The position numbers and the translations under genes are program-made. Source: Octopus sinensis (Eukaryota). Taken from it: 64,000 nt of DNA. The stretch covers positions 186,001 through 250,000 of the forward strand of contig NW_021831286.1 of the NCBI RefSeq assembly GCF_006345805.1, read 5' to 3'. Positions 1 to 64,000 of the stretch are shown one piece after another (within the stretch, counting starts at the first letter, position 1; every line of letters starts with the position of its first letter). Below the pieces are notes generated by a model, which saw only the letters and a program-made list of their open reading frames with translations, ran no database searches and had not been told where the DNA came from.

Positions 1-520
1 GAAACGAATGTAAATGCGGGTCCGTACGTAGTTAATGGCTACAACTACTGTCACATACCTTGGAAAACGGGGTCAATATGTGGCACGGGAACTAGCCTCT
101 TTCACAAGCCGTACTTCGCTTTGCAAAGTTCAGGTTTATGTTCTTGTAGCCTATGTGAATTTCTTTAAGTGAGGATTCGCATTGGTAACTTTACATTTTA
201 TTTAGGGGCGATGTATTTGAAGAACTTGTTCCTGACACGTACGGGAGTTCCTTGGAAAGCATCCGAAGGCGATGGTTGTTGGGGATCTGAATGCCAAGCA
301 CATAGAGCTTGATGTCAGGGTAACCAACGCGCATGGGTTGGCTCTGAAGACGATCTTCAAGTGAGCCAAACCACATCGACTTGCGAGGAGGACAAGACTT
401 GCTAGGGCTTGCCCTGGTCAGTCCTGAAATGCTAAATTGGGTTAGTAAAACAATTTTATTGCCCGATATCGGAAGCGACCATCTGCCTTTATTGTACGAA
501 CTCCGCGAGCCAGTTACTTA
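1..520 (+). pseudogene. Degenerate AP-endonuclease domain of a LINE (Jockey/I-like), continuing off the window start
   Basis: + strand frames give VGDLNAKH (~275-300) and LALVS...PDIGSDHLPLL (~410-500), which are APE motifs; interrupted by stops and a frameshift. Confidence 0.75.
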
Positions 521-559
521 AAGGGTTCCGGGATACTTTGAATTCCGGTCGGGTTCTTA

Positions 560-1800
560 GGGCAACCTGGAAAAATTCATGGCTAGCAGGTTGCCCTCAA
601 GCTAGGATTCAACAAATGAATAAGATTCCAGTTCGAAGCCTATTCTTTTGGTTGGATACAATTTTGAGTTATAGATCGCAGAAAAACTTAATTTCTGTGA
701 AAAATATCTTCCCAGTAGTGTTTCCAGGCTATTTTTTTCATCTCCATTTTTCCTCTATATGAGTGGTTTTCTTTCAATTTGTCGATATTAACGTTCAATG
801 ACCATTTGCTGAAAATTTGTTTGGTTTCATGTATGATTAAGTTTGTTTTTTAATTCTCTCAAAACAGATTTCATTGAGGGCTTTTAGTACTAGTAATAAA
901 TTTTCGAGATTGTGTCATTCCAAGTTTTACAAGGAGAGAAGTATTTAATAGAAGTAGCCGAATTATTTCTACACTGTCTTCATCAACAATATTCATAAGC
1001 AAGTTGAGTACTTTATTCCGATCAATGCAATCGAACGCTTTCCTGAGGTAAATTTTGAGGATATAGATCACAACTTTATATTTCTGACATTCCACAACAA
1101 ACTAACAATGTCTCCATACTGCATCGACAATGAATCATCTGGGTACAAAACCACTTTTCCTCAAAGACAGATATTCCTTGACTTATTTGGATATTCTGTA
1201 AGTGCAATGGTCAAAAATATTTTTTCGTAGTATTCAGCAAAACCCTCATCTTCGGGTTTCTTAGGTCACTTTTTTGTTTTTTTATCTTTTGGATAGGTGA
1301 TTAATTATCTTTTGTTCAGTGAAAGCAAACAATGATGCCAAAAACAGCTGTTAAAAATTTTAGTTATTATCAACGAAAGTAAGTCAGGTAAATATTTTAG
1401 AAGTTCGGCTGGGACTTCTTCATATCCAGGTGCACGGTTGTTGTTAGGTTAGGGATTGGAAAATACTTTTGAAGAAGAGCTAATTTTTTACATTTTTAAA
1501 AATTTTTACAAATTAAAAAGTCATCTTTTATCATTTTCCAATTCAAGAATTCAATGATAATTAGTTGACCCAATATTCAATTTTTTTCATTAAAAAAATC
1601 CGGAAGAGAACTCCAAGTTTCGAAAATCAAATTTTCGGGTTTCTTTAATATAACATCACTAACACTCTTAATTCGTCGAATAATTTTTTCTTTCCAAGTT
1701 TTTGAAGTTCTTCTAAAGGCGAATAAACATTGATGTCCATAATTCCTTACATGTCAAGTCTGATAAGTGCATTTCGAGCTCTGCTGCGTTAATTTAAGTA
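560..1800 (-). mobile_element. Degenerate RTE-like LINE reverse transcriptase remnant
   Basis: RAPGYEEVPAELLKY (~1440-1400); YLRKAFDCIDRNKVLNLLMNIVDEDSVEIIRLLL (ORF 871-1095); same family as 33140-35923 and 48330-49715; multiple stops. Confidence 0.8.
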
Positions 1801-2355
1801 GCGATAAATTTTAAGTGCTCACTTTAGCACATAGAGCAGTGTTTCTGTACGCGATATTCAGGATCAAAAATCACAGTAACTCTAAATATTATGATTTTTT
1901 ATTTTTTTAATTTTTATTACATTTTTTGTTTCATGTGGTCTCCAGTCAAATTCCACAGCCTAAAGTGGTCCCCGGTCTAAAAAGGTTAAGAAACAATAAT
2001 ACAGAACGAACGATAGAGTTGCCTTTTTTCATTAAATCATGAAGTTTCCTCATGTTAATATATTGTTGAATAAATTTAACAAAAGAACATGTTTTAAAAT
2101 AATTTTTATTTATAGTTTGATTATTTTCTTCCAAATATTGAAGAAATTTACCTAAAAGTTTTTGCCCAAAAAGCCTCGAAATACAAACACATAAAAAACA
2201 AACAGAGACACAAAAATATGACAGGGAAAATGTTTTTGCAATGTCTTTGCTATTGAAATTGAATTAGCCAAACTCATGTTAATATATTGTTGAATAAATA
2301 CATTCGAAATAACTTTAAAGTTCTGTCGGCTACTATTTTTGCAGGTAAAGATATA

Positions 2356-3210
2356 CAGTCTGTACCAAAACATTATAATATTGGCAAATTTATCAATAAA
2401 TCATTTGTATCTCTACTTATATCAATTTTTAAGTGTTAATTTTTAGCATGTAATTTCTAAATTGACTTATCTAACTATTCTTAAATAAATTAATTCTTAA
2501 AAATATATTACATGCTAAAAATATATTGTCATGTACCAAAACATTATAATAATTTTTGTCATGTAACAAAGGATTATAATATTTTCTAGTATTTGATGTT
2601 TTTCCCTCGAGATTTTAGTACAGCATCTACTCTTTTTGGCATTGATTCAATTAAAATTTTTATTTCTTCAATTTTAATTTCATTCCATATGATTTTCAGT
2701 TCATTTTTTAGATCCTCTATCGTTTTTATTCCAAGAGCCATAACTTTTTGTTTCATTATTCCCCAAAGATTTTCGAATGGATTAAGATCAGGCGAATTAG
2801 GAGGCCATTTCATAAGATTAATTTTTTGGTTTTGAATCCACTCAATCGTATCTTTTGCAGTGTGTGCAGGAGCATTGTCCTGTTGAAAAATGTAATTACA
2901 TCCATCATACAACTTTTGACCAGTTGAAATTAAATTTTTTTCTAATATTTCTCTGTATACTAATCCATTTACAGTTGAATCAATAATTGAAAGCGGGCTT
3001 AACCCATTAAAACTCATCGCTGCCCACACCATAGCTCCTTTTCTGTAATGAAGCTTTTGATTTATGCATGAAGGATGAATTGTTTCATTTCTTTTACGCC
3101 AAACATACGCACCTTTTTCACCAATTGACAGCAGAAACTTAGATTCGTCAGAAAAAATAACTTTGGACCACTGTTCTATAGTCCAGTTTATTCTCCCTTT
3201 AGTTGCAATC
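2356..3210 (-). mobile_element. Tc1/mariner element, 5'-truncated (DDE domain plus one IR/DR-type end)
   Basis: WSKVIFSDESKF, FQQDNAPAHTAK, WPPNSPDLNPFENLW; terminus TA|CAGTCTGTACCAAAACATTATAATA at 2356, with inner direct repeats at ~2531 and ~2561. Confidence 0.9.
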
Positions 3211-3525
3211 ATTATTAATTTGTTTGCAATCATTATTATTGTAATTGGAATGATCTTTGGGAAAAAAATCAGACTTCGTCGAAATATGATGCGTTATTGT
3301 ATTTAAAAATATTTATATTTTTAGCAAAAAGTTTCTGGTCAACTAAATCACTATAAATACTAATTCACGAATTTAAGTATTTCAAATAACATGTTTTCTG
3401 TCTTATTTATTAAATTTTTTCGCTGCAGTTAAGTTTAATAACAATTAATATATTAATGCCGATTCCGGCTAAAATACATGCCAGCTTGTGACGCGGATTA
3501 AAATTTTCGGAAAACATTTATTTTT
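3211..3525 (+). repeat. ~310-bp near-identical direct duplicate of 5146-5460
   Basis: Visual alignment from attattaatttgtttgcaatc to aaaacatttattt shows only a few substitutions. Confidence 0.92.
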
Positions 3526-4332
3526 ATGTAGAAAAAAACCATTAAAGAAAACGTGATATCCAAATATTATTCCAGTTGAAGTAAGTTAATCTAGCTTTAA
3601 TCTAAATGAATAATTTTCAAAAATTAATTTTAAAATCCTTTGAAAGACATTTTTAATCAAAAAATGAAAAGCGACAAACTGTGATAACTCTCTGTGAGGT
3701 CTATAGTTTTAGAAAAATTGGCTTTATATATTCATTATCTTATTCATGATTTCTGTTTGATTTGAAAAATTGTGAAATAATTCTTCACATTCTTTACAGG
3801 TTTTAATAAAACATGACTTGATATATGATAACATGACCTTTGAGCAAGCTCAAGATGCTTACAGATCAGGATAAAAAGCTTCTTGTAGTTATTTTAAACA
3901 ATGGAAGCAAAGTGGAGAGTTGTTCAGATAATAATCTAATGAGTCCTTATAATTTTTTAAATAAATGCAAATGCAGTGCAGAATTCCAAGAGGATATTAC
4001 CAAAAAAGTTTTTCACTTCTTTATCATGAACACTAAGGCTTGCTTCGAAGTTTCTTTTTTAACGTATTTAAATCTTGGCAATGAATATAATGATGGAGTG
4101 CTGTAATTCAGTGCATACAGATTAAAGAGCGGAAAAGAAATCATCAAGTTTGTCAGGAGCATGAACGTTTATTACGCAAAGTGTATTACGGTTACTCAAC
4201 TTCAATTGAAGCACAAAAAATACGGTCATTGACAGTCCAAACTTTGTGTAAGTTGTTGACCGGAAATGAATTAAAAACGAACTCTAACCGTAATTTTTTA
4301 ATCTATATTTTCGACATAAATTATTAACTTTA

Positions 4333-5291
4333 ATGCTACGAAGTATGTTGTTCATTATAAGTTTCTTTGGTTTAATTTCTGGTATTTTTTACTTAAATTA
4401 TATATGAGGTGATCTTTTTATGAATATTGACTTTGGAAATGTCCCGGTATAAAAGTAATGAAGTTAATATACTTAGAAAAATCAAATTGAGACCATTGAA
4501 AATGTAAATTAATTAGATTATATATTAAGGCCCTTCTACCTTTACTGAAGATTAATGAGGTCGAAGCAAATTCATCAATTGAGCACTTAACGATCAGAAT
4601 AGTGTATATATTGTAATTAAAATATTTAGTAATTCTTCAAATCTAACAGTAAATATAACTAATTTAAATATTCAAGAAACAAATGAAAAAGTTAAGTTGT
4701 TTAATGTGAAATAGTCGTAGGTATATTTTGGAAAAATCATCTATCAATTATTGCTTTTCATAGGGCTTTCGGATAACCAGAATTTCTGGAATGTGATGAA
4801 TAATAGTGAATCGTTGATAATTTTGTTTTATATTTTAGTAATCGAATATTATCATTAGAACAAATTTTATATCTCCATAATTTACGAATCAGTAAAACTG
4901 TGGATAGTAAAATTCCATGGATCCCCAATTTAAATACACCTGTTAAAAAAGTAATTAATAAAAATGTAAAAACAGACTTTGACAACTGGCTACAGTACTA
5001 TTGCAATCACAACAAAAAAAATAAAGAATTCTACGTTAGGCAAAAATCCATCTAAGTTTAAAAAACAATTTTCAAAAGGTAAATATTATAGAAAAAATTC
5101 GATATAATTAAAGGAACAATGTTCATCATTTTGTATATTATCCCAATTATTAATTTGTTTGCAATCATTATTATTGTAATTGGAATGATCTTTGGGAAAA
5201 AAATCAGACTTCGTCGAAATATGATGCGTTATTGTATTTAAAAATATTTATATTTTTAGCAAAAAGTTTCTGGTCAACTAAATCACTATAA
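4333..5291 (+). CDS. Orphan multi-exon protein with predicted signal peptide and C-terminal TM helix
   Basis: Splicing ~25-30 nt GT-AG introns gives MLRSMLFIISFFGLISGDLFMNIDFGNVPKNQIETIENALLPLLKINEV...; hydrophobic FIILYIIPIINLFAIIIIVIGMIF followed by basic GKKIRLRR; one internal exon junction near 5035-5090 is uncertain. Confidence 0.55.
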
Positions 5292-5714
5292 ATACTAATT
5301 CACGAATTTAAGTATTTCAAATAACATGTTTTCAGTCTTATTTATTAAATTTTTTCGCTGCAGTTAAGTTTAATAACAATTAATATATTAATGGCGATTC
5401 CGGCTAAAATACATGCCAGCTTGTGACGCGGATTAAAATTTTCGAAAAACATTTATTTAGAAAAATTGGCTTTAAAAAGAAATTTTCTAGATTTTTTTAA
5501 TTGTGTTCGTGTTGATTAAAAGTTTAAACAGAAATGTTTTAATTTTGTGGTGGAAATCAAGTTTTAGATGCTTTTAACAGAATGTTGAATAAAATTCAGG
5601 GTGATCACTGTCCAGTTTTATCTTTTCAGGCAACTTTCGAACACCTGGCTTCTGTTTTCAATAAATACCGACTTGGTTGCTTACGTTCAGGTGTTGCTTA
5701 CGTTCAGGTCGCTG

Positions 5715-6010
5715 TCAAAGCAGCGGTGTTTGGTTAAAGGCTCTCCATTTCATTGGGAATCTGGTAGACAATGATTGCCTTAGGATCGCAATCCCCCCGT
5801 GTCGGGCTGTCAAGCGCACAAATGCCGCTGTGGGGAAACTGTTGACGAGTACAGTATGCACCCTCTTGCCTAGGTGTCTGAGTGCCGGTCGTGCCCCTAG
5901 CCACAGTGAACCCAACGCAACCATACAGAAAGTGTCCCGTCAATCCTCGAGCCGGTTGGGTTGGACAGAAGAGACCACCTTCCCTTATGAGCAGGGGAAA
6001 GCCCAACAAG
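5715..6010 (+). mobile_element. Degenerate CRE-like retroelement 3' remnant
   Basis: GIAIPPC...CLSAGRAPSH and ILEPVGLDR, paralogous to the 6514-7101 and 11436-11700 frames. Confidence 0.75.
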
Positions 6011-6264
6011 TGACTTTGATACCTGTCATACACCCGTCATCTTCATTTTTTTTGTAAATTTAGATTATTCGTGAAGTTATTCGTATTTATCATTTATTTC
6101 ATAAAAGATGTAAATAATTTTTTGCTGACATATCAAGTCACTTAGATGAAATATTATCCACGTTAACATAACTTTGTCTCAAGTTTGTCATGTCGGGACA
6201 ACGTTTGTTCTTAAAGATCAAGATGAATATAATCTATATTCAAAATGTCGAAAAATGTCAGTTG

Positions 6265-7150
6265 ATCACGTGGCCGCTTTGGACCTGTGGGATTCATTGT
6301 ACAACAAAAGACCCAGTGACCCGTGTATCCAAGCTCAATGGGATGCCATTTCTTGTGAAGCTCTTGACGTACATCTACGCAAAAATTTCGATCAGCACAG
6401 ACTTGCATGTCTCGCGCAGGCTGCTGCACAGGGAGTGGGGCCTGGCTGGATGCTCTCCCTGTCCCTTCCACCGGTAACTTACTAGACAAGATTGCCTACG
6501 AATTGGTTTATCATTGCGTCTTGGATTGGAAATCTGCGAAATACACAAATGTCGTTGTGGTGCTGTCATTGACCGTTTTGGTCTACATCCCCTTTCCTGT
6601 CGTCGCAGTGCAGGGCGCGCACCACGCCATGCAGCACTTAACGACGTTATTCAGAGGGGGCTCACGGCCGCTGGGATTCCATCAATCCTCGAACCCGTCG
6701 GGCTTGCGAGGGGAGACGGAAAAAGACCCGACGGCCTATCGACTTTCCCGTTTGAGTTCGGCAAGTCTCTGTTATGGGATGCGACGTGTTCAGACACTTT
6801 CTCGGAGCTCAACCTTCCTTCTTCAGCTGTCGAGCCTGGCTCAGTCTCTCGGAAAACCGAGAAGATGAAGATTGGAAAGTACAAGGAGCTCTCTGAACGG
6901 TATCTGTTCACTCCCATCGCCGTCGAGACTTCCGGCGTCATCGGCGAAAAGTCTCTTTCCTTTCTAAAAAAGCTTGGCCGCATGATCTCCCATAAACGGG
7001 GAGACCCACGCGAGTCCAAGTGGCTTTTCGAAAGGATTTCCTTGGCCATAGTACGTGGAAACTGTGTTTCCATTTACGAGGCCGGAAATTTAGTTAGTTA
7101 ATAACTATTTGTTAATTACATTTAACTTTTTGACCAAAAAAAAAAAAAAA
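6265..7150 (+). mobile_element. 5'-truncated CRE-like non-LTR retrotransposon (zinc knuckle plus restriction-like endonuclease) with poly(A) tail
   Basis: CRCG...H.LSCRRSAGRAPRHAALNDVI, GDGKRPDGL, PIAVETSG, LFERISLAIVRGN; A-run at ~7136-7150; one frameshift near 6410. Confidence 0.88.
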
Positions 7151-7929
7151 ATCTATATTCAATAATGAGGTCGATCTTTCCAAACATAAGAAGTATCAAC
7201 TCAAAAAGAAAGCGGAAAATTTCCTAATTAAAAAGGGGAAACTATATTTTTCAAATGTAAACGGCCTACACAAACTTACAATGCTTTGGAAGCCTTATGT
7301 AGCCAATATCTGCAACTTTTCAGTTAGGCCCCTTGAAAGATGTGGAATTCCTGGATTCAATAGTGTTTCAGGAAATACTGATGTAGAAGCAGCTAAACTT
7401 CAACAAACTCCCAAAACTAACAGTAAATGTTTTTAATTCAACTAAAGATAAATTCGAATTCAGCTTCCCAAAAGTCAACTTTGATTGAGTCAACTTTACT
7501 AATTTTGTACTTATCTACAATATCTCGTTCATTAAGATGCTTATTTTCACTTAATTCCTTGTCAATTTTTATCTTTAACCTTTATCAAACTACCCAAAAA
7601 ATAGAGGTTTCCCCAAAAATAGAGGTTCCCCAAGCCAGAGTTCTGTCCCAAATGGAGATTATAGAGTACATTCCAAACAACTCAAAAAGTTAGATAACAG
7701 TTAGAAATAATAATTATTCTTGATCTATCAATAAAATAAGTTAATTTGATATTGAGTGAATTTGATTGGTCGTGCGCTCGGTCCGCAACATATTACTTTT
7801 TATCATGCTTGATTAATATAGGTATTATTTGAATTATGTGTTCTTTCTGAGTGGTTATCCTGACTCTTCTGAAACTAAATACCTGAACTGCAGTGCCTAA
7901 ACTAGCACGAAACTTATTAAAAGAACAGC

Positions 7930-8045
7930 TATACATTTGAAGTTTGTAATTAACAAATTGATTTATGAAGATAACATTTGAAGTTTGTAATTGACAAATT
8001 GATTTATGAAGACAACATTTGAAGTTTGTAATTGACAAATTGATT
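7930..8045. repeat. 41-bp tandem repeat, ~2.8 copies
   Basis: acatttgaagtttgtaatt(a/g)acaaattgatttatgaaga(t/c)a repeated. Confidence 0.9.
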
Positions 8046-8395
8046 AAAGAAAAACCACTTGGTTGCCATGCATTGTCCCTCTTTAAATATAAAAATAAAC
8101 TCTCAAAAAAGAGCAAAAATAATTTCTTTAAAGAATGAAAAAAATCATGGTGATTTAAAAAGTTAGCTAAGCACAAAAAAAGAAAATTTCGACTAAATAA
8201 TCAAAAATTTGAGCTTTTTTTAAAAATTTGATAAAATCTTAACAACTAGCTACAGTCCCGTAAATGACTAAGATATTGCTTGCCCCAGCAACACAAAGAG
8301 AATTTTTTCAAAGAGAACAGGGAAGTTAATTATTCTAATTATTTCATTTAATTAATGTGTTATTAAATAGATATTTTTGAATTCTTGCATTGTTG

Positions 8396-8911
8396 ATGTC
8401 TGAAGATTCGTCTGTTCGTAGGAGAGCTATTTTACAAAACAGAGAAGAAAGATTAAAATTTCTAACAAACTCAAAAATACCAAATCTCAAACATGACATA
8501 GAACAAAGAAAAGCGACATTAAACTCAAGGGACGAACCACCAATATTATCAAGTCGGAATTTTGATATAAATATCGAAAAAAAGACAAAAAATAGAAATT
8601 TTAAAATATTTGAAATTTTTTTCCCGATTTTGCACGCATTGATTGTTTTTTTGTTGAATATTCAAATTAAATTATTGAGTTCTCCTTTGCCTATATTTTT
8701 TCTAATAAAAATAATGACATTCCAATATTCCAATCACGTAAATATATTATTTTAATGTCTAGAACGACCTATTAGTGGGTGACAATATGAAATTGCCGCG
8801 TATGCTGATCTTTATGGGCTATGTCCAAAGGGTGTATTTATTATTCATTGATATAAGCAAGTATGTTTTTATTTTTGCAGTGAGTTTACATTCTTTCTAT
8901 TTTTTGACTAA
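8396..8911 (+). CDS. CAML/GET2-like ER insertase receptor subunit
   Basis: N-terminal SVRRRAILQNREERLKFL resembles the CAML/Get2 RRRKIL..SEERL motif; three hydrophobic segments follow; introns 8738-8762 (25 nt) and 8861-8880 (20 nt) restore the frame to TAA 8909-8911. Confidence 0.6.
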
Positions 8912-10016
8912 ATAAATTTGTTTTTTAATATATTTTGAATATTTATACCACTCTGATTTACCTAACATTTTGGATTATAAGATAAACAAATTTTCCTAAA
9001 ATCAGTTTTTGAAAATAATTAGTCGTCTGTTGGTCCTAAAACCCCATGCTGTTTTTCAAAGTTAAAGAACTTGCTTGACACTATACTCTAGTGATTTGAA
9101 ACTTTTTAACTATTTAAAGCAGTGAACTTAAATAGAATGACGCATGCCTACACCCAAAGTATGATTGTTTCATATTGGAACAGAATGGGAGAGGAACGTT
9201 GTACATTCGCACTGACTTGATTGAAGCTCCATTCTTACCCTCCATTATTTCTCCAACAAAGAGATGGGTACACCTGTCTGATGAAGTGCATAAAATATCG
9301 AATATAGGGACAAAGTCTCTGAAAAAAGAAAAGAATTCTCAGATGAGAAAAATTTATTCGAGTAGTTCGTATACTCGAATCTATTTTAGTAACATCAAAT
9401 TCATACCCAGCTAAAGCCATCATTCATCGCCGAAAATCTTTAGAGGTCAATTAAATCCGCAATGTATCTATCTTAACATCTCCTTGCAATGATTGGCGTA
9501 ATTGGAGGCTTTGTAGACAATAATTTTTTCGACTAAAAATATTTACTGAAAGGAGTTTTGAATAAAGCACAAAGCGAAATCACCTTAGAGATTTCTTCTC
9601 TCTTCAATCCATAATTGAGATTTCTTAATTTCAAAGTGGTTATGCTCCGCCTAACTTTTATTTATTAAGTTGCACCTCAACGCACTTTAATTCGATTTCA
9701 TCTTCACAGAAAAAACGCAATTTAAGCCCATTCTTTTGAAAATATGTTTTTTCATTTTTAAAATGGAAATTCCTTCCCAATTTTTCTCATGCCGCTCGAT
9801 TGACGATGTATCAAAGTTGGGGTCCTTCATTTCTTTGATTTTTTTTAGTGGTTCCTTATATAGTCTCACTACACGCTTATTTGTGACAATGCTCTTCAGT
9901 GTCGGCTTATTGAAGATCAGCTCGGCAAGCATCCCAAACTGGAAATGTTTTTGCTGTTCTTCTACTCCGCTGTACATCGATGCCTTGACTCCTCCCAAAA
10001 TATCTAAAGACCGGTC

Positions 10017-12060
10017 TTGATCCAATGCTCGTTAATTTTTCTTGTACTTTTGTCTCGTTTCCGGAAATCGAAGTCTATCCCGACACGCATTCCTAAATCG
10101 GACAGGATTCAAGTGGCTAATTCCTTAGCTCTAGTTGTGGAGCGGGCTCTGGCCTCGAATTCTTGGTGCAAGTTTCTTTCATTTGTCCCCGTCTGTCTGG
10201 GCAGCCCTTCAAACGGCCCTCTTTGTGGTGACCGCTTGTCCGTCTCGCAGCAAATTAAAACAGACTGCGAGTTTTTCAAAAATTCAGAATTCGATATCAG
10301 CTATTTTTCCAAATTCAACTGGGCGTTGGCGTGAAAGGAGCTTGCGAAGCAGCCGCCCATGGCATACAGTAGCTGACTTTTGCAAAATGTAATGAAATCA
10401 TATTCCTCCTTAAAATTGATGTCAAAAACGCGTTCAACTCGACTGTCCGAAGTCTTTTCCCTGCCTTATATCCGATCGTCCATTTGTCTTATGCCTCCCC
10501 CAGCTGTCTCTTGTTTGCCGATAATGTTATTATGTCTGAAACTGGTATTCAACAAGGCGACCCCCTTGGGCCCCTTTTATTCTCATTCGGTGTTGATCGC
10601 CAATTGTTTTCTGAGCTCAACATTTGGTACCTCAATGATGTTACTCTTGGTGGGGCTTTGGAGATCGTCAAGAATGATGCAGAAAAAGTTATTTCTGGTT
10701 TTGTGTCTATTGGGCTCGCTTTTAATAGATCCAAATCTAAGCTGATATGTTTGTCAGCAAGCCCTTCAGAATTCAAACATATTTTTTCCATCTTATCTCA
10801 CCATATTGAAGATCTGTGCATCACCCAGCTTGATGACCTTGTCATCCTGGGTTTTCCAATCAACAGCAGGGCTACTAAGAAAGCTTTGAGTAACAGGCAC
10901 GAAGAATTGGAAACCCTAATCTCCCGTATTTACAAACTTGAATCCCATTTGGGCATTTTCTTGTTCAAGAACTATCTCTTTATAGCGAAGTTAACTTATC
11001 TCATGCGCTCATCGCCCTGCTTTCTCAAACAAAATCACTTATCTCGTCTCGACAACGTGGTCTCGAAAGCGTTTGAGCTACTTGTAAATATCAAATTCAA
11101 ACCTTCAGACATGCGACGGGTTAATCTACCTATTCGTTACGGGGGCATCGGCATTTGTTCTTGTGGAGATTTATCCCTCCCATGTTACCTTTCCTCGTTG
11201 TCTGCTCCCGCTAGTTTCGTCAACTCTGTTCTTTTCTCTTTATCTGAACAACCCGAGTTGTTGGAATACGCGGCAGGTGTCAACATGTGGATTTCTCGTG
11301 GGTTTAAAATTCCGGACGTCCCCTCAGTTCAAAAGAACTGGGATGAAATAAATTGTACTCGAAGATATCCGCCTACGTGCTAAACAGTTTCAGTTAGCAA
11401 GCATTAATTGTGCCTGTCAACCCCACCCGCCCGATTTGCTTGACGCTTTGCCGATTTCCTCTGCTGGAATGTTCCTGGACAACGAATCCGTCCGCATTGG
11501 TTTGTGTCTACGCCTTGGGATCGAGATTTGTCAGGCTTATCAGTGCAGATGCGGAAAAGTCATTGACAGGAGAGGGGTACACCCATTCCCTTGTCGCCTC
11601 AGTGCCGGCCGAATACCCAGCCGCCTTGAATAATATTGTTTCGGTCCTGTAGCGGGTTGGGTTAGACCGTGGTGACGGAAAAGGTCCCGATGGGTCCACG
11701 CTATTCCCGTTCAAGGGGAGACTCGCTCTCGTTTGGGACGTCACCTGTGTCGACTCGTTTTCCTCGTCATCTCTTATTAACTCTGCTTCCCGTTCTGGCT
11801 CAGCCGCCGCGCATGCCGAAACGAAAAAAACCCAAAATACGCCTCATTGGAGAACACCTGCCTTTTCGTCTCCCCGACTTTCGAGACGAAAGCTCTGGAG
11901 TTCCTTTCGGGGATTGGTTTGATGATCTCAAGGAAGAGTCATGAGAAACGTAAGTCTAGCTGGCTTTTTCAGCGCATTTCGCTCGCGATATTGCGCTGAA
12001 ACTGCCTGTCTATTCGCTCGTCCTCTCAATCAAAGAATTAATGTGGATGAATTAGAATTT
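10017..12060 (+). mobile_element. CRE-like non-LTR retrotransposon, internally deleted and frameshifted
   Basis: RT motifs TGIQQGDPLGPLLF and WYLNDVTLGG (DD mutated), LP+RYGGIG, CRCG..H..CRLSAGR, GDGKGPDG; the N-terminal part of the RT is missing. Confidence 0.88.
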
Positions 12061-12286
12061 AATTTTATAACAATAATTGTTTAAAAGGCACCAAAAAATT
12101 TCTAGTGATAAGTGTAGATTATTCGTACTGTTACATTTTGTGTATAAATCAAGCAATAATTTCATTTTTTAAACCTCAAAATTTATTTTCATTCAATCTT
12201 TTACCAATTGAGTATTGGAATGTTCCTGAATACGCCCCTACTCTCAATAACTGAATATAAGTATTGAAGCAAAGAATCAAATAAAA

Positions 12287-14096
12287 TCATAGAATCTGAC
12301 TATCCTCTACATTTCCACTTTCACAATCAAAAATCTTGAAGGAATATCCTGAATCACAGAATGAACCCTAAACAAATAAAAAACCCATTATTTACAGGAT
12401 TAATAATGACAGTCTCTCCCTCTTTCTTTAAAGTAAACGACTTGCCTCCATCAGCCAACACCAACACATCAGGGTGAGGATACAAATATAATGAGTTATC
12501 ATAAGTCCAGTAAACAGGAGACATATAACAACTCATTGGACTCAGATGGTACTGAGAAAGCACTGTCTTGCCAACTTTTGAAGCGAATGATCCACCAGTT
12601 CGAGGAGCAATGGAAGCACGTGACATTTTATGCACAATATCAGAACGGGAAACGACAATAGAAAGTCCAAAAAGTGTTATTTTGCACGGATTGGACGTGA
12701 AAAATATCGTTGATGGACTAAGAGACCGCAGCCCGTCTGTTATTTTTGACGGAATGGCCGGTCTATGGTAGAAAGGACACACAACCTTGGAAGAATATCC
12801 CCAAACACGGGATCGGTTGGACCAGGAAGGAATATAAACGTGGAAGAATTCAGAATTCTTCGATGTTTAACCAATAAACTCCCAAAATCATTGAAAAGTT
12901 CTGTAAAAACATAAAATTAGAAGCAAACGTGACAAATCGGGACTGGATCGAGATTTGCTGGTGAAATTTCCACAAAAAACAAAAAGCAGTGGCGGATGGG
13001 ACATAAAACCTTCAAAAAGTTTGTCCAATTTCACAAAAGTCTAAGAAAACATGTTATTCGGAAATAAAACTTGTTTAATGTCCAAATGTACGTTTGAGAG
13101 AAACAAAATATTTCCTTCTCCCCCAGAAGAAGATTCAGGGATCCCCAAATCAGCACACGTCGAGAGAACCTGTCTAAAAATATAAAAATACAAATTCCTT
13201 GACAAATGACGGTTTTCAGAAGGCGGGTAACCTATTTTTGACGGATAAAAAATTTTTTCTTGGCATTTTCCTTCGCCTAGCACAAATGACCCGTCACAGA
13301 AGAAGCCTTCTTGGAATTCCTAAAAAATCAAAAAACCCCAAAAAACAGTTCGTGAAAATCAACAGCAATTTTTCCGGTCAAATCCTCGAGAAACCACTGA
13401 TTCTAAAACACATCAAAACACATTAAAAACCTCACAAAATTGATACAACATCCCAAATACCAACACATTTTTGAGTTCTTCCTGAGCAATCATAGTCTCG
13501 ATGTTGGTTAACTGATATTTAGTGAATTAAAATGACCTTGGACTGTCCCTGGGACTGAAGTAGCGGATTCCTGAGGAGACACTACCAGGTTAACCAAACT
13601 ATAAATACGCGGTAAATCAAGTTGTATCTTGAACGGAAAAAATTTATTTTATCTTTAGCGTCTGCTACAAGGCGGGAATGTGAATTAGAACTATCGGTGA
13701 TTACTTGAGTAGTACAGGCGGTAACGGTTAGTTGAATCTTGTATGACCAGTCGGGGCATTTCAAAAGCGTCCGACACGGATAAACGGGGATTTCCGGGCT
13801 GGTTTTGGGTGAGAAGAGGACAGTCTTTGAGAATTCGAGCACAGGCAGCGACGTCGACGAATTGTTTAGTCACTTAGTTTGTTATTTTCGAAATTTAAAT
13901 ATATTTTTTAAAGTAATTTTACAATTGTATTTTTGAAGACTTTGGAATATATATTCAATTATTTCTTCCCGTTTGACGGTAGGAATTCCAGCCAACTCGT
14001 TGTTTATATAATCACATGCTTCACTGTATTCATATATATATTAATTTACTTATTAATTGCAAATCCATATAACTTAAATTTAGAAGAAAGGGACAT
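12287..14096 (-). CDS. POLE2: DNA polymerase epsilon subunit B
   Basis: Spliced exons: MSLSSKFKLYGF.., DAFEMPRL, FFRSRYNLIYR, FLEDLTGKI, FLSNVHLD, FIFLPGPTDP..ILPRPAIP, FTSNPCKI, SQYHLSP...PVYWTYDNSLYLYPHPDVLVLAD, INPGSF..SFKIF. Confidence 0.93.
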
Positions 14097-14351
14097 GCAA
14101 CAAAACAAAATATTTATTACAAATATTATATAAATAATAATATTAAAATAATAAATATAGTTCCTTCAATCGAAAAATTTTTCTGATACATTTACATATT
14201 TACGCCGAAAAAGTACCGACCGATAATCTGAACCTTCTCGACTTATATTTAAAACATCCATAGTTGAATCTGCAAGTGGGAACTACAAGATTGTGTAAAC
14301 GGGTGTATTTTCCACCAAGGATTTTGTTTAAATCTTCTATACAGTCAAAGC

Positions 14352-17016
14352 CAGGGGTGGCTAACCGGTCGATCGCGGCATGTTTCGTGGTCGATCGCTC
14401 GATATATAAATTGCTAATTATTTTTTTTGTATTTAAATTATTATAAAAAAAATATTTATCAATATTAAAGTAAGTATTTTTCACGTGTCTTGTTATGAGG
14501 TGTAACAAAAAGTCCAAATCATATAAATTTAATGCCAAATGGGAAAAAACTATATTTTTACGATGCACATGGAAAATGCACATGTATGCTATGCAATAAA
14601 ATCATTTCATTACCAAAAAGGGGAAATCTTTGTCGGCATTTTAATTCTTTACATCCCGAGTTCAACAAACACTTTCCTTTAAATTCCTTATTACGGGAAG
14701 AGAAAGTTGAACAATTAAAAAAATCTTTTTTTCACAACATACAATTTTGAAAAAGTTTATTAATTCGTCCATATCTGCAACAATTGCATCATTGCGAGTG
14801 ACTCGTCTCCTCGTAAAACATAAAAAACCTTTCACTGATGGGGAAATTTTAAAATCTTGTTTTTTGGAAGCTGCCGATTCACTATTTGATGGTATGAAAA
14901 ATAAACAGGAAATTTCAAATTGCATCAAAGAGCTTCAGCTCTCAAAACAGTCAATTGTCAGAAGGGCTGAAAGCATTTCTGAAAATCTTCTTTCTTTCGC
15001 AGTTAAAAAAGGATCTTTACGCATGTTCGTGTTTTCTCAATTTAGAATTACAGGGAAAGAATAGATATATTATCGATATGATCAGTTCAATAAATGCTTT
15101 CATAATGAAGTTGGAATTATGGATATCTCAAATCAGAAAAGAAAATTTACCCATTTTCCTAACATTGAAGATGAATTCACAAAACAACTTGTGAATAAAA
15201 ATCATTATGTCAATGAATTTGCTATGGTACTAGAAAAATAATGAACGAGTTTAATAACAGATTTAGCGATTTCAAGAAAATTACTATATTACAGTACCGT
15301 CATTGTTTTAGACATTCTGAAAAAATCCCAGTGTTTGATTTTTCTAAAGAAAAATCTTATTAAAAAAATGCTTTTCATTAAGCATTATCCATTTTTTTTA
15401 GTTATTTATTTTTCCCAATCTCATCGTCACTGTATTTTCGACATCTTGATCTTTTTATAGATTTTGTCGAAACTGGCCCAGTCATATGTTTTAGACATTT
15501 ACGATGCACATCCATAATCTGGAATTTTTAAAAGTTAAAACTTTTTTTTAATTAAAACACAAGTTAGTATTTAGTTACATCTCCTTTTTTCGATATTACA
15601 TCATCATGTATTCTATTTGGGATCGACAATACAAGTTTTGAATATAATCATCTCCCATCTTGTTCCATTCATCTTTTGCCATCTCCCATAGTTGCTTAAC
15701 GTTCTGAGGGTTTCTATTCTGATTTTGCTCTTTAAATAATGCCAGCAATTTTCTATTATGCTAAGATCTGGCGATTGTGCAGGCCAATTGTTTAAAATAT
15801 TCACTCTTTTTCAAGCAATAATTTTTGTAGACCGTGAAGTATGACATGATGCACCATCTTGTTGGAAAATAAAGTTATCATCATATATCTCAGAAAGCCC
15901 TTGTTCCAAGATTCGTTGATATTCTACGGAATCTACATTTCCTTCGCACAATATCAAGGCACTTTTCCATCATTCGCTGTTTTTTTGGGAAAAACGTCGA
16001 GACTCACGTACAAGATTCCTTTGAGCACGTGCCGAAAGAATACAATTTCTTCCAGATTTTGGTCTGTCGTAAAACCCATTTCCATCCAAATACCGTTGGT
16101 AAGGTGATTTACGGCGCATCTGGATATTCCAAGTAAAATCGATATTTCCTGTACGGTATGACCATTTTCTCGCATAAAAACAATTCTATGACGCTGTTCA
16201 ACAGAAAGTCGTGGCATACTGCTTTCAAATTAATTTAAAACACGTTTCCGATACGAAAATAGAAAAAAAGTATAAATTTTATTGAAATATAATGAATTTA
16301 AATAAAATGTCTAAAACATATGACTGGGCCAATTTCGACAAAATCCTTAAACATATGAAGAAGTCGAAGATAAAGCGAAGATAAGATTGAAAATGATAAA
16401 TATATAATAATATAGATAATACTTACTAAAAAACTTTTATTTTATTGGATTTTTCTTTAGAAAAATCAAACACTGGGATTTTTTCAGAATGTCTAAAACA
16501 TATGACCGGTACTGTATGCAGTTTCTTTGTTTCTCCGTTCATGGATGTAGACATCGAAAATATTTCAGAAGAATTTAGCAAGATTTTTGACGTTGATCGA
16601 AGAAAAAGTCAAATAGAATTATAAATCTAAAAAATGACATCACTTTAAAATTACATTCAAATGTCAACATGTGGAATTTATGTCTCAGAAAAATATCCAA
16701 TTTTGATTGATTCGTATCAACGAATTCTTTCATGCTTTAGAAGCACATATTTATCCGAAACATCATTTTCAAGTATGAAAATGATAAAATCTCAATACAG
16801 GACACGTTTAACGGATGACCATCCTTGGGGATTGCATGAGAATAGCAATAAGCTTATACGAGCCAGAATTTGAAATAATCGCAAGTGAATTACAATGCCA
16901 AAATCGCATTAATTTTTAATTGTAAAATAAAATTTTGATATTAAAATATATAGTCGATCTCCAAAAAATCGCAAAATGAAAAGTAGCTCGCCGGTGAAAA
17001 AGGTTGGCCACCCCTG
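14352..17016 (+). mobile_element. hAT transposon (SPIN/GTF2IRD2-like), defective
   Basis: TIR CAGGGGTGGCTAACC / GGTTGGCCACCCCTG (14/15 match); 8-bp TSD GTCAAAGC at 14344-14351 and 17017-17024; BED finger CMLC..RHFNSLH; HKKPFTDGEILKSC; C-terminal STYLSETSFSSMKMIKSQYRTRL. Confidence 0.95.
15292..16514 (-). mobile_element. Tc1-like IR/DR transposon nested in the hAT, internally deleted
   Basis: TA TSDs at 15290-91 and 16515-16; long imperfect inverted repeats with inner repeats (~15465-15500 / ~16306-16345); MPRLSVEQRHRIVFMRENG (HTH) and WPAQSPDLSIIENCW. Confidence 0.93.
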
Positions 17017-17879
17017 GTCAAAGCCATTTAAATCGACTTCTCGGTATACCGGAATTCCCTTAAAACTGGACTCAATTTCTGGTTTCGATTCACATCATAG
17101 GCCATTACTGATATTTCATTTTTGATATACCGGATTTCCTTTATTTCAAATATCGGCCGTATTTTTTAGTCCCAACTTGAATTTCCTTTCATCATAAAGC
17201 GGCCTTCTGACATCAATCATTGATCTAATTCTATTAATCGTCTTTAACATTGAATTGAAAACAAAGATAGAAATTACTTGAAAAACTTTTCTTTGTTAAA
17301 TGCTATTCGATGAATTAATACAGCTTGAATAGACGTGAAATCAATCACAATCGACCTCAGTTTTAATAAGTGGGATTCCAGTCAAAATATATGATTTGAA
17401 CGACAATCTTGAAAACAATTTACTTCTAGTAAATAGACTAGTCAATAATTCAATAATAGGAGAAGAATTTCTCAACTTGAAATTGGAACTACCTACTGAA
17501 AATCCAAAAGACTGGAATCATCTCTAGTTGAAATACCAAACAGTTGCAGCTTCAGAAGATAATGATAGTGACTCAGATTTTGATAAGAAAACAGAGCAAA
17601 AACATATAGAAAATTAACACAAATGTTTAACAAGTGATAAACAAAATCTGCTATTTTGCTCAGACCCTGCATTACTGGATCCCGTCAACAGCGATTGCAG
17701 AATCGAATTTATATAAGAGGCAATCTCAACTTAGACTTATTGACATATTTTTATTAATCTTACTGTTTCACTTTTACGTAAATTTAACGAATTTCCATTG
17801 TCTGTTATGCAACGTGCTACTATCTCGATGTGTGCTCTACCTGGACAACAAGAAACTAACAATATTATTAATAATAATA

Positions 17880-20800
17880 TACCTAGAGCAGGATGGACAA
17901 CCGCATCGGAGAGACAGACGTCCGATGGCAAGAACATCGTCTTTGCCATTGCAGAAGGGATCGAGTGCACGACCCGGAGGACTGGGTTAAATCCGCCCTT
18001 TCCCAAGTGTTGGGAAGAGCTTCCAGGATGCCCAGAAATGGGTGGCCTACCCTGCTTCAGTGTTTCAATCGACGCTTTAGCTCGAACCTATCGTTAGATG
18101 CACTGAAGAAGCTGGCCAAGACCCCTCCTCCTGGCTCGCGGGGGAGGACTGCCGCCGCTGCGGTTACGCCGTCAGGATGCCCCCCGTGTTCTGAACAACA
18201 CGAGCACCAGAGTAGTGAGTTATCGCTACTCTTGCAGGTTAAGGAGATATTTAGTAGGCATATCTCTGCGAATCGTGTTGTCCCCCTTGCGGACCGCAGA
18301 GTGACCCGAAAGATACCTCGGTGGCAACTCAGAAGTGACGTGATGGGTTGCATCAATCGTGCCATAGCTTACGCGATCGTGCGTGAGCCTCCGGAGACAA
18401 TGGACGAGTTTCTCTCTATTTGTACTCGGCACAGACAACCTATGATGAAATCACTCAGAGGCCTGCCCCAAAGAGTAGATGGAGAGAAAACATTGCCGCA
18501 AAAGTAGCCGCAAGGAAAGCCGAGCTGGAAGCGCTGACTGGGCACATTTTGAATGTGAGCAATGGGGTCAAGGGCAAGACTCCCCCCTTGGTGCGTACTT
18601 TACTTCGTCGGGAACGAGCTGCCAAATGGGACCTCAACGAGTTGAGGCGTGTCCGGGCAGAGAGAGGAGCTGATTCTCGTTTATCAGAAGAAGCTCTCAA
18701 CTCATGAGTCTCGGTGTCAGCGCAGGCGGGAGAACAACCTGTTTGAATTTAATCGCAGGTCGTTCTATCGTCGTCGGTTGCACGGAGAGACGAAGGAGGG
18801 TACCCAGCAAAAGGCCGAAATGCTTGACACATGGGGGAGTATGTGGAAAGCACGTCCTCGCAAGGGTGTGTCGTTTCCGTTTTGTGGACCCGATGCTCCC
18901 TTGATGACCGAGTCTTGTGGTGTCCCTGACATCCGCAAGAAGTTCGATGAAGCAGTAACCCGTCTCTCTGACTGGAAGACACCTGGGGTCGATAAAGTGT
19001 ATAATTTCTTTATTAAAATTGCAAACCTATCCATGATTGCATGTGTCGAGCAATCGAACAGTTTACACTAGACCCTGGCTCGATTCCAGAGTGGTTATGT
19101 ACTGGGGTCACTTATTTGATCCCTAAAGTAGATAACCCTTCCGCTCCGACAGATTATCGTCCGATAACCTGTATGCCCAACCTGTACAAGTTGATGACTA
19201 AGGTGGTGGCTACTGAGGTCAGAAATTTCGTGGAGGTGAATGGGATTCTGTCCGAGAACCAGTTAGGTACTCGGCGGGATTGCCAGGGAGCTAAGGAGCA
19301 GGCACTGATCAACAAATGCCTCGCGAGAGCCCACGGAAACTCACTAGTGTCAATGTGGGTGGATGTGAAGAAGGCATATGACTCGGTTGATCATGCCTAC
19401 CTCGTTGAGTGTCTGCGAAGGCTTAAGTTGCCAATGTGGTTTATCAAATTTGTTGCAACTGTGATGGACAGGTGGAACGTCCATCTAAATTACAACAAAT
19501 GCGATATAGGCGAGGTGAAACTAGAGAGGGGCATATTACAGGGCGACAGCATGTCTCCGCTGCTGTTCGTCCTCTGCCTAGAACCGCTGAGTAGAGTCCT
19601 CACTGCCCAATTCGAACAAATGTCGATCGAACATGAAGGAGGGTGTTTTAGCACCAACCATCTCATGTTCATAGACGACATTAAGCTGTTCGCTCGTCGT
19701 CTTCAGAGATCCTTCACTCAATGGGTAAAGTCCTGAAAGGTTTCATGAAGGCCGTGGGGTTGGAGCTCAACTACGACAAGTCGGCGACTAACACCCCTGT
19801 GTGTGGTGACCTAGTCAAAGTCTTGGAGGAACACCAAGGATATAAGTATCTTGGTGTGGTTGAGAGTCCAGCCTCATTAATCACACCCGAAACGAGAAAG
19901 TGTGTAGTGGAGGGTGTGCGTAGTAGGGCGGCAATGTTATGTAAGACTCGGCTCAATGCACGGAACTTATTTCATGCCTTGAACGAGTATGCCATCTCAT
20001 TGCTAAACTACTACGTTGGCCTGATCGAATTCGAGCCGAGTGAGTACGATGAAATGGACCTTATTGTCCGAAGAGTACTCCGAGAGAATCATGTCCACGT
20101 GTTGGCAAGCAATAAGAGAGATTGTACTTGTCTCGCGGGCAGCTAGGACGTGGACTGAGTAACATCGTACCTTAAGTGAGCGAATTCTTACTAAGATGCA
20201 CGACACCTTGTGGAGTGGGTCGAGTGTATCCCAAAGGAAGGCTGCCATCCTTGCTGCTGAAAAAGCGCGTGGTACACACCTAGGGACCATAAAAGGCTAT
20301 GTGTCGGCTAAGTATGGTCTAGGTGCTACCCAAGTTAATGTGAAGGAGTTGATCAAACTTCAAAAGGAGTCTTTAATTAAAAAGATCAACTTAAAAGTCC
20401 TTCACAAGACTCTCTTTAGCAGCCTGGACAACCCGCACATTGACGTATCGTCGTCATCTACGTGGCTGAAATATGGGAATAACTCTCCCCGATCAGAAGG
20501 GTTGTTCTCATATTTGCAGGATAGAAACTTTTTAATGGTCAACGGAAACAGTGTAACCACTGTAAGAGTAAGGCAATGACCGTTGACCATTTAGCCACGA
20601 AGTGCGGGAGTATGCTTTACCATGATTACACATGAGGCATAACGAGGTGGTGAGGTCCCTCCATCTTTTGCTCTGCAATAAGTACGGCTTGAGGCGGTCC
20701 AGAAAGTTGCGAACCCATCGAGTTCAATCGGTGTGTGAGAACTCGCGGGTGTGCATTAAGGTGGATACCCCCATACGCACCTCGATTGTTGTCCAGCACA

Positions 20801-21300
20801 ACAGACCCGACATTGTGGTCCACGATAAGGTCACCGGGGAGATTGTTATCGTGGAGGTGGGCATCACGTGCCTAGACCGTTTGCAGATAGTGGAAGTGGA
20901 GAAAAGGAGGAAGTATGACCTCCTTGCAAACGAGCTAGGACTGATGCACCAGTCCATCCCATGTCATCCCGTGTGTGATGACATGGGATGGACTGGTCAC
21001 CAAATACCACAAGCGGTACTTAAGACGTTGGATGTAGATAAGTCTCTACAGGCTTATATACAGTCAACTGTTCTTAAGAGGACTCTGGAGAGTGTCTCGT
21101 TTGATGCTCGCCGATCCAGCCCTTTCCTGACGTTTAGTCAGCAAGAGGCGCTGGACTGCACCTTCTCGAAGGTCTACAGTGCCAGAGAAGAGGAGGAAGA
21201 AGGGGAGGAGGTGCGTGGAGTGCCGCCTTCTGCTCACTTCGAAGGCTCTGGACTTAGTTAGTAAAATTACTTAGTTAATTAGTTTCTTTCTTAATAAAAA
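17880..21300 (+). mobile_element. Near full-length R4/Dong-like non-LTR retrotransposon (RT plus zinc knuckle plus RLE), frameshifted
   Basis: RRRENNLFEFNRRSFYRR; TYLIPK..DYRPITC; ENQLG; DVKKAYDSVDH; RGILQGDSMSPLLF; NHLMFIDDIKLF; YKYLG; HNRPDIVVHDK..IVEVGIT..EKRRKYDLLA; the 5' boundary is approximate. Confidence 0.9.
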
Positions 21301-21846
21301 ACGAATTTCCAATACACCGGCCTCTCTCTATGCGAAAAATTCTGTCGATTTCGGGGAAAAATTTTTTAGCGAATTTTGAGTGTATTTAGAAATGGGACCA
21401 AATAATAAATTTTCTTAATTCTCCAACTTTTGAAAAGTGTTTCACATTAGATTCTTTCTACTAAGAAGATTCTTCTTACTAAGAAACTGGTATGTTTGGT
21501 TACATCGTTTTGACTGTATTTAAAAGTGGGAACAAATGATAAAGCTTTTTAATTCTCCATTTTAGATTCTTCCTACTAAAAAACTGGCTATCTATTCTCG
21601 AGCTAGCCTATATATTGAGGAGAATTCGGTGATATAAAACAACCAATCTACTATTCCGAATGAATGAAAGCATGCCCAAAACACATTCTGAACATTTAAT
21701 ATGCAGTTTGGACCAAGAATCAGTGAAATCTGTCCCTGACCTACCTGTTCGGACAAACACCAATGTCGCTAGGCCATATCACACCAATCCACCTATCAAA
21801 GTGGTAGAATTACTGAGTAAATAAATTTATTATAATAAATGAGTAG

Positions 21847-23420
21847 TCATTGAAGAGAGACTATACGCAGAAAGGCAAATCCGACAAGATTTCCCTCATT
21901 CTGAACATGTGTTTTACTTGATTCTAATCCAGCATGGTTCTATAATAAGAATGCCCGACATACCAAAGGAAAAGTGATTTGCTGCCCTGGAATACAAGAC
22001 TCTATCAACTTTTCAAGATTAGCAGCCACTAAAAATGAGAACAGATGGGGACACCTACAACCATATCTCTACTCTCAATCAATCGGGACTCGACCAACTC
22101 TCTGGCCACTCCATCCGAAGTTTCCTTTCCTGGACGAAATTCAAATCGAATGTCCCTCAACTCAAAGTCCTCATTCCTACCACATCACTCATTCTACTCA
22201 ACCGAATACGGAGAATAAAGTTAATGACTGATGGAACACCCACTAATGGAGAATTGGATGAAATAGTCGACTCACACACCTCAGCCCCATCTGAAAAAGT
22301 CCATGTAGCCTCGTTTTCTTGATTTGTGGGGAATTTGGAATCAGAGGACTTAAATAGTGAGAAAAAGAGTACTTTGAAAGTAAGCGAAAGTGGACAATCC
22401 AACTCAAATGACTTGAAAATATGTGCCTTATCTCTGGCCTTCTTTAGTAGCTCATGTTTGAGGAGATTCTTGGCAGATAATCTAAAATGTAAAATCATGG
22501 TACCTCTTGGAATGATCCTTCTGAAGACAATCCCCAATAAATTTTCTAAACACCTTGGAGTAACATTTGAAACGGTCGGGAAAGTCGACACATGTCTCGA
22601 GAGTGGGCGGATCATTCCGTAAAGTGAGCATCAACACCTTCAATGGCGGAAATTTGTGGTAGGGGGCAACTCCTGTGGCCATTTCAATTGTGGTGATCCC
22701 CAAACTCCAAATATCGACTTTCTCGTTGTATCCGTCGGATTGTTGCATAATTTCTGGAGCCATCCAACACGGAGTCCCCACAAAGGTATGTCTAGACTGA
22801 TCTCGGTTGTCAAAATTGTTGTTAACAATGGCAGTGACCCCAAAATCGGCCAAAATGACCGATCCATCTGCCCCTAGGAGAATATTCGCTGCCTTAATGT
22901 CCCTAAAAATAAGAAAAAACAAAAACCTATGAATTTCGTGGGAGTTGTGTATATATTCGACTCCCTTCAGCACTTCACGAAGCACAGTTGCGATTGTGAT
23001 TTCATCCAAAATTCCACTTTGAGTGTACTTGCCAGATTTTATTCTCATTTTTATGTGATCAAGCAGTGAGCCTCTGTCACACAACTGCATGACAATCCAC
23101 AATTCTTCCTCCACAACAAACGATGTGTAGTATTTGACTACATTTTCATGATTGCAGTTTAACATGGATTCTATTTCTTTCTGTCAATTTATTTATGGTT
23201 TGATTACATGTAGTTTCTCAACTGATATGTTGTGGACTGATAAGTTGAGTTTCTTTATGGCACATCCACATTTATTTGACACGGAAATACCCCTGTGGAC
23301 CACTGCGGTCGCTCCATTTCCTTTCCGATCAAATAAATATTTAATACCTATTATTTCCCCTATTTGATAACCTTCTTTGGTTATCGGCCACTGGGTTGCA
23401 TTTGATAGGTTAGATATCAT
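21847..23420 (-). CDS. OXSR1: STE20-family kinase OSR1/SPAK (Fray) with C-terminal CCT domain
   Basis: [74 protein letters not shown]; CCT domain [39 protein letters not shown]. Confidence 0.93.
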
Positions 23421-23457
23421 ACCACTAAACACGTAAACTTTTATTTGAAAAATAATA

Positions 23458-25309
23458 TAGGGTTTCTCGATCTATTACAGATTTTTCACAATCAAAATCA
23501 AAAATATAAAAAGAACTTTTATTTATTTATTGTTTCTCTTTTCTCATACATACAAATGTAACCAAGCATTTTCCTATATAAAGAATTTTTTTATTTTGAG
23601 TTTCAGCTTTTATAACTAAATTTTTCCAGCAAATAATGATGTAGATTCAATGTTTTTCATTTTACAATAATTTATTAAATCTCGCTTTAAATTCTCACCA
23701 TTAAGATAATGATCATTTACATATTTATTTAAAACTGGCAAAAAAGAAACGTTGAGACTTCTTCCAGTCGCTACCTTAACATAAGGTCAAATCCCTTTTT
23801 AAATTGACCTTTTTTGGTTTACTTACCACAGCAAAACTAGCTTTATTAATAAAAATACAATTTGAATTTTCAAATTTTGTTTCTTGTGATCGAAACTTAC
23901 TCCAATCTTAAATTTTTAACATCATTTCTTTTTTCTGGCTATTTCATTGTATAATGAAAATTATTAAAATCCGTTCGATAATGCTTCTCATATTGAAATT
24001 TTATACTTTTTTATATTCTTTTAATTAATGAATGTCCTTTTAATATAAATGTGAACTAAGGCTAAATGGCAAGTACATTCGGGGATAGTTTTTCCCCCAT
24101 GCTATTTGTCTTTGTTTCTTCCCGAAGGTCTCTATGGGCAAGGAAATCTGGGCACGTTATTTTTGACAAATCACTTTCTCTTCTTCGATGACTTGAAACT
24201 TATCTCGAAAAGTGAGGATGTAATTGTTTGAATGATGAAAGAAGTCAATCGAAGTGGTGTCTGCAAAAGAAGCTTTTTAATTCTTGAGATCGAAAAGCTG
24301 AAAAAAACTCATCTGGCCATTATTGAAGAATACTTGAAGCATAAATATCTACTTGAAGAATCAGTTTTACTTAACTAAAAACTGAACAAGTACCTACTGG
24401 ACCAGATTTTTTTAATGTCTTCATTACATCCTATACAAAAGTGCTACGGAGGATTTTATGAATAACAAAACTCTAGTCACTGGCTGGCAAAAGGCAATAA
24501 TTTCTCACGGTCTGAATAGAAATCTATTCTTTTCAGAACATTACTCAATGTGGGGATTATGTGGATGAAATTGGATGAAATAGTCGATTACGTTACATGG
24601 GGATTATGTCAGGAGGCATGATGAAGTAGTGAGATGCATCTACTTTCATTTTTGTCGAGAATTTAGACTCAAGAATGATAAAAAACTCGAAACAAATTCG
24701 GTAGAATCTGTATCGGCGAATGGAAGGTTGAAATCAGGAACATAATAAACCCGATTTGTTTGTTTTCGACAAGATAAAGAATCAAATTTTGTTGATCGAA
24801 GTTGGAATAACATCTTTCCAAAACTTAAAGTAAGTGTAAAATATGACCTCATATCCAAAAAGCTGGAATTAATCTATCATGCGAAAGTGAAAATAGTGCC
24901 TATTGTATTAACATAAGATGGACTGGTTACTCAAAAATTCCTAAAATATGCACGTTCGCTTAACATCAGTGAAGGAACGCACGCAATCATTCAATCACTC
25001 ACTATTAAGAAAACCCTTAAGAGCATAATTGTTTCTTATATAAACAAAGTTGAAAGAACGCTTGAACTTGGAAAAAGAATAAACGAGATTTATCACCAAA
25101 TAAGTGTATCTACAACATCGCCAGGACCTATCGTACCTCGAAGGGAAAGAGACGGGCTTGGCTAACTGAATCACTTTAAGAATGTAGAAACCAAAAGGAC
25201 AAATTTAATTAATATCTGAATAATTTGATTGCAGTTTTTTACAATAGAGTGAATTTTAACTTTTCTAATTTTGACTGCAAAAAATTTAAAAATACATCGA
25301 GAAACCCTA
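23458..25309. mobile_element. Non-autonomous DNA transposon with TAGGG termini and 5-bp TSD (hAT-like)
   Basis: 14-bp perfect inverted termini TAGGGTTTCTCGAT / ATCGAGAAACCCTA; TAATA directly flanks both ends (23453-57, 25310-14). Confidence 0.75.
24070..25170 (+). pseudogene. Scattered R4-like RT/RLE fragments inside the TAGGG element
   Basis: GDSFSPMLFVF, TNHFLFFDDLKL, TWLAKGNN, and KYDLISKKLELIY..IVPIVLT*DGLVT..IQSLTIKKTL, paralogous to the 19041-21261 frames. Confidence 0.75.
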
Positions 25310-25381
25310 TAATATTAAATTCCTAAATAGTTTTTAGTCAATTAAACATATCAGTTTATAAGGAAAGACCCAACAAAAATA

Positions 25382-26358
25382 TTAGTGAGTGTCCTGATCA
25401 GTCTTATCCTCCATCTCTTTGTCGTTCTAAGAATGACCAAACGTGAATACATCGGACTGCTGTTCAGACTGAGGGAGATCTACAATATCACAACATTCCT
25501 AATACTGTTTTGGAGAGACATTTGAATGGCCATCAGCAATTGAGCATCCTCGTCCATTTCGTCCACATTAGACTCAGTCTGCACTCCTGAAATATATCAG
25601 AGAAGAACTACTTTGCTGATCCATCATGGAGGCTCGGATAGCCATCATCAAATCGGGGTCATCCTCCAATTCCATATTGGAAGACATTCCTTCAGGTCGT
25701 TGGATCATTATCGGAGAGGAATGAACCGCTTCTTTCACATTTCTGGAAGGTGGAACGTGAAGTAAATGACTGGTCTCATCATTGGAGAATCTGTCCATAA
25801 AAGAATCAAGAATATCAATATTTCTGGGCTCAACATTAACTATATCCAGAGATATTCCATTTTTCCGAACTCGCTTGTATAATCCCAACAGCTAAACTCT
25901 GTGAGTAGAACAAACCTCATTCTCCGTGTCGGTGATGAGACTACCCACAAATACGATAATTCTAGGCCGATGAGAGGCGTTTGGACGGTTCTGGACAGAC
26001 AGCTGAAAATGGAAATATTCAGACATACACAGGCCAAATAGAGGGACTTTACAAAATTGGAAGTACCAGCAGGTTTAAGTGACTGGAGACGACTATTGAC
26101 AAGAGGCATGCTGTCAGTCAGCGTGATGTGTAATTTGCCACCACTGAATGTGATATATGTGCAAAATTACAGTGAAATTAGTCCGATTGTGTTTTCGTGT
26201 CGAGCGTGGAGAGTGGAGTTAGCAATAGACCCAGCTGCTTCAACCACTGCTTCAAGACGAGAAGGGTTATAGTCACTGTTTATCATTACACAACTAGAAT
26301 CCACGCTAGAATTCAATATTATTATTTCGTACCACAAATACAAGCTCTCGATCGACAT
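25382..26358 (-). CDS. PSMD4: 26S proteasome ubiquitin receptor Rpn10
   Basis: vWA: VDSS..MINSDYNPSRL, ENTIGLISL, RIIVFVGS, LDIVN, SHLLHVPP; UIMs EDDPDLMMAIRASMMDQ and DEDAQLLMAIQMSL; micro-introns. Confidence 0.9.
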
Positions 26359-26858
26359 ACCACAGCACCTGATATTTTATTTAAAAATATATTTTCAGCA
26401 TAATTCAATATTTTAATAAGAATTTTGTAATATAAACTCTACGAAAAGACCTAATATTAGAATATTTCTCATATTGACAGACACGTGTTAGAAGCGATTT
26501 TTTTTAATTTATCAATTTTTTGGATGATTAATTACTCGTTAATGATTTATATTTTATTCGATATAATTCAACGGTGCTTGAAATGAGGTTCAATCGTTCC
26601 GTTTCTATATTCATCTGCCCTCGACAAATGTTTAAAAATGTTGTTTTAACAAATAAAAAAAATGCCTTGAAAAAACTAAAAGAACCAAAAATTGTTACGT
26701 AATTTTCAAGTTATAAAAATTTTAGAATCAACGTCAGTTTTCTTATAAGTCGACTCAGAAAAATCTTGGAAAAAGACTTTTCAAATGGGAATTTCAAATT
26801 TTTGTATTATCAAGACAGTTTTTTGAAACTAGTACTATTAGAATGATCTATTATTCAG

Positions 26859-27510
26859 ATGCCGAGAGAAATGGAATGCACAAATACAATATCGACGCTT
26901 TTAACTCTCATTGACGACTCCTCTATTTACGTGGTGCCCACCGCGGGGTTTATTTGCTACGAAAATGAAACTAACAATCCACTTTCAGTTGTTGGTGAAT
27001 CCAATTTATTAGGACACGACAAATTTGAGTTCATCTCTAAAAAATAAAAAGCATGAATTGGAACAAAATGAACTTACAAGTAAACTAGAGGACACTAATA
27101 ACCCACCAGTCGTCGAAAATGGTAAGTTTAGTTTTATACATTAGAAATGCTTTTGTGGAAGCGAATGTTCAAACGAGAGTTTATGAAGACACAAATAAAC
27201 ATTTATAGAAAAGATTCGGCTAAAAATGAATATAAAAAACTGTGTTTAGAAATCAATGAAAAATTCAAAAGTCAACAGAAAGTCTCTTTATGAAATTTGA
27301 TTTTAGAATGATATTTTTGACACGATCAACGAAGTTAAAAAAATCAAAGAAAAAGTCATTCAGTCCAAAAAAGAACTTGAAAAAAAGCGAATGGTATCAA
27401 GTGCTTATATTTTTGTTTAGCTAATAAAAGATGAGTCTAAAACAATTAAAGAACTGCAAAGGTCACTTCGAAAACTTAAATTTATACTTGGCGACCCTAT
27501 CAGCATATAA
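26859..27510 (+). CDS. Hypothetical coiled-coil protein
   Basis: Four GT-AG introns of ~22-27 nt splice into one frame ending ...KKELEKKRMLIKDESKTIKELQRSLRKLKFILGDPISI*; no family recognised. Confidence 0.55.
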
Positions 27511-27930
27511 TTGTGAGATTTGGTCATTTTATTATGTTTTTCTGACAGGAAGTTTAACCACTATTGTTTTTTATAGTAATAGCAGCATTAGGAAAAAGGT
27601 CGATTTTTCCTTTTATTTTCCGTGTCTGTTTTTAAAAAATTGTGAAATTAAAAAAAATGTTATATTTTCGATATTTTTTAGCTCTAAGGTTTCACAAATG
27701 AATTAATCATTCAATATTGAATTTATTGTGGTTACACATTTTGATTAAACATTACAACGTGATTCCATCAAACCGCAGCATAAACATACCATTGTCATAG
27801 CAATAAATTGTCAAAAATCAATTCCTATTTGTTTTGAAATAAGATCGTTTAAAATTCATTTTGTACGTAGTTATTCGTGGATTGCTAAGCGATAAACATT
27901 ATCGAATGCTTTCTGAATGTTCAGATAGAT

Positions 27931-28122
27931 TATTATTATTATTAGACGCACTTTCGCGATGCCATGGATCATGACAAAGCTTGTGCGGCACATAAGATCA
28001 AGACAGAGAGAGAACATGTTATTGAGAAACAAGCTAATCCAAACGAAGAGAATCCAAACGAAGAAGTGTGTCTCTGCTCCATCTATTTTTCTTTTGTGCT
28101 GTGGCTGTTTCTGCTCCATCTA
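27931..28122 (-). mobile_element. SINE family B copy (5'-rearranged) with (TAA)n tail
   Basis: 12-bp TSD GTTCAGATAGAT at 27919-30 and 28123-34; core CTTCGTTTGGATTAGC...CTGTCTTGATCT shared with 46224-46384. Confidence 0.8.
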
Positions 28123-28928
28123 GTTCAGATAGATATAATAAAAAAATTTCGATTTTATAGCCATATCGTTTTTTGAAAAATTGTGACTAATGGTAAATAA
28201 ACTTCAAATTGTAAACGAAAATGTTCACAATTCGGATGGCACTGCATTCACCCATACTCGACGTTCGGGCTGGAAAAGTTAAGTGTTAAACTCGCGCAAT
28301 GTCCCTACGCTTTCCGACAGTGAACAGTCTTAATGGCAGTCCGCGCTCGTTTAAAAGACAGCAAATTTTTAGAATATATGTATCTTTAGTAAATTGGAAG
28401 AAAGAACTGGATCGGAAAGCATCAAACGAAATATCCATAAGAATTCTGATGCTTAAAGTCTTGCACCGAAATTTCTTGTTTTGATTTATCGGCTTAAAGA
28501 TGTTCAATGATTTGCTAAAATAACACTAATTAGTTACAGTAAAAATAGATAAGTCTCATGCATTGGCAATATATTTTGACTTTTTTAGTGCTATATATCT
28601 CTGGAAGGTTGAAGGTTCAGATACAGTGAAAAAATCTCGACTTTTATTATAGAAAACATGCAATATTTCTATGTATGTTGTGGTCAGAATCAAAATTTTT
28701 GTTACAATTCTATTATGACATAAAAATGTACTCAACTACAGTGACGGTACATGATAGTTAAACAATTGGAAATTTATACAGAAAGTGAATCTTACCATAT
28801 ATAATTTTTGAAATAATTAATGAGCAAAATTATTTCCCCATTCTCTTAACCAATGTAATTCGGATTCTGACTTGGTAAAGTTGTAATCTATTTGAAAAAA
28901 GGCCATTTATTGATTTTTGTTGATAAAT

Positions 28929-29035
28929 ACAGTAAAACCTCTCGAATCCACTGCTTCTCGAATCCGCTTGTTTTAGTCAAAAATGTTGAATTTCCTATGG
29001 AAGATTCTCGAATCCGCCTGTTTCTCGAATCTATG
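28929..29035 (+). mobile_element. Solo pogo/Tigger-like terminus
   Basis: TA|CAGTAAAACCTC followed by four TCTCGAATC motifs; no partner end found. Confidence 0.5.
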
Positions 29036-29284
29036 CCAAACAAAGACGCTATTCTAATGTAGAGATTGGCATTTTGTAAAATACTCAACTGGACTGGAAC
29101 AGGGGAATATCACTGTATGATAAGATTTGAAAAGATGATAAATAAATTTAGAGGTGATTTTGAGCATCCTATAAAATATCAAAAATAACAAATAAACAAA
29201 TTATTAAACATAGATTACTATTAGAATTTTATTTATAACTTTTAAAATATTTTGTGGTTAATTTTAACGGTTTTGTGGAGTCTC

Positions 29285-29569
29285 ATGCTGAATGAAAATG
29301 AGTTGCTCGATTTGAGTGTCCGGGAGTTTAACGAAATGCTGAAATCTATCCCACCCGAAACTGCTGACCACCTGAAGTACCGAAGGAGAGTTCTCAAAAA
29401 TAGAAAATATGCATCAGATTCTCGTTCGAGAAAATCGGAATTTATCGTCAGTCTTGAAGCACAAAAAAATTCTCTTTTGACTGAAATTTCAAAGTTGGAA
29501 CAAGAAATTGAAATGCAAAAAATGAAAATTACTTTTCTAAAGGAAATTTTAGATAAAAATAAATATTAA
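29285..29569 (+). CDS. Small Maf-like bZIP transcription factor (intronless)
   Basis: ELLDLSVREFNEMLK (Maf extended homology region), LKYRRRVLKNRKYA, heptad zipper LE...LL...LE. Confidence 0.85.
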   Translation: MLNENELLDLSVREFNEMLKSIPPETADHLKYRRRVLKNRKYASDSRSRKSEFIVSLEAQKNSLLTEISKLEQEIEMQKMKITFLKEILDKNKY

Positions 29570-29887
29570 TTCTTCTTTTATATACACAATCTATTCAGTT
29601 CACTGTTATTTAATGGGAATTTTGATATATACAAATTTTAAGAATTAACTATAACGAAACTTTTGCAATTTGAATAAAAAATATCGTCTAAAATCGAATA
29701 GATTATGTTTAAATGATTCCTGTCTTATTTTAGAAGAACAATACGATTTGAAACTCTTTCATTAAACATAAAAAATTATAAAATTATTTTGGATTTTTTA
29801 ATGCAGAAACACGTGATTAGAAATGATATAATCAACGATCAGTTGTTATGGATGCTGAAAAATTCAGTAATTAAATGATGCTATAGA

Positions 29888-30960
29888 TCAGGAATGTCAA
29901 AGATACGGCCCGCGGATCGTGTCTTAAGCCGATTACATTTTCAAATAAGAAATTCGCCATATTTTATAGAATTTTTATTTTATTTAAAGACCAAACACGG
30001 GTAAGCCAGTTAATTATTATAATCCCCGTAACCCCCGATTCAAGCGAGGGAGATCCTACTGAAAGGTTCGATCCTGCCCAATGAACGGCCTGAGACGACG
30101 ATGTCCCAAGGGTCAGAGTTCTAGAAGTCCTTTTTTCGGTAGGCATTAAGTGCCTCCTGAGCGTTGCCATATCCGATTGGAAGTTCCAACTGACATGGTG
30201 GACCCCATAACGCCACGCTAAGACTGGAAGGAAGGTAAGAGATCCCCATTTTTCAACTGTGTCGTACCAGAAGTACTCGTTGCCTCACGGGCAGGGGAAC
30301 GATAACGAGAATTGACTTCCGGATGAAAACTAGCCTTTTTCAGAATCGAACTCACGACTGTCCGGATCCATTATCCATAGCTTAGTCTTTAGCCATTATA
30401 TTTTATAGAATAGAAAAATCAAAAAGATTTAACCCTATTTTTATAAAAAACATTTTTAAATTAGAATATTCAATTTTAAAAATCTCATTTATATTAAAGA
30501 AATGTTTCTTAAGCTGCTGTCGATTATTTGTAATAAAAACTCACCACAAATTTATTCGCTTCAATAATCTTTACTTAAATGAATAATTTACCGAAAATAA
30601 TATTTCCGTTTAAAAAAGAGGAATTCATAATCAACAACTCTGAGCAGTATTCGAAAAGTATATAAAAATGTCTTTAAAAAATTGATAGACTTGAGACTGA
30701 TTTAAAAAATGGGACTTTCTGATTACAGTGAAAAAGTGTACATCGTTCGGCAATCTAATTTAAAACCTGAAAATTTGAGAAGTTTAAAACAAATTTCGAT
30801 TTGTTTAAAGCAGGGGTCGGAAAAAACAGGCTATCAAGGCATGTTTCATTAAAACCACGTGAACAAAGTTTTTCGCACATGAATTATATAAAATCGAAAT
30901 TAAGAAACAGAATTACATATTCAAATCTGGAGTCTAACCTCAGGTTAAAATCAACGAATT
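29888..30960 (+). pseudogene. Decayed hAT remnant interrupted by a SINE
   Basis: hAT-like end CAGGAATGTCAAAGATACGGCCCGCGG at ~29888; FSHMNYIKSKLRNRIT..LESNLRL at ~30870-30950. Confidence 0.5.
29972..30397 (-). mobile_element. tRNA-headed SINE family A, copy 1
   Basis: 13-bp TSD ATATTTTATAGAA at 29959-71 and 30398-410; A-box-like TGGCTAAAG, B-box GAGTTCGATTC; A-rich tail; alignable over its whole length with 60150-60547. Confidence 0.88.
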
Positions 30961-31019
30961 AGCCAACTCACCAAAGAAACGAGGTCCAGTCACAGGTCCA
31001 GTCACAGTCACACCTCAAT

Positions 31020-31540
31020 CGTGTATGTGATTGGCTATCTGCAAACATGTTGTGTGTGTCTGCATCTAAATCCCAATTCACCCTCTTCACTACTGATAGA
31101 AGATTCAAGGATGGACCGGAACTATTCATTGGAGACAATCCTATTCCCTCTTCGCGTACCCAGAAGATCCTTGGCGTAGTTTTCGACTCCTAAATGACGT
31201 TCTCAAGTCACGTAGAGGAGGCTCTAGCTAAAGGTCTTCGAAAGTGGAACGTTTTGAAAGCGCTGTTAAAGAAGAGTCCCTTCCCCCTGAAAGATTGTGT
31301 CAGCAAGGTCTATACCAACAAGTGATTGCCCCGACGGTTGAGTATGCCTGCTCAGCCTGGAGGTTTGCAATTGTTTGTTCAAAGCGGAACTTTTGAACTT
31401 ACTCAGAAGGAAGATTATGCTCCACACTGACACCTCATTTGGCAGCCTTGCTTCCGAGGAGGCGACGCGAAAGAATGGACAGGGTTTCCTACGTTTTTGC
31501 AAAGAATTGGGAAAGGAAAAGGTGGCCCATGCAGTTAATA
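31020..31540 (+). pseudogene. Jockey/I-like LINE RT C-terminal fragment
   Basis: DWLSANML.VSASKSQ, TQKILGVVFDS*MTFSSHV..LKAL. Confidence 0.7.
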
Positions 31541-32162
31541 AATAAGAAACGAGGAATCAAATTTCTCATTAATGCGTCTAATTAATTTTATTTTGTTTAA
31601 TGAATTCTTAATCATTTTTAATGAATGTCTAATTAATTTTATGAATTTGAATTTTTGATTTGGACAAGTGGATAAAAGGAGGCTCTTCAATTTATCGAAA
31701 TTTCCAAAATGTTTAAAATTTGCATTTTTCCAAAAGTATTTGCTAACCCCTGGTTTAGGGGATAAATCTCCCCAAGCTATTTTTTTAAATAGAACACTGT
31801 CTTTAAGGTTCAAATGTTTATATGATTCATATACCGACATCTTTAACTTTTTAATTGTCTTTGTAGAATACTTTTAGGGACACAATCCTCTGATTTGATT
31901 ATTATTGATACAGCCATGTAGTGAGAACTAGTGGACGACATAGTCCTTTATTTGGTTAACCATTTTGTTGACTTAATCCAATTCCTATATTGAAAATATT
32001 CTTAAATTGTTTTTAATCCATAATTTATCGAATATATTCTTAAATTGTTTTTAATCCATAATTTATCTGACGGGAATTCTCCCAATTTTTAAACCTTTCC
32101 CCGACATTAAACAGTCTATCAAAAAACAATAAATTCAAAAAACAAGACAAAATAACAAGAAA

Positions 32163-33001
32163 TCAACAATCAGTAGTTTTAAAGTGATGTTCATCAATAG
32201 TCGAGTAAATGTATCCCTCCTCACTCAGAAGATCAACTGCCTCACTAACAGACTAGTCTACTTATGACTACCTCAATGAACTGGTCCCCACACCCCTCAA
32301 CTGCCTCTGCAATGCACTAATATGTATTCCTTGCTCATCCTTGTTGTTCCGAATGGCCTCCATGACCTGCTGTTGAAGAACACTGAGCCCTCCATGGACA
32401 AACGACTCATTAGACTTGACAGCCATCTTCTTAGAGGTGACCTCCTTAGGGGGACGACTGAGAGACATATGGGAGTGAATGACTTCAGCAATGTGCATAG
32501 TGATCTCATTAATATCCACAACAGGCACAATCCTGAAGGCCACCACACTCTTCAAAGAGGAAAATGAACGAATATTGCCAAAAACTCTCACATATTGTCC
32601 CTCGTGATGAAGAGTGGATATATTGTCCTGTTTTGGGGGATTGGAAGGTACCTCGATATCCACAAATAGTTTGACTTGAATTGAGTATCCGCTGTGGTCG
32701 TCCAAGTCATAATCAACTCGGGAAGGGGACTCCTTTACGTTCTTTATTAGTCCGATGATTGTGATTTGAGATAGTTCCACATTCCCTATAACGAATCGGT
32801 CGTCTATTTGGTTTGATAACATTAATTGGGCTATTGAACAAGGCACCAATGTTTGTGAACGATTTTTTGTCTATTTTTGATTTTTTAAGAATACTTTTTT
32901 GTCAACTGGGGAACCAAAAGCCTTGGTTTCGCCGAGATCTGAACCAAAACTTGCATCTATTTATTTATTTGATTTTTTGGCTAACCAGCCACATTCCACA
33001 T
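32163..33001 (-). CDS. RPA2: Replication protein A 32-kDa subunit
   Basis: MWN start, VPCSIAQL, ITIIGLIK, LDDHSG, YVRVFGNIRSF, VAFRI.PV.DINEITMHIAEVIH, and the C-terminal winged helix LSEEGYIYSTIDEHHFKTT. Confidence 0.93.
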
Positions 33002-33139
33002 CCCGCAATTGAAATTTTATTTTATTAATTGAATATAATTTGTTTGATTTAAAAACATATTAAATAAAATTTTTATGAAAATAAATATTAACGATTTATA
33101 AGGATGAAATTAAATCAAGCAACATTAAAAAGGCAAAAT

Positions 33140-35923
33140 TATTATTATTAATAAACACACCGCAAAATAAAGTTATCTCGCTTGTGCCACCCTCTCCTGG
33201 ATGCGTTTTGTTAATCGCTTCCAAGTCCCTCTGTTCCTTGATAGTTCTCTCAAGTGCTCAAGATCGTCTGCTGATTTCAGCCTTTTTCCAATCAAAGTTA
33301 GGTCCTGGTGCAGGAGGGTTGGTAGAGTGATTCGTGGTCTTCTTGGAAGTTTGTTCCCGGGTGGGGGGCGTAGTGGTGTTCTATTGCGATATTTGCACTA
33401 ATTTTCCTCTCCATTCTTGCTTCTTATTTCTTTGTCCAACGGGTGTGCATTGTATCTGGAGTAGAGATGTTTGTTTGAAATCCGTTTTGGCCAAAAGATT
33501 CCTAGGATGTATTTTAGCTGCATTCTGTGGAAGGAATTGAGATTTTCCATTTTCTGCACTGTGAGTTCCCAAGAGAGTGCCAAGTTTCTTTATATGCCTC
33601 CATTTTTCCTCGTGTCGTTCGTCACATCGCCTCACTATAGTGTATTTTGTTTTCTCAGTGTTAATTTTTAGGAATGATTTTTCAAAAGTGTTGGCCAATT
33701 TGTCCATAGTACCTTCTAGTTGGCGATCTGTTGCCGTGAAATCTATGTCATCTGCAAAGATGACTTCTGTAATATGTCTGGGGATATTATTCCTGACATT
33801 TCGTAGGGTCGCCTGCAGATATACGATGAATGAGACTGGGGATAAGGCGTCTCCTTGGAAGGTGCCCTTGTTTGTTTCAAATACCCTGGATTTCTGTTTT
33901 CCAAGCTGGATAAATAGTTGAGTGGAGGAGAGTAGGTAACAAATTATTCTGATGCAATCTTCGTCGAGTAGTGGCGTTAATATTTGTATCATCTTAATTC
34001 TACTGATTGAGTTAAATGCTTTAGATAGGTCGATTCCCATTATGTGGTACTCTTCTTTATATTTTTGGCATGAAGCACACATCCATTTGTGGCTCCAAAC
34101 AGCATCGAAAGTTGATCTTCCAGAGACAAACCCACTTTGGCTGGGTCCGATAAATTCACGTAGTGGGCCTTTAATTCTCTCCAAAGCAATTAGTGATAGA
34201 ATTTTACGAAGTGAGTTGAGCTGAGGTTGGTGACGTTTCGGTTGAGGTTGGTGACGCACCTCAAATTGCACTAATGTCTTTTTCACCTTTCTCAAACTCT
34301 CTGTTCATGCTAGCATCCTTCAACGCTCGAGGGCTAAAGTCGTCGGTCAAAAGGAGGTCACCCTGCTAGGATCTGAAAAGATACAACATCACTATCTGCT
34401 GCCTGCAAGAGACCAAAGTCAAAGAAGGACTAAATGAACAAAATGCTGATCATGAGCTTATCTTGCTCCCCTCGGACTGTCACCATTACGGAATGGGGTT
34501 CGCGGTGGATATCAGACTTCGGGAATATATAAAAAGAATATGGAAAGTAAATGACAGAATCTGCGTAATTCAATTGGAAACTGGATCTAAATCGACAATT
34601 ACAATTATAAATGTATATGCACCTACTTCTCCAAGAGTCTCTAAAAACCAGACGGAACTGGATGACCTTTATAGTTCACTCTACGACCCTTATGGAAATA
34701 TCCACGAGCTATCTACTCTACATAAGCGGAGACTGGAACGCAAAGATCGGAAAAGGGACAAAGAACTGAGTTTTATAGGTACCCATGGGAGAGGTTGGAG
34801 GAACATGTCTGGGGCAACTATGGCCAACTTCGCAAACAATAAAAAATTATTCATTTGCAACACAGCATTCCAACATGCTGCAAGGCATATCACGACCTGG
34901 ATCGGAGAGCGCAGAAACTCAGACGGACACTCAATCAAAATATATAACCAAATTGACTACATACTTTGCCAACAATCACAGAAAGCTTTACTCTGTGACG
35001 CCAGAACATATGGAGGAACGGTAACATTGAGTGACCATAAACTATTGGTAATCAAACTTCTCCTAAAGAGAAGATTTTGGATTAACAGAGTCAAAAACAG
35101 ACACAGAGAAGCCAGATTAGCAGTCGAACGCTTAAGAAACTATCCTGTCTACTGAAATAACTACTCAGCTAAAATATCACAAACCATAGAATCGATCAAT
35201 CTCAATTTATATGGAATAAACTCAAAAACAAAATAAAATCAGTGGCAAAACATACGATTGGGACAATTCCCAAAACCTTCAAAGGAATACACGACCCGCA
35301 AATAGATTACCTCTCTCATATACAAAAGGATCTACGTATCAAACACATAAATACCCAAAACCAAGTGAAAACAGCTGAGTTCAAAATTCAAAGAAACAAA
35401 ATCATGCGAGAAATCAAGAAAAAATGTCAGAAAAACTACAAAACAAGGCTCAAAACCTTGCAAATGAAGTGGGGAAGTACAAAAACGAAGCGCAAATGTT
35501 TGCATCTGTAAAGATGCTAACGCGAAAAAAGAAATCGGAAACCTAACAATTCATGATGAACTCGGAAGAACGATTTACAACAACCAGGAACGCACAGACA
35601 CTATAGCCGACCACTATTGAAAAATATTTCAATTTTGAAAACGAAGAAACGCTTTACCCTTTCGATGGAGCGCCCAGAAAACTATCTAAAGAAATCACCT
35701 TATCGGAACTTAAAAAATCTCTGTCCAAACTAAACAACTAAAAAGCTCCAGGTCCAGATAATGTTAATGCAGAGCTCATGAAATATGCTCCTGAAGAGCT
35801 CCAAAAACTTATTGCTTACATCCTGAACAAAACTTTTGAAGAACACTCCAAAATTAACATCGGAATCAGAAAGTTAATCCCCTTACATAAACCCAGGAAG
35901 GAAATAGGAAAGCTAAACAGCTT
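33140..35923 (-). mobile_element. RTE-like LINE with inverted 5' segment (APE plus RT start on +, 34221-35923; remaining RT plus tail on -, 34220-33140)
   Basis: APE SFNARGL, LQETK, NVYAPT, NQIDYI, SDHKL on +; RT QSGFVSGRST, IDLSKAFNS, QGDALSP, FADD on -; (TAA)n tail; 11-bp TSD AAAGGCAAAAT at 33129-39 and 35924-34. Confidence 0.92.
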
Positions 35924-36137
35924 AAAGGCAAAATAATTTGAAAAATTTAGATTTGGACGAAATCTATTTTTATTCTATTATATCGCCTCTAAAACAACAG
36001 TTTTAATTTTTATTATTTAAATTAATTTACAAAATAGTAAAAATAATTAAATGAGTTGTACTTTTCATTAAGCTTCCTTGTGGTCTCCTTCTTCCTACAC
36101 ATTTATTTATAACATTTCTTTGTAATAATAATTGAAA

Positions 36138-39100
36138 ATGAACATTAATGAAAAGAGTATTATTATATTATTAAATTCCAGAATTCAATCTCAACAAATT
36201 CACCAAAAATGCCCTATTAAACGATGTTATCATTATTAACTGTCTAAAGTTAAAATAGATTCGGAGCAGTGGCGATTTAAGAGCATCAGAAGTAAACAAA
36301 TGCATTGATACACTCTCTCATTTTGTCTACATGTTACAAACCGTAATAAAAACCACTAAACTATAACTCTAGGGCGAAAAATTGACAGATTCTGAACGAA
36401 CAGACACGTTTTTTGCAATAACAAGGCTCTTCAAGTTCACAACAGTAGAAAATGATGAATTTAACAATTTAGCCCACTTTGAGGAGATTTTGCTATTTGG
36501 CCATCCGTGAATTGAGCCCTGATCCCACCTCAGCCATTGCTATTTATAATTTGTACATTTTTTGTGATCTATTTAGTGTCGTGAAGGATATGGGAGATCA
36601 GGTCTGTCCTTCCATTTTTAAATTTAGACTGAAAATATCAGTTCTGCTGCATTTAAAGTCGTGTGGAGTATTTATGAGGTTTTTCTTTGACTTTGTTTGA
36701 CAAAACAGAAAGATTTGTTTCAGTCTGCCAACATGTTGCGTAGTTTTCGTCAATCTATCGACAATCACGCCAGGACATCCACTTGTCATGCCCTTGCTGT
36801 CCTAAACGTATGATTTGACTCAAAATTAGGAAGGAATTGATTGTTGAGTGTCCTGAGATTGGGAAAGCAGTCCAAGCCTCAGTTCGTCAGATCTATTCCC
36901 AGTCAAATAACAAAGTAATGCAGGTTTAGTCTTCCCAATATGTTTTTATAGTACCACTCTGCAGTTTTGATGTACAAATTGAACATGAGGGATAGTGGGA
37001 CTGTCCAGCAGAATATAATTGACGATAGATCTGCATTTCAGTACACCATTTGTTATAATGTAGTATAAAATGTGTTATTTTTAGATCAGGGTGGCTTTAA
37101 AAATCTTAAAAAACAACGTTTTCTCGGAAAAGTAGGGATTTGGTTTCTAATTTGAAGAATTCGGGATTTGTATTTGTTTATTAGCAGAAATATGTGCAGT
37201 AAGAAGAAAATGGTGGTACTCGAAGCCTCGGCGGCCATTGCTGAATATTTCGAGCACAAAAACAGCTCACCTCTTGGCGATGAAGTCAAAATGAAGGACA
37301 CCAAGCTCATAATCGCATCAATGTTCACTTATTTGAGTGATTCCGAACCTGCGCTGAAATTTATGGCTCTCAAAATACTTAACAAGGTCAGAATGGGTGA
37401 CAATATGAACAGGCCATCGACAGTAGCATTGAAATTCCCGGCAAGAACATTGACGTTCTGCACAATTTGTTAAACGACCCAAATCGCTGTGTGGTAACGT
37501 TGGCGTTGAATGTGCTTCTGAAAGTTGGATTGTTTTTTGTTTTTAGGTATGTCCCGAAAACAGTGTGGAAAAGCTAATGAAACGACTGAGTGGAATGATG
37601 AAAGAAATCCCCGACCAGTTCCGTACAATCGTTATTGAGTCAATAAAGTTATTGTTTTTTGTATTCTTGTAGAAACGTGGCAAAAAAATTTGTGAGGACA
37701 CATAAGTATCTGATGAAGTTTCTTACTCAAATGTTTCGAATTCAAGTTATTTGTGTTTTGGACGTGTTTAGAGTGGTCCAAAGTGTAAATCGGCGATTGT
37801 GAGTGCAATCAATGAAATGATCCGAGAAAATCCTTCTTCAAGGGAAATTGGTGTGTTTGTCTCGTTTTATTTAAGGACTTCTCAATTTGTGTGAACTTAT
37901 CGAAGACTGTGACGAAAGTTCGATTACAGTGAGGATTCTGTATTCGCTGTCCACTGAAGCTTCGAATACCCCCAATCCTTTTCGATTTATTCGATTTATA
38001 TACAATCGAATTACTCTGGACGTCCCAAGAGTGCGTGCTGTTGCTGTGTCGACTTTGGCCTGGATAGGACTGACCTGTGCTGATTTATCCCAGACCATTG
38101 CCACTATTCTTGGAAGGTTCCTGTTTTGAAATTTTGTAGACTTTTGACCGACATGAACGACGAGATCAGAGATCGGGCAACGTTTTATCATTATCTGCTC
38201 AAATCTGGGTGTAGTCTAAAGTCACTAAGTAAGATTGTACTGCTATGATAGGAATGACTGTGAGGCTGGAACCACTAAGGCTTGCCTTGGTTCAATACAA
38301 GTCCAACTCGCAGAGTGAGCCTTTCAGTACTGATGCTATTTCTGTCCCCGTTTACTCCCCCTGTAAAGAAAAGGGTAATTGTATTAATGTATAATTTAGT
38401 TGTCTCGTTGAAACTACTAACGATATTTATGAAGGTGTGGTTTATTTAGCATTACTTAGAACACTGTTTAATATATGAGGGAATTGGAAACGTTGTCAAA
38501 ATGTGCAGTCAAGTTGTCAATTTGAGTGATCAGGAATCGGACTTTGTTGTAAAATGCCACAAATTGGTATATTCCAATTATATTGTCCTTGTGGTATGTG
38601 ATATTCCTCATACAAATAGTTCCATGTGGATAACACTCTCCCAGACGTGGGAATAAGAGACGTGTTTGTGGAGACGAACCCATCCCATCAGACCCAATAT
38701 CATGTAGTCAGGCAGACACCGGCAGATATTATTGACGGGGAGTCATTTGGACTGACATCGACTCTGTTCTGTCTTCCTAGCGACGAATACAGTCGTACTT
38801 TGTCGATATTTATCTCAGGCAGTGCTGAATTTAAATGCACTCTCCGATTCGGACTATGCGAGGAAGACTCTGAGGGATCCCCGGAGAGATATGAAGTATA
38901 TTTATGACTTGATTGGTAGTTGGAGAAGATTTGCATTAATTTTGCTGATTTTGTGTGCAGTCCTCAATTTGCGGGGGACTTTAAGATCGCATGGAGTGAG
39001 TTGGGTGAGGAAAATGGACGTGTCGAAGTTTTTAATTTGCCCGGACAACGACGAATTGGAGGTTATACATGTTTTATAATCTTTAGATGCTGTTGATTTG

Positions 39101-39334
39101 TTGGTCAACTTTTATGGACTTGTTCCAATTGAAGGAAGTGAAACAGTCGGGAATGACCAGAAAATGTCTCATACTTTAATGATGGGAGGACAAATAAATG
39201 GGGAAGATTTGTTAGTTATTGCAAAATTGGTTGTGAGTTCGGGGGACGAGGGGAATCAGATTATCGTGGAGTTGTCTGCTCGTTCACTCAACCTCGAGTT
39301 GGCTGATTTATTTATTAGTTTATTATACTCCTAA
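36138..39334 (+). CDS. COPG: Coatomer subunit gamma
   Basis: TDTFFAITRLF, PTLRRFCYLAIRELS, EPALKFMALKILNKV, LCELIEDC, PNPFRFIRFIYNRITLD..VRAVAVSTLA, and C-terminal SHTLMMGG..ELSARS; many micro-introns. Confidence 0.93.
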
Positions 39335-41479
39335 TTAACTTGATTGTAATTGGTTTATTCCTAATTGAAAGATCTCAATGGCGGTCAATCTCTAAATGAG
39401 ATTGAATCCTTAGAATGGATTTATGCTTTGGCAGTTTTGAAGACTTGTCTGATTTGGTTGAGTTATTGGCCAAATAAGGACTGTTTCTTAAGCCAATAAA
39501 TAGAATAAGTGTAACTGTAAAACTGTCAGACATTCGGAGCATTGGAAAAACGATTAAAAACTGGAAAGCCATTAAAAATATAAATTGAATCATTAAACAG
39601 AACTTTTCCCGTTCATTCGACCTGAATAATTTGCACACAATTAAGTCGAGCACACAATTCCTTAGTTTCAAGGAATTGATTCACAGGACGTAATAAATTT
39701 AGTCATTTGAATGTCGGTTTATCAAATTGAGTGGCATACGGGACGCATTAGTTCTGTTCTGAGAGTGTTCAGGTCATGTCAAAAAAGCTGTGTTTTCCGA
39801 TGCGACAAGAATAGGAGGCCTGTTTGGACAAGTCAGAAAAGCCGGACACAGTTATATTCCGACAGTTGCTATTAAATGGTTTAGCCGGGGAAATAATTTT
39901 GACATCGATATTATAAAATTGGTTCTTTCTTTTTTTAATTATGTTCTAGGTTTTGAAGAAAGTGAAGGTAGTCGAAGTGAGATATATGCCCGAGAAGGAC
40001 TTTAAGACGTTTGGTTATAAAAATAAACTGTTTTTTTATTTGTACGTGCAATTTGAGGAGTATTCGTCATTTGTTCGACCAATTGGATTTATAAGGAATA
40101 TCAAGTTGTTGTATTCCATATGTACATTAACAGTCGATAATAATCATATGACAAATCACGAAGGCTGCCTCTGTTCAAAAACAGCAACCAAAGTTAAAAT
40201 GAACAGTATCTCGTTCCGAATTAAAGAACGTAGTCAGAATAGTTCGTATGCAAGGTCTAAACCCAGAAAGATCAGCGTAAACAATAAAGATCTAGTTAAA
40301 CTAACGAGAACGTATAAACAGGAAACCTATATGTTCTGGTTGTGAAGAGTCTTTCCAAACTGATCAAGCGGTGCTCTGGAAATTTGCCTGCTTTAAAGTA
40401 TGATGCTGCTCTCTCGTAAAACTCAAGCACCGTGCTTCTATTCCATTTGAATATTGTTATTCAATTTTTTTATTTATCTGTTTAAAAAGCTACTCTTCCC
40501 CAGAATTAGATATTGAAAAATATATCATTATTAGATTATTGACTACTTGTTAAATTATTTATATTCTATAATATATTTTTTTTCGCCTTAAACGGAGGTA
40601 TGTGGTCAATATGTTAATGATACAATTCAAATTTAGATATTGTTTAAGAATTAAAATTTTGTGATTATTCATCACTAATAACTTAAAAAATTGTCGATAT
40701 TTTTGTTATTTGTGGGATTTTAATTTGTAGTAAAAATAGTTTACAAAATTATAGACAAGTTTTTAAAACTAATACTGATGTGTTTAGAAATTATTTCAAA
40801 ATCAAATCTCACCTATTCCGGTCCATCTCAATTCCTGTTTTCTGAAAATGTTAATTTAATTTTCTTTTTTATTTAAAACTTATTTAAAAAAGACAGTGAC
40901 TGAAATGTCTCTTTAATAAACAACAATACCGAAAGAACGATTCGCGTAAATTAACCTGACTTTAAAAAGATTTTTTATTGTCATTTTGCTATTCGAACAT
41001 CCATGGATTAATGAATCTACATCATTTTACATGTTCACACATTCTAGCTTATCTGACTCTGTTTTATAAATAAATTGGTAATATTTAGTAAATTTCTGTT
41101 AATGCATCAATATTTATAATTTATTTATGAAACCATAACTAGGTCAATATAAATTTAATAAGGTCTAATAAATATTAATTGTATTGTAAAAAAACAATTA
41201 TTGATAGCACTAAAACAACATGTTAAATGCAGGGTAATGACACTACTTTGTCATTTTATGTTTTATTTGACATTAACATATTTGAAATGCATTCACGTTA
41301 ATGAGTTATTAATTATAAGGCTCAATGTACATAATAAATAAAACAATTAGTGGATATGTTTTCTATCCTCTAATTATCACCCTAAAGATTAGAACAAGAT
41401 GAAAACAAACAGCTTTATAAATATGTTTTTTGTCCAGTAATTATTATTCTATTGATAAAAACAAGATAAAAATATGATT

Positions 41480-41870
41480 TTTAAAAAACTATAAAGTTTT
41501 TAGATATAAATTATTTTCTAGTATTTTTTCTGGTAGCAAAATTAAATCTCTCATATAAGAATCCTTCGATATTAAATCTGCATTCCAACAAGGTTTTGAA
41601 TACATATGTGTAGATATTTTGCAATATTTACAGAAACGGTGTTTGCAATAACTGCAGTTAACCATTTTGTTTTTATAATGTACAAATTTGTCCAATTTAC
41701 AGAGTGGGCACTGAACATTCCATCCAGAACCTATTTCGCTCTAAAAATTATTTACATAATTTTCTAGCCAATTCTTTATTTTGGAAATGTTCATTTTTGT
41801 GTCTTTTATTTGATTTGTAATTTTCTGGCGGAATATTTTCTTTATTATCAGTATTTTCAATACGAGAGCA
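41480..41870 (-). CDS. IBR-domain (RBR E3 ligase-like) exon(s); full gene structure unresolved
   Basis: QCPLC-x11-CSYCKHRFCKYCKISTH-x4-C fits the IBR C6HC pattern; an in-frame TAG upstream must be spliced out, or the gene is a pseudogene. Confidence 0.55.
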
Positions 41871-42819
41871 TAAAAAATTCATATTCTAAACACCAATGAT
41901 TCAATAATATTTAGTATCCCGTCATAAATTTTATATATGTTAGTAGCACGTACTTCTATCGTAGATCGATTAGTTTGAATTGTCTGTTAAAAATTAAAAA
42001 ATAATTCAAATCAATTACCATTTTTAGCAATATAATTTTTTGTTTAGGTTGACTAGTTAACCATAATTTTAACTACATATTCATCTGACACTTTGTTATT
42101 TGATTTTCCATTTAAACTAAATAAAACAATTTGAATCATTATTATATCCATAATTTTTTCATATCAACTTAAAATAATTTTATCTATATGAATTATAATA
42201 GAAAATTACAAAATTATTGTAATTTCACTTCTGATATAAAACTAGGACATTGATTGTTAAATAATTTTATACGCACGTAATCTTGGAAAAAATTGTAATA
42301 ATTATAGTTGCTATATAATTTAAATTACCAAAATTCAAACATTCTACTTAATTCGTAATTTTTTTAACAAAATCTTTAAATTGATATTAAAAATTATAAT
42401 GAATGTCTATTAAACTAATATATGTAAATATACCAATAAATATTACATAAAAATAGAATTGAATTATTATTTTAAGAATTAGAAATGAAACAGAAAGTAA
42501 CTTTTTCGCTAAAATCTAGGTTTTTAAAAGACAAATCTGGTGATTGTGATTATTTTTATACTAAAACAGTAAAAAAAGTTTGAGATGAATACTTATTTGT
42601 AAGGTTTGGCTCACTCAAATACTAATTTTCAATAATAGGTTACAGCAATTGAAATCAAGTTCTACTTAAAAAATAATTAACTTCCAGTACTTTTATTCAA
42701 TAAGTGGTTATAATTCATTCAATAAACTATTATTATTTTAAATCAATTCAAAACCACCAGCTAAAAAGCAGCAAAACAACTTCTTTTTCTAACAAAATAT
42801 TTGAAAATGAAAAAGAGAA

Positions 42820-43265
42820 TTTAACTAAATTAGATGAGTCGCCAAGTAGATGGACAGGAAATTTCCACGTAATATCGCGAACGATATCCGCTGAAAATGC
42901 CAGCTCGTTTCACGACTGTCGTGACTCCTCGAGATGATTAAACCAATCTCTGAGCGCTTTGGGTCTAATTATCCCACTGGTCTCGAAACCAGAGAATGAA
43001 GCAGCAGGTATCGGTCAACGAGCCATATTTTGCAGTTTTCCTAGATTCTGCAAGGGGAGATGCAGATCCAGGACGAGAAGCGGAGTCAATCAGCGATGAT
43101 GAGGAAAATGACTCTACGCAGGTAACATCCCACACGAGTGCCATTCCCTCCCTGAACGGGAATAAAGTCGACCCATCAGGACGTTTTCCGTACTCACGGT
43201 CTAGTCCTATCGGTTCTAACATTGAGGGGAATCCAGCGGCGTTAAGCGCGCGCTTCACCGAACCC
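42820..43265 (-). mobile_element. CRE-like RLE 3' fragment
   Basis: KRALNAAGFPSMLEPIGLDREYGKRPDG..LVWDVTC..AESRKTAKY and QRISFAILRGN. Confidence 0.85.
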
Positions 43266-43585
43266 TCAATTAGTTATGCTTGTGGGGCGTGGGGAGGGTT
43301 TGTCAGTGAAACGAACCATGAAAAAATCGAAAAAACTCAAGAAAGATTTCGGAAAGCACTACAAGGACCGAATGAACATCTATCCATCGCCTCATTTAAA
43401 GAAATCTTGTGAAGGAACCATGGGCCTACAAGCCCTAAAACTCCACCACCGCGTCCTCATAGAAATTGTGCTGGGACTAGGGATCAGCATCGGGCAAAGA
43501 TGAGGACCCTCCTCAGAGAAGCCGGGATTATCTGATTAATTAGTTCTATGTTTTGGACGGTGATCTTGGTTTTAATAATAATAAT
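43266..43585 (+). mobile_element. Jockey/I-like LINE 3' end with (TAA)n tail
   Basis: SYACGAWGGF.SETN.EKIEKTQ; the ORF ends TLLREAGII*; tail taataataata at ~43573. Confidence 0.6.
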
Positions 43586-44516
43586 AGCTGTGTGTTATTA
43601 ATGTTAATCTTTTTTATCTTAGTTAAAAATAGAGTTAGCCGATATACTCCATTTATTCATAAAACATATTCACATGTCACAGAATAGTTTTCCAAAACAT
43701 TATAAGCATTCAAATAAGCTTAAATGTGGACATTATTTTTAACATTTTTTACAATTCTCCACGTTCTGACTGATATTGAACATGTTCACTGTCTAAAGTT
43801 ATCCCTTAATATTTCTCTTGCTGATAAAAGAGTAAAAAGTATTAAAAAATGAGTATGTTGATTTTATTGTTAGAATACTTAACATCTTTAGATCAACCTG
43901 TATTTTTGTAATACATAAACTCATGTATCCGGTCAGCAAGTGCTCTCCGGGAGAAAATTTTTTGCATACAAATAAGTTTGGCCAACCTTAACCAATCACA
44001 ATATAAAGTTTCCAAATGATGCAATTCCAGTCATTGAATAAAAGTACTATAAATAAACTAAGATTAAAGTTTTCAATTTCATCTGAATATAATCGGTCTT
44101 ATCATATAAATAGTAGAAATTATTGATTGATTCAAGATATGGTTATACTTGAATTCCATCTTTTTTTAATGTTCTCTTGGTGGCTTAAATTAGCCCGCAT
44201 TGGAACACCAAGAAGACACTGACTCGTCCATATAACGGGAAATTGAATTCTGTGATAAATGGAATGATCCAGACTTGTAGAGAAGTTTCCTTGAAAATGT
44301 GTCTTTTAAATCTAAAATGCAAGATTTAATTAATAGACTGTTTCAGTACTCCAATTTTTACACGTCGATTACTTCGAACTTATCGAACGTCTTTTTTCAA
44401 CACTCCGACTCGGCTCCATCTTTCATTCTTTCTGTCCTGTTGTAGAAGCATTGTATCCAACTGTCAATTGTGTGTAGTTGACTGCAGATATTTTTATCCG
44501 ATTACATCATATAGGC

Positions 44517-46109
44517 CAGTGGTTCTCAACGGTGGGCGATTCGCCCCCTAGGGGCGATTTTTTCTGCCAGGGGGGCGATTGCTGATTGCTAATATTTGAA
44601 AAATTAAAATCTTATGTTAGAAGTCGATAATCTTTGAAAAAATAAAAATATATAATCGAATCTAATATTTTATATATTTATTAAAATTTTTTTTTTTTAT
44701 ATATTCACATATTATATGTATTTAAATTTTTAAGCGTGATTTCTAGTTATCTTTATGGGTCGTGTTCAAAAAAAAGTCAGAATGTATAAAGATGAATATA
44801 TTTCTCTTGGATTTATTAAAGATCCTCAAGATCCTAATAAACCACTTTGTCTTCAATGTGGTACAATTTTTTCGAATGAGGCAATGAAACCGTCTCGTTT
44901 GATTGAACATTTAAAGCGAAAACATCATAATTCAATTGGAAAAAAGCCAGACTTTTTTCTAGAATTAAAAAAGAATTTTGAAAATAAAAACACCTTACCG
45001 TCAATCTTTAATAAAAATATATCTCAAAATGTCTCTGGATTATCTTATTCATATAAAGTTGCAGAGATAATCGCAAAAACTGGTTGCATTATTATTTTAA
45101 TTTATAGGTAATGCCCATTCGATTGCAGAAAATGTCATCCGTCCTTGTTTAAATTTATTTATAAACGATATCTTACAAAAAGATTCTTCAAATATTATGA
45201 AGACTATTCCATTAAGCAACGACACTATACGAAGAAGAATTGATGAAATTTCTAATGAAATTGAACAATCTTTAATTTTATTTCTCAGAGAACGCAAGTT
45301 TTCAGTCCAACTTGACGAATCAGTTGTCGTTGATAATCAGTCAATTTTGATGGCATATGTAAGGTATTACTTTTTATAAATACTTTTTATAAAGATATTT
45401 CGATGATGATTCTATTTTGCAAGAAGAGTTATTATTTGCAAAATCTTTAGTCACGGATACTACAGGATTGTCAATATTCAAAATGTTTGAATCTTATTTA
45501 TTCTTAAATGATATTCCATTTGAACATATTTTATCGTGCGCAACTGATGGCGCAATGGCTATGGTTGGAAAATATCGTGTTTTTTTTAGCTTTTCTAAAA
45601 CAAAAATCTCCAATGTCCACTTCAATTCATTGTATTTTACATCGGCATCATTTAATAGCAAAAAAATTATCTGAAGAATTGAATGCATCAATGCAAATTG
45701 TTATCAAAGTTATCAATAAAATTAAAAGAAACAGCAAGTACGATCGTGTTTTTCGTGAATACTGCACTAATCAAAATGAAGATTATGTTAGGTTACTTTT
45801 ACATACCGAAGTAAGATGGTTATCCAAGGGAAATTGTCTTGAAAGATTTGTGATATTAATAAATAGTATGATCGGAAAAAAAAGAAACAAACTAAATATA
45901 GAAGAAAGAGGCGACATTAGAATTACACTTACGAAAAGAAGTACAAATTTTGAAAAACTTGTCAATCTTCATCAACCACAAGGATCTCATTAAAACTCTT
46001 ATTTTGTAAATAAAAATTTTTACAAATGAAATAAGGGGGCGATATAAAAATTGGAGGGGCGAAAAAAATTCCAAGGGGACGATACAAAAATAAAGGTTGA
46101 GAACCACTG
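44517..46109 (+). mobile_element. hAT (Buster/Charlie/ZBED5-like) transposon with an intron-containing, internally deleted transposase
   Basis: Perfect 14-bp TIR CAGTGGTTCTCAAC; 8-bp TSD ATATAGGC (44509-16, 46110-17); BED PLCLQC..NEAMKPSRL.EHL, PLSNDTIRRRI, FSVQLDES, TDGA, HC..HR, LLHTEVRWLSKGNCLERF, C-terminal QGSH*. Confidence 0.95.
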
Positions 46110-46162
46110 ATATAGGCCAAACAACTAATTTACAGGTAGAAAAAGGCTATCTCCATACCTCA

Positions 46163-47193
46163 TGTCGCAAGCCGAGACTGAAACCATGACAGCTATCATC
46201 AATGCCAATTCTTGTCAAAAATATTATTATTAAGAGCTCTCCCGCAAGATGAGAACGACATGTTGACATCTCGCTTACGTCGGCCACACTTTTTTCGTAA
46301 AGATCAAGACAGAAAAAGAAACTTGCTAATCCAAACGAAGTCATGTGTCTACAGTGAGATTCGAACCCAGGAGCTTCGCTAAAAGTCAAAAATAAGATAA
46401 TCAAATATTTTTCAAAGAAAACATTAACTAATTATTTTTAAGTATCTTTTCAAGGCGTTTAGAATGCACCTTCCTCACTATTCTCTCACTATCTTTAACA
46501 TTGACAAAATTGTTGGAAAATTTTGCAACAATAGTAACAGCATCTCTGTAGGGATGCTCAAACCTTTGCAGACGTAGTAAGTGATTAGTTTTATGATTTT
46601 TCTGAATACAAACCCTTTGAGTATTCCATTGTCATCCTGAGGAGCAATGTCTTCTCGATCGATAGTAGTTTAAGACCTAGACTGCCTTTGGTTTATTAAT
46701 TTGATACATTATCTCCAATTTTAAATTCATATTTCAATCCATGCACTCCCATCTTTTTATTTATCCTTTTATAATAAGCAGAATTTAGGTCTATCCGAGG
46801 AAAACCAAAATTCTAATCACCTTTTGTAAAATTATAAATCTTCATTACATGTTTTGGGAATGTCTTTACGGTCTGGTTCTGTTGATTCAGCAATATTATG
46901 CACACTTTCCAAGTTTTCTTCACCGTCTGTCTGCGTTAAGTATTTTTCTCAATGGTGTTGTAGCTCGGGATGCCTCGATTTTCCTAAACGGACTAATACC
47001 TACTGAAAAATAAAAGCACAAATTGACCTGTGCATCCAGAGCGTTATGCTCACAATAATTTGTTTCGTACATTTCTTGAAGATGATTTTCATTTTTTCTG
47101 TGTTTGTTGTAGTTATAACGAGCTTGTGAAGTCGATGTTATGACAGCTGTCATGATTTCAGTCTCGGTTCGGTTTCACTCTCGGCTTGTGACA
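46163..47193 (-). mobile_element. Ginger-like (Gypsy-integrase DNA transposon) deletion derivative
   Basis: Inverted termini TGTC(G/A)CAAGCCGAG...GAAA(C/T)CATGACAGCT; TGT...ACA ends; flanks CCTCA / CCTTA; internal GISPFRKIEASRATTPL resembles the integrase C-terminal G.SPF..L.GR..RTP motif. Confidence 0.6.
46224..46384 (-). mobile_element. SINE family B copy with tRNA B-box
   Basis: CCTGGGTTCGAATC B-box; 10-bp TSD GTCAAAAATA at 46214-23 and 46385-94; (TAA)n tail. Confidence 0.85.
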
Positions 47194-47334
47194 CCTTACA
47201 ACTGTAATTTACTCAATATTAAACAAACTATTTGTAAACTAGTCATTTTTAAATCACTTTTTATTAACAATAAAAGGTTTCATTTTTATACCAACGAATT
47301 CCTTTATTAATGACGGAGAGAAACGGAGTAAGTA

Positions 47335-47415
47335 ATATGGCAGCGGCAAGGACGCAGTGTGAGTTGCCGTGAACGATGGCCAGGCCGATGCGCTGGCGGA
47401 ACCAGAAAGGTTTCA
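47335..47415 (-). mobile_element. Extreme 3' tip of a CRE-like element
   Basis: FRQRIGLAIVHGNSHCVL matches the CRE C-terminus seen at 7020-7080; GC-rich patch in AT-rich DNA. Confidence 0.6.
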
Positions 47416-47419
47416 TTAA

Positions 47420-48183
47420 ATTAGATTTATCTGTGCCTATTATGAAAAAAAGGATAATATATTTCTGATAAATTTTGAAATTCATTTTTAGTAAACAATT
47501 CAAAATCTTGTAAGAATTTTATTGAAAAATATTTCTAAACGCTATTTTTAAAACAAGAGCTAATTTCTTAAATTCTCAACAAACTGTCTTGAATAAATGA
47601 TATATTAATTATTTTATATAAATACATATCTAAAAACAGCCTCAATTACACATTAAGTGACAATTTTCTGACCAAGAATCCGCATTAGATTGTCTTACAT
47701 CATTTGAAGTCAGAAAATAGACATTAATATGACTCAAACAAAATATTAACGATGAATTCTGATTTGAGTAAATTAGATTTGCTACAAAATATAAATTTTT
47801 TTATCAATGTGCTTTTTGGACCAATCAGTAATGTCTCCAATTTTTTGTGAGCTTATTGACTTGAATATATTCAGGAAAATTAAAAAAACTATTTAAAAGA
47901 GCAATAAATCGAAAGATCACACATTCTTTAGATTGTCAGATATTTGTGATAGTCTAGATATAGCATCAGAACACTTTTCGTATGCTGCTTCAATTTCCTC
48001 CATTTTTATTAGCAGTCGGGGATCACAAATTGATATTTGTTCGACCTCAAGCTTCCCAAACTGTGCTATACTTAATATTTCGGCATTGTTACTCTGAATT
48101 TTAATTATTGTTTCATGGAGAAATTGTAAATCATTTTCTATCTTTGCTATTTCTTCCTGGAGAATTGATGATTTATCGTCCAT
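47420..48183 (-). CDS. Hypothetical helical/coiled-coil protein; first exon clear, remainder uncertain
   Basis: 88-codon ATG-initiated ORF MDDKSSILQEEIAKIEND... followed by a GT donor; downstream frames are fragmentary. Confidence 0.35.
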
Positions 48184-48329
48184 CTATAAAAGTAATTTAT
48201 TACTACGTACCACATAAACACACAAAAACTTTTAATAAAATTTAACTCTATTAAATAAATATAAATCAATAAAATTAAATTTATAAAAAAGTTTAAAAAT
48301 TGTCCGAAAGTTAACAAATTTCATTAAAT

Positions 48330-49715
48330 TCTTTATACGTATAAATATCGCGGAAACTATCAAAGCAATAGGAAAACTAAACTACAGGAAAACGGCTGAT
48401 CCTGATAATATACCTGCAGAGTTAATAAAATATGGACCCACTGAATTCGATGAAATAATCAACAAATTATTTGAAGACAAAAACGATCTTGGAATTGGGA
48501 GAGGATAGCTAATTCCAATACCAAAACCAGGAAACCCAGAGGGCCCGAAAACAGTCTAAGATCAATAATTCTATCATCAGTGTTACAGAAAACCCTCTCT
48601 TTTATTGTATTAAATCGAATCAAATGGAAAGTCGACGGCGCAATATTCCAGAAATACAAAAAAAGCTTAGAAGTTATGGGGATCGACATGAGTCGTACAT
48701 TCGATTCTGTACACAGGGGACTACTTTTTAACATTATGAATGCATTTCTAGACACGGATGATGTTAGAATGATTTCCTTGCTGCTAGAAGATACTCACCT
48801 GGCTGTTAAAATAGGAAATACCGCTTCTAATTTTTTTAAAACAACTCGGAGAGTTCCACAAGGGGATTCTATTTATTAGTTATTTTGAGGCTCCATTGAG
48901 AAATTTCAGATCATCCATCAAAGAACAAAATTATGAGTTGACCTGGACTTTTTATCGGATGATTCTGAATTTCTCAAATACATAAACAAACATCTTCATA
49001 ACATTTTTTAAAGATGGTCCTTGAAGATATTTTCTGACCCTGGTCCTTGAACACTTACAAAACGGAATTTACATCATTCAGTCGTGCAGAGAGGATATCC
49101 GACAAGACGTGGAAAAAATATAAGAAAATCGGATCGCTTTTGGGGGATGAGGAAAAATGTAGCCTGACGGAAAATCTAATGCTTTCAGAAGTCTATCTAA
49201 AATATGGAGTTTGGAAAGATGACTTTGTGAAAAAATAAAGCTTATGATATAAAAATACTTTGTTATGCCCATTCTAATATATAACTGTGGGACATGAGGT
49301 TTGTCTAAACGGGTAATGGAGTCTATTGACAGTTTCGACCGTAGTATGCTTCGTAAGGCATTTATTCACTACAAAATGAAGATCAAAACAGAAATCAGAA
49401 AATCTAGATGGAGACTGTTCGGTCACATTCTAAAGATGGACCTTAGATGTCCCGGAAAATCGCGAAATAGATGAATAATTCATGGAAAAACAAAATCATT
49501 TCGAGGAAGACCTGGAACAACCTTACCTATCACGCTAAATGAGGATTTAAAAGCGATAAGCAGAGAGTTGAAAACAATGGATGACCTCAATGAACTAAGA
49601 GATCTTGCGAAACAGAGAGGCATGGATTGGCGCAAAAGATTGTCTGCGCTGCACAAGGAAGCCTCAATTGAATTTTGTTTTATGTGTTCTCGGCAGTGCT
49701 GATAATAATAATATA
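48330..49715 (+). mobile_element. Degenerate 5'-truncated RTE-like LINE
   Basis: DPDNIPAELIKYGP, LIPIPKPG, GIDMSRTFDSV, VPQGDS, RGRPGTTLP..L.EDL; (TAA)n tail ~49703-49714. Confidence 0.85.
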
Positions 49716-49829
49716 TACGTAGAAATATTGATAGTGACTAGAGCCAGCGATTAAATTTATTGTAAAAATTGACAAAAATAGTCACAGGTTTTTAAACAGT
49801 CTCAAACATAGTTTCAAGCAAGAGAGAAA

Positions 49830-51330
49830 CCATCTAATGATAAATGACATTTGTATTTCTAATAATATTGAATCTTCAAGCCTTGTCTGTCAAATCTGTG
49901 CACAACTTCTTTTCTTGAGGCCATCCAGTAAGGGTAGTTGGATCTTGGTTTTCAGTTATCAATTTTTATGCCCAATTTTGAGTTATCCTCAACTTCTACT
50001 TCATCAAGTTTATTTCTTTCATAACAATAATGAATAATTTGTGCTAAAAAAGCGACAATTTAAATCGTCTTTCCTATAATTACTTAAATTTTAAAATCTG
50101 AGAAACCAATATTCGGGGAAAAAATGTATAATACTTTATTAAAAAAGATCTCTTACAAATTTGAATTTTTTAACATCATGAATGCATTTAATACACATAT
50201 TTACGAATTTCGATGCTTCACATTCATTGGACCCTAAGAATGCAGGCAGACGTGCAGGATCACTGTAAAATGCAAAAAAAGCACATAAAATATCACCTAA
50301 AATAATCCAAGCGACGAATATACGATTAGTGTAATTCTGAGACTCATTTTCATTATCAAAATGCTTCAAAAAATCCATTACAAGCCTCGTAACAGTAAAT
50401 AAATGAACATCCAGATGTTTCCTCACCGAGTTATAGTAACTAGTGTCGTACAAAGAACGAATTTGTGCTGTTTCTTGAAGATTGCTGTCCTCCTTTCCCC
50501 AATTCAGAAGATTCCGCGACCACGTGTATATAATTTGAAGCAATAGCATATTCATTAGCGTATATTCCTCATTTGATTTGCACTGTTTAGTGTAATTACT
50601 ACAAAATGATTCACATACGCATACTCCAGATATATTTCAATGTCAAAATATATATAGTCATATGTAAAACTAATGAGACGATACTTTGAGGATGACTCAC
50701 CGACAGAAGGATGCGCTTTGTAATGTTTTAACAATGGAATTTTCAGTTTTAGTAAATTTGATAAAACTCTGACGAATTCCTGCGAGTTGAGAACGAAATT
50801 ATCAGAATCATAAGCAAAGGGACTCATCTTTAAGTACAACAATATTTATTACTTCATTGTTACAATCGTTCAGTGACTGGAGAGATAGTTTTAGCGGATA
50901 ATCAAAACCAAACATTCCGGATGTAAAAACGTCGATTGGGACGACCATACAAGACATTTTCTCACTCAGAATTTGACCAATTTGTGACCGGATGTGGTCT
51001 CTCAGATAATTATGAACCTCCAAATTTTTAGTAAATTTTGATATGTTGGTTCTAAATTCCTGATCGAGCTAAGAAGGAATTATTGAGTTGTAAAATACAT
51101 CCATAGAAGATGGAAATATCTCCCGCATTTTGATATAAGGTTTGTGGTGATATTTATACTTGGTTTCTTTACTGTTGAATATATATTCTCGTGGAAATAG
51201 CATATCGAAACCAACATATGGGGGATTACTGGAACTAAAATGGGTGTTGGGAACTTTTCCATTAAACACAAATTGAGCCAGATTTCCTACCAACGACTTG
51301 TTGAGGTGAACCAACAAAACGGATTTCTAA
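49830..51330 (-). CDS. Hypothetical multi-exon protein; boundaries approximate
   Basis: Consecutive long frames (51317-51069, 51023-50808, 50842-50555, 50555-50139) can be joined through ~25-30 nt GT-AG introns; family not recognised. Confidence 0.55.
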
Positions 51331-51884
51331 TTGTATAAAATGTTGAATACAATTTTATTAATGTTTTTGATGATGAAAAATTTGTCGATTTCGCCAATTT
51401 TATTTAAAAATTTTAAAAGATTTCGTAAATCTCCGTTGACCTTAAGTTTAATAATATAAATGTATCACGTCAAAAAGGATGGAACATTTTGAGGGACATG
51501 TTAATTTTTTAAGACGAATTTCGTCTGGAACTAACAAATGTGAGTAAAATTTTACTTGTTTTGTTGATGTGATAATTTGATTTTATAAGTTTCCTAACAA
51601 ACATAAAACCCACGTTAGCACATGATAGTTTTGTTTTTTATAACAATTCATCTATTTATAATTTATAAAATATTTATTTTTCATTTTAACATAAATATTC
51701 TTTTAATGATTTTATTTATATTTCTTTTACTTTGTGTCAATGTAAGTATATTTGCGAATATAATTTTAATCATTTATTTAATTAAATATATTTAATACTC
51801 TTTTAATTAATTATAATTTAATGAGAATATTTTCAAATTATAAATAGATTTTTAACTATAACGTTTTTTCTGAATTTGTCTGAT

Positions 51885-54172
51885 ATGATTGCTAACACAT
51901 ATGGCCACATCCTTAATTTCTACGAATATAAACCAACACGAATCAAAAACATAGCTTTAAACCCCAGTGGAGATTACATAGCCATTCTACGGTATCGAAA
52001 GTATACGTATTTTCCAGAGCAAACGACACTGTCGATATTTGTGACTGCAGAGTGAACTTTATAGTTGAATCAGTTGCCAGAAAAAATTAAATTTTAGACT
52101 CTTGTTTTCAAAGAGTGCAATCTCGAACAAATTGTGTACTGCGGGACATCTCTGTTCGCCTACGACGTGAATTCCGTGATTTATCAAATCGACGGAAACA
52201 ATTTAAAGACGATGGTAGTAAATCCATAAACCGAAATACACAGATGCACATTTCAGGCGATGTTGGCTCAATTACTTGCATGACATGCTCTAATTTAGCC
52301 TCCAAACTCGCTGTAGAGGGTTTCCGTTAGTTTTAGTTTGGGACTGAGAGTGGGAGGATTGCCATGGTGGAGGTTGGTCCCGGTATTTTTGAATATGACT
52401 ATTCCTTACAAAGACAAACAGGTTTTTGTGTTGTGTGATTCTCAGATCCGGTCTATTCTCTGACCTTTGATGACGAAAGGATGCTTATTTTGGGGGGTTG
52501 TGGTGACGCTTTAAAAGTATGGGACTTGTCTTCTCGATTAATAATTCAATGTCTGCTACTTCCGGCCTCTAATTCGACTAAATCAGCAAACAAGACTATT
52601 ATTTGGACAATTCATATTTGCAGGTTGTCCGTAATTTATATATTTTAGTGACGGACTTGTGGCTACTGGAGATTCTTCGGGGACACTTTCATTTTGGAAT
52701 ATTTCGATCGGTTTTTTAACTCAGGTGGACATTTTGGTGTATTTTAGTCATTCCAATCTCACGAGGCTGACATTCTCTGTTTGGCTACTACTTGTGTCGA
52801 AAAAGTCAATTTTACTTAAAATAGTCGAATAGAATAATCGAATGTTTTCTGCCGGAGTGGACGGGCTTGTTGTTCGCTACGATCTCCGAGCATCGGGGAA
52901 TGGCCTTACCAGTTGGGTCAAATCCTCACACATGCGAGTCCACAGTCATGACATTGTGGCACTCAAAGTACTCCAATCGCGATATCTTCTCACTGGCTGT
53001 TCCAATTTGGGTTGATTTTGTGTTTTAGGTGTTGATGGAAGTATGACAGTTCTCAGAGGACTTGTTCATTCTGCTGTACTCAGGATATCTCCCGTCATTT
53101 CTTTAGTTCGTTTCATTATAATGTCGTAGAATGCTTCCCGAGTAGTTCAAAAAATGGGTCGATTCATTGTCTTCCTGTACGACTGCAGTTTGGAGATTTG
53201 GGAACTTCCAAAGTCCCAGTTTGAGGGAGGTGACTTTTTTAATTTATTTGCAGTGCCTGAGTTGAAAGGGACAGTCAACACAAAACAGCGAATTAGTTCA
53301 TTTGCGACTGATTCCGCTCAAAATAAAATTGCATATTTGTCAGTCGATCAGCAATTGACTATTATCCACATTTTTGAAAATAACCACCAAAAAATTTCTC
53401 TTAATTTCAAAAAATTGTTTTTTCGTGATTTTTCGTCAGTTCGCAAGCTTGTGATGGAATCGGGAATACTTTTTGTGCTTTCTTGTGAAAATATAATCCA
53501 TTGGGCCAATGTCAATGAGGATAATGTTGTTTTTTGTCAGCTGAGTTTCGGAATGGCTGGTTTTTTTGTTTTTTTGATTGTAGAAGTGGGATACGTTCAT
53601 TATATGAGCACTTCCAAAAATGGGTGTCTTTTGGCAGTGGCGGATTCGTCTGGAAAAATCAATTTATTTTCCATTTGTGATCACGTTCATTATAAAATCC
53701 CAAAATTGGACGATATTGTTACTTGTGCGTCTTTCCACAGCTCATTCCCATTGTTGTGCATAGTTTATTCTTATGGAACTGTTTGTATGTTATTTAACTG
53801 TTGTAGGTTGTGGAGTTTAATTACGAGACGTGTCAGTATTCCGTGATCTACAAAGGTCTTGAAGGAAAAGACAATTCTTTAAGGTATCGTCAAATTTGCT
53901 GGACGAACGTGTTTTACGATCTCGTTGACGAGAAAGCTGTTTATTTGAGCAGTCCGAATGCTTTGGGGACTATATGCAAGGAATCTGGAAGGGTGGCTGT
54001 TGTTAAGAAGACATGTTGTTATTCTGTTGTTTAGCTGATTATATGTTGATAGGATATTCTCCTCGGTGATATTATGGCTGAAAATAAATTTGTTGTTGCT
54101 CAAGTTCCCCAATCAGTGCTCATTGATGGCTTGCCTCCTGCTTTTTTGCCACGTCGTATTTTTGGTGCTTAA
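51885..54172 (+). CDS. UTP4: U3 snoRNP/SSU processome WD40 protein UTP4 (cirhin)
   Basis: HILNFYEYKPTRIKNIAL..YIAILR, FGTESGRI, TIIWTI, VATGDSSGTLSFWN, SHEADILCL, FSAGVDG, W..S..RVHSHDIVAL, C-terminal LPPAFLPRRIFGA*. Confidence 0.85.
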
Positions 54173-54819
54173 AAAATAATTTTTATGTTTTTTTATTTTT
54201 TATGAATTTATGATTTCTTTTATTCTGAATCTAGCCTCATTTAAAGTTTTAAAATTGTTCATTAAAACGTGGACGCAGTTTTGGTAAATTAAGAAATTGT
54301 TGTTAATGTTATAAATTCAAATAGATTCGAATATCAATTTTATTTAAAATTTTTTTAAGCATATGTAGTATTTTAATTTAAACTTAACAATACTTAGTGG
54401 TCTTATTTTAAATTGATGATAAATCGAATCCAGGACATATTATCCAAAAGAAGTGCAGACTCAGAAATAAAGCCATGCACACTGTGTCAGGCTACGGCCA
54501 CTATTTCAACAACATTACTTTCAATTTACTTTATCTACAACACACACAAAAATACACTTTCAGCCGGGCCGAGAGTCCGAATATTTAAAATGGCATTTGC
54601 TGTTACATTTTCTGCTGGTTTTTTAATTTTTTAACTCTTAGTCTTATGTGGGTATGGACTGTCCTCATGGTGTGGAACTCGATTTCTTGCTCGGAATTCG
54701 TTAATATGTGGGGATGCCGTTTCATTTATAGAACGAATTGACCAGGAAATAAATTCACTCACTCAGAAATCCTCCCGACTAATGGGTTCTCTCCTATGAT
54801 ATTATTTTGTTAATCGTTT

Positions 54820-57800
54820 TTAATATAAAATGAAATCTTTTATGTAAATGTTCATTGGAAATATTAAATAATCAGCAATAATTCGAACTTGAACGGGCAG
54901 ACCAGTCCAATGGGGCTTTACTTGGGTAAATATGTTTCCCAACAGTCACCGTGGTTAGAACGTAATCATCCCCTCCATTAATCGCCTCATAATACTCTCG
55001 TATTTCTTCAACGGCCTTAGCCTCAATCTAACAACTGTAAACAAAAATATAACCTGCAACAATTCAAAAGGCTTTGGCTGTTCGGACACACTTTTTCTAC
55101 TAACAATCTGCTCTCGCATAATCTCAATCAAAGGACTACGCTCAATTCCACTCGGCGGGGACATTGCCCTTATTGGTCACTAAATTAAAGATACCATCCA
55201 TTCGGGGACTCCCTCTTAGTCTTTTCTTTCAATTTTTAGTGGAAGGCCAAGAAAAAAAATGTGGGCTACATTTTTCCGAACTGGGTGGACTTATAGTTGT
55301 CGTATCTCCAATTGGAGGGCTCATTATTGGAGTTGGTTTACTTTTTCGAGGACGTCGACTTTGTTTTGGGGTTGCGGACAGTCCATCAATGCATTCCCAT
55401 ATTTCCTGATCTTCCATCAGAGGGTAATCCGAAACATCATTCTGAACAATAACTCAAACAAATACTCTTAAATTAGTTTTCAGAAATGAAATAAACAACA
55501 AAAGTGCATCTCCGGTCAGTCGATGGAAATTCCTGATAATAAATATAACACAAAATCTCACTCCAATTCATAGAAAGTGTCCAAATCCTCCAAAAGCATT
55601 TCAAAACAAATCTTCAAAAGACCACCCGCCTTGTACCGATATGACAAGGTTACGTAATCAAAAATATTTTGAGAATGGACTACAAACTCAGTCAGGTTAG
55701 AATAAACCGAATTTTGCCAGGAAATTAGAACAGTCCAGTTTCAATTGATCAAACATCAAAAAGTCTGCTAAAATAAGCAGCTCTTGAACTACTCTCACAT
55801 CACATTTCTCCTCTAATCAGTAAAAATAAAAATTCAGAACTTTGGGGAGAATTGAGAAAAGAGTCGTCCAGCAGGTATTCCGCTAGTAAGTCGAGTGTCG
55901 AGTTGGAGCAGTCAATCCTTAGCTTAATATCCCCGTTCTAACAAATTATAACATTATTCACACCCATGGCATCTTATCTCTTAAAATAACACAGAAAAAC
56001 GGAATTTTTGGACACAAAACAGAACGAGGAAAATTAAGGACTTTTCCCTCGCAGGATTCTAACAAAAACCCCGAGATTCTACCGTGAAAACACCTAAAAC
56101 CACCCCAAATTCAAATTCCGTAGACTTTCTTCTAACAATATTTCATTTTCCGTGAAAACTGAGTCCGAATTTGTCGATTTTGTGTGATTTTGTAACACCG
56201 GATCAGGAAATGACGTTTTTGGTTTAATTCTAAATCTCAGTCAATAACGAGCCATACAAAGCCTGAGGATTAAAACAAATCACGTGAGAATTAGCCCCCG
56301 TTGAGTCATCGCAGCATATTCTAAGAGCCTTGCGAATCCCCGAAACTGGCCTGACGAATATCCCATCCTTCGAATCTGCCAAAGTTGACTCGATAAAATG
56401 AGATTTCCCATATTCCACAACAGAATCATGCAAACAGTAAAATACACGTCCATGAGTAACAAAATACACATATTTGCCCCCAACTGTAACGTCCACTATT
56501 GAGCACTGCATGCATCTTGGAATATTCCAAAGTAGACGACCAAGTCCTTGGTCAGGAGTCCACGAATAAACCTAAGCTTATTTAAACAAAAATCCAACTA
56601 TTCCTTGATTACTTAACATGAGAAGAAGGGGCTTGGATGGGGCAATAGCGACCTTTGTAATGTCGAATTGCCTAAATTGAGGGAACTTTCTGAACCTGGA
56701 AGGCACTTTGGTCACTCCGTAATTGTAGAAAACGGTAATGTCAGAATGGGTCGACAAAACTGCCGTTGTTTTAGACTGGACTGCCACCATTTGGATTTTG
56801 GCAAAGTCTGGGACACGCACATATACATCCATGTGGGAAAGAGTGGTCAAAGAAGGGGTTATCCCTTTAAAATATATTAAAAACCCAAAACCAGCCTGTC
56901 CTTCATTTGCGCCCCAGATTATAAGCTTTTTTGCCGTATAAACAAAAATACAATTCACGGAAGCCACAATCCCGAGAACCGGACCTTCGACATTTCCGTA
57001 AATCATTTTTGGGGACAAAATACACGTCCGTCCTCCAGGAAAAAAAGATTGAGAAAACTGTCCCCCTCCACATCCATAAACGCCAGACCTTTACAGTATA
57101 AAAACCAAAAAACCTACCCATTTGTCAAAAATAGAGAATAACCTTCAGAAACTGCAATTTGTTCCACATCACTGATTGCTTCTATCAATTTGGGCTCCTG
57201 TAAAGATAAAAAAGAGTATTTTCATAACCAGATATGTTTCCGTGTCTCCGTGACCAAGTCGACCACCAGAACCAACCCCGCAGGAATAAACGAGTCCCGA
57301 ATCAGTCAGAAATAAAGTATGACCCTTCGAGACGGCCACCTATGCCTATCCAAGACATCCTCACCTGAACTACTGTGATTGAGTCCCTGATGAGTGAGGA
57401 CATTATTTTTGGTCGAATTTGCTTGTAGGGACCTTCCATTGTCAGTCCGCCAGGAAGTTTGTAAATAACAGTGTCAGTAAATAAACGTAGTTCCCATTTT
57501 TCTAGAAAATGTTTGATTTTGAGGGTTACTTTCATCTCTATGCCAGAATTTACGTTTTACTCGATGTAGGCAAAGGTCGTAGGCCAGACAGTGGTTTTTG
57601 TCGAACAAAAATGTCCTCGCTCCCTTCTAAGCAGTGGTTAAAATTTTTTACCTGAATAAGATGGTTGGCACATATCAGATTAGAGTATAAAAGTGAATAA
57701 TGGAGGGGTGTACGTCCATCGGTGATGTCCTGTTGGTCGATTATGGAATGATTAGAAGTGATGTGAGTAGATTCGGAAATCAGATTTAATGCTTCTAGGA

Positions 57801-57921
57801 GGAGGTTGTCGGCACCGAGCATGCAGAGATAGTGAAGAATATTTCTTCCGTGTTGATCAGTAACATTTATAAGTTTTGGTGATATTACAATGTTGTTTAT
57901 CACATTTTTATTTTTCATCAA
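54820..57921 (-). CDS. IBTK: IBTK-like ankyrin-RCC1-BTB protein; 3' end approximate
   Basis: Ankyrin DQHGRNILH and DGRTPLHYSLLY; RCC1 VYSCGVGSGGRLGHGDTETY; BTB/BACK ELLILADFLMFDQLKLDC; C-terminal KPFELLQ..EAVEEIREYYEA similar to the IBTK tail. Confidence 0.8.
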
Positions 57922-58750
57922 ATAAACCGATTCAGATTGGTAATAACTTTCTGCTATTTAATTACTTAACAAATAACACCTAATTAAAGTTAATTATTAC
58001 TTAATGATAAATAAATACGCACAAAAAGTGATTTTTAAAGTCGTCTCCACACTAAATCTGTGACGCTCTCTGAAATGGTAGAAAGCTACTTAAGAGTACA
58101 ACAGATAATCGAATAACATGCATTTTAAACAATTTGAGGTTTATATTCAAATGCGTATTGACATAATCCATTTAAAGTGCAATTGACGTGAAACAGGTAA
58201 GCCCATATAAAAACGAATTGATCGAATATCAAAATCCTGCAAAAACGTGATTGTGTCATGTCCAAATTGTCTTTTTATATATAATCGAATCAATATCTGA
58301 GTGTAAATAAAGTGAATCGATCAACCATTATGAACTATACTGTTTGTCAATAAATCAATTGAGAAAGTGCATCTAAAAATAACGAAACAAAAAATATTTT
58401 TAGATCATATCATATTGTAGGAATTCGGTCCATAAATTCCGCATATTTATGAATTTTGATTAATCTAGCTGCGTTTTTAATATCAAAATAAGCTTATAAT
58501 TAGTAGCTAATAGCAATATCAAATTAGTCATCGATTAGTCAGCAATGAGAAATTATGACAGCACTTGAATACCTCAATACGCAGACCGTCTTTAATTGCA
58601 TACGGAATTATCAACACACTTGACCAGCAATTAATCCAGAAAATACTTTTTTTAATACAAAACAATAAAAATGAACACTCCGAAATCAAAAATGTTGACA
58701 AAACAACACCAATGCATACAAACATGTTAATAGATTAAATCGTTAGTCAA

Positions 58751-59323
58751 TCAACCATCGACAACATCTGAAGGCACACCTTTAGACTGGTAGTAAAACT
58801 GGTTACTGCCTCCACATGAATGGAAATATCCTCCCCGGCCCCAATCTGTGTACATAACATAATCCTCGTAAGAAGGGTAGTAGAAATCCGGAACAACAAA
58901 TGGATTTGGATAATACAGCGGCATGTCGTTATCGTTTGGGCGTTGTTGGGTGTATTTCTCACTGAAAATACAAATCTGGTTTCCCTCGTCGTGGGTTCGG
59001 AGAACGACAGAATGAGGATCTGTCCAAATAGTTGTTTCCCCGAGTTCTTGAAATATTTGTTTTTGTGCCTTCTTGGATAAAGAGGCTCGTTGGCATGCCA
59101 GAATGATCGAGTCGTCTCCACGGAGTAATGAATTGCGGATACATCGAGTTGAGCTTCCGAAGTGAGGGTTATTCAAATCCCAGGATTTCAAAAATCTTTC
59201 ATACAGAATTGGCCGTAGATTGTAAATCAGGTCTCTCAAAGTCTGTTGTTTGATTTTTTTTGATAGAATGTTGTCTATACACTTGAGAGTTGCATTCAAT
59301 TCCTTCTCAACAAAACCGTACAT
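58751..59323 (-). CDS. BTG/Tob family antiproliferative protein (intronless)
   Basis: Box A SWDLNNPHFGSSTRCIR and Box B ETTIWTDPHSVVLR..EGNQICIF; N-terminal EKELNATL..I. Confidence 0.85.
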   Translation of the reverse strand: MYGFVEKELNATLKCIDNILSKKIKQQTLRDLIYNLRPILYERFLKSWDLNNPHFGSSTRCIRNSLLRGDDSIILACQRASLSKKAQKQIFQELGETTIWTDPHSVVLRTHDEGNQICIFSEKYTQQRPNDNDMPLYYPNPFVVPDFYYPSYEDYVMYTDWGRGGYFHSCGGSNQFYYQSKGVPSDVVDG

Positions 59324-60149
59324 TAATAAATAATAAATATAAATTGATGTTTATTTATTATTGTTTTCATCTCCCCAAATATATTAAAAATATATATTAA
59401 AACGATTTAAGCAAGTAAGAAAACGCTAGGAATATATTTTGAGTGTATCTCTTACCAGACTAACATTTTGATCTCTTCCTTTTCCAAAACAAATAAAAAG
59501 TGGTGGACAAAGTTTAACCTGCAAGGGAAATTTTTTTATGAAATGGGGAACACATAAGAGGAAAATTGTTTTAGAAAATATTTTATTACCATTAAAATCT
59601 GCTGGTTTACCAAGTCGGTATTTTTCCACCCGTAAGAGTGGTACCACTAACTATGGAATTTAAATTATAAAATTACTAAAAGAATGTATGTCACTGTGTT
59701 CCATTGTATCAATTTTAGTAGATTTGCTCGATCAATGCCTTGGAAACACTTTTTGTTAATTAACCTACTTCTCATTCTGTTTTGATAAGTAATTTACTTA
59801 CAGTGAGAGCATGTGTCTTCTCCTGTTGAATACTTGGCATTAACCATCTCCGTGATTCACGGATGAGTTTTGTGTTGTCTTTGTAGGTAATATACTAGTA
59901 CGGTTTTTTAGGTCAAAAAAAAATATCATTGTTGTATTTTACGTACCATATGAGCTGACATCGAGTTTTTCATGTGCCATGTGGTCAAATTTATAATGTT
60001 TGGTGGAATAAAGCCTCGGATGAACACTTTCATAAATCTAGCGGTCATAAAGGAAGAGAATCTTTTATTACTCACAAACATCAGTTAGAAAAGAGAATGA
60101 GAAGTCTGCATTTTTAAGAGGTAGTTATCAAGCACATCGAATGTCTCTA

Positions 60150-60547
60150 GCTTGAAGACTTATAATGGATTTGGATGGTCGTGAGTCGATTCCGAAGGAG
60201 GACAGTTTTCATCCTGGCTAATTCTCGTTATCGTCCCCTGCCCGTGCGGCAACGAGTACTTCTGGCACGACACAGTTGGAAATGGGGATCTCTTACCTTC
60301 CGGGCTTACTTAGCGTGGCGACGGGGTCCACCATGTCAGTGGAAATTCCTTCGGATATGGCAACGCTCAGGAGGCACTTAATGCCTTCCGAAAAAGGACT
60401 CTTAGCTTCTCAGACCCTGGGACATCGTCGTCTCGGCCGATTCTTGCGGAAGGATTGAACCTTTCAGAAGGATCTCCCTCGTTTGGATCGGCGATCACGG
60501 GATTAACTATAATTAACTGGCTTGCCCGTATTGGTCTTTAAATAATA
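60150..60547 (+). mobile_element. tRNA-headed SINE family A, copy 2
   Basis: 10-bp TSD AATGTCTCTA at 60140-49 and 60548-57; GGTCGTGAGT-CGATTC B-box remnant; homologous to 29972-30397. Confidence 0.88.
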
Positions 60548-60619
60548 AATGTCTCTACTTCACTCGTATATTGCATTGATTCTATTTTTAGTTTCATACC
60601 ATCCTTGTAGGTTATATTT

Positions 60620-61100
60620 TAAAACGGCACGATGCACGCAGAGTATGTTAACAAAAACGTTTCAGGTTCAAAGCAAAATCAAAGCAGCAACTTGAACATA
60701 TCCGGTGCTTTTTCCCTTTTCGTTTTTATATATTTGCTAAAATATCCTCTTCGGTCGATAGATACTTTAAGATATTTCAATCTCTCCGAAATTTTAATTT
60801 CGCTCGTATTCACGAATTGATTTATCTTTTTTCTGCTTTTTGCGATTTAGCTGACTTTATCCTTGATAGATTTAGGTCATTATTTTGCCACCATTCTTCT
60901 ATTTTTGCAATATGAGATTTTACTCTCCTCCACGAAATTTGCTTATATATCCCTGAATCGAGTATCGTGATAAATAATAATCATTTTAATGTTTTTAATC
61001 TCCGTTTTTGGTACTTCACTCATCATAAAATTGAAAAGAAATAGACATAGAATTGACGCTTGAGAAACTCTACTTTTAATTCAATTTCCTCATACATTAA
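60620..61100 (-). pseudogene. Highly decayed LINE RT fragment
   Basis: VSQASILCLFLFNFMMSEVP (GVPQGSIL.P.LFN-like) and LKYLKVSIDRR (KYLG-like). Confidence 0.5.
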
Positions 61101-62295
61101 ATTTCAAACACGAATGAAGAACTGTCTTTTTGACAGAAAGCTTTCTATCCACAGCAGAGCAGATATCCCTATATTCGCCTTTGACAAAATGTCGAGCAGA
61201 CCAAGGTTTCCAAACTTTAATATTTCTATGCAATCGTGTTTTTAACAAAAAATCTCTTGGAAACCATATTATAGTGGCCAAAACTTTAAACTGTTGGATG
61301 TGTATGAATTCATTGATCTTGAGTTTAATTGATTCAGCCCATAAACTTGGGTTAGGTGGGTTTTTTAAAGACACGTTCCGTGTCATAAATCCAAGATGAT
61401 TTGAAGTATTTCAACCAAAAAAAACATTAACTAAATGGAATGACCTTAGTCTTATTTATTTGTTACTGACTGACTATTCAAAAGTAACAACTTTTCGCTG
61501 TTGAAATGCTTATTCTGTCTTGTGTAAGATGAACATTTATTCTTTAAAGAACAACGTTTTCATATTGCATGAAATTGTAGACTATTGACTGTTTTACAAG
61601 ATGTTACCTAAAGATTATGCTAAAAGACATAATGAAAGAGTGATATGCATTCACTTTCATTGATGTCGAGAATTTAGAGTCAACGAGAAGAAAGTTAAAG
61701 CACAGTCGATACAATCCGTGAATGAGAAAATTCAAATCAGAGTCTACAAATTTATAAAGATAAAAATATTCTTGAATATATTCAGTTTGATTTGTTTGTG
61801 TGGCATGACAAGAATCAATTTTTTTGATTGAATTTTGTATGACATCTTGCCAAAATTGACCGAAAGTAGAATTTGAAAAATTAGAAAACGCGATTTTTAA
61901 TCCAAAAACCTAAAATTAATTTGTCATGCAAGACTAAAAATAGTGTCATGAGGTAAACTTGTAACTAAAATTTCTACAATATGCATAATCGCATAAATAC
62001 AATCATTTACTATAAAGAAAACCTTAATGAATGTTTCATATAGAAACAAAGTTTAAATATTTCAAAAGACTCTGGACAAAAAATACGAAATATATATTAC
62101 CAAATAGATATGAATAAAATTACGCAATTTCCGTCAGTACTTCTAAAAGAAAGATGCAAGTTTGCCTACCTGAAGGACTATCAGAATAGAGGAAGTAATG
62201 CTCATATGGAAAAGAATCGTTCGCATTATAGTGGATAAGTAATATTAGTTATGTTGGGGTAATTTTACTACATTCAATCAATTAAAAAGAAATAT

Positions 62296-63493
62296 TTAAT
62301 TTAAATAACTGTAATTAGAATAATTAGTCCACAGCCTATCAATGACTTCTTCTATGACCATATTATTTGCATTATGTTTAAGTAATCGTAAAATGAGAAA
62401 TCCGTCTGTTTTCAAATAGTTTCTAACAAAACCGGTTCTTAATTTAATCATATGTTCATAAGAAACCGAATTTGGCCATTTAATAAATCGTCTAAAAAAG
62501 TTAATTCGAAATTCGGTTACAGCAAAATTCACAAACCAATTCAATAAATTTAAAGTTGTGAATAGTCCCAGCAAAACATACCAAAACCATAAAAAAATAA
62601 ATATTTTTTCAATGAAAATATTGATTGGCAAAACACATTCAACTGTGTAAATGTGAGGTCGACTTAATTCCTGGATAGAAAAATCACAAAATGAATCGGT
62701 GGGAAAGTAATTAATTTTTGAGAGTAAATTTATGCCAGGGATACTTGATAGACCATAGAGCCAAAAATTGATCCCCAAAACATATTTGATAAGGAAAAAT
62801 TGGCAGATCAAGTTCAATAAAAATAGAATTTTTGTGGCCAAGTAACTGAAAGAAATGCATGAGCAGTTATTTCGGAATACGTTGTAACCAAATATAAGTT
62901 TAACTATTTTTTGGTGTAATCTGGACTTTTTCTGCTCAGAAGAACGTGTTTGAAGATAATTGTCAATTGTAGTAGATAATACTGTGGAAACTTGGTCAAT
63001 GTTGTCCAAATTGTCAATCTTTTGAACATAGGCTGCTTTGGAAATAATTTTGTTGATATTAATTCCGCAGTGATTTGAAACAGATCTCCAAAATAAAATT
63101 GGAAGGTAAAACATGAGCCCAGTAAGAAACAAGAAAAAATATATCCAGTGATAATACTTCAGACTCAGTGTCTGAATTCTTGAAGAATTATTTTTCAAAG
63201 GAAGAAAAGCGTAGGTCCCGTTCATAAGACATACTGCTTCCGTGAATTTATTATATGGTCCTAAAATATATTAACAACACGAAATTTAAATTTTAATGAC
63301 TAAATTTACCTTTAAAATCTCCTGGAGTCCAGCACGAAATTTGGTTTCCAACATATTGTGTAGATAGAATTATTAATGCAAATAAAGCAAGCATTAAAGC
63401 AGTATAACGATAATGTAATCTATCTATTAATTCATCATCTTTTCTGTCATCAGATTTATGTATTGTTTCAGTAGCAAACTTAACAAACTGCAT
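62296..63493 (-). CDS. Innexin (gap-junction protein)
   Basis: DELIDRLHYRYT, QYVGNQISCWTP.DF, C..NGTY, YYHWIYFFL...FYLP, FPTDSFCDF, VECVLPINIFIEKIFIFLWFW, YLKTDG..ILRL; one intron at ~63261-63309; start codon uncertain. Confidence 0.95.
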
Positions 63494-64000
63494 AAATTTA
63501 AAATTTCTTATTTTAAACAAGTTTATCAAACAAACAATTTAGGTTAACCAATAATAAACAAAGTTTCAAAATTAATATAAATTATAAATATAAATAGTTT
63601 TTTTTGAATGAACAAATAAATCAAATGAAAGTAAATCAGCTAACTACGACTAAAAGGTGTTTGTCAAAAATTTAAGAATCAGCGCTGCGTATGGAATGGC
63701 AGTTTCCGCATAGTTAAACAATGAAAAAAGGCTCTTTAACTGGACAAAAAAACAAGAGATTTACTACCAAATAGGTATGACTAAAACTTCGCCAGTTCTT
63801 GTCAGCACCTCGAAACGAAAGAGGTGGGCTTTGACTCAATATGCGAATAGAAGTTACGATTAGATGGAACTCGACTCGATTATTTAATAATTGTTTTTAA
63901 TTTTTTTGATCAAGACAAGAAACCAAAGGCAATTTGTGTCACGCGCTATAAATGAAACGGGTGCCTAAAGTGAAACGCTGTGACCTTGAATTTAATTATC

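Follow-up and report, generated by a model that had tools for sequence, protein, structure and literature searches.

Candidate Micro-Introns in an Internally Deleted Buster-Type hAT Transposon of an Animal with Ultra-Short Introns

The Window, Its Host Genes and the Ends of the Element

The stretch of DNA analyzed here, 64 kb in length and referred to throughout as the window, is animal DNA. It contains an innexin, an OSR1/SPAK-like kinase, an RPA2-like gene and an ankyrin-repeat gene, alongside LINE reverse transcriptases and a Tc1/mariner remnant; scanning it for tRNAs and Rfam families returned nothing. The subject of this report is a DNA transposon of 1593 bp that occupies positions 44517-46109 of this stretch and whose transposase gene is interrupted by two very short segments with the ends of spliceosomal introns. 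The interpretation of these segments depends in part on what counts as an ordinary intron in the host, and the neighboring genes offer some guidance in this regard. The kinase gene, at 22.0-23.4 kb, is interrupted by GT..AG introns of 27, 27, 24, and 22 nt, delimited by motif and profile, and excision of these introns yields an ordinary kinase domain. The exons that flank the 24-nt intron correspond to positions 47-121 and 123-250 of the Pkinase profile, and the intron itself splits the Arg codon of the HRD motif. The innexin gene possesses one intron of about 40-49 nt; it and the kinase gene make up the small sample of host introns available in the window. An ab initio survey of the whole window, in which GT..AG segments bridging two open frames were collected, proved to be non-discriminating, as its 47 GT-AG bridges of 18-35 nt fell at the exact median of the 256 dinucleotide pairs.

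A survey of 51 animal genomes published in 2026 encountered introns this short only in the myxobolid myxozoans and in Dicyema japonicum, both of which have reduced splice-site signals, and the reported lower limit for animal introns is under about 30 bp (PMC13644364). The innexin of the window is closest to those of molluscs, nematodes and flatworms, at 28-34% identity and with Octopus as the top match, and no cnidarian is present among its named matches. Because the introns are so short and the innexin lies near its protostome counterparts with no cnidarian match, the genome is most probably that of a dicyemid. A myxobolid myxozoan was also considered as the host and was judged less likely, given that the named innexin matches are from molluscs, nematodes and a flatworm.

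Both ends of the transposon are preserved. An earlier reading of the locus from its letters alone (hereafter, the sequence-only reading) had described perfect terminal inverted repeats (TIRs) and an 8-bp target site duplication (TSD), and both are present: the left TIR, CAGTGGTTCTCAAC (44517-44530, plus strand), is an exact inverted match to the 14-bp right TIR, CAGTGGTTCTCAAC (46096-46109, minus strand), and the same 8 bp, ATATAGGC, stand on the left flank (44509-44516) and on the right (46110-46117). Within the 64-kb window, CAGTGGTTCTCAAC matches these two TIRs only, even when 2 mismatches are allowed. The consensus TSD of Buster elements is nnnTAnnn, as opposed to nTnnnnAn for the Ac family (PMC3517528, PMC3499496), and the length of Buster TIRs ranges from 14 to 16 bp (PMC12637253). 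The exact 14-bp TIR falls inside this range, and ATATAGGC, with T and A as its fourth and fifth letters, conforms to nnnTAnnn, a match that for a single site is consistent with a Buster insertion rather than proof of one. The TIRs are followed internally by GGGCGA motifs that are presumed to be transposase binding sites. On the left, a GGGCGA/TCGCCC array (44531-44582, plus strand) holds four motif copies within the first 66 nt of the element; on the right, GGGGCGA-type motifs (46030-46095, plus strand) include two exact copies, at 46037 and 46057, and a near-copy, GGGGACGA, at ~46076. The other 62 kb of the window contain four copies of the motif in all. The exactness of the TIRs and of the TSD suggests that the insertion is fairly recent.

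The Transposase Reading Frame and Its Interruptions

By translation, the transposase reading frame is distributed over four open pieces in frames 1, 2, 0, and 1, all on the plus strand. Exon 1 (44755-45082) supplies the start codon and a putative BED zinc-finger region, from MGRVQ to IAKTG, and aligns to residues 6-110 of P0001, the best full-length relative (592 aa, ~50% identity). Exon 2 (45108-45363; P0001 residues 111-195) contains the QLDES motif, in which we presume the first catalytic Asp to reside. The first part of exon 3 (45395-45587; residues 196-258) contains CATDGA, a motif that we take to hold the second catalytic Asp, and ends in a run of eight T residues (T8). The continuation of exon 3 (45583-45993; residues 258-349 and 549-592) carries the CxxH and RW motifs, a deletion junction, the last ~45 residues and the stop codon. 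When P0001 is compared with the window by tblastn, its residues 6-110 align at 44770-45084 (frame 1), 110-196 at 45107-45367 (frame 2), 195-269 at 45393-45617 (frame 3), 258-370 at 45583-45921 (frame 1), and 549-592 at 45859-45990 (frame 1).

The fourth piece, used as the query of an exhaustive search without profiles, returned 2296 relatives, the best full-length members of which measure 585-607 aa and are ~50% identical; across the exon pieces, identity to relatives is 48-54%. The named best relatives are “SCAN domain-containing protein 3-like” proteins of rattlesnake, aphid and beetles, and the Pfam domains recorded in relatives are PF27073 (FAM200-ZBED5_RNase-like) and PF27046 (FAM200-GTF2IRD2-like). 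ZBED5 is itself Buster1 (PMC3606216). A search of the exon pieces against a local copy of Pfam returned neither PF27073 nor PF27046 and gave a borderline BED finger alone (zf-BED on exon 1, E = 9.4e-4, 19.6 bits against a cut-off of 20.6 bits); the CxxC...HxxxxH pattern is present in the same exon. In the PDB, no solved structure matches by sequence. Placement of the element among the Buster-family hAT DNA transposons, made by similarity, motifs and ends rather than by a tree, is supported. The sequence-only reading had arrived at the same family, with which the SCAND3-like relatives, the FAM200-ZBED5_RNase-like domain in those relatives, and a TSD that fits nnnTAnnn all agree.

Two short segments, both on the plus strand, part the first three pieces from one another. 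The first, GTTGCATTATTATTTTAATTTATAG (45083-45107), is a candidate micro-intron of 25 nt that begins with GT and ends with AG, lies in phase 1 (G|GT, Gly) and has a GC content of 16%. The second, GTATTACTTTTTATAAATACTTTTTATAAAG (45364-45394), is a candidate of 31 nt, likewise GT..AG, in phase 2 (AG|A, Arg) and with a GC content of 13%. The four exon pieces, by comparison, have 28-31% GC. Neither length is divisible by three, and each segment breaks the frame at precisely the positions that the sequence-only reading had given. If the first is read through, a stop codon is reached at 45109-45111 and the product measures 118 aa; if exon 2 is read through into the second, an in-frame TAA is encountered inside it. 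With both segments excised, the protein reads ...IAKTG|NAHSIAENVI... and ...MAYVR|YFDDD... across the junctions, as had been claimed, and by tblastn against P0001 zero residues are lost or gained at either one. This precision extends to other relatives. Of the 34 relatives with alignments to both flanks of junction 1, 29 have a projected gap of exactly 0 there; at junction 2, the closest relatives likewise show 0, and those further removed deviate by one residue (-1 or +1).

The dinucleotide frequencies of the element itself put the chance of finding GT..AG on both segments at ~3e-6, or at ~1e-4 when the insertion boundaries are permitted to slide. Moreover, the 391 exonic codons (29% GC) contain zero stops, where roughly one per 12 codons would be expected of random sequence (P ~5e-16). 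This indicates that the reading frame was maintained until recently, and speaks against a randomly damaged copy. At 25 and 31 nt, and AT-rich, the segments lie in or near the size range of the host introns, and the earlier description of them as host-style micro-introns is in keeping with the four introns of the kinase gene. Collectively, the two segments resemble spliceosomal introns, and of the unusual size class that prevails in this host; they are predicted to be spliced. Some features count against this reading: segment 2, with its 31 nt, exceeds every intron of the neighboring kinase gene and includes a tandem duplication, and segment 1 starts with GTT as opposed to the reported weak host consensus, GTa. 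A stronger-looking alternative 5' splice site, GTAAGG, is located at 45359, five bases upstream of the second segment, and was rejected as it leads straight into a stop codon.

The second segment also has an internal structure of its own. It opens with GTAT, continues with two perfect copies of TACTTTTTATAAA and closes with a G, such that 18 nt would be left upon removal of this 13-nt tandem duplication.

Further downstream the gene is damaged in two places. The T-run frameshift that the sequence-only reading had noted near 45580 was found in the T8 run at 45580-45587, and the next alignment block takes up the other frame from 45583; it may represent a homopolymer-length error in the assembly. 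The large internal deletion reported alongside it is real and in frame, with ~199 residues lost (P0001 residues 350-548), but its junction lies at ~45856-45861 and not at ~45865. The LVETGFS motif, which on the pattern of hAT enzymes we assume to provide the third catalytic residue, a Glu, falls within these deleted residues and has no counterpart in the window. An autonomous element requires a complete DDE triad and the C-terminal hAT dimerisation domain, and this copy does not have that combination. As judged from its coding content, it is a defective, non-autonomous, Ds-like copy that codes for no active transposase, and it was presumably inserted in trans by an intact member of the family. 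By DNA similarity, there is no second copy elsewhere in the 64-kb window. None of the ORFs occurs in exact form in the protein collection that was searched, and no protein in the collections searched exceeds 55% identity to the exon-1 ORF. The terminal 23-mer was recovered from one unrelated metagenome contig and from no prokaryotic genome.

The Insertion Sites in Relatives and the Origin of the Segments

The sequence-only reading had proposed that shared intron positions be sought among relatives in other taxa. To this end, the four pieces from the window were aligned to the DNA of seven relative families. In the contig that encodes P0001 (L002, a Logan contig that is either genomic or transcript), the exon-1 piece ends at 591 and the exon-2 piece projects to 592, and the exon-2 piece ends at 846 with the exon-3 piece starting at 847. 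P0003 is encoded on an ENA metagenome scaffold and a Logan contig (L003, L004) by one continuous 607-codon ORF that runs over both junctions. In the genome of the beetle Acanthoscelides obtectus (L005, P0055), a single block covering residues 93-394 spans both sites, and in that of Popillia japonica (L006), where the alignment covers junction 2 only, the pieces abut at 2123/2124. The genome of Aphis gossypii (L007) has a decay-type frameshift and no intron-sized insert at junction 1, and the pieces abut at 2195/2196 at junction 2. Much the same is seen in the genome of the snake Crotalus adamanteus (L008): junction 1 bears a decay-type frameshift with no intron-sized insert, and at junction 2 the exon-2 alignment ends at 2114 (residue 84), the exon-3 piece starts at 2118, and the pieces abut. 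Finally, an ENA contig (L001, P0151) has a frameshift with no intron-sized insert at junction 1 and, as a decayed copy, a small overlap from indels with no insert at junction 2. The exon-2 and exon-3 pieces thus adjoin base-to-base at junction 2 in L002, L006, L007, and L008.

In the DNA of these seven families, two beetles, an aphid, a snake and a metagenome scaffold among them, there is no intron at either site; the sites are uninterrupted, or show a frameshift or small indel in decayed copies. The beetle, aphid and snake loci include intron-aware gene models, and relatives drawn from ORF-based gene calls are biased toward intron-less copies. Since the nearest relative is only ~50% identical, the interval over which the introns could have originated is long.

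Several of these relatives resemble the element in their termini as well. A TIR of the type CAGTG.TTC.CAAC is common to L001, L006, L007, and L009, the last of these being the unrelated JGI metagenome contig that holds the terminal 23-mer. A complete element is present at L007:1173-3616 (A. gossypii), with the TSD CATTATAT, and another at L001:4148-6906 (the ENA contig), with the TSD GTCTACAC; both TSDs have a central TA, as does that of L009. The first 23 nt of the element recur without a mismatch in L009, which contains only ~70 nt of an element. The elements for which both ends are in hand, L007 and L001, measure 2.4-2.8 kb. Relatives with these termini possess a continuous ORF, in hosts whose own introns are of the usual kind.

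That both sites are empty in relatives implies that the introns arose by insertion into a formerly continuous ORF and are no ancient feature common to Buster elements, and the zero-residue junctions imply that sequence was inserted, as opposed to exon being converted to intron. We consider it probable, from the sequence comparisons above, that the element is an internally deleted Buster copy in an animal with introns of ~22-27 nt, and that its two interruptions are genuine U2-type GT-AG micro-introns gained in its own lineage. Intron gain inside a mobile element is accordingly the likely course of events. The intact TIRs and TSD make it reasonable to suppose, with the sequence-only reading, that the element moved with its introns; we likewise infer that the introns are spliced, when and where they were gained, and that the copy was mobilised in trans. 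As to the source of the inserted sequence, the halves of each intron are no more similar to the neighboring exon ends than are those of shuffled introns (p = 0.17 and p = 0.92), and an origin by tandem duplication of flanking exon is unsupported by these values.

De novo gain, which the sequence-only reading had put forward, is borne out to the extent that no relative has an intron at either site. It has to be weighed against the possibility that the introns are real and older, having been of ordinary length in a Buster sublineage before they shrank in a micro-intron genome. Multi-intron hAT transposase genes do exist, as in the five-exon BuT2 of Drosophila (PMC3942097), and intron gain and loss have been documented in the transposase genes of CACTA elements (PMC4158355). 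Furthermore, ~50% identity to the nearest relative leaves a long unsampled branch, and retrieval by ORF favors relatives that are intron-less. On the other hand, none of the seven relative families has an intron at either site, even where intron-aware gene models are included, and Buster elements have been described with a single ORF (PMC12637253), in line with the earlier remark that their transposases are usually single-exon. We regard shrinkage of older introns as unlikely, albeit the most credible of the alternatives to gain in this lineage.

Still less probable is that the segments are random insertions or repair filler in a decaying copy, with GT..AG ends that are coincidental. Such an account draws on the frameshift and the deletion, which damaged this copy at two other places, and on the tandem duplication in segment 2, a typical product of replication slippage; with the family sampled by one dead copy, the segments could also be private to it. 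It must contend with GT..AG ends that occur twice (~3e-6, or ~1e-4 with boundary sliding), with codon-exact placement in both cases, with sizes in or near the host intron range at a far greater AT-richness than that of the exons, and with an otherwise little-decayed copy whose exonic codons are free of stops. The notion that the interruptions are artefacts of assembly or sequencing is plausible for the T run only, where the frameshift resembles the homopolymer errors of long-read assemblies. Specific insertions of 25 and 31 nt, each bounded by GT and AG, have no counterpart among the known types of error, the TIRs and TSD are free of mismatches, and we deem an artefactual origin of the segments very improbable indeed.

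Predicted Function, Significance and Known Systems

How might an intact member of such a family operate? Since a DNA transposon moves as DNA, the introns would travel with every copy. An intact member would be transcribed and the host spliceosome would remove both micro-introns, and a full-length transposase could be made only after excision of both. The resulting protein of ~590 residues would combine the putative BED finger with an RNase-H-like core; once bound to the subterminal GGGCGA motifs, it would cleave at the TIRs, and insertion would then take place with an 8-bp duplication at nnnTAnnn. Translation of unspliced mRNA would end after 118 residues, leaving the BED finger only, or inside intron 2. 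In the P element, retention of an intron gives rise to a truncated DNA-binding product, and by analogy we speculate that the 118-residue BED-only product could serve as a DNA-binding competitor. It is equally speculative that the introns may restrict a functional element to the present host lineage, the reasoning being that removal of introns shorter than about 30 nt is not known from animals whose spliceosomes are ordinary. The fullest version of this scenario holds that both introns are working, that they were made de novo after a Buster element entered an ultra-short-intron lineage, and that intact members depend on the spliceosome of that lineage. We advance it tentatively, as a possibility that falls somewhat short of even chances.

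The origin of new spliceosomal introns is a long-standing question for which clean, recent cases from animals are scarce. A multi-copy transposon amounts to many dated replicas of one gene, and should the host genome contain, for each intron, both copies that carry it and copies that lack it, one could read from them in what order the introns were gained, when, and from what sequence. If the de novo reading is true, the family would preserve, in many dated copies, a record of recent intron gain in an animal whose introns are the shortest known. The transposon would, in that event, also be functionally locked to its host, as introns of ~25 nt should stay unspliced in ordinary animals following horizontal transfer, and this has a bearing on how transposons adapt to, or become confined to, a host. 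With one defective copy, read at the DNA level, the case is at present a lead rather than a result. The sequence-only reading had suggested the element as a model for intron gain; this copy, being defective and non-autonomous, is itself unfit for that role, and the family would become useful as a model on two conditions, namely that intact and polymorphic copies exist in the host genome and that splicing is seen in RNA.

The element has its closest parallels among the Buster hATs (e.g., TcBuster and AnBuster) and the ZBED5/Buster1 and SCAND3-like genes, with which it has in common an 8-bp TSD with a central TA, the 14-16-bp range of TIRs beginning with CAG, a borderline match to the N-terminal BED finger, and the QxDES, CATDGA, CxxH and RW motifs. 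Described Busters are 2.5-3.0 kb in length with one uninterrupted ORF (PMC12637253), whereas this copy measures 1593 bp and has two candidate micro-introns. The resemblance is closer still for the subgroup with the same termini (L007, L001, L006, and L009), which is alike in its TIR, in a subterminal palindrome of the GGGCG type and in the central-TA TSD. L001 and L007 are without an intron-sized insert at both sites and L006 is without one at junction 2, while L009, of which the first ~70 nt only are available, is silent on introns.

In its state of preservation the copy recalls the Ds elements derived from Ac, in which intact ends accompany an internal deletion of coding sequence and which are mobilised in trans. 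Mobilisation of the present copy would likewise have to be in trans; the searches for further copies, in the window and in the collections, returned no autonomous partner. Transposase genes with introns are found in maize Ac, medaka Tol2 and the P element. A literature search of partial coverage retrieved neither an account of micro-introns in a transposase gene nor one of Buster elements with introns. Ac, Tol2, BuT2, the P element and CACTA elements are likewise DNA transposons that need the host to splice their transposase mRNA, but they lie outside the Buster family and have introns of ordinary length, in contrast to the predicted introns of 25 and 31 nt here, which are at or near the lower limit reported for animals. 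Intron-bearing transposase genes are already known, and micro-introns in a Buster element would be a variant on them.

Candidate introns in the Buster copy and short introns in host genes

Inspection of the sequence of the second candidate intron of the defective Buster-family hAT transposon, a 31-nt GT..AG segment at window 45364-45394 within the transposase gene, revealed that the 13-mer TACTTTTTATAAA is duplicated in perfect tandem at window 45368-45393, and subtraction of this 13-nt duplication leaves a segment of 18 nt. Among the host genes of the window, an OSR1/SPAK-like kinase gene (22082-23420, minus strand) carries four clear introns of 27, 27, 24 and 22 nt, of which the 24-nt intron is in frame, lacks a stop codon and splits the HRD motif; an additional candidate intron of 26 nt lies downstream. 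An innexin gene (62296-63500, minus strand), for which the best protein match is from Octopus sinensis at 34% identity, has a single longer intron of approximately 40-49 nt, located between 63329 and 63255.

Other mobile and repeated sequences of the window

A second Buster-like transposase relic, far more degenerate than the element at 44517-46109, occupies window 14943-16882 on the plus strand. Only the C-terminal part is represented, in coding remnants at 14943-15282 and 16649-16882 (plus strand) whose span is equivalent to residues ~388-607 of the relatives. This relic is interrupted by an insert of ~1.2 kb bearing long inverted repeats, the arms of which (15304-15500 and 16305-16500) are 82-87% complementary. 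A Tc1/mariner-type transposase remnant at 2586-3233 (minus strand; Pfam DDE_3, E = 3e-19) retains an uninterrupted ORF of 215 aa, and that part of the gene is therefore without a micro-intron. One of the two copies of a 300-nt direct repeat (3211-3510 and 5146-5445) overlaps this remnant; the copies share 99% identity and lie at a distance of 1935 nt from each other.

LINE-type reverse-transcriptase ORFs matching Pfam RVT_1 are found at 10484-11383 (plus strand), 17893-21261 (plus strand) and 33381-35155, and the copy at 18-21 kb has a GC content of 43-51%, compared to ~30-35% for the genome. The window further contains a 41-nt unit repeated three times in tandem (7933-8055) and an inverted repeat pair of ~300-540 nt (29994-30298 and 60234-60532), situated 30 kb apart, with blocks that are 81-98% complementary.

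Elements with the same termini elsewhere

Elements with the same type of terminal inverted repeat (TIR) as the Buster copy of the window are present in the Aphis gossypii genome (L007:1173-3616), an ENA eukaryotic contig (L001:4148-6906) and a JGI metagenome contig (L009:1759-1836), and the element in the last of these is identical to the window's copy over its first 23 nt. Because the elements in these three sources have in common not only the TIR type, but also a GGGCG subterminal palindrome and target-site duplications with a central TA, they suggest that the Buster subgroup with these termini is widely, perhaps horizontally, spread.
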